A stretch of DNA of 63,999 nt, counting the filler, from Choristocarpus tenellus KU-1152 (Eukaryota; Protista; Phaeophyceae): NCBI GenBank assembly GCA_964200185.2. It is 11 parts of 11 records of this genome, joined end to end, with 100 filler letters (N's around TTAATTAATTAA, not from the genome) between each part and the next. Parts side by side here need not be neighbours in the genome. Positions count along the whole stretch, not along the records: positions 34,110 to 38,634 come from CAXNAD020014157.1; 10 more parts are not named here. One strand, written 5' to 3'. Position 1 is the stretch's first letter. Each line of letters opens with the position of its first letter. The position numbers and the translations under genes are program-made. This document shows, piece after piece, positions 1-63,999 of the stretch. A model generated the notes under the pieces. The model was not told the DNA's origin. It saw only the letters and a program-made list of their open reading frames with translations, and made no database searches.

Positions 1-29
1 CCCCCCCAGATACTTTGACCCAAATACTA

Positions 30-1800
30 GTGTCATCTGCAACATGTCAGAGGGCATAATAATAAAAATACTAGTGTTACCCAACCTCGAGCCAGCATGC
101 CAGATCCCCCCCACAGAGTTAAAACTCACCGTCAGCAGATCCCTAGGGAGGGAGGAGGCCCTGTCAAACAGGTGCCCAGTGACTGGGTGCAGGAGGCAAA
201 ATGTCGGCACCAGAAATGCTTGTACCTGCCCCAGGGCAGGAGGCCAGGTGCGACAACAAACCCTTATGATGAAACGTCTAAGGCAACTATGCAAGGGGAT
301 GGGCATCCCTTCCACTATGGAGGACAGTAGCCCCTTCTCTGTAGACAGGAATCTTCGCATGGATCTAGTTCTCCATGCAGGGGCACTTGCGGATGCAGGA
401 TCAGCCTCCTACTGAGACAAAGGCCTCCTGCTAGATGTTACGTTTGCAGAAGTGAAGGCAACCTCTCACCTTCCACACTCATCCAGTAGCAATGGTATAG
501 CTGCTGCTGCAGCTGAGGTGCGAAAGCGCACCCACTACGAGAGCTCTTTTGATCCTCGCAGTTCTAACCTCAACACCTTCGCGATCAAAGTTTTTGGGCA
601 CCTCAGCAAGCAAGCGGAACTTTCCTGGATGAGCTCGCTATGCATGCAGTAGGCAAGAGAGTAACTGGAGGTTATGGCAGGAAAGGGACGGTCAAATCCC
701 GTCTATGACAGATAGTCTCTGTAAAAACGCAGGTGGCCCTGTCTAGACATGTCATGCATTTTAAGCTGGAGTCACCAGGGAGATAGGCAACGAGGGGCTT
801 GTTAGATTCTTGGGATGCTTCCCTAGCTCCTTGCCCTGGGGTACAGGAATAGGTAGGTTGGAGGTACAGGAAGGTAGTGGTGAGTGAAAATATATTAGAG
901 GGTACGAGTTTTGGCCTGTTTGTCAATTTGGGGCTTGGCGTCCCACGTTTTTTTAATGACATTTTCCTACTCCAAAACATTTCGGAGTAGGAAAATGTAT
1001 GCGTTATGAAAATGTGTAAGCGGAACATAGATATTGACACTTCCTAACAAGCACAATAGATAGCCAAAATTACATCAAAATCGCAACATTGGATTCTGGC
1101 TCACAAATGGACGCAGCTCTACCCTCTAAGATACTTTGGATCTGGTATAGAATAGATGGTAGTATAATTGCAAATAGATTGATGTTTTCACATTTGTCAC
1201 AATTTGTTACTTTAGGGATTTTTCTGACATGTGAATAATTTTCATTAGTTTTTCCCTCGACACATTTGCAAAATGTCAGAGGGCATAATAATGAAATAGT
1301 AGTGTTCAATTCAGAATAAGGTAGTTACAACCTCAACACCTTCCCTCTGGAAAGTTTTGGGCGCCTTCGTAAGCAAGCGGAAAGTTTTCTGGATGAGCTA
1401 CCTACGCACATGGTAGGGGGGAGAGGGACAGGAGGATACATCAGAAAAGGGGCAGTCAAATCCCGTCTACGACAGATAGTCTCTGTCACAATGGAAGTAG
1501 CCTTATCTTAATGTATCATCGTTTAAAGCTGGAGACACCAGGGAGGTGGGCAAGGAGGGACTTGTTAGATTCTTGGGATGCTTCCCTAAGTCCTCACCCT
1601 GGGGTGCTGGACTAAGCTAGGTTGGAGGCACAGGAAGGCGGCGGTGTAGCATAGCGGGTAGTAAAATATTAAATAGGTGGATGTCTTTCGCATTTACGAC
1701 AGCTGTTACTTTTATAGGGGCTATTCTGACATGTGAATAGTTTTCATTGTTTTCCCCCCTGACACATCAGCAAATTGTCAGACGATGTAGTAATATAATC
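30..1800 (+). mobile_element. CRE-like non-LTR retrotransposon 3' fragments (restriction-like endonuclease domain), head-to-tail
   Basis: CPVTGC...ACTC zinc-knuckle remnant, then LRMDLV...LLLDVT...AAAAEVRKRTHY...FAIKVFG, the RLE domain pattern, with stops and frameshifts. The 3' tail (caaaatgtcagagggcataataat) recurs at about 38-62, 1269-1293 and 1771-1795. Copy 1 is about 81-1310, copy 2 about 1326-1800. Confidence 0.7.
882..1142 (+). mobile_element. MITE family A (about 260 bp, Sola2-like)
   Basis: TIR GAGTGAAAxTATxTTAGAGGGTA / TACCCTCTAAGATACTTTG. TSD TGGT (878-881, 1143-1146). The paralogous empty site is in the LINE copy at about 1635-1665. Confidence 0.9.
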
Positions 1801-1879
1801 GAACCGTGGGCAAGGCGTGCTTTAAGCCTCTGAATGCAGAGTGCTGAGTGTCACACACTGCAATGAGCCAGAAAGGATG

Positions 1880-2702
1880 CCGGGGAGGTGAGGGATCGTG
1901 CCAGAGGAATTTTCCTGAGGTACTATTTATTTTCATCCTTTTTTTCTCAATACCCGATGTACTCTGAGTCTGCTTGCTGTGTAGCAGGAATGGTCAAAAT
2001 GCGGGGGGCAATTCTTCCCAGGCACGGAAGTTTTGAACTCCTTTCCCATCACTACTTGATTGAGTGTGTAGTTGTAGCCTCCATTGAGCCAAACAAATTG
2101 GGATGTAGGCAGGTTTGGACCCCTTTTTCATTCTAAGCCATCTTTCTTAGACTGTGCAATACATTCTATTTCATTTCTTTATGTGCATAGTCGTCTACGA
2201 AAAATTGATATTCCTCTTTTCCATACACACAACGACACCACAATAAGGCAAAGCGTCATTGTACAATTATACAAAATTACGTCTTTTTGCCCTTTATCGG
2301 GATCCATAAAATGCAACCCTGCCTCCCTCTCAATTAGTTTGGCTCCACTGTCCATATCAGTTGTTATGAACCCTCGTCCTGCAACTTTGACGGCATCATG
2401 TTCTATATGGGTTGCTTCCTCCATGTGCTTCCTGACTTTGTGTGTGTTCCGAAATCCTACCACCATCAGCTGAATCCCCTCCACAAATTGCAATGGAAGC
2501 TCCTACGAACCTCAGGTGCCATTCATGGAGGGCTGCTCTACTCATGATGGACAGTACGTGGACATGAGCTTGGTTCCACCACCGGACCATTCCTTGCCTC
2601 CTGTGATCTGTGCTCCTCCTTCAAAACACCTAGAACATCCAACTCCATCTGCCTACAAATGTTTTCCTTGTGCTCATTCTCTGCAACAGGATTTTGGTTG
2701 TA
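1880..2702 (-). mobile_element. Decayed Ty1/Copia gag-protease relic interrupted by MITEs
   Basis: Zinc-knuckle remnant (..GGTKLMSTYCP) at about 2545-2595 and protease-like W*DFGT....HM...VKVAGRGFI at about 2365-2465. Confidence 0.35.
2086..2345 (+). mobile_element. MITE family D (about 260 bp)
   Basis: TIR GAGCCAAACAAATTG..AGGCAGG / CCTGCCT..CAATTAGTTTGGCTC; flanks CATT/CACT. A second copy lies at about 25842-26100. Confidence 0.78.
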
Positions 2703-2959
2703 GAATGAAAGTATCTTAGAGGGTACGAGTTTTGCCCTGTTTGTCCGTTTGGGGCTTGGCTTCCCATGTTTTTTAAATGACAGTTTCCTACTCCAAACTG
2801 TTTCGGAGTAGGTAAAATGTATACGTTATGGAAAGCTGTGTCCGAACAAAGATGTTGACACTTCCTAACAAACACGATAGTCAAAACTACATCAAAATCG
2901 GAACATTAGAATTTGGCCCCCAAATGGACGCGACTCTACCCTCTAAGATACTTTGGCTC
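2703..2959 (+). mobile_element. MITE family A
   Basis: Same TIRs and internal sequence; perfect TSD TGTA. Confidence 0.92.
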
Positions 2960-3561
2960 TGTAGGGTCCAGAGAAGTAACAAGGACCTTGTACTTCTGCT
3001 TGAACCCTCTGGGCTACCTTTACTCACCCTCAGAGTACTGGGCAGTATTCTTCCCTGTACCAAAGTGGTTAACAAAATTAGATAACATCACACTTCTTTG
3101 TGCACTGGCATACAACATTTTTCCCTTCCACCTATTCAGGGGTGGTGACTTTGAAGGTGCTTAAGCCTTGCACTACATTTTCCACCTTCACTCATATATC
3201 ATAGATAACAGGGACAATTTGAGACACCATTATGCATGTGATGTGAAGGAAGAACGAGCGAGGAATACGTGATAGAGGCTAACGAAAGACGTTGCATACA
3301 ATTTTTTTTGGAAGGTTTAACAGGTGACAGGTGACCTCCCCAATCAAATGTCAACGTACATTGTTCCCTTCAAGAATGATAGCATATTTGACCTGTAGGA
3401 ACCGGTCAACCATGAAATATTATATTAGAAGTGCATCACCAACAAGTGGTACACATCCTGCACCATTTTTTTTTCTCAATCGTCGATATCCTTCGCATCT
3501 CCTCTTAGCTCTCCTTGCTTTGGCTGGGCTTTGAATAAGCGCCAACATCATCCTGAGCTGA

Positions 3562-3796
3562 GAGTCGAAGTAAATGCAGGTTTTAGCCATTTTGCATATT
3601 ATGCCAGTTTTTAAACCTTTCCTAATTCACCCATTTTCTATGGATGAAGCGCTAAGTTTGACTTGAGAACATTAATTTCTCTACTGTTTGAAAAGTTTCG
3701 ATATAATTCAGAAGGTATCCTATAGGCACTTGTAAAAATGAACGAATTTTACATATTTGTCAGCATCTTCAAAATGTAACTCCCTTACTTTGACTC
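3562..3796 (-). mobile_element. MITE family C (TIRs partly deleted)
   Basis: GAGTCGAAGTAAATG ... TTACTTTGACTC; internal gacttgagaacattaatttctctactgtttg is shared with the 5190 copy. Confidence 0.8.
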
Positions 3797-4216
3797 TGAT
3801 TTCATGACATCTTTCGACCCTTCCCCACTGAACCCTATTAAACCAGCAGAAAGAGGTTCGGAAAGGAAATGAGAGATGGGACCGAGGTATGCAGAGTGCC
3901 ATGTCGATCAATCTCCACTACTTTGGCTGGTTGGGACCAGTGAAAACAGAAAACACAATCTCGGGCTTTCTTTGCTGGTTTGAATCCACCGTTCATGTTG
4001 GGTTTACCGCGAGCCGGTCGTGCGTCTGACCCACACCACATCACCTGAGCTGTCCTCAATGGCAAATATGGCATACGCAAATGGATATGACTGCGCGGAT
4101 TATCCTTATTAGTGTTGGGAGATCCCAAGAAGAGAACCTCTCCCTATCAAATGATGTTATAATCATGTTTTATTATTCTACAATGTTCTTTCTCAAAATT
4201 ATAATATTTCTTAGAA

Positions 4217-4590
4217 ACCGCTTATGACAGATAGTGTCTGTCACTACACAATTGACTCTCTAAAGACTTGTCATGCGTTTCAAGGTGGAGACACCAGGCA
4301 GATGAGCAAGGAGGAGCCTGTCAGATTCTTGGGATGCTGCCCTAGCTCCTCCTCTTCCAGTTGTGATGGGCTAAGTTAGGTTGGAGACATACCAGCAAGG
4401 TACACATAACATCGTAATTCACAAGCTTGAAGGTAGTGTTTATAGTATAGATGGTTTTCAAACAATAGACTTTAGGCATACCTTTCACATTTACGACAAC
4501 TGATGCTGTTAGATGGGTCCGTGTGGTATTGGTTTGACATTTTCCCTAACACATCTGCAAAATGTCGGTGTATCAATATATGTTATGGTG
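4217..4590 (+). mobile_element. Further 5'-truncated copy of the same CRE-like element
   Basis: gacagatagtgtctgtcac...ggagacaccagg...agattcttgggatgctgccctagctcct matches 707-830 and 1471-1595. Confidence 0.7.
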
Positions 4591-5189
4591 AAACAGATGG
4601 AAACAGGCAACAGACCCTTGAGGAATATGTTCTCAAGGGAGGGCACTTTAAGGTATACACCTTGGTCGGAAGGTGGCCATCACATCGTTTTCTCAATAAA
4701 TTATTCCTATATTTAAAATACTGATTTAGTGATGCTTCTATAATTTTAATGGAAAAAATTATGTTGACATTATTTTAGGGATTATCCCAACCACCACACA
4801 CTGCACACTGGACGGTTTCTCATACTAGCTACTGTTGCACTACGACTGTGTTCGTACCACTTCCGTTCCTGCTCTTGCATCTCACGTGTTGGGTTTGTGA
4901 CGCTGAACCCAATGGTTGTTGCTCTGTCTACTCCCTCGAATCTTGTGCTGGACCCACCTCAAGTTCACCACCTCGATCTTGGTCTGGCATTTTGGGGTAT
5001 AGCCACAAACAGAATAGAACGGGGTCAACCTAACCTGATAGCCCTTGCTAAACTCATTATTGTTCTGTGAGCTGGTGTAACATGGACATACTGAGGGACC
5101 TGAGCGACAACATTGCCCAAAAGGAAGTATCTTTATCTACAACGGGCACCAACAACCTCAAGCAGAATAAGGCTGTCTTCGAAGGTAGA

Positions 5190-5449
5190 GACCCAAAGTA
5201 AGCGAGAGGTACCCAGGTTTTGGCTGTTTTGCATTTTAGGTTACTTTTTTTTTTATCTTTTGCAATTCACTTATTTCTATGTGTGATATACTAAGATTGA
5301 CTTGGGAGCATTGATTTCTCTATTGTTTCAATTTTTTTTGAGAACATTAAGAGAATTCCCTGTATACCTTTGTACAAAAACCCCAATTTTGCACACATCT
5401 GTCAGCATCCTTTAAATGCAACCCTGGTACCTCTCGTTGACATTGACTC
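5190..5449 (-). mobile_element. MITE family C
   Basis: GACCCAAAGTAAGCGAGAGGTACCCAGG ... CCTGGTACCTCTCGTTGACATTGACTC. Confidence 0.85.
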
Positions 5450-5717
5450 AAAAATTGAGGCAGATGCATACTCAAATTCATCATCAGAGAAAAACCTGCG
5501 GCACATGTTAGTTGAGATATATGAGGTGTTTGGGGGTTGGGGGATGCTAGAAGAGTTATAAAATTTCATAATGTTTAAAGCAAGTGGCTGAGAAGAAGGT
5601 TGTGGGTGATCCTGTAGTTGGACTTGTGGTACAGGGAGATAAACAATTTTTTCTTTCCACTTACGGTACATGACATAATTTCCTCGTGAATGTTGGAGAT
5701 GACAGACTGCGAGAAGA

Positions 5718-5975
5718 CTCACCTACAGCAAGTTTCTTTGTTGTCTAATATTTAATTGTAGAACACGAAGCAATCTTCACCGCATTAGCAGATCTGGTAT
5801 GATTGGCTTTAGATATGTGAGGACAAAATGTCCAGTGCACTTCATTTGATGATGGACTTCCATTTCTTGCAACTTTAAGACTACGACAATATACACGTTG
5901 TCCAATGTATTCACATATTTCATTTGCAAGGGGTGAAATCTTCTGCGCTCCATACACACAACTGAAAAAGACTCC
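5718..5975 (-). pseudogene. SET-domain-like relic
   Basis: CVYGAQKISPLANEICEYIG...SKANHTRSANAVK...IKY*TTKKLAVGE has the SET motif order CEYxG, NH, xxGE, with one in-frame stop. Confidence 0.4.
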
Positions 5976-6723
5976 CTAAAATTGCCCATGGGGCATCTCT
6001 TTCGGTCGTGAGTAAACTATTTTCACATTTCCTATTATTTTCCATCTTCAATTCGAAGGTCTTCACCCAACACCACTTACCCTAACCCATTGCATATTCT
6101 ACTCACCACCATCTACAATACAAATTAGAACCTTCAGAAAAAATGTGTGAATACAATACACTCTGGAGAACAAAATGTAAGACAAACCGAGAATTGATGA
6201 TTGATCGGTTGTTCAAGAAATAATAAACACAATACAAGTTGATCAAAAGGCTGTAGGCTGTCACTAAAATAGATGCCTGTCATTTTCTCATAGAAAAACC
6301 AAACTGCAATTGAGGGAAGACCCTTTCCGCAACGTACAAATTCGTTTTTCGACCATTGCTAAGGACCCCATTCCTAACAGTACCTATAAATTAATTAGTA
6401 TGGCTCAGAGGACCATGAGACATGGAGGGAACATACTTCCTCTGTAGCTCGTTCCTCCTGTACCAGATTGGGTTGCATAGACAATCCACAAAATAGAAAA
6501 TACACATCATTATGTGCACATGTAACCTAAAAAACTGTGCAAGAGCAAGGTATGTGGAACATATTATTAGTGAGACCATAAGGTTGGGTACGTTATTGTT
6601 AGTATTGGGTAATAATTACTTCGAAGTATGACTCCTTCTCCACCCCATTGATCTACATACACAATACCACACAATCCAAATTACAATCGCATAACATGGG
6701 CAAGTGCCAACATAATGAGCGGC

Positions 6724-6994
6724 GAGTGACACTCACTCACTCAGTATCTTGGAGGGTACGAGTTTTTCCCCTGTTTGTCCGTTTGAGGCTTGGCTTCTCA
6801 CGGGTTTTTTATGACACTCTAACTAATCCGAAATGTTTCGGGCGGGTAAAATGTGTACGCTATGAATAGCTGTGTCCAGAACAAGGATACTGACATCTCC
6901 TATCAAACACAATAGCCAAAATTACATAAAATTTGCAACATTGGATTTTGGACCCCAAACAGACGCGTCTCTACCCTCTAAGATACTTTGACTG
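6724..6994 (+). mobile_element. MITE family A
   Basis: Same internal sequence; left TIR carries a small CACT-repeat insertion; no TSD recognised. Confidence 0.85.
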
Positions 6995-7453
6995 TGCTGC
7001 AAGATATGAGATTCAAGTGTTAGTGAGACCACTAGGGATAAAATACTTATGGTGGGCCATGTGATACCTGTGAGACATACTTCTATAGTACATTATTAGT
7101 ACCCTATTGACCTGAACTAACAGAGCACAAAGAAAAGTACAATACTTCAAGTACAATATTGGTACGCAGTACTAGTACTACTTAGAGTGCCTGTCACTTA
7201 TCAACATACCAACAAAAACATCCCAAAAACAAGTTAATAACGTCTCTATCAATTGATTTATATAGGACCTGGTAGTGATAGAATTTATATATTGTCATTC
7301 TCTTCTTTGTATTATCTTCTTTTATTGTGGAGGTATTACACAACATACATGCCTCATAATACATGCACGAAGAACAATACACATTGCACATGATAACATA
7401 GTCAAAATACAGACAGAAAAAAAAGGAAGGCATGATAATGACGGATCTTTGAT

Positions 7454-7636
7454 AACCCAAAGAATCTGGGGTGGTGGTGGTGGGGGGTCTACACCAGGGT
7501 GTCCATTTGGACCAAAACCAGGAAAAGAGCACTTTCATTATCCATCCGATGTATGCAACCAAAACCCCCAAAAATCGCGACATGAACAAATTGGTCCCAA
7601 ATGGACAGCCACCACCCCCCCCAGATACTTTGAGCC
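7454..7636 (+). mobile_element. MITE family B (about 180 bp, subterminal poly-G/C)
   Basis: AACCCAAAGAATCTGGGG ... CCCCAGATACTTTGAGCC; perfect TSD TGAT. Confidence 0.88.
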
Positions 7637-8485
7637 TGATTCAACTATTGTTGATCAATGAATGGCAATAAAGACAGCAAAGCTGGGAACATAATACTCC
7701 TATTGTTGACTACATAAGGGGAAGCATGTCTGGAAAAGATTTGCACCCCCTGTAACACGTATTACCCATATAGTGGAACATTTTCCTCTCACAACTATGG
7801 GACCCTGTTGAAATAAATTCAGCCACTCTCAACTAAAGAGGAATTTGCTGTTCGAATTCAATGTCAGGAGTAAATTCGTTGTGTCCACTCCATTCTGACA
7901 GTAGGGTGCACTTCTTGTTGAACAATTCAACATTATGAAATTGACCCAAGATTTTGAGCCCCAACCAGATCTGTCCCAAGATAGGTGTATTGTGTGCAGA
8001 AGCACTCCCCTCTAGAAGTGAGGTGTCTTGAGGGCACCTACCGCATCAGTTAAACTTTAGTCGGTGGGTGTATATGTCATTTTATCCTACATCTTGAAAA
8101 GCAGCTCAATGTACAAAGTAGGAAGTACTTGTTTACAGCATAGAAGCCCAAAGAAACTAGAGCTCATTCATCACTCGTCCTTGCTCTTGGTTTCTATATG
8201 CTATGCACAAAAAGCACCCTTCCTGCATCTTGGAGCAGGCAGATGTCAATAGCTCATCTCAAACACTCTTCTCCAATCTTGCTTTTGTTAGCTTACCCAC
8301 AATTGCGAATCACCCACAAATAACAAGCTGCCTGTTAGTTCCAAAATGAAATTAAAAGCAAGGATGTTGCTAAATACATACATAATAAAAAACATGAACA
8401 CTTCAAGGCATATACAGTGACCAGATTGTATGGACCAATATGAAAAATAGCGATGAGTGGATCCTCAGAATCTAAACAGAGAGGA

Positions 8486-11400
8486 TCAGGACGAGGATTG
8501 ATGACTTTGTGTTGCTTCATGTCCTGCCAACCTTGATGCCCCAGCCTCCCACATCATGATGCTCTTGAACTCTTCGAAGCTAATCACACCATCTCGTGAA
8601 AGGTCAGCCGCTTTTATCAACGCCACCACATCTTCCTATGTTTGGCATCGGGATGGGGTCAACACAGATCAGGAAGGAAGCAGTAGAGTCAGTTTACAAA
8701 ATAGGGGGGGGTGCAGCAAGTGTAGGAGGGTTAAGGAAGCAGTATGCAGTATGTAGATACACAAAAAAAAGTGGTGCTTTTTCGAACTGCAAAAATCTTC
8801 TGTTGGTAAGGCCAGTACTCTAATTCCGAGAATATAGAACATTTTTCAATCTATATCCCCATCCCAATAATGTGATCCTGAGTGAAAGTGTCTTAGAGGG
8901 TATGGGTTTTCCCCATTTGTCGGTATGGGGCTTGGCTTCCCACGTTTTTTTTAAACGATATTTTGCCTACTCCGAAACGTTTAGGAGTAGGTGAAATATA
9001 TACTTTATGAAAAGGTGTGTCCAGAACAAGGATATTGACACTCCTAACAAACACGATAGCCAAAATTACGTCAAAATCGCAACATTTGATTCTGGCCCTC
9101 AAATGGACGCAGCTCTACTCCCTCTAAGATACTTTGACTCTATTGTGTATCATCATGGTGTCCCTACATCCAAGTAACCAACCCATTTCATTTTCTAGTT
9201 GTGGTTATTCAGGAAACCAGGCCAGTATTGCCAGTTGTTGTAGTGAAAAAAATGTGGTTGGCGGAACATCATGATAGTGCAAGGGGATCAACTGATTTGT
9301 ACTATAAAAAATAACTATTATTACAGTCCCGTGAAAATGATCTTGGCATTGCATTAGCCATGGCTGTGGGTCAATCTCTGGATTAGACTGTTGTAGAAAG
9401 GATTTATGGCCTGGGACTGGATCTGTATGATACAACTATTCATTTTGATTTGAATTGATTGGATATTAGCTTGAGCAGCTTCCATGCTGTACTTGAACAT
9501 GTTATTTTGTATACACGTTCCAATCCTAATAAGTACATCAAACGTTCTTGAGTTGATTCAGTTCATACTCACCGGCCTTTTGATTGAAAACACTCAAGAT
9601 ATCGAATAGGGCCAATGTGAGAACCAACCGTTCAGAATCTTAGTGGCCTGGGCCCGGACCAATTAAAAAAAAATTGCAGCTGGTTGACCTTTCAAAATGC
9701 ATGAGACCAACCCTGCCCTCACCTAGCCCTGCCTGAGACACTGTCCCATGCTATGTACACATCCTCCCTCAGACTCTTTCGTACATTTCATACTATAAAA
9801 ATATCAAATGTGTTTTAAGTGACTATTTTAAAATTCTACAGTGCAGTAGGTCCCTACGAAATTACAGGCAATACACAATATAGCCATACAGATTCTTGTA
9901 CCTGTCCTAGAAAGCAAATGGGACCATTGGAATCGAGGTGGCCTATAATTACAACGAGCTGTTGCATTTCTACAATTTCCTCTACCAGCCCGACTACCCA
10001 AACCAGACTATTGGAATTGAGGTGACCTAGGAGTACACTCGAATATCCCGCAGACAACACATATAACAAATTTCAGGTACCTGTGACTCGACCTACCAGG
10101 ACACACATATCACAGCAGACCAAAGATCACACATTTCGAAACACTTTGCTACCAGGGAAAGGACCTTTCATAAAAGGGTCATGCCAGACTGGCCTATGGA
10201 CCGGACATCTCCGAGACATTTTTTCGCTACAGTAACCAATGCTCACAGACACTCCCAGTTTCTTCATTATTTTGTTGTGGTACTTTCTAAACACAAAAGA
10301 GATCTGTGATCACTTCTGTAGATTGGGGGGTATTGGTGTGTCATCTCCACATAGATGATCACCATGATTCATTCTGTTCTTCCTTGTATAGAACACCTGT
10401 ATCAATATTCCACAACCCATGGTGTGTTATGGTTTGCCCTATCCAAATATCCTTGGCACAATTCTGTTACACAATCCATTTTCACATAAGTATTCAAGCA
10501 CCATTCATGAAATGAGCAGCTTGGGACCTGATCTATCACAATATACTACACCAGACCCTAAGTCGAACATTTTATGAGTATTATATACACCACAATATTA
10601 TAGAAACAATATCTCAACTTCCTCCATAATCCCCCCCCCCCAAAAAAAGTGCTTGTGGCTAGCACTGAGAGGAAAGTTGTGTAGATGCAACAACTGATAC
10701 CTATACCACTGGACATTGATTGGTTGACCCAGAAAGCTATTAATTTCTTCATAACTTACATCACCTTCACCCATGCTCCAATAGCTACAATGTTGAGAGG
10801 GAATTCCCACTCATTTTGTACTTGACAAGGTACAGTTGAGAATGGGAGGTTTGCATTCTTTACCAGAAGGAGCATTTGGTTGGTCTCTTAGGGCAAGCGT
10901 TCCATCCTAGCTCAGGTCTATTCCCTTCACTACCTCATGGAGTGCTTGGACGATCTTTTGGAGCGAGCCTACCGTCCTTGTCAAGGTCCGCACTCTTCAC
11001 TACCACAAGGAACCCATGGTTCATCTTTTTGGGCAAGCATGCTGTCCTTACCAAGATTCCAACTCCTCAACACAGAGGGCTCTTGGTTTGAATCTTAGAG
11101 CAAGCATGCTGCCCTTCTTAAGATCTACTGTGAACGGGAGGTTTTCTTTTTTTCACCACAAGGAGTGGTTCATGAGTCTCTTAGGGCAAACCTGCCATTC
11201 TCGCCAAGATCGACAATCTTCACAATCACAACAAGCACATGGTTCATCTCTTTGGGGCAAGCTTGCTATCCTCTCTGGTGTTCACACTCTTCACTATCAC
11301 TGTGTTCACTATCACTGTGTTCACAAGATTGCTAGATTGGCCTCTCGGGGCATTCATGCTGTGTGCATTGTTGAGTGAAGGTTCACACCCTTCACCACAA

Positions 11401-14400
11401 AGAGCACCTGGTTGGCATTTTTGCAGATGAAATGCAAGAGCTCGACACAGACAACTATTTGGGGTTACTCTCCAGTTGTGAGTAAAAATGCATTGAAAAT
11501 ATGCAAAAGTGTACAAACGAGGGGGATGCTCAGCCAACCAGATTCACCTCAAAACAAGTGGTGTCCCTACCAATCATGTCCAAAGAGCGAGCATCCAAAA
11601 AACGTCACCAGGGTAAACTTGCAACAGATACATCAGTCATCAGTCAGCTATTACTTGCTGAAGAGTTCTACCCAGTCAGTTTAGACCCCCAAATGGGGGT
11701 TACTACCTATTGCTACAGGAGCGATAGTATTGTGGAAGTAGAGGCAATCTGTTCAAAAACGAAATAAATTTAGAAATCGGTAGACAATATATTTATGGGT
11801 TCTGTACTTTGGGATCACAAATAAAAGAGTATCGCAAAGCTCCTGTACTTTCACGTTGTTAGTGGTGAGAATCAAGTGTATGTTTAAGAGTACAAGTCCA
11901 ATGGATAAAAAAATTCTATGTACTTGATCATAATCTAGTTGCGCACGAATTGCCAAGCACTGCAGGGCTCCATGAGCAGATTGTGCATACCTATGAAAAA
12001 TGAACCAATTAAAAACTACTCCTCTATTACCGGTTGCAAACCATTCAAGTTATGATTTAATCGACTAGAGCAATCCAGTTCACAATACTGTGTATCAATA
12101 TTGTCTCAATCCTTGCGTAGTATACCTGAATCAGAGCAGAGGAAATATGCAGATCAATCCTCTTTCTTCTGGAAATAGTGTGCAGGGAGTGTGGGGGTGA
12201 GGTAGACTAAAATTGAAGGGTTGGCAAGTGGATTTAAATTAGAAAGCAATTGGGAGTTTTCCAGCAGCTAATGAACATACCTCAGTGCAGGAGCCATGCT
12301 TTGACACTATTGGTTGGGTTCATCAGAGGTTCATGATGTTGAACATTTGATTGGATAAGTTCAAAATCCGATTTAACTATCTAGGGGGATCTGTGCTCAT
12401 ATAAATTTGAGATCCCACCAGAAATTTAGTGCCCTCAATATACTATTGACTAATGGCTTTCTAGTTTGTTTTCTGATTTTAAAGCTTAGAGAGAGAACAA
12501 AACAAAAACAGGCAGAGTGTAAAAAGGGCAGGACAGTGGGTACAAAATCTTTCTTGGGTGGTGAACCAATTAATCAATGTGTATGGGGTGAGGGAGTGAG
12601 GTAGTCTGAAGTTTGGTTAAAGGATATTCAGTTTGATATTGTTTGGTGAAAGTGATCAATAGTATATGCAATATACCCTAGTATTTGTCGTATCTACTCT
12701 AGATTGAAGGTGTGCTAACGGTTGTAATAACTGCCAGCAAAAGAAATTAATATGTGAAAAATACACAAGCTTTTTATAGCAAACATACACAAGAGGGATA
12801 CCAGCCAGTCACCTTCAATTCAAGAACAAAACTGGCACATCTCATCAATATTACACTCAACATGTTACGCCCGTAACAGCCCAGACAAAAAAGGTGCATA
12901 GGATACAAATAGTAATGCTCCAATCTAAAACATACTCCAGGGTATATAACATATGTTATATCTCATGTCACTTGAGTCAGAGTGTAACACCTAGCAGAAT
13001 ATGGGTATTGACACTCAGTCCAAAACATGCAAAACAAACGCCACACCTCATAGCAATTCTGTCCAAAATAAATGTATTTCATGTCTCCTAGCATGCAAGT
13101 CCACAACATATGAGCATATGTTGTGCCCATAACATTTAGCAAAAAGCCATATCATTGTGTGATAAAGCATAATGTTGTCTAAAGTGTACTGAAATCAAGT
13201 ATGATAAAGTATGATAAAGTATGATAAAGTATAATGTACCAGTACCAAGAAATACTAAAATAAAAATATATAGAACAATGCAACCTCACGGTAAGGTTGA
13301 AAAATATTTCTGTTCAAACCTATGAGGTCCATGCTGTTTAACACTGTCTACAAACCATAGCCAACATATTGAGGCCTGGTGGATGGAAAGGAAGAAGCAG
13401 AGATATCTTCTCCTATCTCTGGAGGTTTGGGCTGGGGCAGGAGTCTCTCTTATCAAGTGACTTGTGTCGTATAGCCAGCCCCACTGAGTGCTGTGAGGAT
13501 GGACATGATGACCTCCATGCCTTTATACAATCAGTTGGCCTCTCTAGCACTGAGCGCAACCATGCACTGTGAATGCACAAATGCTTTGCACAACTATTTC
13601 CCTAGGATAGGTGATCGAGAGGTATATGACTGAGGCTGTTTATTCTATACTATCTTGTGAAGTATACATATACAAATAGCGTCAAATACTGAACTATAAA
13701 TTTCCTCTGTTCAGCACCAGTTCGAACAGTTTGTGGGGCAGCTATAAATGCAGAAGGTGGAATCAACTTTTTGATGTTTTTTGTAGGGGTATAGTAAAAC
13801 ACATTTTGAGGTTAACCGAAATTCTTGACGAAATCCGGTTTCCCTATTCTACTCTGTCTGCTGTGAAGCTGCAATAAATTCCTTCCCGATGTGGAACAAA
13901 ACCCCCAAAAGAGGAAGTGACTGCAACCCTGCAAACTGTTTTCAACTGATGCTGACAAAAGAGGAAGTGTTACTTTTGGGGGTTCCACGAATGCCGCAAA
14001 GCAGGGACTCATTAAACTATCTTTTAAAAATAAAATGTACTTGCCTAAGAAATTTCCGTAAAATTTCTCTCCTTTATGCACCCTCCTTGGGAAGGAGGGG
14101 GGGGGCTTACCTATGTGTTCCAAATTCCCACTCTGCGGGCCCATAGTTAGGTGGATCATGTAACACAAATAGAGCAAAACACTACTGTCAGACTTGGGTT
14201 GTTTCCAATTGTCGATGCCCTTTCAGACCAATATGATGTCATTTTAGGATGAGTTATGACATTAATGGAAAAAAGAGCCCTATTCTTAAATAATCAATAA
14301 TTAAGACTGGACTTGAAATCATCTCATCAAGGAGGGTCAACTTGATCTTTAACATCTTGCAATTCCAAATACTTTGTGACATGCCGCTTTCCACGCAATG

Positions 14401-17400
14401 AAAAAAACTTTGTTGTATGTACCATATTTACAAGGATTTAGCAAATTTGCTTGGGGTTCCTATACTTCTATATAAATTTTATTTTTTAAATGCACTACCC
14501 ACTTTGCCATGTCTTCAAATCTAATGCAACTGTTGAAAGAAGCAGTGTATTTAGTGTAATTTGAAGCTTCAATCCTATCTGTAACACATAAATCTAACCC
14601 TCACCTTTGCTGCAGCAATATGATCCCTACCCTGATAATAAAATTGCAACTAATGTCTGCTGCCTTCATTTGCCAACTGACATTGCAATTGTTGATGCTG
14701 GACATTACTGCACCTTCATTTTAGCTTATCTGAAACCTTGCCACAAGCAATGCATCCCATTCAGTCTCACCTCTGTGAGCTTGCTCTTCAACTTCTTGAG
14801 TGTGAGAATTAGCTCATTCTGATCAACAAAACCGCTTCCATCAATGTCCATAGCATCAAAGGACTCCCTAAGCTTGTGGTCGGAAAAGGGACCTGTAGCA
14901 AGTCCTGGCCACAACCGAAGCATCTCATGCCTACATAAACAAAAGAGAGGCACTTATTCATGTTGCTGTAGTTGGAGTGGGCTACTCACAGACTGAATTT
15001 TAAAAATCGCCTGTTGAGAAGATTGAATGCCCTAACAATAAATCCATGTTGTACTGTTCCAAACGTTCATTTCTTATGCATGCAATGACAATGCATGCAA
15101 TGACTGTATACTGAGAACAAGCAACACTGGCAAGGCATGCCTTTGAAGTGTGTGTGAGAGTGTGTGTGCATGACTTTGAGAAAACCCATTGCCTGAAATC
15201 AGCAAAATCAGTACACAAAATACCAAGTGCTGATCGTCTAACACATGCCAATTCAAATGTTTAGATGAGCAATTTCCAACATACTCTACAGTATGTGAGG
15301 AATATCGAATTGGGCAGCCAGTATCCCTGGAGTACACGTCAGAGCTAATAATAGGACACATTGATTTCCTACAATCCCCCAGCCCCCACCACTGCTCTTC
15401 CCATTTGATGCAAAATTCAATTGGTACCAACTATTGCACAGCAAAAATAACCTATGAACTCAAAATTTAATTGATATATATATATGTATATATTTGTAGC
15501 AATAATATCATTACCATTCTAACTCTTGTAATAGTTTGCCATTCCCACCTGAAGAGTCTTGTCCTCAGGATAAGATGCATAGAGTGGGAGAAGTTCTGGG
15601 AATGGCCAAGCATCCGAACAAAGTCATCTCCGTGGATCTCATTAACAATGCAGCATTCCCCCCTGACATTTGTTGGCCTTGATTCTACCTCCTTCCCAAC
15701 AGTTGCTGCATTGACTGCGAACTCAGAACCTGCTGGTCCCTCAACACCTACCCCTACACTCCCCCCAGAACTAGTCACAGGCCCATTTGCACCCTCCACC
15801 ATCTGCTCCCCATATCCAACCTCTGTAGTCTGAGGTCGATGCAACTCCAAAGTATGACCCCTGCCAATCAAGGTTTGGCTAGGGATATCAGCAGAAGCTG
15901 ATGGAGGGGAAGGTCGATGGGGCATGACAGTATTTGAACACCTCACTGTCGCGTTCCTGGGTTGTCGGAGCATGAGGGCCATCTCTCCAAAAACATCGCC
16001 AGGGCTGATAAGATATGGGAAGTAAAGGGAAAGAAGAATGGTGGAGTAGAGAGGGGATCAGGAAGGGCAGTCATTGAGCATGTTCAGTGAACTGGGAGGC
16101 AAGAGGTGCAATGAGAGATGACTGAATGATGTGAGCCATCAGAGAACAACAATTAAAATATTGGCCACATCCTGGAACATTCTACACTCTGCCTCCATTC
16201 CAAGTGCCAAACATTTAGAAAATTACGTTTTGATCTGGAAAGTTGTAGGGGCACACATCTGAGAGGTTACTCCCTCAACCACTTACGTCACATGTATGTT
16301 CAAGGCCACACACTAATCACTATTCACTAAAGAGGGAAGCGTTAGTACTAGTAGTCTGGTTGGAATTAGGACTTGAAACAAGGACCATGATGACGACTCC
16401 GACGAAAGGATTCTGAGTCCTTTTTCAAAAATTGATTGTATGAAAAAGTGAGACGTTATTGGCCATAATTGTTCAGAGTTTGTTCTGAAATGACATCACA
16501 CCAATTGGAATTGACCTGAGATCTCTGATGATACATTGGTTCATGTGCACAGCGCGATCTATCTCCAGGAAAAAATCTGTAGGTGATCAATAATGTTATG
16601 CTTCATAATGTTATGCTTCATGGGCCGTGGAGGCAATAATACATAAACAGAACCGCGCCAAGTTCATCTTCAAGCCCCAAAACACCAAAAGCACCAAATG
16701 GCCTCACCACAGGTTGTTACAAAGGGACACAGAGTGACTCAGAGGGGTTGTTCAGAGCAGAATTTCTGCACCACATTTGATCAAGAACAAGAATTTCCCT
16801 GACAATAAAAAAAATAATGATGCCAAAGAGACATTTCTTAGCTTTCCAAAACCAGTCTTGTATAGGAGATTGAAGGTTTAGTTTCCCATACTAAGACCTA
16901 ACAAATAACCTTCCACTGAACTCATCTGTGACACGCTTTACCATTTTTCTCTGCCAGCATTGAGAATTTTTATTCATTCTAGTTTCTTGAAGAAACTGTG
17001 ACATTTGCGCCTTAAAGAGCTCAATCAGGATTTGGACTCAACTTGTTTCTGAATAGTTCTTGGCCTGACAAAAAATCAACAGTGGTGGATGATTGCTTAT
17101 CTTGCAATCACAGAAATTCATAAAAAAAAATGGATTCATCATCTTGTTCGGCTGAGTTAGAACTTTCTATTGGAAATTTGGTCTATGTACATAATATCAT
17201 AAGGAAAAACTGGATATATGGTGGCTGGATTCATGTGAATATTGTGTTGCCTGGACTGGACTATGTGCCCTCATGTAAATTCGTATCGCCAAAAACTACC
17301 AAAGAGCAATGAAATATGGTACCTTTACCCTAGGCATTTATCTGCTTTGCTGATCTCCTCTATTTGCCCTCTTTTACCTTAGCGTGGCTACCTTCACCTC

Positions 17401-20400
17401 CTGTTCTCCAGGATGCTCCACCAGAACATCCAAGCTGCCCTGTGAGGTTTGTTATATTAATGACATAAACCACAAACCAGTATGTTAATCGCAGCATATC
17501 TCTGTTGCTTTTGCAGTGCATGTGCAGTCACCAATGATAGTGAATGATAACTTCATTGGCACTCTTATCGCTGGTTAGTGTGATCTGGTTAGTGTGATCT
17601 GGTTAGTGTGATCTGTTAGTGTGATCGATGAAGTACAGGAATATTTTAGGTTTGTAGACCTGCCCACCCTTGTTATGTTCTAGGCTACACACTAATCACT
17701 ATTCACTAAAGAGGGAAAAAGGTTGTGGTATGAGAGGCAACGTACCAGGGCTGGTTCTTGCAGACGTAATGAGATCTAAGGACTGCATTGCTCTAGAGGC
17801 AATAACAGCTAAATGAAGGGCACTGTAGTATGTCACAAGTTTCGCAATGATGCAGCGTTCTATGTCAGTTACGATAAAAGAAAGGTAATCTTGTGGAGGC
17901 TACATGAGCGCCTAGTGCACTACTCTAAACTATGAGGCAGTCATCTACTGTGTACATAGCGAGTGACATATCTACATATTACAACAATGTAACAAAAACA
18001 TATTTCTATAGCAGTTTCATACACTTACCAAGATTCATCTATGACAGATTCATCAACGGGTTGCAGGTTCAAATCAAATCAAATCAAATCAAATCAAATC
18101 CTAGCAATGACAGCCATCACCTGCACCAGGTATGGCATTTCCAACAAAGACTGCCCACTGTGAAACCACCCAACATCCCCAACTCACTCCTACCTGAAAC
18201 ACATATCAACCTGTACACCTTGCCCTACAAAATATGCAGTCAGCAGCAAATTTTCACTTGGTATATATACAGTACCCTCAGCAAACCACCAAAAAAAGGC
18301 AGACCACTTAATACCAGTACGAAAGATATATAATGGAAGATCAAACTTGCCTTACACTACTTGAAAAACAAAAACTAGGAGCCTATTCCAGATAGACATA
18401 GAGCTCACATGTGGGCAAATGGAAGAGCATAACATTGTGGTCATTCCACAAACAGAAACTCCTAATCACAAGTACAACTATCATGTGGACCAGTACTACA
18501 TCAAGTCAATTGGGGAGGAATTTACTCTGTCACTACCTTCTAAAGGTCTTAGCTACTCTAATTTGGCACAGCTCACAACAGTTAATGAGTGTCATCCCAT
18601 GCATACACATTACTCAAATACCAGCCCCCCCCCCCCTCAAAGCTCTGAAGGCAATTAATTATCTACTCCCCCTTCCCCCACTGATGTATTCCTTCTTTCT
18701 CCACCAAGGTGGGCTGGGAGGGGGGAGTAAATAAATCCACATGGATTATCACAGCAATAGAGTGATGTCAAGGTTAGGATTAGGGATAAGGTTGATTGGG
18801 GTGAGGACTAATTTGCTACAATACTACTGGGGAAGCCTAAGAGCAAAAACTGGTAGTTTACATATGTGTTTGTGAGGGCAGTGTTCCATGAGATGACATC
18901 GAACAAGACACTGAAGTTAATGTAAGTTAACTGTACTGAGTGCACCAGTCTGCATCATGTGCCATTTTGCAGCATTCATGAGGCAGGTTCATGCCTCTGG
19001 TTGTTAAATGCACCAGAAAACTGTATGCACTGCTAAAGATAATGTTTTCAATGGCCATAGACCCTACTATTTTTATCTGTATTTGTATCACACTGTGGAT
19101 ATTCATACCCTCAACCTAGTTAGTACAGCCCTACTAAATAAATTACATGAAGCTCATATAATGAAACAGAGTGGAGCAGGGCAGGGGCAGGGGGGTCTAG
19201 GCTGAGCTCAAGAATTGATAGTTCCCTGTCCACACCTTGGCCACAGTGTACATAGAAGATCCGACTTCTCCCTGAGTCACAACTGCCTCCCCTGGTAACA
19301 CCTGTCGCTGCAACACACCACCCACTGCTCTCAGAATAGACTTGGCTCGGCTCATCTCACGTAGAATAGACATCTAGTTTGATTTTTCAGCGGTTGTACC
19401 AATCAAATGCAGGTACTGCTTGGGTTTTCAAAGCTAAATCCAGATGTGATGCTTGCATATGTCAATACTTTTGCATGAATAGTGTGGGATGAGATGGGAT
19501 GGCACCACCTCAGATAGTAAAACCACACTTCTCATGCTCCAGGAACGACCTGCAAGTATTGCAACACTTTGACCTGATGCTATCAAATACACCACCTTAA
19601 GAAAAGAGAAATCAATATCTCGTACATTCTCCCAATCTATTGGACCAAATACAAAGACCGATGGTGCTATAACCCCGAAAAAATACCCTAACCCTAACCA
19701 TGCTGAAATTTGATTGGCCCTTAAAAAAATGTGAGATCAAAACTCAAAGTATTTGTGGGGGGGAAGAGAACTGGACAGTCTTTGGATATTCTTAAAAGCA
19801 TGCAACATCTCCACCAAAAATAGGTGCATTGGAATTTCTCAAGAAAAGAACACATATAAACCTATCAACAGGCTCCACCCAATCGGTTAAATTTTCTATC
19901 CAACTGCAGACAGAGTGAGAAATACCATACAGGTGCCAGTGCTTGAAAATAAATAGTTTTTTTGTGAAGGGTTTACCGATATAGACAATGAAAAACCATA
20001 CCTCCCTTAGGTTGGCGGAGGCGGACTTGCTTCCTTTCATCATTCGCTGCAGGCTGTCCTTTCCAATACGAATCACCTGGTTTAATTTAGTCACTATAAA
20101 GTATTAGTATGAAGTTGAGGATTGATGCATTCTATTAGCTCAATGTGGATTTCATCTAGAATTTGGTGTCCTTCCCAATGCAAACAACCTGGTTTGACTA
20201 GTTTCTAAAATATTCTGTTTTCGTTTAGTTTTATTGCCATGCCAAATGCATGGGGAGGGGTAATGCGGAGAGGTTGAAGGTGGACCAATCCTACTGAATA
20301 TACTCAACCCTGCATATTGGCTACACTATTGGCTACATTCTATTGGTCTATTGGTGCGAATGTTGCTCCTCGTGTTTACAGCCCTACAGCACAGCCCTGG

Positions 20401-23400
20401 TATATATCTTCACCTCATGTTTTTTTTCTGTGGGTTGTACAACGCACACAAGAGGTGAAGGGGCTTAGGACTAGGTCCAGACATTGTCTCTCACTTATGT
20501 CCTTCCAGTAAGTATGAGAAATGCATTTCCCCTTACACCATCAATCTTTCCTTTTCGACAATTGTACCATTTTGTTTTTCATTTTGCCAACCACTTACTC
20601 TTGTGCATTGGCAATCTCTCAAGTTACACTATAATGTGAAAGCTGTGCAATGGTGTGTTCTGGATGGTCCAAAGTATACATATGTGTTGGTAAGCCTAGA
20701 AAAGCACTGACCTTGTCCTTAATCTCAGCCAAAGCAAATCCTTAACCCTACCCATAACATGAACCATATTCCTGATTCTAAGCTAGCTCCTGACTCTTGC
20801 TTACCCCCCGCCCCCCCCCCATTTTATTTGGTTATGAAAGGTCACATGAACTGCGGCAAGTCAACCCTTGTGAATGCCTTGGCTTGGCTGCACCCCTCGA
20901 GGGGTCTTACCTCTTGTTTGGGGAGGGCTGGGTGGACATTTTGGGGACTTTTATCAGATAGGAAAGAAGCTTCCCGTGCTGGCCCTGGTGAGCTTTGTTT
21001 GTTTTTGTTTGTGGTTGAGTTTCAAACTCCATACCTTCAACCCCAAGCATACCCAAACCCTCCCCAAACTCCATACCTTCAATCCTAATTCTCATGCCTT
21101 GAACTGTCTGCATAGTTGCCATATGTTTCAAAACCTAAAGGTATCAACCCTGACGAGAATCCTGAACCTAAAGCTGACTCTGATAAGCATGCAATCATAA
21201 TTAACCCAACCAGAAATCCCAGCATTCATCCCCAATCCCTAAATCCTGTTTTAACCCCCTTGAATAATGCCTTCAAACCTCTCAACTATATTCCATGGTT
21301 CAGTATCTCACCTGTCAACCTGTCCACTGCAATTTATGTCCAAGAGTGCACAGGATTTGTTTGATTCTAGCCTAGGGTTTGGACGGACACATCTCAGTTA
21401 GTAGATGTGTACAACTGGGAGCATAAGGAGCACCAAAGGGTCCCGCAAACACAACAGAATCCCCAACTATATTCCTAACCCTAGCCCGGTGTCCCCAAGA
21501 AAAGCCTTACCCTTGACCTAAGCCGTGACCTTATCCTTAAGCCCAAGCCTCCCCCATGGCAAATACTTAATCCTAAACAAAATTGCCCAAGGAAAATGTT
21601 GATCTCTACCTTTCGTTATTGCAATTACGATTTTCCCTTACTCAAACCTTAACCCCCCCCCCCCTGAAGCAACATCTTCAACTCCAACTGAACGTGTCCC
21701 TAACCCTAACCCGCAAAACCTACTCTCAACCTCCAACACCAACTTCCACCAAATAATTAACAGGAAAAAATAACGATTGACACCATCAAAGAGGGAACAG
21801 CCATCAACTTTCAAGGGACCCTACAATGCCTTGTACTACATGTGCTTGGAGCACTGTGAAGGACAGGTTTTGTTAACAATGCCTTCTACAGTCATTCTTC
21901 TCTTCTACAGTCACACCCTCCTAGCGGAGGTTGACTGCATTTGATGCATGGAAACTGGGTATATTGCACAAAATTCAAAGGACTTCGCACTAAAAAGGTC
22001 CAAATTGATCCCTCTTCTGGGTGATTTTGCTCTTTCATGGTTAACCCCAAACCTACCCTCCTAGCAAGAGCACATTATATCCTGCTCCTAAGTCAAATCT
22101 TCAATTCTATAGCACTGAATCCTACCAGAAGCAAGAACCTAGGAAGCCTGACCCTACACTAGCCCTATTAATCCCATATTTTTACCCCTAGGTAAAACCC
22201 AGGCGATATCCCCGATCGGCTTGCCTGCACAGGTGTGATGCACCTAATGGAGGCACTCCTGGGCTGCTCCTCCAGCATTGAAGACTCTCCAAATATCTGG
22301 CCAGGCACTAGCGTTGTCAACATTGTTGGTGGTGCCCTGCTCCCTCCATCACCACTGTCCTTGAGAACCTCGACCTGCGCATTTATGTTAATCACAGAAC
22401 ATTAATTTCGTTATTACCATATGTTGAACAAAGAATGAAAACTGCACAAAAAAAAAAACATGCAAAGAAGAGGGTATACTGATCGAGGGAGAATGGTTGA
22501 TACTCTTGAATACTAATATCAAGAGCAAATACTAAGAGTGGAAATTAAAGACCTGCCCTTGAGAACGTCCACTACCTCACTCATTGCTACTTAAATGTTC
22601 AATTTCATTGGTGGGGGAATTCACACAACATCTGCATGCTTTTAGTGCTTTGGGGGCTGCATTGGGGACACCCTGTGTATCCCTTGTGAAAGGCCACACA
22701 AAAAGAGCACTGTTCCAGATACTGTCACTACAAGGGGGGGAAAGTTCACCACATGTATAGGAGGGGCACGCACTGTACACCCCCTACCTTGTCTGGAATT
22801 GTTAAGGGGCAGGCACACAGTTCTCAGTATTGTTTGAAATGAAGATTTTTCTTGTCTTCTTGAAGAAAATATCTGGAAGCTCTTAGTACAGTGCTAATGC
22901 GGCTGCTGCACTACTGATTCAAACAACATACCAAAAAAATAAATACTCTGAGAGACATTTCTCAATTGAGGATGACCTCTTATCACCACAAAGGGTAGAT
23001 TTAGGGCCAGGGGTAGGGATAGTGTCTAGAACATCTCATTTTCGCCCTCCTGTAGCTACTGCTGCAAGCAAAAGCCATTAATTAGGAATGAAGATGCTAT
23101 TATAGGTCAATCTATGGGTAAATGTTTGGGTTAGGGCAGGAGGATCAAGGCTGGGAATTGGATTACAAATATGTAGTATAGAGTTAGGACTACTCCAGAC
23201 AGACAAATGATACACCTTACATGGGCTCACCTTTCCACTGTTGATAATATACATAAAGTCAGGGCTGTCTCCCTCCCGAAAAATGAAATCTCCTCTTCCA
23301 AAAGAGGCAGAATCCAGAGCTGACATCATCTCTTCAAAACTGTGGCAAAGAAAGGGAGCACATTGCCAGTATAAATATTTGACATTGCCATTGCAATAAA

Positions 23401-24117
23401 ATCACGTTTTCAATTTTTTCCAATGAGAAAAAGATATTTGTAGAACTTTTGACCAAAATGGTGAAGAAGTGCTGACACTTTGTAAGTGACACTTTGTGGC
23501 ACTTGACAGTGTAAGTTGTACAGAGGACATATTTGCCTCTTCATGATAAAAATTAGTAGATCAGAGTTTCTAGGGAAAAAAGGCTTTTGCTGCTGTCCTG
23601 CTCTGTAATGTAGCACTGTAAAATATTGTGACCGGTTCAATTTTCAGAAATTGCCATCACCTTTTTTTTTCATATTTTGGGGGGTATAAGGACTTCTCTC
23701 TACACACAATGTCTTAATGAGAAAAAAAGAAGTGCTTCAGAGTGAAGAAGAGGCAAGTGATCAAGGGAGACTACTACACACTTAAGATTTTATCTATTGT
23801 AGGAGTCCTTTGAAGAAAATTCTTTCAGAGGGATTTCGCTTCTGGAAAAAATAACAACCCAAGAGGATTTCAACAAACTGTATCATCTAGAATTACTCTG
23901 AAGCAATATACAGGGGATAGGGAGAGGGAGGTGATTTTCTTCATGCTGCACCACATCCACCCACAACCTAGACAAACAACATATCTTATATCAAGACAAA
24001 GACAATCACAAAAAAAATAAAGCCTGTGAAGAAATACATACACCTCTCAAGGCCAACACCCTTGACTCCGCCGCCCCCAGCATTCTTGGTTAACGCCTGA
24101 TCAAGCTCTGCAGATTC
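8486..24117 (-). CDS. Tandem cyclic-nucleotide-binding (CNB/CAP) domain + two EF-hand protein; 5'-partial, 9 exons
   Basis: Phase-consistent exons: 24117-24044, 23339-23231, 22374-22225 (GC donor), 20076-20002, 19373-19236, 17439-17378, 16004-15549, 14930-14771, 8635-8486 (TGA). CNB-A: FGRGDFIFREGDSPDFMYIINSGKVEV...FGESSMLEEQPRSASIRC. CNB-B: PGEAVVTQGEVGSSMYTVAKGSLDV...FGEMALMLRQPRNATVRC. EF loops DIDGSGFVDQNE and DLSRDGVISFEE. Start codon not found in this contig. Confidence 0.9.
8880..9140 (+). mobile_element. MITE family A
   Basis: GAGTGAAAGTGTCTTAGAGGG ... CCCTCTAAGATACTTTGACTC; intronic in the CNB/EF-hand gene. Confidence 0.9.
10876..11430. repeat. Degenerate minisatellite, about 70-bp unit, 7-8 copies
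   Basis: Recurring tggttcatctcttagggcaagc...tcttcac(tac)cacaaggagc units. Confidence 0.75.
17570..17625. repeat. 14-bp tandem repeat (CTGGTTAGTGTGAT) x4
   Basis: Directly visible. Confidence 0.9.
18069..18100. repeat. (TCAAA)n microsatellite
   Basis: Directly visible. Confidence 0.9.
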
Positions 24118-24799
24118 CTGAGAACATAGCACACAACACACATAATATGTGTCATCATAAAAGACTAGCACATAGGAGCATCATTGAAATAAGCATTGTA
24201 TGTTAACATCCACATTCGCTGATAGTGAAATACTAGGTACAAATGATAAGGCATGTAATCAGGAGTATTACATAGGCATGTTCTTTAGTGCAGACCATAC
24301 GGTTATTGTTCACTTCTCCACTGTTATGATCTCCAGTTACTACCCAATAAAAAAGAATGGAATGGTTCAAAGAAGAATATTCAAATGTGGTAGCAATAAT
24401 TCTGAATTCATACTGATGAATGCACCAAAGTTGATTGAAAATGAAACCAAAATGTTGGCAAATGCATTAAGCTAAACAAATTCGTGGCAAGGTAGGAACT
24501 GGTTGAGTACGGCTAATGTTAATAAGATTTTTATACTTGGTTAAGCACTGGCAAACTGGCCAATTAGGGACTGAAACTCCTCCATCTATGTTATACATAT
24601 TTTTCGAAAATTTTATTTAAACAATGTATCTGTGGCGTGCTGAAGTCATGGTGGTCATGGTGGTATATACTAAATTATGAGGTAGCGTAAGGCAAGAGGT
24701 CAGCACAACACTCTAGGGTGCCTAGGCTTCACCGGTGGAGATTATTGGGTCATTCAAACATTCACCCCTCTGAAATTACCTTGGAAGTGCAGTGCATCT

Positions 24800-25470
24800 T
24801 CTGATGTTTGTTCACTAATGGTTGCTACCAGTGAAAAGTGTGGAAATATGGGGATATGTTTTTATGTTGTTGGACGCTTATGACGTTAACAGGGGCATCC
24901 TTTGATCCTCAGGATGTCGAGAACGATATGCAAGAGTGGACGGGCCAGTTGAGCTCGTCTGCCAGTAAGGGTGCCACCCTTGAGATGGACTCTTCTGCAG
25001 TTGAATTTGCTCCATCTTATCTTGGGTGGAAACAGTTGCACTTCCAGTCTTTGCGACCTCATAAGCTACAATATTTGCCTGGGATAGCTTGTGGACCACC
25101 ATACTGCCCAGGTAATCAACTAAATGGGATGACATGTGCATGAACTGGAATAAGTAGGTGGAGGAGAATGAGCTGAGGAGGCCAAGGGGGTGGATGAGGG
25201 AGAAAGGGAACTAGGAGGTTGTGGCTTAGGGTTAGGGTTTACCTCCAGACTATGTGGCAACTCGGTGAATGTTGTCAACGAGAAATTCATAATGGAACCA
25301 CAAAAAAAAGAAATGGAATATCTGTGACAGACACACACAGAGGTGTGGCAGGTGCCTCAGGGTCAAGAATCTGTAGGAGGTCAGGGTCAAGCAAGCCAAG
25401 GAGGTAGTGACCCTACCTACGCCTTGCCCATACAGACCAAAGCACCTTCTGGTCTATTGTCTCAACCGTC
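24800..25470 (+). mobile_element. Degenerate CRE-like non-LTR ORF fragment (post-RT region)
   Basis: GQLSSSASKGATLEMDSSAVEFAPSYLG and SQGGSDPTYALP resemble the Q..LP...GGLG..S....A..AYL and S..G..A.L.ALP blocks of CRE-clade ORFs. Heavily decayed. Confidence 0.35.
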
Positions 25471-25580
25471 TTGTGAGGGTATTAGGCATGGGTCTTCAAC
25501 TTGCACCCAATGTCCCATGTCCAAGTTTGCACTGGCACACAGTCCCTTGGTCAAGTGACAGTGTGACTACACCCATTGTT

Positions 25581-25680
25581 NNNNNNNNNNNNNNNNNNNN
25601 NNNNNNNNNNNNNNNNNNNNNNNNTTAATTAATTAANNNNNNNNNNNNNNNNNNNNNNNNNNNNNNNNNNNNNNNNNNNN
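25581..25680. other. Artificial contig linker (N44-TTAATTAATTAA-N44)
   Basis: Identical 100-bp linkers with stops in all six frames also at 29383-29482, 34010-34109, 38635-38734, 42747-42846, 47250-47349, 50390-50489, 53192-53291, 55920-56019 and 61395-61494. Confidence 0.98.
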
Positions 25681-25841
25681 CCCCCCCCTTCCCCAGATAA
25701 TTTGGGTCCAATGCTGTTTTCAAAAGGTACTAAGAGGGAAAGTGATATGCCACATTGTAGTAACATACATTATATATATATATCTTCTCTCGCAAATATA
25801 CATGCCACGCAAGTTTGGATTGCAGATCAAGGCCTTAAGAA

Positions 25842-26100
25842 GATCCCATCTATTAAGGGTAGGCAGGTTTGGACTGTTTTTCATTTTAAGCCGTCGTTCT
25901 CACCCTGTGCAATACACTCTCTACTTCATTGCAACATGTGCACATTTAATTGCGCAAAAAATGATATTCCACTCTCCACACAGAAAATGACACCACAATT
26001 AAGCAAAGGCTCTTTCTACTTTTGTTTAAAATGTCGTCTTTGTGGTCTGTCTTGAGGTCCTTCAAACGCAACCCTGCATACCTTAGTATTGGTTGGGCGC
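25842..26100 (+). mobile_element. MITE family D, diverged copy
   Basis: gtaggcaggtttggac...ctgtgcaatacac...gcaaccctgc aligns along its length with 2105-2322. Confidence 0.72.
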
Positions 26101-28978
26101 CATCCACGAGAGGGGACGAGATTTTAATCGATTCTGCCAACATCGCCAGGGCCTAAAAGGAAAAAACGAGGTACTCACCGTCACATCCCTTCCATCTCAC
26201 CACCAGAAGGGTTAAGATCTACCATACTGTCCTTGTTAGTGGGGGTGATATAATGTGTTGATGGGGAATGTATGTGATTGAACTACTTGATTTGTCATTG
26301 GTTTTGAAAGGATGCACACAACTCCTTGGATCTGTGGCCCTTCATGCTCAAGATGAAGTCTGTTTGGATTCTAACTATTGGGCACTTTTTTCTTATTTTG
26401 TCATGTATATTTACAGTAAAGTGAGTTATCATTCAATTATATAGATTCGTTTAATAAATCAAGAACAATCAAAAGATGTAGTTGGAATTTTTCAGGGCTT
26501 TCCATCTATCTATGCTGTTGGCAGTCGCCTCCAGGACAGAATTTGTCCTGGTCTAACTTTTGATCGGAGAGGAGTTTTTCGTCGAAATAAAGCTTGATGT
26601 GACCCTTGAATCACTCCTAACAATATTAGATAGGTTGGAGTTGGTTGTGGTGCGATGGGCGAGAGGGTGATTTTCCTCACTAAAATCAAGTTACTTAGAC
26701 ATCCGTCCGTCCGTCATCCCGTATATGGCTTGGAAGGCTGTTTCTCCTCTGCCAGAACGAGTTTTTTCACGGGAGAAGAAGAGTCGTGATCCTCCATGTC
26801 TGATCTGTCTGTGTGCAACCCTAAACTCTTCATTGTTATAGTAGCTCCACTGTTATGCCTAAAAGCTCATCAGACAGCAGCCAGCCAGCCAGCCCTCATC
26901 ATTGAGCTTGGTCAAGTATACACAAGCTCTCTGTTGTGGTTGTGACCCCTCTTTGATTTCTTGTTCCGCAGTGATCGACTGGTCCACTCGATCAAGCACG
27001 ACTCCCCCTTTCGACACACAGCAATCACCACCGCGTACACTCTGCCCAACCTCAGCCTTCGACTTCTGTGAAACTTGAAGGCCGGAGGTTTACACCGCAC
27101 CACGATATCTAGCATGTCCTTCGACAGAAGGACTTCCTCAGCCATTGTGCCAAGTTCTGGGTGGACAATCTACATTGTAGTGACCTGCATGCGAAGGTTA
27201 AGGTCCGAAAGCCTCGCACAGTATATTGTTAATAGTCACCTTTATGATAGCATCACAAGTCTCGATTAATTTCGAGATGATGCAAGTCGTCCGTCCTGGT
27301 TGGTGATCAGGGCATCAAATTAAAGCTGAGATCATAAACAATCAATTGGCGCAAAGAAATACTGTCGGGAAAAAATGATTTTAATATTCTAACAATATGA
27401 AATAATTTTAAAATATCACACTATATAATATATTATAGTCCTTGGAGGTAGGACTGGGAATGAGAACCACGTATGTATATATGTATATATATATATATGT
27501 GGTCGTCTCCCCCCACTTGGTTGTGAAGTTTGTGTCCCCCAACCAATGCAACATTTCTCTTCTCTACAACAAAAAGTGGATTTAGAGAATTGAGGAAGGA
27601 GCGTAGTATTGAGGATGGGTTCTGATCGAAAACGGTACGGAAAAAGTACCGATATGTTTTTTTTTTTTTATGTTTCGGCACTTTTATGGGCCCGGGATAT
27701 GTTTTTTTTTTAATGTTTCGGCACTTTTTAAGGGCCCGGATATATTTTTATTCAAGAATATTTCTGTACTTGTGGAGGGCATCGCTACGATTTGGAAGCG
27801 ACCTCGACCAAGCCAAAGGTATAAGGACAGACGGCCTTCCCCAGGGGGGAGCCGGTAACGGTTTTGGTATTCTTATAATAATATGTATGGTACACTACAG
27901 ATTTATTATACAGTACATATGTACATACATACGTACATACATACGTCTTCTTCTACTAGTTCCAAATATTTGTTCGAGTGTTATTATGTGGTTTGTACAA
28001 GCAGTAAGAGATTATTAATAGGTCACATCCACCAAAAAAACTTATCAAGTCCACAAAGAAGAACGAACACATGTTTCACTCTAGACATACATGAAAGCTT
28101 GTGCTTCGTGTATATTTTTGGCGTTAATGGCTGTTATTGTCGTGTAGTTCTGGCACGCTTAATAGGAAGAAGAAGAGAAGAAGAAGAAGTTAGGGTTATT
28201 TTGCCATATTATTATATTGTTTATCAATTATTGTTATCGTCGCCAGACAGAAGAAGTTAGCATTGAGTGCATATAAGTAATAGTGTCATCATACTATGAT
28301 GATGGACCTCTTAGTATGAATATCTCAGTCATGCCCGATATATCGGGCAATGTGATATTCTCCCCCCATGACACCCTGCCTGTCCGATACGCCGATCTGT
28401 GTTTATCTATTTTCTCGTGCAAGTTGTTGGTCTTGTAATATATCGCAAGATAATAACACGGAGGGGAAGAATAATGCCACAACAGCCCAGGGCTAATATA
28501 TATATATTTTTTAATCCTGCATCACATAGAATAGAGAAAGCATGAAGTTTTAATTCTGCTGCTCATTATTGTACCCCTCTTCCCCCTGCCATCGCAAGAA
28601 GGTTTGCACGTCACCCGAAGCAATAATCTGCTAGTACTCTCGTAAATATGTCACCGGGAATTGAAGAGACACACGAACAGCCTGCTTGAACTAAGTACTG
28701 GATAATAGCCGAAACATCAATAAAAAACACTCCCGTATCCTCTGTTTGCCGTTGGTCAATCATTATTTTGCCTTGAAGTGTGCCCACTTCAACTTTCACA
28801 CACCCCCCCGCCCCCTCCCTCCTACCCGCCCGCCGTCCCGATTATCTTCTTACAAATATTCGTCAGCCCCTTCATCCTTCTCTGTATCATACCCTAACCC
28901 ATCTTCTTCTTCCTCCTCGTCCTCCTCTTCCATGGCAGAATCACTACCTCCACTCCATACGTTGCGACCAGTACCCTT

Positions 28979-29371
28979 TTAACCCGTGCTGGAAGAGGGA
29001 TACTTGCGCTTTCTAATGGTCTTTGGCGTCAATTCTGAGTCAGAATCCATCAATTCGAACCCTTGAGAACGCACTACCCTACCACCCGGGAGTGCGTTGA
29101 ATTGTGATCTGGTGTCATCTTTCAATCGGGGTTTGCACACCCTCCCGATCACGGGAGTGACAAACGTCTCTCCGGGGCCAACCTGGGAGAAGGGAAGTAG
29201 GACCTGTTGATGGCTTCCGCTCTGCGGCACTTCTGATGTGAACTCGATGTTGGCGTTGTCTGCCTTCTCGATCCATCGCATGTAGTACAATGGGCAAGTG
29301 GCTGCCACGCGCAAGTAGAGCTCTGCGCCCGGCCCACACACCTCCCTATCAGGCAAAAGCATGCGCTTGAG
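28979..29371 (-). CDS. Terminal exon of a hypothetical protein
   Basis: GC-rich open frame of about 130 codons (LKRMLLPDREVCGPGAELYLRVAATCPLYYMRWIEK...IRKRKYPSSSTG*) starting at a possible AG acceptor next to the contig edge. No family recognised. Confidence 0.5.
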   Translation of the reverse strand, partial: LKRMLLPDREVCGPGAELYLRVAATCPLYYMRWIEKADNANIEFTSEVPQSGSHQQVLLPFSQVGPGETFVTPVIGRVCKPRLKDDTRSQFNALPGGRVVRSQGFELMDSDSELTPKTIRKRKYPSSSTG

Positions 29372-29482
29372 CTATCTATTACNNNNNNNNNNNNNNNNNN
29401 NNNNNNNNNNNNNNNNNNNNNNNNNNTTAATTAATTAANNNNNNNNNNNNNNNNNNNNNNNNNNNNNNNNNNNNNNNNNNNN

Positions 29483-29604
29483 AAAATTGCACTTACATTA
29501 TCCATCCGACGAATGTAACCAAAACACACAAAAATTGGGAAATAAAAAAATTTACCCAAAATGGACAGCCGCCCCCCCCCCCCCCCCCCCAGGTACTTTG
29601 AGCC
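29483..29604 (+). mobile_element. MITE family B, right half at a contig edge
   Basis: cattatccatccgacgaatgtaaccaaaa...aaatggacagccgcc(C)n aggtactttgagcc. Other edge-truncated B ends are at 1-21, 25681-25708, 55819-55919 and 61375-61394. Confidence 0.82.
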
Positions 29605-29908
29605 ACTACATACTATGGAGAGAGAAAACAGAGGGTGTCAGTGTCAGGGGTCATGCCATGCATCTCTCTTATTGTGACGCCCATTTCCAACAGCTGGTGG
29701 CAATAAATAAAATATTAACCGGAAAGAGACCCTAACAATCGAACACGCTTACGATCTAACATCTGGCAGACGTTTGGCATCTCATCTCGAACCTCCGACG
29801 TTTTTGAGCTATTGAAACAGCATAGAGAATAGAAGTGTTGAGTATTTTGCAAGCAACATTTTTTTTCAATTCTTGAATTAAGCGCCGAAATGATCAGTTT
29901 GTACTCAC

Positions 29909-30743
29909 CAGAAATTCTTCTGTAGGGTCAAAGCTTAGGCTCTCGATGGGTGAGCTGTTCCCCGTTAGACTCAGGATACTGCTGGCGCGCCCGATCTTCC
30001 AAACATTGACACGCTTTGGTCGCCATAAGAAACAACGACGTTTCCATCCATACGAAGAGGGGGTCGATTTTGTTTTTTCAGGGAAAGGACTTTCATTGTT
30101 GCTTGACATGTCAACATTAGATAGGGAACAGTGAGTTGCGCCTTCTTTATCTGTTGCATACTTGTAACAATGGTGGGTACTCTCCCCTCGCGAAGGTGGC
30201 GGGTTGATAAGCATGATCTACAGAAACCTGTGGCAATGCTACAAATAGCCCCATCGAAGCGACTTGTACGCTGGAGGAAAGTGCTCCCCTTCTATTTCTG
30301 GTATGTGCACAACTATATGGATGTAGTTCTGGAAGGAAGAGTCGATTTCGTCGAGAACGTTATTGGGATGCGAAATTAAGGCAAGAATTATCTGCAAGAA
30401 TGTCTTCCTTCTGTCAACGGTTGTAGATGTGCCTCCGTGAGACTGTGTACGCTCGCAATTTATGTCAGTAACAACCCATCCCTCATCTTGATTACGGAAG
30501 CTTGTCCTACAAAGATGAACATTCTGGTTGTTTAAGATCAACGCATCATCACCGTCTGAATTCGAAAGGGAGCCCGAAGCTACCCTTGCCTTTTACTTTC
30601 AACCTCACCTTGTCCTCGCCGCCTGTAGCCAACACCTGCCCAGACCGTGGTCCAATACAAACGCAGTTTACTAACGTACTGTGAGCAACGAATTCGTGTG
30701 CTTTGAATCCCGTAAAGGAGCTATCAAAGTTTACAGAGAGCAT
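29909..30743 (-). CDS. KATNB1: Katanin p80 WD40 subunit B1, first two exons (3'-partial)
   Basis: Exons 30743-30609 and 30013-29909 splice in phase 0: ...HEFVAHSTLVNCVCIGPRSGQVLATGGEDK|RVNVWKIGRASSILSLTGNSSPIESLSFDPTEEFL. This matches the N-terminal WD40 repeats of katanin p80 (EFVAHS...LATGGED.KVN.W.IG...SL.GH.SP.ES..F). Confidence 0.88.
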
Positions 30744-31180
30744 AGCAACTGGTAGGACTGGGCAGATTTCGTTGAGGGTGTTCGTCACTCAAGATCAGGC
30801 GAGGCGACCTCTGTATTTTCGTATTTTCACAGCAACAATGCTATCCTGGTGGTGGTTTGGGTAATGACGCCACTATCCTTCGATCATACACACAAGATAC
30901 TTGAAGTTGGTCTATCCTTTTCTATGTGATGTACAACTCTGGTTTACGACGCTAAACAAGAAATGAGTTAGTCAAAGATACCAACAATGAACTTCTTGGA
31001 GGCGTTTCGTTTTCCTCCCAAACTTGATTGGCGCGTTGTTCGACCGCACAATAAAAACAATAAGACTGTTTGACATTTTTCAAACCTTACCTAACCTCAA
31101 CAGTAGTCCCAAAACAGCCTTCTCTGCTCGCCTGAAGGGGTCTTCCGCTTAGCGAAACCCACACATACATCTCGTCGAGT
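30744..31180. promoter_or_regulatory. Putative bidirectional promoter between KATNB1 and DDX11
   Basis: 437 bp between divergent ATGs (30743 minus, 31181 plus). Contains GATTGGCGCG at about 31026-31035, an inverted CCAAT overlapping an E2F-like WTTSSCSS octamer. Confidence 0.55.
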
Positions 31181-32745
31181 ATGCAGGATAGTTCTGATGT
31201 CGGAAATGGCTTGTGTGATACACTTGTGCCCAAGGCAAAGGACTTGAACGGATGTGCGAAGGGAAGGACAGGTTCTTCGAAGGTTCCGTCCATCCCCTTC
31301 CCCTTCAAGCCCTACGATGTGCAGGAACAGCTCATGCGAAAGATTTACGAGACCTTGGAAAGGGGTGGAATAGGAATATTCGAAAGTCCTACTGGAACCG
31401 TGAGTATCGACCTAGAAATTGCCAGCGACGTCCCTTCATCGTCTGCAACCCTCCTCGGTCGTCCATCACTCACCAGTATACCACCTTACCAGGAAGTCTT
31501 TCTTCCATCCGTCCATGGAAAGTGAAGTATTCATGCAGTGAGTGGAGATTTATAGATCTAATATTTCTGAGTAGACTAATTACTTTCTCTTGGTGCAGCC
31601 TCTCAGCACTTTACTTATGTTGGCCTTACCCCTTTCTTGCCACTCTCAAACCCCTTCAAGAGGCCCACAATCTTTCCAGGACTTGTTCTGTGATCAAATC
31701 CTCCAGAGTCAGATTTACCCTCAGGTGTATTTACAACTTTCCTCGTTCACACCCTCCCCTCTCCCTTCCCTGCTCTGCGCCACTCCCTTGCCAACAAATA
31801 TCGAACCAACCCCTTCGTATGTCGGTTTCCGTATCATCATCGGGCCACAAGGACAGGGTAAATCCCTCAGCGTTATTTGCAGTGTGCTGCAGTGGTTGAA
31901 GGATGCTGAGAGCAAGGACATTGTAGAAGACAAGGGTGAGAGCGGGAGGGAGCTGGGGGAGGAGCGTTGAACGCACATTATCCATTGACCACAAAGGACT
32001 GCAACTGTAGTGTAATTTAGGAATCTAAACTGGGTTGACTTTCTGTGCGACTACCGTTTTGTGAAGAACATATTGCATTTGTAGGGAATAGGTTATAAAC
32101 GTGGGAGTTGATACCGTTTCCATGTGTTTTGAACCAAGAACGTTTCAACGGAGGGAACAGAAATCTTGCGTGCACAGGGGAAAGTTATGGGGGTAAGAAC
32201 CAATGAAGGTAAACCGTCGATCGCACGATATTCATGCAATCAAGGCAGATGCGACCCCCTTGCCTTAACCTTTATATTCCTAACAAGATCGAACCATAGT
32301 ACCAAACCCAGATACTGACCCTAGCCCTGAGCATTGCCTTAGCTTTTTGCATATGTCTACAAAGGAGTTTGAAGTTATATTCAGTTTGATGGGTGTAGGT
32401 AGAATACGTGAAACACATCATTCTTCCTCCCGCCCACCCATCCATCCACCTACCCACCCATCAGTTGGTCATCCTGTAAAACCATCATTCATGGTTTTAC
32501 CTGTTATGCGGCATTATCAGAGAGTACTGCCCCTGTACCCTTGTACTTTCAACTTGCTGTCCTCTCGTCCCCCCAACCCGCAACCACAATGCAGCCAATT
32601 CTGGAGCAGAGGGTCAGGGGGCAGAAGGAGGCGCAGGAAAGAGTTCAAATGGGACAACAGGCCAGGGAGAGCAGAGCAAGCTGCCTGCGTGGCTGGTGGA
32701 CTACTCTGCTTTGAAGACCAAGGAAGAACTGAAGACTCGAGCAAG
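31181..32745 (+). CDS. DDX11: DDX11/CHL1 (Rad3/XPD-family Fe-S) DNA helicase, first three exons (3'-partial)
   Basis: Exons 31181-31399, 31857-31935, 32595-32745. Q-motif FPFKPYDVQ, then GIFESPTGT|GKSLSVICSVLQWL (Walker A split by an intron), followed by the low-complexity insert and LPAWL typical of CHL1/DDX11. Confidence 0.88.
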
Positions 32746-35700
32746 GTTAGTGATGAATACTGTTGATCGCTGTTTGGTTGTCAAAGATGTCAGGTGCCTC
32801 ATGTGGACATCTGAGTGTGCCTGCAATCCCTGCTGTATTGAACCTTTAATATGGTGACAATATGCATTACACCGATGTCTTCTTCACAGCATTTTATTAC
32901 AGGAAAAATATTTTCGTGTGTAATATGTATTTCTGAGAACTCAAACATGTGTGTGTGTTTGAGCCGTTACTGTTGAGTGGTCGACTGAACTCTACCGTCC
33001 AAATCCACACTTCGCTGTGGAGGTGTAAGCACATAAGACCTTCAGCACATATGAGAAGTGGTTTCTAGGGGATGGCCCTCATGTAAGCCCTACGTCTGCC
33101 CGGTGTCTTTATTGGTTGATCCTTGTTTTCATCTCGTAGTTGTAACTCCCAAATGTGTAACTGTCCATTTGAACAGATACTGGAAGAATTGGAGATGGAG
33201 GGGAATGGCCTCAACCCATGTGTATGATATGATATTTACATGTCTTGGCTATGTAACGTAATTGTCCTTGATGATCCATGGTACACATGGTAGACTTCAT
33301 TGTGAACTGAGAGTTACCTCTTTGAAAATGAGACATATTTGCTTTCCATTCTTTGTCTGGAGTAGACTCCTGCATTGAATCGTCCATCCCTCCCTCCCTC
33401 TGCCTGCAGTGGCATGTGATCCCACAGACGGGAGACAAAACTTGAATAAATGCTACATCCAGGGGACAGCATGAGTCCTTGAAAACAGAATCTTGAGCTG
33501 TGCACGCCTCCTACATCTCACATTACCCAAATGACTCACATCCCACGACAAACTGCATGAATATAAACACATTTTTCCCAGCTTTCGGGCATCCATGTAT
33601 CCAGAGAGTAGATCAGAGATGAAGTAAAATCCGTTATGTGTGTCCATGTATTGGAACATAGGAGAGTGTTATGGTGATTGAGGAGGAGAAGGAGCAGGCT
33701 CTGCATCCCCACGCAGCACACTCTAAGTTTCTTTTTACTCTCCACCTCTGGGCCAGTACTACCTGTTTAATTCGCTGTGAATTGTGTGTCTTGAACCTGG
33801 TAAATATGGAGTGAGGATAAAAATCCCCTTTGTATCAGGGCTAGGGTCGGGGGTAGGGGGTTGAGATTCCTATTATTTTTTACTGCTTTGATAAGATTGT
33901 GGTTGGGTTCAATATTTTAAAGCTGATTTGTTAGTAGCCAGACGCATCTACATATACTAGGGCAATTTTTTTTTTTTCCCCCATGAGAGTATGAGGAGAG
34001 AGATGGAGGNNNNNNNNNNNNNNNNNNNNNNNNNNNNNNNNNNNNNNNNNNNNTTAATTAATTAANNNNNNNNNNNNNNNNNNNNNNNNNNNNNNNNNNN
34101 NNNNNNNNNAAACAACCATTCTCATAGTCAAGCTCCATTCTCAATTTTGAGGATCCCCTGTTCTTAGCCTCCAGACTATCTGCGGCGTGAGTCCCGTAGC
34201 CAACATGACCACTCCAGTGAGTCGTACGTTTTTCGCGCGAACCCATAGGCTTGGGGTAAAAATTGAGAGCTGAGCGACGAAAGTGGAAACGCGCTGGCTG
34301 TACGCAACGCTTTAGCGCTACCTCCCAGTAAGAAACGATATCCGAAGGGTGGACCAGGAAGGAAAGGGTGGACTCACCAAGGTACAGCACATGAGTTACA
34401 TTCCTAACCTAATGTTCATCTACGCCGTTTCGCACCCAGATCCTTCCCGCGACCGCAAGATCGGAATCTGGTGTGTTTTTGTCATCGAGGAGGCGTAGCC
34501 AAATTCGGTCCGCCACGAGACAAGGCAGCAGCCTGGATAGGGGGGGGGTGGAACATCAAGCTCGTACGTAAAGCAGCCAGCGCGGTCACCTTTTCTCAAT
34601 ATCAACGATTTAGGGTTCTTTGCATCTTCTACGAGTAGTAGAGTTTGGAGGGCGTTATTGTACGATAGCGAACCTTGTGAGAGGATGGATAAAGAGCGTG
34701 TGCAATGTGTACGACGCAGCTACTTTAGAGAAGGTATGTCGGAGCCTCTTTAAGTGATACAATCAAGTTTTGAACGCCTAAGGGGGGAACGATTTCGAGG
34801 TACAGCTCACCAGAACTAAGATAGGCAGCACGAGCGAAGTCTGCCAAAATTGGTCTGAATCGACAAAGGACTTTTGACGCGGCAGTGGATTCGAGGATTG
34901 ATGGCTATGAGCAAAGTCACGAAGACAGATTTTCAAGCAAAAAACATTAAAGAATCCAACGTGAAAAAAGCTTTTTTTCATCAGAGGTCATTTGGCAAAG
35001 GTTACACCCTTGACGACGTCGACTTAAGGGACAGAGCGAGTAAGTAGTATAATTCGTTTTAAAGTGAACCTGTCAGGATCATTATTATATGCTGTGTGGA
35101 TATGGTAGAATATTAATAGTCCCGTTACTTTCCCCCCCTGTGGTATAGCAAGTTGAGTGGAAACTCCAGTCCTCAACAACCAGCATAGTAGTAGTGTGTT
35201 TCTTCCAATTAAAACAAATATGAAGAATATTAACAGTCGCCCTTCCAAAGCATACTTAATTTTCAAAGCTTCTGATCAAGTTCGTTTTCATACTCTCTCT
35301 ACACACACAATGTAATTACTTTTAGACTAGAGGCCTTTAGCGTGAACATATCAAAGTAGTACGGAGACAGGACAAACGCGAAGAACAAAAACAACACTCG
35401 ATCTATAGCATAACAAAAGGGGACTTTGACATTCAAGGCCTGAAAAATAAGCAAATAAATGCTCCCATCCGTTACTTCAACACAAATGCACTACATTTGA
35501 GGACAGTAGTAGAGGGTATTGCTAGGGCAGGTTACATTTCAATAAACAAGTTCCTCAAGGCTGGCACATCGGAATCTCCTTGTTTCTCCCACTTACGTCA
35601 AAGCACAAAAGATTCATGTACGAAGTAAAGGTCCACACATCACTTGAGTTTCTACTCTGAACCTTTCATATAAAACAGAAAAAAGTTCTATTGACAACTA

Positions 35701-36177
35701 TAGATGAAACACAGAGGGGTTTCAACGATGCCATCACCTCACAGAAGACAACTCCACTTCTTAACTAGCCTGTTACAGGTCTCTGTACCTTTATAATACC
35801 TAGCCAGGGAAACAAAACTAGTGCCTGAGCGTGACTATGATCACATCTCGATGAAGAAGGAATTTGGTGCAGGGAAAAAAAAATTCCATGCTTTCTTTTG
35901 GCTCAGTGCCACACTACACGTAACAGTTTGCATCATTGCAGTACGTTTTACCCTCCCTAAATCAAAATTCCACCTGACAGACTATTGTATCCTCTATCTC
36001 TGCCAATATTGCCACCAAAAAAAAAAGGTTGACATGGCTCCTCAAACACTCACAACCGCCCCAGCTAGAGTGACAGGACAATATGGGCAAAAAAAATTCC
36101 CTCTTCAAAAAGTCCCCCTCGGGAATCCCTTTCACATGTTTCACCAGGACCACTGTTTCCCCAGCAATCTCCTCCTC

Positions 36178-37837
36178 TCACACTATGGAAAGAGTCTGAG
36201 GCAGACTGACCTCCTCACCCTTCACACTCCTTACCACGGCCATGAGATCGGCCACGCTCTTTTTTGCCTCAGCATCACGGAGTCGCCCATCCACACGTTG
36301 AAGTGCCGAGAGCGCTGCAAACGTCACCGCTTCCTTTAGAGTCAACGGGTCCTTCCACGCCCCTGCAGCCAGGGCTAATGAACCAGCAAAACTATCGCCT
36401 GCGCCATTGGTATTGATAGGACTGTCCTTCCCTGGCGCAAACGCGGCCAACCTGATTGCACCCCCAGCCCATACTGCAACCTGTCTCCGAAGGGACAAGC
36501 TTGAATCCAGGCGGTCGTTGTCTGCAGTCACAGCTGTGAACGACCCTCGGCCTCCCATGGTGATACTCACCATTGCCACACCGTGGGAAAGGAACCACTC
36601 AGCAAGACTCTGCACATGCTGATCTTCTGAAACTCCCTCTCCTGTACTCCCAACTATGGCCTCGGCCTCCTCTAGGTTAGCGTGGAGCAAGTCTACTCTT
36701 GGGAGTGCCGAACCAATTACCTTCTCATGCCACTCCGCCCCTTTACTTGGGTCGACCCCGTTGAGGTCCATGCTGACCAGGGGGCTACCAGGCAATCTGC
36801 CTGCTTGATGAAGGACGTCTGAGAGCGTTTGTCCTTGGATCTGTGAGCCAACAGGAGAAAAGGAGGCAGGGGAAACAGAGGTGACGTCCAGGAGTTTAAG
36901 ACAATATAACCTCAAAACCTGTTGGCCAACTGTAATAAATAACATTATCATAACAACTGCTAGGCAGTTGTAAATCAGAGGGTCTCAGCACATTCTTTCA
37001 CTTCAAGTTTGAAGGGGTCTAGTCCGACCTAGGAGGATGCAAACAAATATCAAATGTCCTGCGCAGTGTTAACCAATCAATAAGAGCAATTTAGGCTCCA
37101 ATCTATTCACTCGCATAAAATGTTACAAAATGTTACAGTTGGTGCAGAACTCCAACAATGAACTCCAACATGAGAAAGCAGTACTCTTACACACACACAC
37201 CCCTCGAGCATAAGACACCCATAACAAACAACAACTGGACACAACAGAGAGGTAGAAAACAAGACGGTAGAAGCAGGCAGAGAGATAAAGAGGTATACCT
37301 TTGGTGTGAAGTGGGGATATCCATAGTGCACCACAACAATGGGAGAGCTGTCATCAGCAGAAATATCGCCAAGGGCCACCAAGACCTCTTCCGGGGTGAG
37401 ATCATTGTTTGCAGCAAGGTTAACAAAGCAGCCTCGTGCTCCAGACGTGTAGATGGGCAGCACAGCCAAGGCTGTTTGAGTAGATGGATCACGGATAACA
37501 CGATTGCAGTCCACTCCAGCAGCTGACATCTGACAGTGTTCAAAGCAGGTGGGTGCAGGATGGCCAGAGGAAGAATGAAGGCGAACTCTACATTGATGTT
37601 CACATGTACCTACCCATCAAAATATACACCAAGCACAATGCCAACTGCAGTGCAACGGATACTGAAGTGTAGACCGTAACGCCTACCCACCACAGCAATA
37701 GTGGCAATAGTGTATACAAAAGCAATAGTGAATACAAAAGCAATAGCGTATACAAAAAGGCTTGAGACAAGCAAACAAACAAAAAAATACTTCAAAGCTG
37801 AAACCATTGAGCTCTGCTCTGGCACCACAAGATCTGA

Positions 37838-37868
<31 letters not shown>

Positions 37869-38543
37869 AAATTCAGTTCCACAGACCCCTTCCCACGGCA
37901 GAGGAGTGAGAAAGAAAGAAAAAGACAGCTCGACCTGCTTGATCATCTCATTCCCATGGGCATCCGCGCCCATTTTGGTTATCGCCACCACCCCAGGTAC
38001 ACCCATCTCCGCCAACACGGTAGATGTCTGTGGGCACGATCCCCCAGGGCAGTACTTAGTCTCCTCAAAGCTCTGAATAGTCTCCACCCCTCCCTCAAGA
38101 GTCGACGCACACAGTTGAAGATCCAGGCAGCTGATCCCAGCACAAACTACCCTCCCTGTGATCAGTGCAGCAACGTCAGAACCACCTGGAACCTCCCCCG
38201 CCTTCTGCGCCAACCCTCCTCCCTCCCCCACCAGTGTGCCCTCAAGGGTCTCCTCAAGGGCTCGCATCTGTCTGAAGAAGCCCGGGTCCACTCCCCTGGC
38301 TCCTCCCTCAGGCACCTTGAAGAGGTAGGCAAGCGCACGAGCCACCTGTTCTAGGGGAGTGCCCACCCGAGCAAAGTAGTCGCACCAAACCGCCGCATCA
38401 ATCATCAGAGGGACACAGAGGGCGCTGTCCATGGCCCTGGTGTAGGTGAGCATGGTGTGGGCGCAGTTCATGAATCCGAGAGAGGTATACTCCACAACAT
38501 CTCTCTTCTCATCTCCGATGAGAGGCGTGTACATCACACGAAC
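36178..38543 (-). CDS. INO1: Myo-inositol-1-phosphate (inositol-3-phosphate) synthase C-terminus fused to a PfkB/ribokinase-family carbohydrate kinase; 5'-partial
   Basis: Exons 38543-37935, 37529-37299, 36840-36178 (all phase 0). MIPS part: [24 protein letters not shown]...[13 protein letters not shown]...LAYLFKVP...[10 protein letters not shown]. PfkB part from 38153: [12 protein letters not shown]...PGGSCPQT...KMGADAHG...DLNG...[10 protein letters not shown]...ITMGGRGS...NTNGAGDSF. Confidence 0.88.
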
Positions 38544-39048
38544 CTGGATAAGGGGGGTTGGGTTTCACTTCAGTTCAGTGCCATGGGGGGGGGGGAGTTG
38601 AAGGGCAGACAGATCATGCAACAACAGCAAGAGGNNNNNNNNNNNNNNNNNNNNNNNNNNNNNNNNNNNNNNNNNNNNTTAATTAATTAANNNNNNNNNN
38701 NNNNNNNNNNNNNNNNNNNNNNNNNNNNNNNNNNGAATGCATATGATGTATGTTCGAATTACTTCAAAACATGAACATAGGAGGGGGGGGGAGTGGGGGG
38801 AAACATTGGATTGAACTTGAAAGATAGGAGAGAAGTGGAGCAAGGAGGACGTTTTCATCTTTCACAAAATAGTTATCACAACCACCTGTGTCAATGTAAA
38901 AAAAAAATAATCTTCATTTTCTACCTCAGTAAGGCTGTTGTCTCACTCCTAACCCCAACTCACTCTAAAATAAAACTCGAACCCATTTGACATCATAAAA
39001 TGTCAACAAAATCAATCCAAACTCTTGAAGTATACATGCACACAAATA

Positions 39049-42000
39049 TTATTGCTTCCCATGGATATAATCGCCTCTCTGTCTCAACCAACTACCCCCA
39101 AAACAGAACCCTTGTTAAGAATCAAGTGCTTTGAAGTACACACACGCAATAATACTTTTTTCTACCAAGTTCCAAAGATGTATCACTATTTGTGCCTCAA
39201 CAACAACGTTTTCAATGTAGCTCTGACTGAACACTAGCACTTCCTTCACCAAAAATCTTTCTCAAATACAGTCAAAACCTCACTAATTAATCCTAACATG
39301 AAGGGTGTTAAAATTGCTAAAATTGTGTTCTACCCAGACCCTGTCTACCCAATGAGCAGGGGAAAAGAGACCAGATGGTACACCATGCCGTCTGTTCCTG
39401 TTCTTCAGCCTGGTGACAAGAGGCCTCTCGTCTGATACTCAAATACAATCACCCAAACATAAAGCGCTCTGATACACTTACCTGACTCAAAGTATCTGGG
39501 GTGGGGGGTGGCGGCTGCCCATTTGGGGCCAATTTTTTCATGTCGCGATTTTTGGGTGATTTGGTTGCATTCATCGGATCGATAATGTAAGTACCCTTTT
39601 CCTGGTTATGGCCCAATTGGACACCCTAGAGCAGACCCCCTCCCCCCCCAGATACTTTATGTCACCTACAGTTGTTTATGGGATACTGGACGGCATGATA
39701 GGAGGTGGGAAGCTTAGGGGACGTCTGAGCCTACAATTGCAGAATGTGCTTCTTCTATGCATGTATCACATTCAAACAGTTGTTCGCTTACAAATATGTA
39801 CATAACATTTTTATATTGAAGTGTGCTACAATATTTCTCTAAGCTGATACAGCAAAATAACCTCTCAGCCACACCTCCAAATATTATAGTACTAAGGATA
39901 TTCTTACATACGAAAACTCATTGTGAATTTAGAGAAAGGCCTTCAAATGTTGCAAATAACATTAAGAAATAGACCCCACCGGAAAAAAATTAGGGTTACG
40001 GCTAATCTCTGATCCTATGGCATGTCAACCTGCGAACCTTGTATAAATACATCTTCAAATGTGCAATTTGAGACGCCATCGCCAGCACCATCCACATTAG
40101 TAGTAGAAAACTCCCAAACAGCCCTGCAGTTCAAGGCTAAAAAAGTAATTTTGTTCTCATTCAGGAATGCCACAATACCACCACTGTGTGAAAGTCTTTT
40201 TCTTTACAACAGTAGAGGTAACCTCACACACAACACAGAGACAAGATTTCTTACTATTCCTATTAAGGCCCGACATGTGCTCTCACCAGGAAACACTGAG
40301 CTGGTGAGCCAGGCAAGACCTGACCAACACCTGAGTTTCTTGTCTTGTACCTAGACCACCTTCTATTGCCACTCTAGCTGTACAACTCTATTTTCTATTT
40401 CTCGCTTTCAGATAAAATTCAGCACTGTCTGTACTAATTTGAATAGGAAGGAGTCTGTTTCCCCGCTTCAAATGCACTGCAGAACAACTACTACCATACG
40501 TTATGTAGAGTGAGAACCTTTGTTGTGGTATGCATTGCAGCGTCAATGCAGACATCAAAAATACAGTGCATGTTTTCATATTGTGTGCTGTTCACGCCAG
40601 GTTTGGGGGCTTCGGGACAAGGTGAATATAAGGTTGCCATTATCTCTAAGGTGCATATATTCTCGAGTGGATAATAAGAGGACCCTCAACCCCTAATATC
40701 AGTCTTCTGAAATTGTGCAAATTACCTCCACCAAATACTAATCCTAGAGCCCAACCAGAACAGCATTACACATGAAAATCCATATCAAGACATAACCTGT
40801 ACTTCCACCTGGAGATTTCACACTGCTGGACCACACTGGATCTGACAGGATATTCCAAGGATGCTTCCGCAACTTCTAGATTGATGTCATGGTCCCAGTC
40901 CATATTAGAACAAATACATCATCATTTTCTTGATGCATAGTAGGCCATTCTTCATCATTTGAACTACAATGTAGATAAGGAATTGCATTCAATAATATCA
41001 CAAAATTGATTAGCATAATAACAAGAACAATTACAACCAAACCAGACTATTAGTATCATCTTTTTCAATTGCAAAATAAAATTAACCTTAAGTTATGTCA
41101 AATCAGAACATACCCAACTGAAAACAGTTCATGAAAATCTTTGAATTGGGTATAATGCGTCAAGCCAACAAACCAAAAGATTTCCGTTCACAAACCTTCT
41201 GATGCTGTTTCATTTTTCACATAAAGGTGTCAGCACTGTCTTATCATACACCAGAGTACTTCAAAGAACTATTTCCTTTATAACTGTCTACAACAAGTAC
41301 TCATTCAAGTAGTTGTTGATTTGTCGAGCTCAAAACTACTGTCAGTAATCTCTGGTCATCATTCAAATTAATGACATACTAAAACATCATATACACGAAG
41401 TGAAAGCAATATCCCCATTTCAGCACACAACCTGCTGAGGTGATCCTTTCTCTCTTGGCCCAGCTCACTATCTAGCCAAGCAGGAAATCCCTCAGCACAT
41501 CCGCAGCATGTGCTTTGACGTTGGCACCCCAGGCAGGGCCACGGGCATTCTAGGCTGTTTGTATCAAAGTCTAGGGCAAGACGGTTGTACCTGTGATCCC
41601 CCCAAGTCCCAGAAGGTGCAAAGCCAAGGATAAGCAAACGGACAGGGTGCAAGGGGGAGAGGGGAGGGAGGGAATACATATGAGATCGTTTTCTTACATG
41701 ATTTTGGCAAGTACTAGAGACCACAGATTTGTCTGTCATCATGTAGTCTGTATTGACACCATTCTATTATACTACGCAAGGGTTTGGCTTGGTTCCATAT
41801 TAATGAAGTATGTCCTAGGGGTGGAAATGTCTAGGGGGAGATTTATGATACGGTTATACCTGCAAGCATTTTTTTATTTTCCATCAATAATACATGGCTT
41901 AAATGTCATTTTGTAGAGCATCCTGCTGGTGTGAAGGTTCTACATATCAGCTACAGTGCTACTATACTACAAGAAGTAAGTGCCTAATCTTTCAAAAAAA

Positions 42001-42266
42001 TTTCAATCAAAGTTGAAGCATTCACGTATTACTTTCCTCCCCTATTGGGAATACGCTTATATGCCTTGGAATATATTGGTTGGGTATAATTCCACCTCTA
42101 GTTGAAGGCTAAGGATTTTGACTGCTCCATAGGAAAGGACGGTGGAGCTAAGGGTTAATGCTAGGCAGGTTTGGGCTCACCTGTGCATTGGTACTGAGTC
42201 TTGCTGCTCTCCTTTTGTGGGCTCATCCAGTCCCAAGCTGCCAGAGACACTGCTGTGACCTTCGCC
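39049..42266 (-). pseudogene. O-fucosyltransferase-like (GT-B, HVRRGD motif) gene with lesions
   Basis: Phase-consistent exons 42266-42181, 41590-41432, 40963-40797 (in-frame TAG at 40878-40876), 40350-40287, 40123-40038, 39431-39292 (ends ...NFNTLHVR, donor reads AT instead of GT) and 39078 onward (starts RGD, TAA at 39051-39049). Confidence 0.5.
39484..39663 (-). mobile_element. MITE family B
   Basis: GACTCAAAGTATCTGGGG ... CCCCAGATACTTTATGTC; perfect TSD ACCT. Confidence 0.9.
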
Positions 42267-42919
42267 CTATATTACCCCAAAAAAACGAAAGGGCGATGAT
42301 TGCAGAAAACACAGTTAGATCCGTTTTTCCTCTTAACCATGAATGAGATGAGCGTACATTAACCAAAAATGTATTTGAAGGGTATTACCCCCAAAAGATA
42401 CCCAGCTCACTTCCCATACCCACCCCTTCCATGATCCGAGCCTTGTATCCCAAGCATATAGGATACCCCAGATAACAGGGTGTACCTTATTTAACCATAA
42501 TGTGGTGCAATCTCTCTCATCTATTGTATTTTGTAGCAAGGGAGAAACCTACTTCCAGAAGGAAGACACAAATGGTTACAATGCAAAGGTGTAGAGAAGA
42601 ATACTTGGAACTACTCCAGAGTACATGGAAGGGGTCACTATGCCGCAGTCGACTGCTGGATGGTATCAAGACATAATTACAGGGTCAGACAACAACCGGG
42701 TAAGGGTCTAAATAAATCTGAGAATCTTGGTAGTTCCAGTTGCATGNNNNNNNNNNNNNNNNNNNNNNNNNNNNNNNNNNNNNNNNNNNNTTAATTAATT
42801 AANNNNNNNNNNNNNNNNNNNNNNNNNNNNNNNNNNNNNNNNNNNNCTTCAACAACTCAATGTTTCTCCCACAGAATCATATTTTACACATGAATAAAAG
42901 CATATTCTTAACAGCTTGC

Positions 42920-43356
42920 ACCACTTCTGATGCTCCCAGCATCCAAACTGTTTCCCCTCTCAGGGAAATTTGCCCTCAACATGGGTTCCATAGGACCCAC
43001 TTCGACTGGTACGCCCCCTGCCGGAGGCCATGTGCTGGGCACAGCGGCCTAGACGACGGGATGATCTTCGTCGCTGACTCTTTCAGACTGAACCATGAGA
43101 TTGCCAACATTTCTTGACAACTCCGCTAACGACGCCATAAGCTGTCTGAATTCTTCGACAGATGGGCCCTCGGAAGGAACAGGTTCCCGTAATTCTTGAA
43201 TCGCATCTCCTCGTGTAGATATGATGAAATGATGGGTGAAAACCTAAGGTAATCACTAGTAAAAGGTTCTGATAACTCAACCACTAATTGATTGTTCCGT
43301 TACTCTGTAGCTGTCCACGTAACTGTCCGATAGAGTTGGAAGAGGCGAATCGAACA
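42920..43356 (-). mobile_element. Fragment of the same Copia family (partial LTR + gag N-terminus)
   Basis: 42920-43250 matches 63150-63481 and 43250-43356 matches 63655-63763; the roughly 175 bp in between are deleted. Confidence 0.88.
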
Positions 43357-43720
43357 GCTGTTGGTGCTCCTCACAGGACGTCATACGCCTTATTGATCTT
43401 GACAACCTCACCTTCATTCACACCTTCCTCCTTGATGAAGTTAGCGTTGCCCACTCACAGAGGGTCCTCCCTATCCTCCAGAGCTTGATTGATGTTGCCT
43501 TTCGCGTCCAAGAAAGCACACATCGTGGCAAACCAGTCAGCATAATTGTCATCAGACAATTGAAGGAGTTTGGTATGAAGATCGTCTAAGGCAATGAGTG
43601 GTGCTACCAAGCCAAGCCACTCCAGCTCCAGCTGCGCCTCCTCTAGCTAGAATATTTTTGAGTTGCGCTTAAGCATGTTGAATAGCTTCCTGCAGGAAAG
43701 ACTCGTCGTCACGAGCTGCT
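43357..43720 (-). mobile_element. Gag N-terminus relic of a different Copia family
   Basis: KLLQLSDDNYADWFATMCAFLDAKG...INKAYDVL fits L...NY..W...M.A.L..KG; contains stops. Confidence 0.55.
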
Positions 43721-45283
43721 GGTAGGTTACTTGGTGAAAATACACTGATTATATATTACCCGGTAGGTTCCTGTCTTAGTCATCGTCAGACGTGCAAAGT
43801 CTGACTCATCGTACTGCTATGTGTGATACCACTATGTATTGTACCGAACATCACATATACGTACATGACACTGTCACACTGTGTCGTATGGTTGAATAAA
43901 GCACACAAACAACGAAAGCGTAACAACACCAGTTATCGCGACACTTAGTGCTGACAAATGAAGAGCTCGTATGATACACAATGTCATTCGCAAGGTGATA
44001 GAGGCAAAGAGAAGTGGGTGTCCGTGGAAGTTCGTGGTCTATAGCGATGGTGCTGACCAAAATATTTTTTTCCCGCGCTTCAGTTTGAAATCCCATCTCC
44101 GTACGAACCAAGATAGGGTCATTTTAGTGAAGACTGATTCACCACCTATATTGGAAAAATACGATTTGAACGAAAGTCTAACTCACAATTTCGCTGCACT
44201 GCACCCCACTCCTGGAAGTCTTCTGTGCAGAGCTTGCCCCGTAGTATCTTGTTGCTACCTCCGTTCATTAGGTACAAGTACCTCTCATAGTACTTATTTG
44301 TGTACCATTTAAAAAATAGTATACTCGACAGAATTGTTCATAAAAGGTATAAAAAAGTAACACAATTACAGGCTCTCAACATGGCATCGCTTTTCCTTCC
44401 TCCTTCACGCATTCCCGCCAAACTAGAATACTCCTTCTATTTTCCGTCTGCATGTACTATCGGGCTGGGCAGAGCGACGAAAAAACTGCATTTTGCTCGT
44501 TGAAGAATTGTTATCTTTGTCTACACAGCAGACCAGATACTGAACAGAGGTAGGTAAGGACTGCAGACCAACCCTACACGTTCTCCTCCTTGTGCCGTAT
44601 ATTATGGGTTATAATGCCACCAATATGAAGACATAGTCAATTAGCCATTCTACGGCAACTTGTCCTCCACCACTTGGGATTCACAAGTCTCCACCTACTA
44701 GTGCATGCGTCTCACTTGTCCATGGAGTCAACCCTGTCAACCCTTCCAAGGGTTCAACCTAGTTGTAGGTCTTATGACTACCCACACAAATCAATACCAC
44801 AGTCAACAAAAAAAATAGTAATCATATCATCCTTCTTTCCCAATGATCGACCCTCTTTAATGTCCGAATTTCATCGCTCATTCCATCATCCTCTTGCGTC
44901 CACGTTTGCACAACCTGCTCAAAGAAGGCAGCAACAGAAATATTGAGCACCTGCACATACACCTGGACAAGTGTGGAAGTGGCCGGTTATGCAAAGCAGC
45001 TGTTGCCTACGTTTTAGCCATACAGTTACTGTAATTTCTGAAACAAGAGTGAGAAATAGTGTAGGTTGAACATATATAATTTTGAAAAAGTAGGAAATGA
45101 AGCCATTCTCTTTCCTCACCCTAAGATTAGATGGTGGAAGGGGAAATATGTACAAACACAGGTGCTGTACAAGCCTTCCCAAAACGTTTGTATTTCTTTA
45201 GGAAGAATAAGAACCACATCCTCCTTGCATTTTTGACTCTACTTGTTTCTTGTGGTGTCATCATCGCAGTGGAAGTTCATTTT

Positions 45284-45550
45284 GAGTCAAAGTATCTTAG
45301 ATGGTGGAGCCGCGTCCGTTTGGGGGACAAAATCCAATGTTGCGAGTTTGATTATATAATTTCGGCTATCATGTTTGTTAGGAAGTGTCTATATCCCGTG
45401 CTCCGGACACACCTTTCACAGTTTTATACATGAAACCTACTCCAAAACGTACGTATTTTGGAATAGGAAAATGTCATTAAAACCAATGGGAAGCCAAGCC
45501 CCAAACGAACAAACAGGGCAAAACTCGTACCCTCTAACACAATTTCATTC
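45284..45550 (-). mobile_element. MITE family A (reverse orientation)
   Basis: Reverse complement of family A; flanks TTTT/TTTC. Confidence 0.88.
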
Positions 45551-47494
45551 TTTCTAAACATTGGTCATCCACTCGTGAAGATCTACCTGTTCGACTCTCG
45601 ACAAGTGTCCATCTTTGTGGGCATTCCGCTGTATACTCTACTACAAAATATTCTTGGAGATATTAAAATTGTTTAAAATGGCTGAGAGGAGAGAGCAACT
45701 TTCACCTAGCGCGTTATCTCATATTGAGTTCTACAAACCCCCAAAAAATGCATTCTTGTACCTTGCCTACGAAAAGGTATGTGGTCTTTCCAATTTTGTT
45801 CACTAGGGACATACTACTCAACACTTGTGTCCCCCACCCCCTTCATCTCCTGATACGGACAATATTTCATCCCCTCATCGAGGTCTCATATTATGTATGT
45901 ATGTAATGCACACCCTGACATCCTGCATTCCCCTGGCATGAGCTCATCTTGTGTTCTTATTCTCTCTAGCTGGAGTTTCCAACAGCCCAGATTACTCCAT
46001 TATTGGGGATATACTATCTACTAACCAAAAAGTATATCCCCTACCCCTCCTATCACCCGCTACAAACTGTGTTTCAATTCCCATCAGTGTCTCTAACATT
46101 TCTATCCCTAAAGCCTCCATATCTTTTGGTGTGTTCTTCATGAGTTGTCTGATAGGTTGACAAACTTAAGTTTCATACCTCACACCCATTCATAAAAAAA
46201 TAGTTGAGACGACCAAAAGTGCCCAATCCACGTTAACTCATGAGATAATTTCTTACTAACCTAGGTTTAGTTCAATGTATTATGAACAGGTTTGTGGAGA
46301 AACGGGATAAAATATGTTCACATGCCAACAGGAGGCAGGGTGCATTTGTGGTGCATGAAAGGAGCTGCCTGTACAAACCAGCCACCTTGAGGAGTTTACC
46401 TATTTCAAGGGACTCATCGAGGCAGGTGTGTGCATCCACAAGAGGAGAGGAGATTATTTCCAAGCCCCAAGCGTTTCGCTCTGATAAGGGAGGGGATAAT
46501 GAAGTGCAGGTATTAGAGTCAAGCTCAGAATGCACAAGGATCAGCGGAAAAGTCTGACCAAGGATGGTGTCCTTGAAGGCGATCAGTAAAAATTCTACAT
46601 CACGTGCCATATATTGCAGAGTGTCCCCCGTATGTTTCTAACCCCGACTCAAAGTAAACTAGAGGTACCCCGACGATGGTTTGGAGAATGATAAGTTCTG
46701 GGTGGCCCTAATAAAGGAGAGCTGGAAGAAATGCCCTCTAAGCATAAGCTGCTTCTCTGCAGGGACAAGAACAATGCCCGTAAATGGAAAAAGGAGTACA
46801 GCGAGGGCAGGCAGCGATAGCATGATCCTTGGGGCGCACAGATGTTATGAGCTGTGTGAAAATGGTGTGGTACTGCTCCGTTCAAAAATGGGATACACAA
46901 AATTGAACTCGTAAGCATGTTTTTCAATAAGCCTAAGGGCTACAGCTCCCACAGCCGTGCGAATCTCAGAGGGTGAAGGATGTCGGCTCAGCTACATTAT
47001 CACATCTCACGTTGACCAGCTTTTTTGCAATGTGATCATACATCCTGTACTCGAGATTTCTTGGTTGGCGTAGTGTTTTTTTTGCAGTTTCCATGGTCGC
47101 GGTATGACGATTTAGAGTTGATACCTTTCGGAATAGTTCTTGTCTTGGAATGTTATTCTGTATAGAGTTTCATGTATGTTAGACTAACATGGGTTTTTAG
47201 GATCAATAACAGGGGAATCTCAAAATTGAGGAAGGCGCGGGACTATGAGNNNNNNNNNNNNNNNNNNNNNNNNNNNNNNNNNNNNNNNNNNNNTTAATTA
47301 ATTAANNNNNNNNNNNNNNNNNNNNNNNNNNNNNNNNNNNNNNNNNNNNCTGTTCTGTCCCGGAACCAACCCCCCCCCTCCCCCCCCCTGCCATCCCACA
47401 CAAAAGTCTTTACTAATGTACATACTACATAGTACACATTAGTGGCGCACCTTCTTGATACTGCTCGTTGTGTGTGTGTGTGTGTGTGTGCCAG

Positions 47495-49624
47495 GGATGA
47501 CCATCCCTCTACTCCCTACACGACTCAAGGGGCGAGAAAAACGCTGAATGCTTCGCGGAGCAGCAGGTTTTCCAGGCCATTGACAGTCACCGAGCTCTAC
47601 AAGAATATATCCGGTGACATGAAGAAGCGTGGTCGTTCCCTGGAGGGGGGAAGAAGGGGAAGGAGGAGTGGAGGTCCCTCCAGTGATGTTGATGAGTCTA
47701 ACTGCAAGAGGGAGGATAACTGCAGCCAGAGGACTCCCCGCAGCCAAAGTCGTACCGCATCAATGAATCCGGCAGGCCTTTTTTCTCACACACTTAAGGT
47801 GGAGTAGTGGTTGCTGTGGTAGAATTTTCGACATAGCACGTTACCATTCACTCTTTGTTTGTCTTTGAGAAAGAAGGACTCAGTTTCTTCCCATTTTCCC
47901 GGGATATGTTGTCTTAGAAGGAATTTGTTCTGTTGTTGGGAACGTCTTTGACAGCCCTCCCTCCTAGAAGATTGCTGAGGCTATTGCTCGAGTGAGAGGG
48001 CCATAGTATCCTAGACGGGGGGGAGTGTTTTGCCCAGTTTGTCCATTGTTGCTTGATTGGTTCTTGTCAAATACCCCAGTTTGATACTTGTTGCATGGAT
48101 AGGGTCCCTTTGAATGTGGTCCAGACAGGGGTATAGAAAAGGAAGGGTGCAATCAGGTGAAGGGACTTGCCTCTATATCTCAAGCGTTCACTCACACAGC
48201 ATGAATGTACCTGCAGGACCACGCAGGCCACCAATGGACACTTGAACCTTCCTCTACGATTCTTTTGGTCGGAATGAAGCATAAGTTTGTAGAAGTGCCT
48301 TTGCAGCAAATGACACTCTTCGCAGTAAAAGTTCGGTTCTTGTGTGTACATTTTCGAAAATGAATGTTGTAGGCCCAGTAGTAGTCTCTGAGTGAGAACA
48401 TCGGGTGATTTTCGCGTCCAAGTACATTAAGAGCACATTTACCTCGTGACTCCCACGACACTGGGGTTGGCAATGACGAGAGGATGGAATCTGGAAACAT
48501 TTTGCCTCCTCCTTGGGCAGGCTTGTGCTGTCAACGGCATCAAAGCGTTTGCTAAGAACTAATGCTCTCCTGTTGACCACTACTACTTTAAAGTTTCTGT
48601 AGATAGTTCTATGTATGTATTGGGACTGCAATTGTGCTTCCTCAAGGCCACCAGGCTTTGCAAGGTCAAACAGGATTTGATGGGGCAATACAATCTTGTT
48701 CCCTACATACTCTCACTGATCCCCCCCCCCACCAACCCATCTCTCTACTTCTGGTCAGTTTTGTTGTTTTTATTTTAACCATTGAGGTGTATCTGAACAC
48801 TTGGAGCTCGGCAATTGCATATTGCTGATCTTGTTCTTGACAAATGTTTTTCCTGTTGTAGTATGGGGAGGACAGGATGCCGGTATCTCCAATAAGCCCC
48901 AGAAGATTCAAGAAAACTCAAGCTCTGCGTCAAGAGGTGGCAAGCTCAGACTCAAGCTTCAGTACAAAGGTAGAGAAGGCAATGGACTCTAGGCACTAAT
49001 ACCAAGAAAAAAGTAAAATAAAGTTACACTATCTGAAGAGCTGGTGTTGTTGTTGTTGTTGGTTTTAAAGAATTATACAGAGGTAAGAGAGTCGCCTTCC
49101 ATGCTTGTTGTGGTGGTGCTGCTTGCTCTTAATGTTTGTTGGGTGGTAGAACCCCACCTTCCCAATCCGACTCAAAGTATTTGGAGTGGCGACTGTCCAT
49201 TTGGGGCCAATTTCTTCTGTCGCGATTTTTGTGTGATTTGGTTGCATGCGTCGGGTGGATAATGTTAGTGCACTTTTCCTGGTTTTGGTCCAAAATGGAC
49301 ACCCTGTTGTAGACCCCCCCCCTTCCCTCAGATACTTTGGGTCATCCCCGGCTGGACTGCCTGGTGGTCGTGAACATGAGCACACAGAACAAAGGCGATT
49401 TCGGTACTTCGTAGTCAACTCCTGTTGAGCAGAAGTTGACTTCACGGGTCGTCTGTGCAGAACACAACTCCACCTTCATTTCTCATTCAACAAACCTATG
49501 GCTTGATGGTGGCACCTCCTTGTCCTCTAATATAGATCTGCTACCTCTACGCCAGAGTGACAGTTTCCTCTTCTGCCAGTAGTTCACTGCTTGTTACTAC
49601 GGAGACAGTGCACTGACTTGTGGA

Positions 49625-49683
<59 letters not shown>

Positions 49684-50019
49684 GTCCGCCACATTCCCCG
49701 TCATTAAATACACCCAACCACTTTGTCTCTTTAGCTATTAACTTCTTCATGCCACCCCCAACTCCTCTGGCCCTCCACACCACACTCCTCATCCCTAATT
49801 GTGGTTGCTTCCGTGTTCCAGATGGAGAAGGGGATTGTTGTCACAAAGTACAGTCGCAATGGGTACCCTGCCCAGCGCATCCTACTCCTTGAACCCGACA
49901 CCAACTCAGTGGTGTGGCACGAATTGTCCTCTCAATCTCCAGGGCGTCGCCGCGGGCCCTCTCTGGTAAACCTTGTCAGAGGACAGAGGGAGGCCCTCCC
50001 ACTTTCCCACCTTAAACAA
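47495..50019 (+). CDS. PH-domain protein (PLC/Mcp5-type PH), internal exons
   Basis: Exon 47495-47798 (Ser/Arg-rich, disordered) and exon 49822-50019: MEKGIVVTKYSRNGYPAQRILLLEPDTNSVVWHE...ALPLSHLKQ, resembling G...KY.R.G.P..R...L......W of PLC-like PH domains. Canonical splice sites, phase 0 join. Confidence 0.65.
47998..48690 (-). mobile_element. Candidate internally deleted Sola-type DNA transposon with transposase relic
   Basis: Terminus GGGCCATAGTATCCTAGACGGGGGGGAGTGTTTTGCCCAGTTTGTCCATT resembles the MITE-A end. Frameshifted coding remnant NIHFRK..KNR.F/YCEEC...H...SERLRY. The second TIR was not found. Confidence 0.4.
49169..49343 (-). mobile_element. MITE family B
   Basis: GACTCAAAGTATTTGG ... 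CAGATACTTTGGGTC; perfect TSD ATCC. Confidence 0.9.
49627..49680. repeat. (CA)n microsatellite
   Basis: Directly visible; other CA/TG tracts at about 37837-37864 and 47469-47490. Confidence 0.95.
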
Positions 50020-50489
50020 GTGAGAGCAAGGAATATCTGGGAGCTGTAGAAACATAAGCATATACACACATATGTATATACATGTATATACATGTGTGTG
50101 CGTTGAGGGTGAGGTCTTGGGGGAGGGGGACGGGGGGTTGTTGGGACCAGACCGTTGATTGATGAAATATTTCCCATGTTTGCACTTAATAGTGCTGTAT
50201 CCATCTATTTTCACATTTTGATTATTTTCGGTGCAACATACCTGTACTTTCCGATCCACTGCCTGACATTCTGTCTCAAACCAGTCTACTCCCAGCATGA
50301 GACATCTCAGAACCCCGACTACCAGTTCCCAAGTCACCAACCTCCTGCCCCCTTTGTCCTTCACGCTGATCAAGTTCATATTCTGATACNNNNNNNNNNN
50401 NNNNNNNNNNNNNNNNNNNNNNNNNNNNNNNNNTTAATTAATTAANNNNNNNNNNNNNNNNNNNNNNNNNNNNNNNNNNNNNNNNNNNN

Positions 50490-50563
50490 CTAATTGATTG
50501 TTCCATTACTCTATACATATTTATTGTAACAGTCCGATAGAGTTGGAAGAGTCTAATCGAACA
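50490..50563 (-). mobile_element. LTR 5' end of the same Copia family at a contig edge
   Basis: ctaattgattgttcc...tccgatagagttggaagagtctaatcgaaca matches 63689-63763. Confidence 0.85.
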
Positions 50564-51471
50564 GAGGCATCCTGGTCAGCAAGTTATTTAGCCACCTTGG
50601 ACTCGAGATCTTCTTTGGTCAACCCTTACCATTCTGAGGAATTGGCTGCAGATGTTTTTCTCTGTCGTTGAAGGAAAGGATCGGCATCTCCTTGAAGTGA
50701 AACATTTTCTACAGCCTTTATTGGGATAGCTATGATTGTGAGGTTGAGGGGTCAACTGTAAATTATGATGCGAAAGAGTACAACAGGAAATCGTGACAAT
50801 AAGAGTTATGGGCGGCAACATGCTCAATGCAAAATTATCATAGAGATGATATGAAGGGTAGGAAGAGCAAGATGTAAAGGACTGGAATGCCAGACCATTT
50901 AACAAGCGTAGTCGGCAGTCCATTTCAAACAAGTAGCAGAGAATATTTTACCCGTTCTCGTGCCTTAGAATTAATTAAGAAAGTTTCCACAGGTTGCTGA
51001 AGAAAGTTCAGTATTAAAAGTCGCTGCATGCTCACCCGGTGATACTAGCTTTGAAAACTCTGCTCTCTACCACTGGAGCTATCTCATTTGTGAGGGTCTC
51101 ATCTGCTGTAGAGAGACCACACAAACAAAAAAGCAGGTTGTTGCAGGAGAGAAATTAGTGGCTCATTCACCATGTTCAAAATGTCACAATGATTCAAATT
51201 GGTCAAGTCATGCCCTTCTCTGAGATACTTTGATTCTGACTGCCCGAACTGAATTCATCATACTCCTTCTTGTCGCCCTCCAACTTATGAAAAGCTTTCT
51301 GTGCCCGTGTTTAGAGGACCAGCAGTGGAAATTACAATTGTTGATCTTGAGTCTTTCATCTGGATTCAATCCACCCAACCAAATCAGTTATATTGCCATG
51401 ACTAACAACCCTAGTTGACACCGAGACATCATGCTTTCATTCAGTGATGCCGGAATGATGTAGTTGCAATT

Positions 51472-51728
51472 GAGTGAAAGTATCTTAAAGGTTACGAATT
51501 TTGCCTTGATTATCCGTTTGGGGGTTGGCTTCCTCACGGGTTTCTTATGACGTTTTTCAACTCAAATTTTTCGGGAGGCGGTAAAATGTATACGTTATTA
51601 ATCATTTGTCCGGAACAAGGATATTGACACTTCCTAACAAACACGATAGCCAAAATTACATCAATATTGCAACATTGGATGTAGGACCCCAAACGGACAT
51701 GACTCTACCCTCTAAGATACTTTGACTC
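51472..51728 (+). mobile_element. MITE family A
   Basis: GAGTGAAAGTATCTTAAAGG ... CCCTCTAAGATACTTTGACTC. Confidence 0.9.
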
Positions 51729-52140
51729 AAAAAGGATGAATAGGTTCGATCAAAATGTTATCAAGTGTGTGTACACACCATTGTCAAGTGCTATGGTTTA
51801 TATACCGGACTCATTCAAGGCCACACAAGGGGGTGGCGTGAGGCAATATCACACGCTCTATAAGAGTACACATCTTATCACAATACACATAAATGATACC
51901 CTGAACAGAATAACACGAGGGTAAGATTGATAGGATTTTATTCATATCTACAATACCTATGCTATACTATTTGTACCATGACGGAATTGCTATGAAGACC
52001 AATCACTCCCTACAATTCATTTTTGTGGGGTCCACTGTATGTCACAGCACATACTCTGAACATCTACAGTATCCTGTGATACAAGACCATGATAGTTACC
52101 ATGGAAAACAGTTAAGTTATGTCCCTCTTCCCTAAACCAG

Positions 52141-52531
52141 GATGAAGAGTGGCCGACTGAGGGGAGACATGGTCAATCCCTGGCGCTTTGTCGACAACCA
52201 AGCACTTTACAATACTGTCAATCACATCGTAACTGCAGCCGCCAAGCATGGGGGTGCTTATGTTGAGGTATGCTTCCACCACCCAACATAATTTTTCTAC
52301 GCAACCTTTCAGTAATCTACAGTTTTAAAATAGTGCATGTCCGGAAAGGAACTTAATTGCAAGGATTGTTTGGACTATCTTGTGGAAGTTCCAATGAGAA
52401 ACTTGGAGCAGGTGTTTTACCCAGTTTATATTGATGCGGTCTGAATAAAGACCGTCGTTGTCAAGGGGGCATACACGCACATACACAAATAGGGAGAGGC
52501 TCTGCTGACGTACCATGGTGACTTTTTTCAG
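52141..52531 (+). pseudogene. SET-domain C-terminus-like relic (two exons)
   Basis: Exons 52141-52267 (...ALYNTVNH...) and 52364-52531 (...AV*IKTVVVKGAYTHIHK*GEALLTYHGDFFQ) with canonical splice sites and two in-frame stops. Resembles the SET NH and I.xGE.L...YG motifs. Confidence 0.33.
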
Positions 52532-53122
52532 GTGAGGAGAACGATATATGCAATGCTTCAGACTCTCAGCAGCATTGTGCTGTGCTACATACTAGCACTT
52601 CTGAAGTATGTATTGCAGTAAAGTGCATGAATTGGACTCCAGAAATGAGTATGGGAAAGACCTTTGTGGACAGGAAATGAAGTTGTAAAATCTCTATTCT
52701 ATTCAAGAGGTAGCAGAACAAAAACTGCTGCTAATAGCCTAGACATGTAGAAAGTAAGAATATCCTTCACATATCTTGAAATCTTTTTGTGAAACCTCAA
52801 TATACGTCTATTCTGAGATGTGTGAACCAGTTGGGAGTTGAATGTTTCCTGCCCAAAGATGAGGACACTTACCGGCTTAATATTGCTTGTCCTTAACTAT
52901 CCTACTGCTACATAATGACAAATTGTAACACAACACAATGTCACATAAGCTTGGCATGTGATACTTTCATTGTTCTTATAGATTTGATCCCAGGCTGAGA
53001 ACATTGTAACTGTGTTCCGACCAGAGCACCATACCCTCCCGGTGGTATCTCAAGCAGTCGACAAGCAGCCCTCTTTCATGATTTCCCAGTCAAGAGCAAG
53101 GGAAACATGTTGCGGAGTCTTT

Positions 53123-53191
53123 GAGTGAAAGTATCTTAGAGGGTACGAGTTTTGCCCTGTTTGTCCATTTGGGGCTTGGCTTCCCGTGGGG
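53123..53191 (+). mobile_element. MITE family A, left end truncated by the contig edge
   Basis: GAGTGAAAGTATCTTAGAGGGTACGAGTTTTGCCCTGTTTGTCC up to the N linker. Confidence 0.85.
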
Positions 53192-54229
53192 NNNNNNNNN
53201 NNNNNNNNNNNNNNNNNNNNNNNNNNNNNNNNNNNTTAATTAATTAANNNNNNNNNNNNNNNNNNNNNNNNNNNNNNNNNNNNNNNNNNNNCTGCTGGGG
53301 TAGACTAACGGGAAGGGGAGGGGGGGGTCAGAGGGGAAAGACCTGGACCAGGGATTAGAGTATCAGGGGAAGGATAGTGGTGCCAGGTATGACAGTCCGT
53401 GAGGGTGGTCAGAGAGTACAGAGTGCGTCAAAAAGGATATAAATGGAAGGGGGATGAAAAGAGAGGGGGAGAGTAGACCAATTCATCGCACGCGAATGGC
53501 TGGGGAAAGTAGGGAATGCAGGGGTAGGGGTACCAAAGATAGGGAAAGATAAAGAAGGATCAAGTACCAAGAAGATGAGACACCAAGTCTGCAGGGCATT
53601 GGTTGGTAGAGTAGGTACAATCAAAACTAAGATTCCAGCAAACCACTACTTTGGCTAACAATTTCATAACATCAAACTTCCCACAACACACCACGACCTC
53701 CACAGGACCAATGGTATGGGGAGAAGTCACACAAAAACAGGCAGTCAGCTTAAAAGGAGAAAACCTCTGACATGGAGAATGGGTGTAGAAATTTTGCACT
53801 GTACAAAATTGTTAGGAAGGAGAGTAAATTTGACTAGGGTAGGATTGGGGTTCTCTTTCTTTTCTTGGCGAGAGCATCAGAGCTCTGGGCGTATGATGAA
53901 GGGGTGGGGGTGCATGGAGAGTTTGCGGTAAGGAGGAGAGATATAATATGGAGGAAAGGGGGAGAGAGAATAGGGTGGGAGGACAGACATAAAGCAGAAC
54001 GAGTTGAGGTAACATTCAAGGGGTCAAAGGGGGACCAGGGTAGGAAGGGAGCAGTGTTGACAAGGTTCACAGTGAAGGAAGAGGGGAAGAGAGAATGGGG
54101 GGCTTTGAGGAAGTACTAGCAAGTATGAAATGTTTCCCAGAGCTCCCCCTAGATGCCCCATTGATAACATTTAGGGAGGGAGAGAGGTGGAGGGTGGTGA
54201 CGAGGGGGCAAGCAACGTTTGTACTAAGA

Positions 54230-54488
54230 GAGCCAAAGCATCTTAGAGGGTAGAGTCGCGTCCATTTGGGGGCCAAAATCAAATTTTGCGATTTTGATGT
54301 AATTTTGGCTATCGTGTTTGTTAGGCGATGTCAATATCCTTGTTGCAGACAGACCTTTTCATAACGTATACATTTTACCTGCTACGAAATATTTTGGAGA
54401 GGGAAAATGTCATAAACCCACCTGAGGGAAGGCAAGCCTCAAATGGACAAACAGGGCAAAACTCCTAACCTCTAAGATACTTTCACTC
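54230..54488 (-). mobile_element. MITE family A inserted in the DIRS tyrosine recombinase ORF
   Basis: Perfect TSD AAGA (54226-54229, 54489-54492). Removing the element and one TSD restores ...FVLR-RMVKEL... in frame. Confidence 0.93.
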
Positions 54489-54966
54489 AAGAAGGATGGT
54501 AAAAGAACTCAAGTTGAAACCAGAAGAGTATGCGTTACATTCAGGAAGGATAGGGGGGGCCACGAGGTTGGCGAGTATGGGAGTTTCAGAAATGGTCATT
54601 CAGAGGGAGGGTAGATGGAAGTCGAGGGCGTTCATGGTGTATGTCAAGACCAACCAGAGGGACTCGATGGAAGTTTCAGAGGGCCAGGCAGAGAGTAGGA
54701 AGGATTGGGTTCAACCGGGGCAGGATAAGTGGAGCTAGGAGAAACCAACCCCAAAGTGAGGGGAGGTCAAGTTCGGGCAGGGTAGGTGTCTTCTCTCAAA
54801 GGCGCGGTAGGAAGGGCATGATGAAGGGGGCTTTCTTGGATGATTGGGGAGTGGTGTTGAGTGGTGTGGGGTTGAGGGGTGTTCAATGGTGGAGGAAAGT
54901 GATAAGTGGGGTGGACTGGAGTGGTAACTGGTGTGGGGTTGAATAGGGGTGAAAGGGGTGGTAGAG

Positions 54967-55176
54967 ACCGGGAATCAGTAGCGAAGGGGTCGCACTGGCT
55001 GGTCATCGGATGGGCGGGGTGACGAGAAATCAGTGGCGAAAGGGCTTCGCCCTGGTTGGACATCAGATGTGAGGGTGACTGGGAATCAGGGGTGAATGGG
55101 GGTTCGCCCAGGTTGGTCATCGGATGAAAGGGGTGACTGGAAATCAGGGGTGAAGAGGTCGCACTGGTTGGTCACA
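54967..55176 (+). repeat. About 55-bp tandem repeat x4 downstream of the DIRS YR
   Basis: Unit approximately gactgggaatcaggggtgaaggggtcgcactggttggtcatcggatgaggggt. Confidence 0.8.
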
Positions 55177-55818
55177 AGGGTTGTTGGAATAGGGAGAGAA
55201 GAGGATTAGGGAGGAATGCAAAAATAGAAATAAAAGCATAATAATAATCCAGAATTCGTAAGCAAAACAAACCTCAATAAACTTTTTTATTCAGTGTTTG
55301 AACCGAATAGGAATATATAATCATAACTGACGTTCAACTACACGACGAAAGATTCGCTCTCGTTCTCACGGCAGGTTCTCCTCAAAGCACCAGTCACACC
55401 AAAACCACGACAACACAATGACCTTTAATCAGTATCATAAGTCTACGGAGCAGAAACACTATACGATAGTGTGTTTCAGATCAACAGGGTGCTACCACCT
55501 AACAATTGCATGTATTATGCAACTAAAATTTTCTCTGATGGTGCAACACAGATGATTCCAGTTACAAGATAAGTCACACCAGGTTTCAATAAATGACTCC
55601 CGACGAATAAAGGACTTTTGTTAGCAGGCACTGTAAGGCTCTCCCTCTAACAAGATCAGAAAAAACATTAAAAAGAATAGAAAAAAATGAACCTAAACCA
55701 TTGGATAACAAAGAGGAAAATGAAACAGAACTACAACCAAAATATAGATGTATCGATACATATACGGTGGTATCTACGCTCTCTATCCTCTCAACCAGTG
55801 TTTGATATCATGTGTTGT

Positions 55819-55919
55819 GACCCAAGTATCTTGTGGAGGGGGGGGGGGGGGGGGGGGGCAGGGGCTACACCAAGATGTCAATTTAGGGCATAATCAGAAA
55901 GAGGGGACTCTCATTACCA
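55819..55919 (+). mobile_element. MITE family B, left half at a contig edge
   Basis: GACCCAAGTATCTTG (G)n ... ctacaccaagatgtcaattt matches 7454-7545. Confidence 0.78.
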
Positions 55920-56910
55920 NNNNNNNNNNNNNNNNNNNNNNNNNNNNNNNNNNNNNNNNNNNNTTAATTAATTAANNNNNNNNNNNNNNNNNNNNNNNNN
56001 NNNNNNNNNNNNNNNNNNNCCGATCTCTGTCGTCCTTATCTTCCCATCTACCTATTCCTGTGCCCCTGGGGGGGGAGCATATTATCCATCTCTGTCTTCG
56101 CATCATACGTGATGTCATCAGATCTTTCACACAACCTATTGATAGTCGTCAATACAGTACCATATTGTATGATGCAAACTATCCATACATACTAAAAAAA
56201 GCATATAACATACAGTACTATATAGAATTAGTATTGTAGTACGAATTGAATATAGTTATGGGAAGATATGTAAGATATGTAGGGGTCTGCCAATTTATCA
56301 ATAACCTGGTGAGTTTTTCTGAATCTTTCTTCCAGTCGAGAATTGACGATCCACATGTGAATCCCTTGAATTATTTTCTGCTATTTAACGTTTCATAAGG
56401 AGGACTGCACTTTGTTTTCTATGTACCTTGATTTGTACCATCTCTTGTCCTCGAGTCGTACGCAACTCGAAACCTAGCAAGCCCCCTCCCCGCAAACAAC
56501 AGCCCTCGCCTCCCTCGTCGCCACATAGGTAGGTACAGAGTGGTCGCCAACAGTATTCCTCACTAACAAGAAAGCCTAATAGTAACACCCCAGGATGACA
56601 TAGATTTACGACCTCAAATGGGTCATACTGTCATTACTGCTTGCCTTCTGTGGCTCGCGTTTCTGTGCAGAACTTGTGCCTACAAAGCGTGCATGACGCA
56701 CGCCGGGAAGATTGATTCCGTCCTAAACCAAGCCATACCTCGATTTCAGCTCCATCATGGAGTGATGTCGCTTCTACTGGATTATACCCCACCTCCCCTC
56801 CCGCCACCCACAAATAAATCTCTCCATCTATAAGGTAAGGAGGACCACACCACTGCGAACGCTCTCACAGCGACGACACCCAATTTGACGCCTTTCCTCG
56901 AGAATCGAGC

Positions 56911-58372
56911 ATGGCCAAAGCGCCCATCAAGACCCTATTCTCTTTCACCAAGTCCAACGTGGAGAAGATGTGGAGCTTGTCTCGTCCTCAGAAGCTGGAG
57001 AAGCCACGATCGCGATACCAGGCTTGGCTTGACGCCCTCTTCTTCCGCAAGAAGAGGTGAGGGAGTTCAAGTAACCTGGTGGTATAGCGACGGGAACGGT
57101 ATCTTGTGGCTGCCTAAAAAGCCTTCCTTGCCAGCATGTCTGATGATTAACCTTCCACCTTCCCTCAGGCCATCCGTCCAGTCAAGTTCTTCGACACTCC
57201 TTGACGGTATACGAGGATTACAACCTCCACGGATGTTGTGCCCGGATCGTCGGCCATGCACCTTGAAGGAGGCTACGAGGCTTTATCAAGGAACAGAATT
57301 GGACACCGTTGCCGCTACAATCATGCTTCTCGTAACGCTCGTGACGGTGGCAAAACTGTGCAGTCACGTCGGTTCAAGATGGCACCCGAGGTGGCGCCCC
57401 GTCAACCCTCGGAAGCAGCAACAACCGCGTAGCCCAAATGAACGGGTAGCAGAGGTGAGCTAAGCAACACAAGAGCGACTCCGTTCCAATCTATTACGGC
57501 TGTGTGGTTCTCTGACTCGGCAGAGGTTGGATAAAGCCCTTGGTAAGGACGGATAATATCACAAATCTCAAATTTCGAATCTATTTGAAAGTAATGATAT
57601 TTATCAAAATACAAGGAGGCCCATAGCTGCTGTGCTACTGTGCTGGTGTTTCTGCAGCCCTCGAGGTAACACCATAGTACTTGATTCTACACCTCATGCA
57701 AGATACACAATCCTTCTTTGAGGTGAGTTTTTTCGCTCCAACTCACAACCATCCTCCCTCCCTCTACATGTTTGCCACAGATTGAGATGTCAAGTACTGC
57801 ATACTCCGAGCTGGAGCGGAGGGTGTGGGGAAGCCTTGCCCTTGCACAAGACGTACCTTTGACAAGAACGGCATCCTCACAGTTACCTTTTCTGGTACTT
57901 CAGACACAAAAACACAATGACTGAGTTGTGCAAAATCAGGACTTGTACCAGTATTTTACGCATGCATGATATGTTCTCTGCATTTCAGAGCAACTATGTA
58001 CACCATGTCATTGACTCCTGCCAACATATACTCCATTACAAGGGTGTGGTCTGCACTTTTATATAAATGCCTTGTCCTTCACACTTGCCGTTGATATATC
58101 TATGCCCCACTCAATCCTTTTCCAGCATCAGGCAGACGCGATGAGGGAAGACCTGGAGTTTGAGACTCGGGCATGGGGGGAACTGGCCTTGGCATACAGA
58201 TCGGTGCCAATAACGACATCTCTGCTGCAAGAGTCTAAACCTGTCCGTACCCTAGAGACTACCAGCACACCCTTGCAGTGCAGCACCCATTGTGCCGAGC
58301 AAGAACTACGTGTCGATAAGGCCAAAAAGCGACGTACCTGGGAAGTTTGTCCTGCAATGAGCCCTGCACAAG
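56911..58372 (+). CDS. Orphan hypothetical protein with one hydrophobic segment and an internal repeat
   Basis: Exons 56911-57056, 57169-57454, 57781-57894, 58132-58372 with canonical sites and consistent phase. Hydrophobic stretch VAATIMLLVTLVTVA. Repeat ELERRVWGSLALAQDVPLT / EFETRAWGELALAYRSVPIT. The 3' end is unclear because of a MITE at 58438. Confidence 0.55.
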
Positions 58373-58437
58373 GTGAGTCTGGATCTTACTCACTCCTCCT
58401 TCACCCGCCATCACAAAGAGCAACTTATAGTTAGATT

Positions 58438-58682
58438 GAAATAAAGTATCTTAGAGAGTACGAGGTTTCCCCTGTTTGTCCATTTGGGGCTTGGCTTCCT
58501 ACATTTTCTTAATTACATTTTACCTACTCTAAAACACTCCCAAATGTTTTGGAGTAGGTAAAATGTATACATTATGAAAAGGTGTGTCTGGAACAAGGAT
58601 ATTGACATATCCTAACAAACACAATGATCAAATTTTTGGTCCCCAAATGGACATGACTCTACCCTCTAAGATACTTTGAATC
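58438..58682 (+). mobile_element. MITE family A
   Basis: AAAGTATCTTAGAGAGTACG ... CCCTCTAAGATACTTTGAATC, with a small internal deletion. Confidence 0.88.
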
Positions 58683-59685
58683 TTACCTCTCCACCAACAT
58701 CACCCGTGGCAGAGAGAGTAAGCGTTGCAGTGTCACCACAGAGCCACAGCCACAGGGTGTTCATCTCACCGCCAACATCACCAGAGGCGGAGAAAGGCGG
58801 TGGTGCACCATGTGGAGGGAGGAAGGTTACAAGGTGGTTTGAACGTGCTAGTACATAGGAGTGTAAGATAGGATGGCAATCACAACCTTGGTGCTTGTTA
58901 ATGAAGGCAGGGATATCAAGTTAGCCGAAAAGCATATCGCCTGATGGCCATGGTGTGAGAGACTGTGATGGAAGAGAGGATGCCTGGGAATGAGGCAGCG
59001 GATGATGTCAAGAGGAGCGAGTGTCTTTGGGGCATTGATCGCTAAGGTCAACCCACTACTTATGACTGAAGAGCTGGTGTGCTTTCTTTCCTTGACTGAA
59101 GCAGTTGACTGGCAGAGGAGAAACACCAGATTGGGTATCCCAATCCTTCCCTAGTCGCATCCAAGAACGGCCTCCTTTGCATGCTTCGTGTTGGCCATAG
59201 TCGTGGATGATTAACAGTCGTGCAGAATCTCTGAATCACCTGCACAAACGTGTGTTGTTCTCCACCTTTGTTGGTGCAATGATGTTATTGGTAGTTGATG
59301 TTTGTGTCGTGGTCGACAGACTTTTGTGGGTAATGTTGGGTGAGTTGATGTAACTGTCAGCGTTGTTGTTGTGAGTGCTGTACAATCCTCTCCATAGCCA
59401 CGCAAAGCGGTACTGTGTTTGACACTGTTACTACAATTTATTGTTGTACAGTAGTAGTGATCAGTAGCTCATGAAAGGCCATACCCATCACGTTTCACTG
59501 TAACTGCCGCACTCCTGTCTGAGATCCACCATACTGATGATGGGTCATTGTGCTATAAGCACACCAACCCCAAATGTGCATTTAGGATGTTAGTCAATCA
59601 ATGCAGGATGTATTTATACCGCCAGTACACTCACTATAACTACCATTACAACACCACACAAAAATATTATTGAATTGTGACTACG

Positions 59686-59950
59686 GAGTCAAAGTAAACT
59701 AGAGGTACCCAGAATTGCATTTTTAGGATGCTGACAAATTCGTGCAAAATTCGTCTGTTTTTACAAATGCTCGTAGGATATTTTCTGAATAGTCTCGAAA
59801 TCTCGAATTTTTCAAACAATAGAGAAGTCAACCTTCTCAAGTCAACCTCAGCACTTCATCCATAGAAATATGTGTGAATTGCAAAGATTCAAAACCTGGC
59901 TTAAAATGCAAAATGACCAAAACCTGGGTACCTCTCATTTACTTTGACTC
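59686..59950 (+). mobile_element. MITE family C (about 260 bp)
   Basis: TIR GAGTCAAAGTAAAcTAGAGGTACCCAG / CTGGGTACCTCTCATTTACTTTGACTC; internal sequence is the reverse complement of 3562-3796 and 5190-5449. Confidence 0.88.
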
Positions 59951-61494
59951 ACTTCGAAGTATGCTATATCATTATGCCCGCAGAAATTTTACAGATGTGT
60001 AAGGGAATAAATAACAAGACTATATTTTAAGGACTGCTGTGATACAACAGTTTGTCGTCAATGCTAAGACACCTATCTAAAATATAGTTGTTGGTTGAAG
60101 ACTAACAGTACGCAACAATGTCTCCTGTTAATAGTTGTTCACTACAAAGTAATGCGTACACTGTTATGGTCCACTACTTACAGGAACTATTGTTGTTCTT
60201 ATCATCACTATATTTTTTTCCTTGACATTAGTCTGAGGGGTTTCAAAACCTGTGGGCAAAAATAGTTGTAACTAAATCAGCGTTTGAACCAGAATACAGT
60301 GAAGTGGATAAAATCACGCTGCTATTGAAAATGACAATCAACTGCAACAAATATTATAGATGATCGATTTGAAGAAGCCACATAATAACCTCAAATCGTG
60401 GAGAACATGCCATTTCAGACAATGTGAACATCGATGAAGCTAAGAAACAGTTATTAGAAAATCAAACGTAAGACATGTTGTAACTAATATAACCGTATAG
60501 ATGAAGCACCAACATGCGTCTGCGTCATGAGTAAAATGAACAGATAATTTTTGTGTGCTACATTTTGTAAGGTCTCAAATCCATATAACCGCATTTTTGT
60601 TAGGATATATCAAAATGTACTTCCTATATAAAAAAACATACTTTCGACATACTATATCAAAAGGTTTGAAAAAGGCTTCATGTTTGATAATATATTACAA
60701 TATCAAGTATCAATAGTATCATATAGAAACGTTGTTTGGTATTTGATATTTTCGATACCAGTTCGATACTGGAAGTACAAAAGGATTAAATTTCACCCCC
60801 TCTCGTTTCCATTCGTCACAAAAGATGTATGCCTCCTCATTGAATACAAGGAATAACCGGCTATCACATGTCATGTGAGTACAAGAGGTGGGTCAAGTGT
60901 GATGAAAACCCCTTGTTTTTAGTGCTATTTCGGAGTCTGTACGAGAATATGCTCAAGGTGTGTCACTCACTTGAGGCCTACAGTTAGTGCAGTGTCTGGG
61001 GTGACACCAGCAAGGCCAACGTAAGCTAACGAAAGCGAAGACAAATTACCATGTACCACTCTACCCCAAGCCCATGTAGATAGAGGGCCTCTAGACAGAA
61101 GAGGAGGAAAAAATACTACACATGGTGCTACGTTTGTCTCCACCAATACATTGATTTCCTGCTACCTAAAGGTTGTCATAAATAGGCACTAAAGTCATCG
61201 CTCATCCCTCATTCATGTAGCTGACCCTGCGAGCAGGGATCTCCGCTTTGCACAGCTGCCTTGATGTTGTCACATCCACTCCAGGCTTCAAAAGGGCATC
61301 ATTGTGGGATGCAGTGCGTGTGATCCTTACATTTCCTTGTGCACAATCCGATGCAACGAAGGATAAATAAATTAGGCTCAAAGTATCTGGGGGGNNNNNN
61401 NNNNNNNNNNNNNNNNNNNNNNNNNNNNNNNNNNNNNNTTAATTAATTAANNNNNNNNNNNNNNNNNNNNNNNNNNNNNNNNNNNNNNNNNNNN

Positions 61495-63763
61495 TTGAAG
61501 TGGCGGTGGACTTGAGCAATGCCTCGTGTGCATGGCCATAAGAGCGGTGGAAGAGGTTAATGTCGACGTTGGTGTGGGGAGCGTGGGGTGCAAGCGAGGG
61601 GGCTATAGTGGCCTTAAAAGCAACTTCAGCATTTCGATCTAATTGCGGCAATATGTGTTGACCATGGAGGGTGTAGTGGCAACCAGAACCTCTTGTGAAG
61701 TTAAGTACTCCATCTAGTAGCGAGAATGTGCTGGCTATGAAAATGCCTTTTGCACCCCTGCCGGCTTCTGCTTGGCAACAGAAAAGGTTGAATCCAAGAT
61801 CAGGGACATGGGCGACATTCTGAAGGAGTATTCCTACCTCCTTGTTGTCACGTGGCGGAAACAAGATGGTTACATACCATCACCAGCGATGCAAAAGGAA
61901 TTTTGGCTGGCAGTGACTAACCTTTGGTCTCCAACACAAGGCTTGTAATGTCATATATGTTATCATATTTGTCACATGACATGAATCCGCACTGTCCAAA
62001 ATCCATTCTTCCCTCTCGCGGCCAACCCAAAACTTGACACCAAACATTCGTTTACCCCACACTTGCCTGGAGCATTGCTGTTCGGAGAGTCCTCAGTGGC
62101 AACCAGTAGTACGTTTCGCTCCTTGTTGCCGCAGCTGGTGATACTTTCCACAGTAATGTGGGAAGGATTCGCCTCGGTCTTTATCTCTTCCTTCCCAGAG
62201 TCCACCGTAGTCAAGAACACCGAAGTTCATGTTGTAGCATCAAAGGCAAGTCCACCACACTTGGTGCAAATGCGGTTTGGGCAAGCTGTCTTTTCATGTC
62301 CATGCTTACCACATCTCTCACAAGGAATCATCTCGGAACGTTTTGGGTTGGAATTAGAACCATTTTTCTTTCTTCCACCATTAATTTACGTTCGACGCCA
62401 CGACCTTGGCCGTTGCGATGAGACTGACTCTTCCCTTGCGATGAGCTGTTAACGACCAAAGCATGGCTGTTCTTATGACTTGAGTGCTTGCCCTGATGAA
62501 GGGAAGTATATCGCTCTCTAGCAGTTTTCTCTATGTCTGCTCGACATAGTGTTCTCTGCGAGGCCATCATGCGTATCTCGGTATCGTAATCTGATCTGAG
62601 AGCACTCAGGAACTGTAGGAGTAGCAGCTTGTCCGAGATCACCAGGTCCATTGATAACATCTTTCCCCGTAGCTATTCCAGGTGGTTTAAGGTCAGGATC
62701 GGATTCGCCCCCTTCTCCACCTTTGAAGTGAAAAACTCACGGAACAAATGTTGGCTATTACCCACTGTATTAGGCATGAACCAATCATCTATTGCTCGGA
62801 AAAGCTCACTCAGGCTTTGGTGCGTATTATAGCACAGTGCCCTGGTGGTGGGTGCAACGAGAGCAACAGTAAGTGCATGGTAGGCCTCTTCGGCCATCCA
62901 GATATCATTTGCACTGAAGCCATCCGAGAGAATTTCTTCGTAAGAGCGTTCTTGATTGACTGGTCTTTCACTTGTCAACACATCCAAGCAATGGGTATAT
63001 CTGCAATGCACGATGAAACGCCTCCGCCAGTCCTGGTAGTCCGAGTCGTCCAATAGTTTCGGTGGTTGGGTTCTCGATCTCTTTGTCGTAGGGCGAACAA
63101 TATGTGCGCCTGACCCCAAGCTCTCTGAAGAATCGGACCTCTGGCTCACCCCACTTCTGATGCTCCCAGCATCCAAACTGTTTCCCGTCTCTGGGAATAT
63201 TTCCCTCAACATGGGTTCCATAGGACCCACTTCGACTGGTACGCCCCCAGCCGGAGGCCGTGTGCTGGGCAAAGCGGCCTGGATGACGGGATGATCTCCA
63301 TCGCCGACTCTTTCAGACTGAATCATGAGATTGCCAACGTTTCTTGACAACTCCGCTACCGTCGCCATGAGCTGTCTGAATTCTTGGACAGATGGGCCCT
63401 CGGAAGGAACAGGTTCCAGCAATTCTTGAATCGCATCTCCTCGTGTAGACATGATGAAATGATGGATTAGAAACCTAAGGTTCAATATATAGTGTTAAAG
63501 TATCTCCCAAATCATCAAAAAGTATAAATGTGATAAACAAACCCGGCGAGAGTGTTTGCTGTCTGTAGAGTGATTGATTAAAGTTAGGTGGGGCATGCAG
63601 CGCCCCATAAAATTAGAAGTATTTCCTTTTATATGAGAATTTTTCTCATACAACTAATCACTAGTAAAAGGTTCTGATAGCTCAACCACTAATTGATTGT
63701 TCCTTTACTCCGTACATATTTTACCGTAACCGTCCGATAGAGTAGGAAGAGTCTAATCGAACA
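61495..63763 (-). mobile_element. Ty1/Copia LTR retrotransposon, 5' part (LTR, gag, zinc knuckle, protease, GAG-pre-integrase), degenerate
   Basis: LTR starts TGTTCGATTAG at 63763; gag ATG at 63452; DYQDWRRRF; CERCGKHGHEKTAC; WILDSADSCHVT; LQNVAHVPDLGFNLF; DINLFHRSYGH. Contains in-frame stops and frameshifts; cut by the linker. Confidence 0.9.
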
Positions 63764-63834
63764 CAGTCCTGCTCATACACGTCCCCCTTTTTTGGATCTT
63801 GCTTGTTCTTCCTGCCGTTTTTAGCACACACACA

Positions 63835-63999
63835 TGTTCGATTAGACTCTTCCAACTCTATCGGACCGTTACGGTAAAACATGTATGGAGTAATGGAACA
63901 ATCAATTAGTGGTTGAGTTATCAGAACCTTTTACTAGTGATTAGTTGAATGAGAAAAATTGTCATATAAAAGGAAATATTTCTAATTTTATGGGGCCTT
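63835..63999 (+). mobile_element. Second LTR of the same Copia family, opposite orientation
   Basis: 63835-63996 is an imperfect reverse complement of 63602-63763. Confidence 0.85.

Follow-up and report, generated by a model that had tools for sequence, protein, structure and literature searches.

A divergent inositol-phosphate synthase fused to a PfkB-family kinase in Choristocarpus tenellus and other algae

The fusion gene and its transcript

The window, a stretch of 63,999 nucleotides joined from records of Choristocarpus tenellus KU-1152, was analyzed in the part that comes from CAXNAD020014157.1. This piece covers the three exons at the 3' end of a gene that is transcribed and spliced and encodes a two-domain protein of about 830 aa, in which the myo-inositol-1-phosphate synthase domain (MIPS, INO1) is followed by a PfkB-family kinase. 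All three coding exons lie on the minus strand in phase 0. The features, in the direction of transcription, are the following.

38544..38634, minus strand: 3' end of the upstream intron, with a polypyrimidine tract and AG acceptor
37935..38543, minus strand: junction exon A, 203 codons for the MIPS C-terminus, linker and PfkB N-terminus; AG/GT borders, phase 0/0, stop-free
38247..38543, minus strand: C-terminal end of the divergent MIPS domain, ~99 aa, by Pfam and PDB matches
38157..38246, minus strand: inter-domain linker, about 25-30 aa, with neither length nor sequence conserved
37935..38156, minus strand: PfkB kinase N-terminus, with the CxGxxCxD and GGS substrate motifs
37530..37934, minus strand: intron 1, 405 nt, GT..AG, removed in spliced contigs
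37299..37529, minus strand: exon B, 77 codons, which encode the lid strands of the kinase and the family motifs GxRxC and GYPH
36841..37298, minus strand: intron 2, 458 nt, GT..AG, removed in spliced contigs
36178..36840, minus strand: last exon C, 220 codons and the stop codon TGA; DLNG, NxxE (36678-36667) and NxNGAGD
34134..36177, minus strand: probable 3' untranslated region of at least about 2 kb, from a spliced contig that is unbroken from exon B to 34134

The remaining MIPS exons lie beyond the edge of the CAXNAD020014157.1 part, and upstream exons are present in relatives. The equivalents of yeast MIPS residues K412, D438, and K489 were found at 38507 (GDEK), 38429 (MDS), and 38318 (FKVP), and the kinase GAGD with its catalytic Asp at 36405-36394. 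An earlier note on this DNA had read these MIPS Lys and Asp residues, together with the GG, NxxE, and GAGD of the kinase, as retained, which agrees with our data. It had also described a Gly-rich linker and a Q after GG. A Gly-rich composition of the linker is not a conserved trait; the Q is present here, but the family has Q, M, or N at this position, so that it is no family signature.

Four runs of one study, which may include the source sample, were compared. The contigs of run X2, a run type not on record, kept the PfkB part and were joined at exactly 36840/37299 and 37529/37935, as predicted for both introns; runs X1 and X3 were unspliced. A single contig of this run (38084-38545) takes in the end of the MIPS domain, the linker, and the start of the kinase, and its continuation reads like the MIPS exon that comes before this one in Ectocarpus, an upstream exon outside the present piece. 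Another contig of run X2 shares sequence at 38084, close to where the kinase starts, and then diverges over 255 letters; it is probably a shared word or a chimera. The NCBI protein P0347 ('unnamed protein product, partial [Choristocarpus tenellus]') was 100% identical to residues 4-203 of exon A, to exon B, and to residues 1-205 of exon C. This model, flagged partial, ends 15 codons early, while the frame runs on through 36225-36178 to the TGA at 36178, and the C-terminus read through in this way matches those of the orthologues. No second gene was found in 34110-36177, and there was no Rfam match in the piece. Intron 1 contains an 18-nt unit in three tandem copies as well as a TG microsatellite (37704-37757 and 37830-37877), and the far 3' untranslated region (34110-34960) is repeat-like, with partial matches to many contigs and raised depth in DNA runs.

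The gene was searched against domain profiles exon by exon, with P0347 as the equivalent of the joined exons, and both families were matched. Residues 1-40 of exon A matched Pfam Inos-1-P_synth (E 1.6e-4), residues 39-100 matched NAD_binding_5 (E 0.015), and 38162-37935 matched the PfkB N-terminus (E 0.019); exon B matched PfkB 73-121 (E 0.001), and exon C matched PfkB 171-286 (E 1.4e-13). The MIPS fragment scored under the Pfam cut-off because it is short. Its only PDB matches were three eukaryotic MIPS chains, and full-length orthologues gave MIPS Pfam E values of 1e-52 to 1e-59 and passed the gathering scores of PF07994 and PF01658 (172-202 and 69-85 bits). P0347 scored 98 bits against PF00294, for which the cut-off is 25.8. 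The MIPS-PfkB fusion is therefore real. The claim that it lies within one exon and is not a splice artefact was confirmed by the stop-free exon 38543-37935, the spliced X2 contigs, and more than 100 homologues. A mis-assembly or a chance join of neighbouring genes is refuted, with practically no probability left to it, by a junction that lies inside one exon both in DNA and in spliced contigs and recurs in these homologues.

Distribution and published record of the fusion

The orthologue in Ectocarpus is CBJ31745.1 (UniProt D7FUT9), annotated 'myo-inositol-1-phosphate synthase', which by its InterPro set and its heat shock factor (HSF) gene neighbour probably corresponds to Esi0279_0022. It was 75, 65, and 58% identical over exons A, B, and C, with identical intron positions. 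The genomic loci of Ectocarpus and two close relatives have upstream MIPS exons, the same junction exon with identical borders, and the same two kinase exons. Exon A matched 24 proteins at 71-77% identity across its whole length. When a full-length query was used, PF07994, PF01658, and PF00294 were all present in 109 of the 120 matches listed, which answers the domain-architecture search that had been suggested. Among these 120 matches, carriers of the fusion included brown algae and diatoms as well as a pelagophyte and a haptophyte, those named being Ectocarpus, Nemacystus, Chrysoparadoxa, Phaeothamnion, Nitzschia, Fistulifera, Seminavis, Mayamaea, Epithemia, Chrysophaeum, and the haptophyte Chrysochromulina tobinii. 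A further search gave partial proteins from Fibrocapsa, Octactis, and Phaeomonas. Contigs from metagenome collections encode both domains in unspliced single ORFs of 930-1180 aa. We conclude that the fusion is widespread and ancient in algae with red-derived plastids, and that it was built from two known families.

Two variants of this architecture were observed. Many diatom members have an HMG box near the kinase C-terminus (17 of the 120 matches listed, for example L007, L012, and L021), and these may be three-domain proteins with a DNA-binding part. A kinase-less form of the fused-type MIPS paralogue also exists and ends in a conserved short helix; such copies (L034:2868-4292; L150:8001-9671; P0073) occur in diatoms and other algae, and some diatoms may have three MIPS-like genes. 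A motif scan of prokaryotic genomes with two patterns gave no match to the MIPS paralogue. Plasmids gave no kinase match and distant MIPS only, one of them in an ebo-type cluster; an origin of the paralogue from the ebo cluster was rejected on scores (78 bits).

UniProt and NCBI list the fusion (CBJ31745.1, D7FUT9) as an ordinary inositol synthase. In a 2014 supplement, Esi0279_0022 has MIPS and carbohydrate-kinase domains and is classed as decreased in copper, hyposaline, and oxidative stress; the paper itself treats it as ordinary MIPS (PMC4108028). A model of diatom metabolism mentions INPS without the fusion (PMC2173943). In the literature searched, which leaves most subscription journals outside, we found neither a discussion of a MIPS-PfkB fusion or its accessions nor a characterised enzyme of this architecture. 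The fusion is thus apparently undescribed in the literature, in line with the earlier note, which named no characterised enzyme of this architecture; the architecture itself is on record, though without discussion, in UniProt and NCBI and in the InterPro column of the 2014 supplement.

The MIPS half and the kinase half

The MIPS half was closest to eukaryotic MIPS, with 247 bits against rice, 119 against Bacteroides, and 44 against Archaeoglobus. It has the fold of ordinary eukaryotic MIPS (Foldseek E 6e-32; 27-35% identity), the Rossmann GxGG and GWD, and all tested catalytic Lys, Asp, and Asn residues, but the fusion lacks the N-terminal segment of about 60 aa and has the C-terminal kinase. 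D320, Q325, T326, K327, N354, D356, K369, K373, K412, D438, and K489 (yeast numbering) were invariant in 122-123 of 123 sequences, and K322, G324, N350, D410, and S439 were further invariant positions. Four lysines coordinate glucose 6-phosphate (G6P) in fungal MIPS (PMC11348189), and their equivalents here were assigned by spacing. The canonical motifs LWTANTER, NGSPQNT, GDDFKSGQ, DSKRA, and CEDSL were replaced by WSASVE, NGGSQNT, GTDFKAGQ, DEKRD, and MDS or SDS. In the pocket, S323A and T247V were each found in 122 of 122 sequences, and the other family-wide departures were T244S, N246S/C, S296G/A, P297S, D319T, and E437S/M. In ordinary MIPS, phosphorylation at S296 is inhibitory (PMC11348189), and the paralogue has no equivalent of this yeast phospho-serine.

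When ordinary MIPS encoded by viral contigs served as the outgroup of a tree, the paralogue split from ordinary MIPS at 100/100 on a long stem; for the order of the kinase-less and fused copies the AU p value was 0.32. The suggestion of a distinct paralogue is thus upheld by the replaced motifs and the tree, by which the MIPS half is a separate subfamily and not an INO1 orthologue. The family-wide pocket changes point to a job separate from that of ordinary INO1, and they would allow the cyclase to yield an isomer other than myo-inositol phosphate. The 38 published stramenopile INO1 proteins, including Ectocarpus CBN77493.1, all have the canonical DSKRA and CEDSL, and none is of the fused type (PMC6742357 supplement). 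Brown algae therefore hold both types, the ordinary stand-alone INO1 coexisting with the fusion. Ordinary MIPS of the eukaryotic type is encoded by six contigs of the viral collection (L137-L142), of which three are named as giant-virus bins.

The model of the Ectocarpus kinase domain showed a complete ribokinase fold (pLDDT 94), and the orthologue model aligned with ribokinase 1RK2 over 303 residues (Z 33.6, rmsd 2.9). The substrate Asp, the GG, the Glu of NxxE, and the catalytic Asp were conserved in all 23 sequences tested, and the first Asn of NxxE in 22 of them. The family is further marked by CxGxxCxD, GxRxC, GYPH, DLNG, and NxNGAGD. A small residue in GxGD marks the ATP users among these kinases (PMC5931981), and the small second residue of GAGD fits this criterion; the kinase would be expected to use ATP. 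The RxGRGD motif is absent from the fused kinase, which is therefore not pyrophosphate-dependent. Judged by these conserved residues, both halves are very probably active enzymes. The N-termini inspected by eye have no obvious signal peptide, and a cytosolic location of the protein is therefore likely.

The nearest solved kinases were YdjH, ribokinases, and fructokinases, which were tied at about 20% identity, so that no substrate can be read from them. The fold is shared with YdjH (3H49/3IN1) and ribokinase (1RK2) of E. coli (best profile E 1.4e-18, Z 31-34), to which the identity is about 20-23% and which have different acceptor-site residues. In the scores shown, no named PfkB equivalog (ribokinase, IolC, fructokinase, KdgK) reached its cut-off; with the Ectocarpus domain, ribokinase gave 75 bits against an NCBIfam curated cut-off of 299.65, and IolC gave 54 against 300. 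Action on a keto sugar acid, as in YdjH or IolC, would link the kinase to inositol breakdown. YdjH was the best PDB match by profile and by Foldseek, and the IolC model weakly matched 53 of 54 members, but these scores far under the cut-offs make this very unlikely, and VIA-align put ribokinase equal or higher. In addition, the position of the acid-binding arginine of sugar-acid kinases (DxN-R) is Gly (DLNG) here, and a neutral sugar is therefore favoured.

Alternatively, the kinase may be a cyclitol kinase, so that one protein would reach inositol monophosphate in two ways, by making it from G6P and by salvaging free inositol; we consider this possible but on the doubtful side. The fusion partner makes inositol phosphate, and PfkB-type myo-inositol kinases of the same superfamily are known from archaea (TK2285, 4XF7) and Thermotoga (TM0415, 1VK4) (PMC5931981) and from plants (maize LPA3/MIK; plant enzymes as cited in PMC6900528), the product of TK2285, Ins(3)P, being also that of MIPS. 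Inositol dehydrogenase-based myo-inositol metabolism in red algae, heterokonts, and haptophytes (PMC2173943) fits the range of the kinase, and scyllo-inositol accumulates in haptophytes (PMC7686483). However, 4XF7 and 1VK4 were absent among the PDB matches listed by profile, by single sequence (E up to 10), and by fold, and specificity for inositol would have to be an independent invention. The inositol salvage role that the earlier note had offered is not supported so far.

The nearest stand-alone relatives in an exhaustive profile search were, among the matches listed, red-algal kinases (Porphyridium, Timspurckia, Galdieria, and their kin), followed by amoebozoan and Planctomycetota proteins. 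The red-algal proteins, such as Porphyridium KAA8493705.1 ('putative sugar kinase YdjH'), share GxRxC, GYPH, D-x-NG, HxNxxE, and N-x-x-GAGD with the fused kinases but have no MIPS domain, and their function is putative. In trees with rows drawn from the best 150 matches only, the fused kinases clustered together, with an SH-aLRT of 97 in 23 rows and 99/99 in 12 rows, and were joined to the red-algal-like group at 99 and 100/99. Placement with other eukaryotic relatives was rejected at an AU p of 0.001 (LG+G4, 33 rows, the alternative having been chosen after the tree was seen). Since the fused kinases are one clade, one fusion event is enough, and it is reasonable to infer that the kinase came from the red-algal endosymbiont. 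An ochrophyte-haptophyte clade with red-algal kinase relatives can serve as a character in reconstructing how red secondary plastids evolved.

A scan of prokaryotes with the kinase motifs gave generic kinases only (23-32%). In one bacterial gene run (L147:8978-12799), a kinase of this type is found together with three genes that resemble those for URO-D/MtaA, mannitol-1-phosphate dehydrogenase, and lyxose isomerase; the run is possibly an undescribed hexitol pathway. Two other bacterial relatives had no sugar-gene neighbours. Members of the wider GYP-type kinase group are fused to an AAA_33 P-loop domain (P0478, P0481) or to a domain of about 470 aa (P0475, P0482). The latter looked cupin-like by eye, but a cupin sugar isomerase was not confirmed, no match being found in Pfam, NCBIfam, or PDB.

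Possible functions of the fusion protein

The reading that we prefer, at somewhat less than an even chance, is that the cyclase receives a sugar phosphate made by the kinase and that the two form a separate cyclitol route. The kinase would phosphorylate a free neutral hexose or hexitol, and the 6-phosphate would be passed to the NAD-binding MIPS-type cyclase, giving a two-step entry to a cyclitol pathway apart from the housekeeping INO1. The product, which may be myo-inositol phosphate or a different cyclitol phosphate, would serve a pool of storage compounds or compatible solutes. This proposal is suggested by the intact MIPS site with its family-wide pocket changes beside a coexisting INO1, by the conserved kinase site and the Gly of DLNG, by the bacterial relative beside mannitol-1-phosphate dehydrogenase-like and lyxose-isomerase-like genes (a single locus), and by the decrease of the Ectocarpus gene under copper, hyposaline, and oxidative stress. 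Against it, the MIPS paralogue occurs without the kinase and the red-algal kinase without MIPS, so that neither depends on the other. G6P is made by cells in any case, and a private hexose kinase is therefore not obviously needed. The full-length orthologue model (pTM 0.67) had confident domains with no fixed contact between them, which also speaks against this reading; the linker was the stretch of lowest pLDDT in the orthologue model.

The two domains might instead not act in sequence: the kinase could act on another metabolite, or regulate the synthase as a sensor of sugar or ATP, with the fusion kept for co-expression or control. Such an arrangement, which we regard as unlikely, would agree with the existence of both kinase-less and MIPS-less forms, with the other partners of the kinase group (AAA_33 and another domain), with the HMG box in many diatom members (17 of 120 matches listed), and with the loss of the S296 phosphosite, by which regulation may differ (PMC11348189). 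However, the catalytic and substrate residues of the kinase are nearly invariant across ochrophytes and haptophytes, and a widely kept fusion would usually mean a shared pathway.

Sugar-phosphate supply could also take a more specific form, which we hold to be rather unlikely, in which the fusion is the missing entry enzyme for a non-myo cyclitol in algae whose plastids are red-derived. The kinase would make a non-glucose hexose 6-phosphate, and the reshaped pocket (S323A, T247V, N246S, E437S/M) would close it to another inositol isomer or a deoxy-cyclitol precursor. This would account for scyllo-inositol and related solutes in haptophytes, with the single fusion common to ochrophytes and haptophytes marking a linked plastid history of the two.

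Brown algae, diatoms, pelagophytes, and haptophytes jointly account for a large part of marine carbon fixation. They contain a second conserved MIPS-like enzyme that has been handled as ordinary INO1 by databases and by at least one transcriptome study. If another cyclitol, or a route from free sugar, proves true, a gap in algal osmolyte and carbon metabolism would be filled, and bifunctional activity, if true, would make this the first bifunctional MIPS found in the literature searched. If the product is simply Ins(3)P, the result is an annotation fix of modest interest.

In the stress data for Ectocarpus, the HSF gene Esi0279_0021 was strongly down (-4.7, -2.0), and the fusion gene changed by -1.2 and -1.0 (PMC4108028). 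In Ectocarpus and in two related loci (L056:1-6001; L002:677-2089; L003:1317-4202), the fusion gene has an HSF gene close upstream. In L056 and L003 the two genes are head-to-head, and they possibly share a control region.
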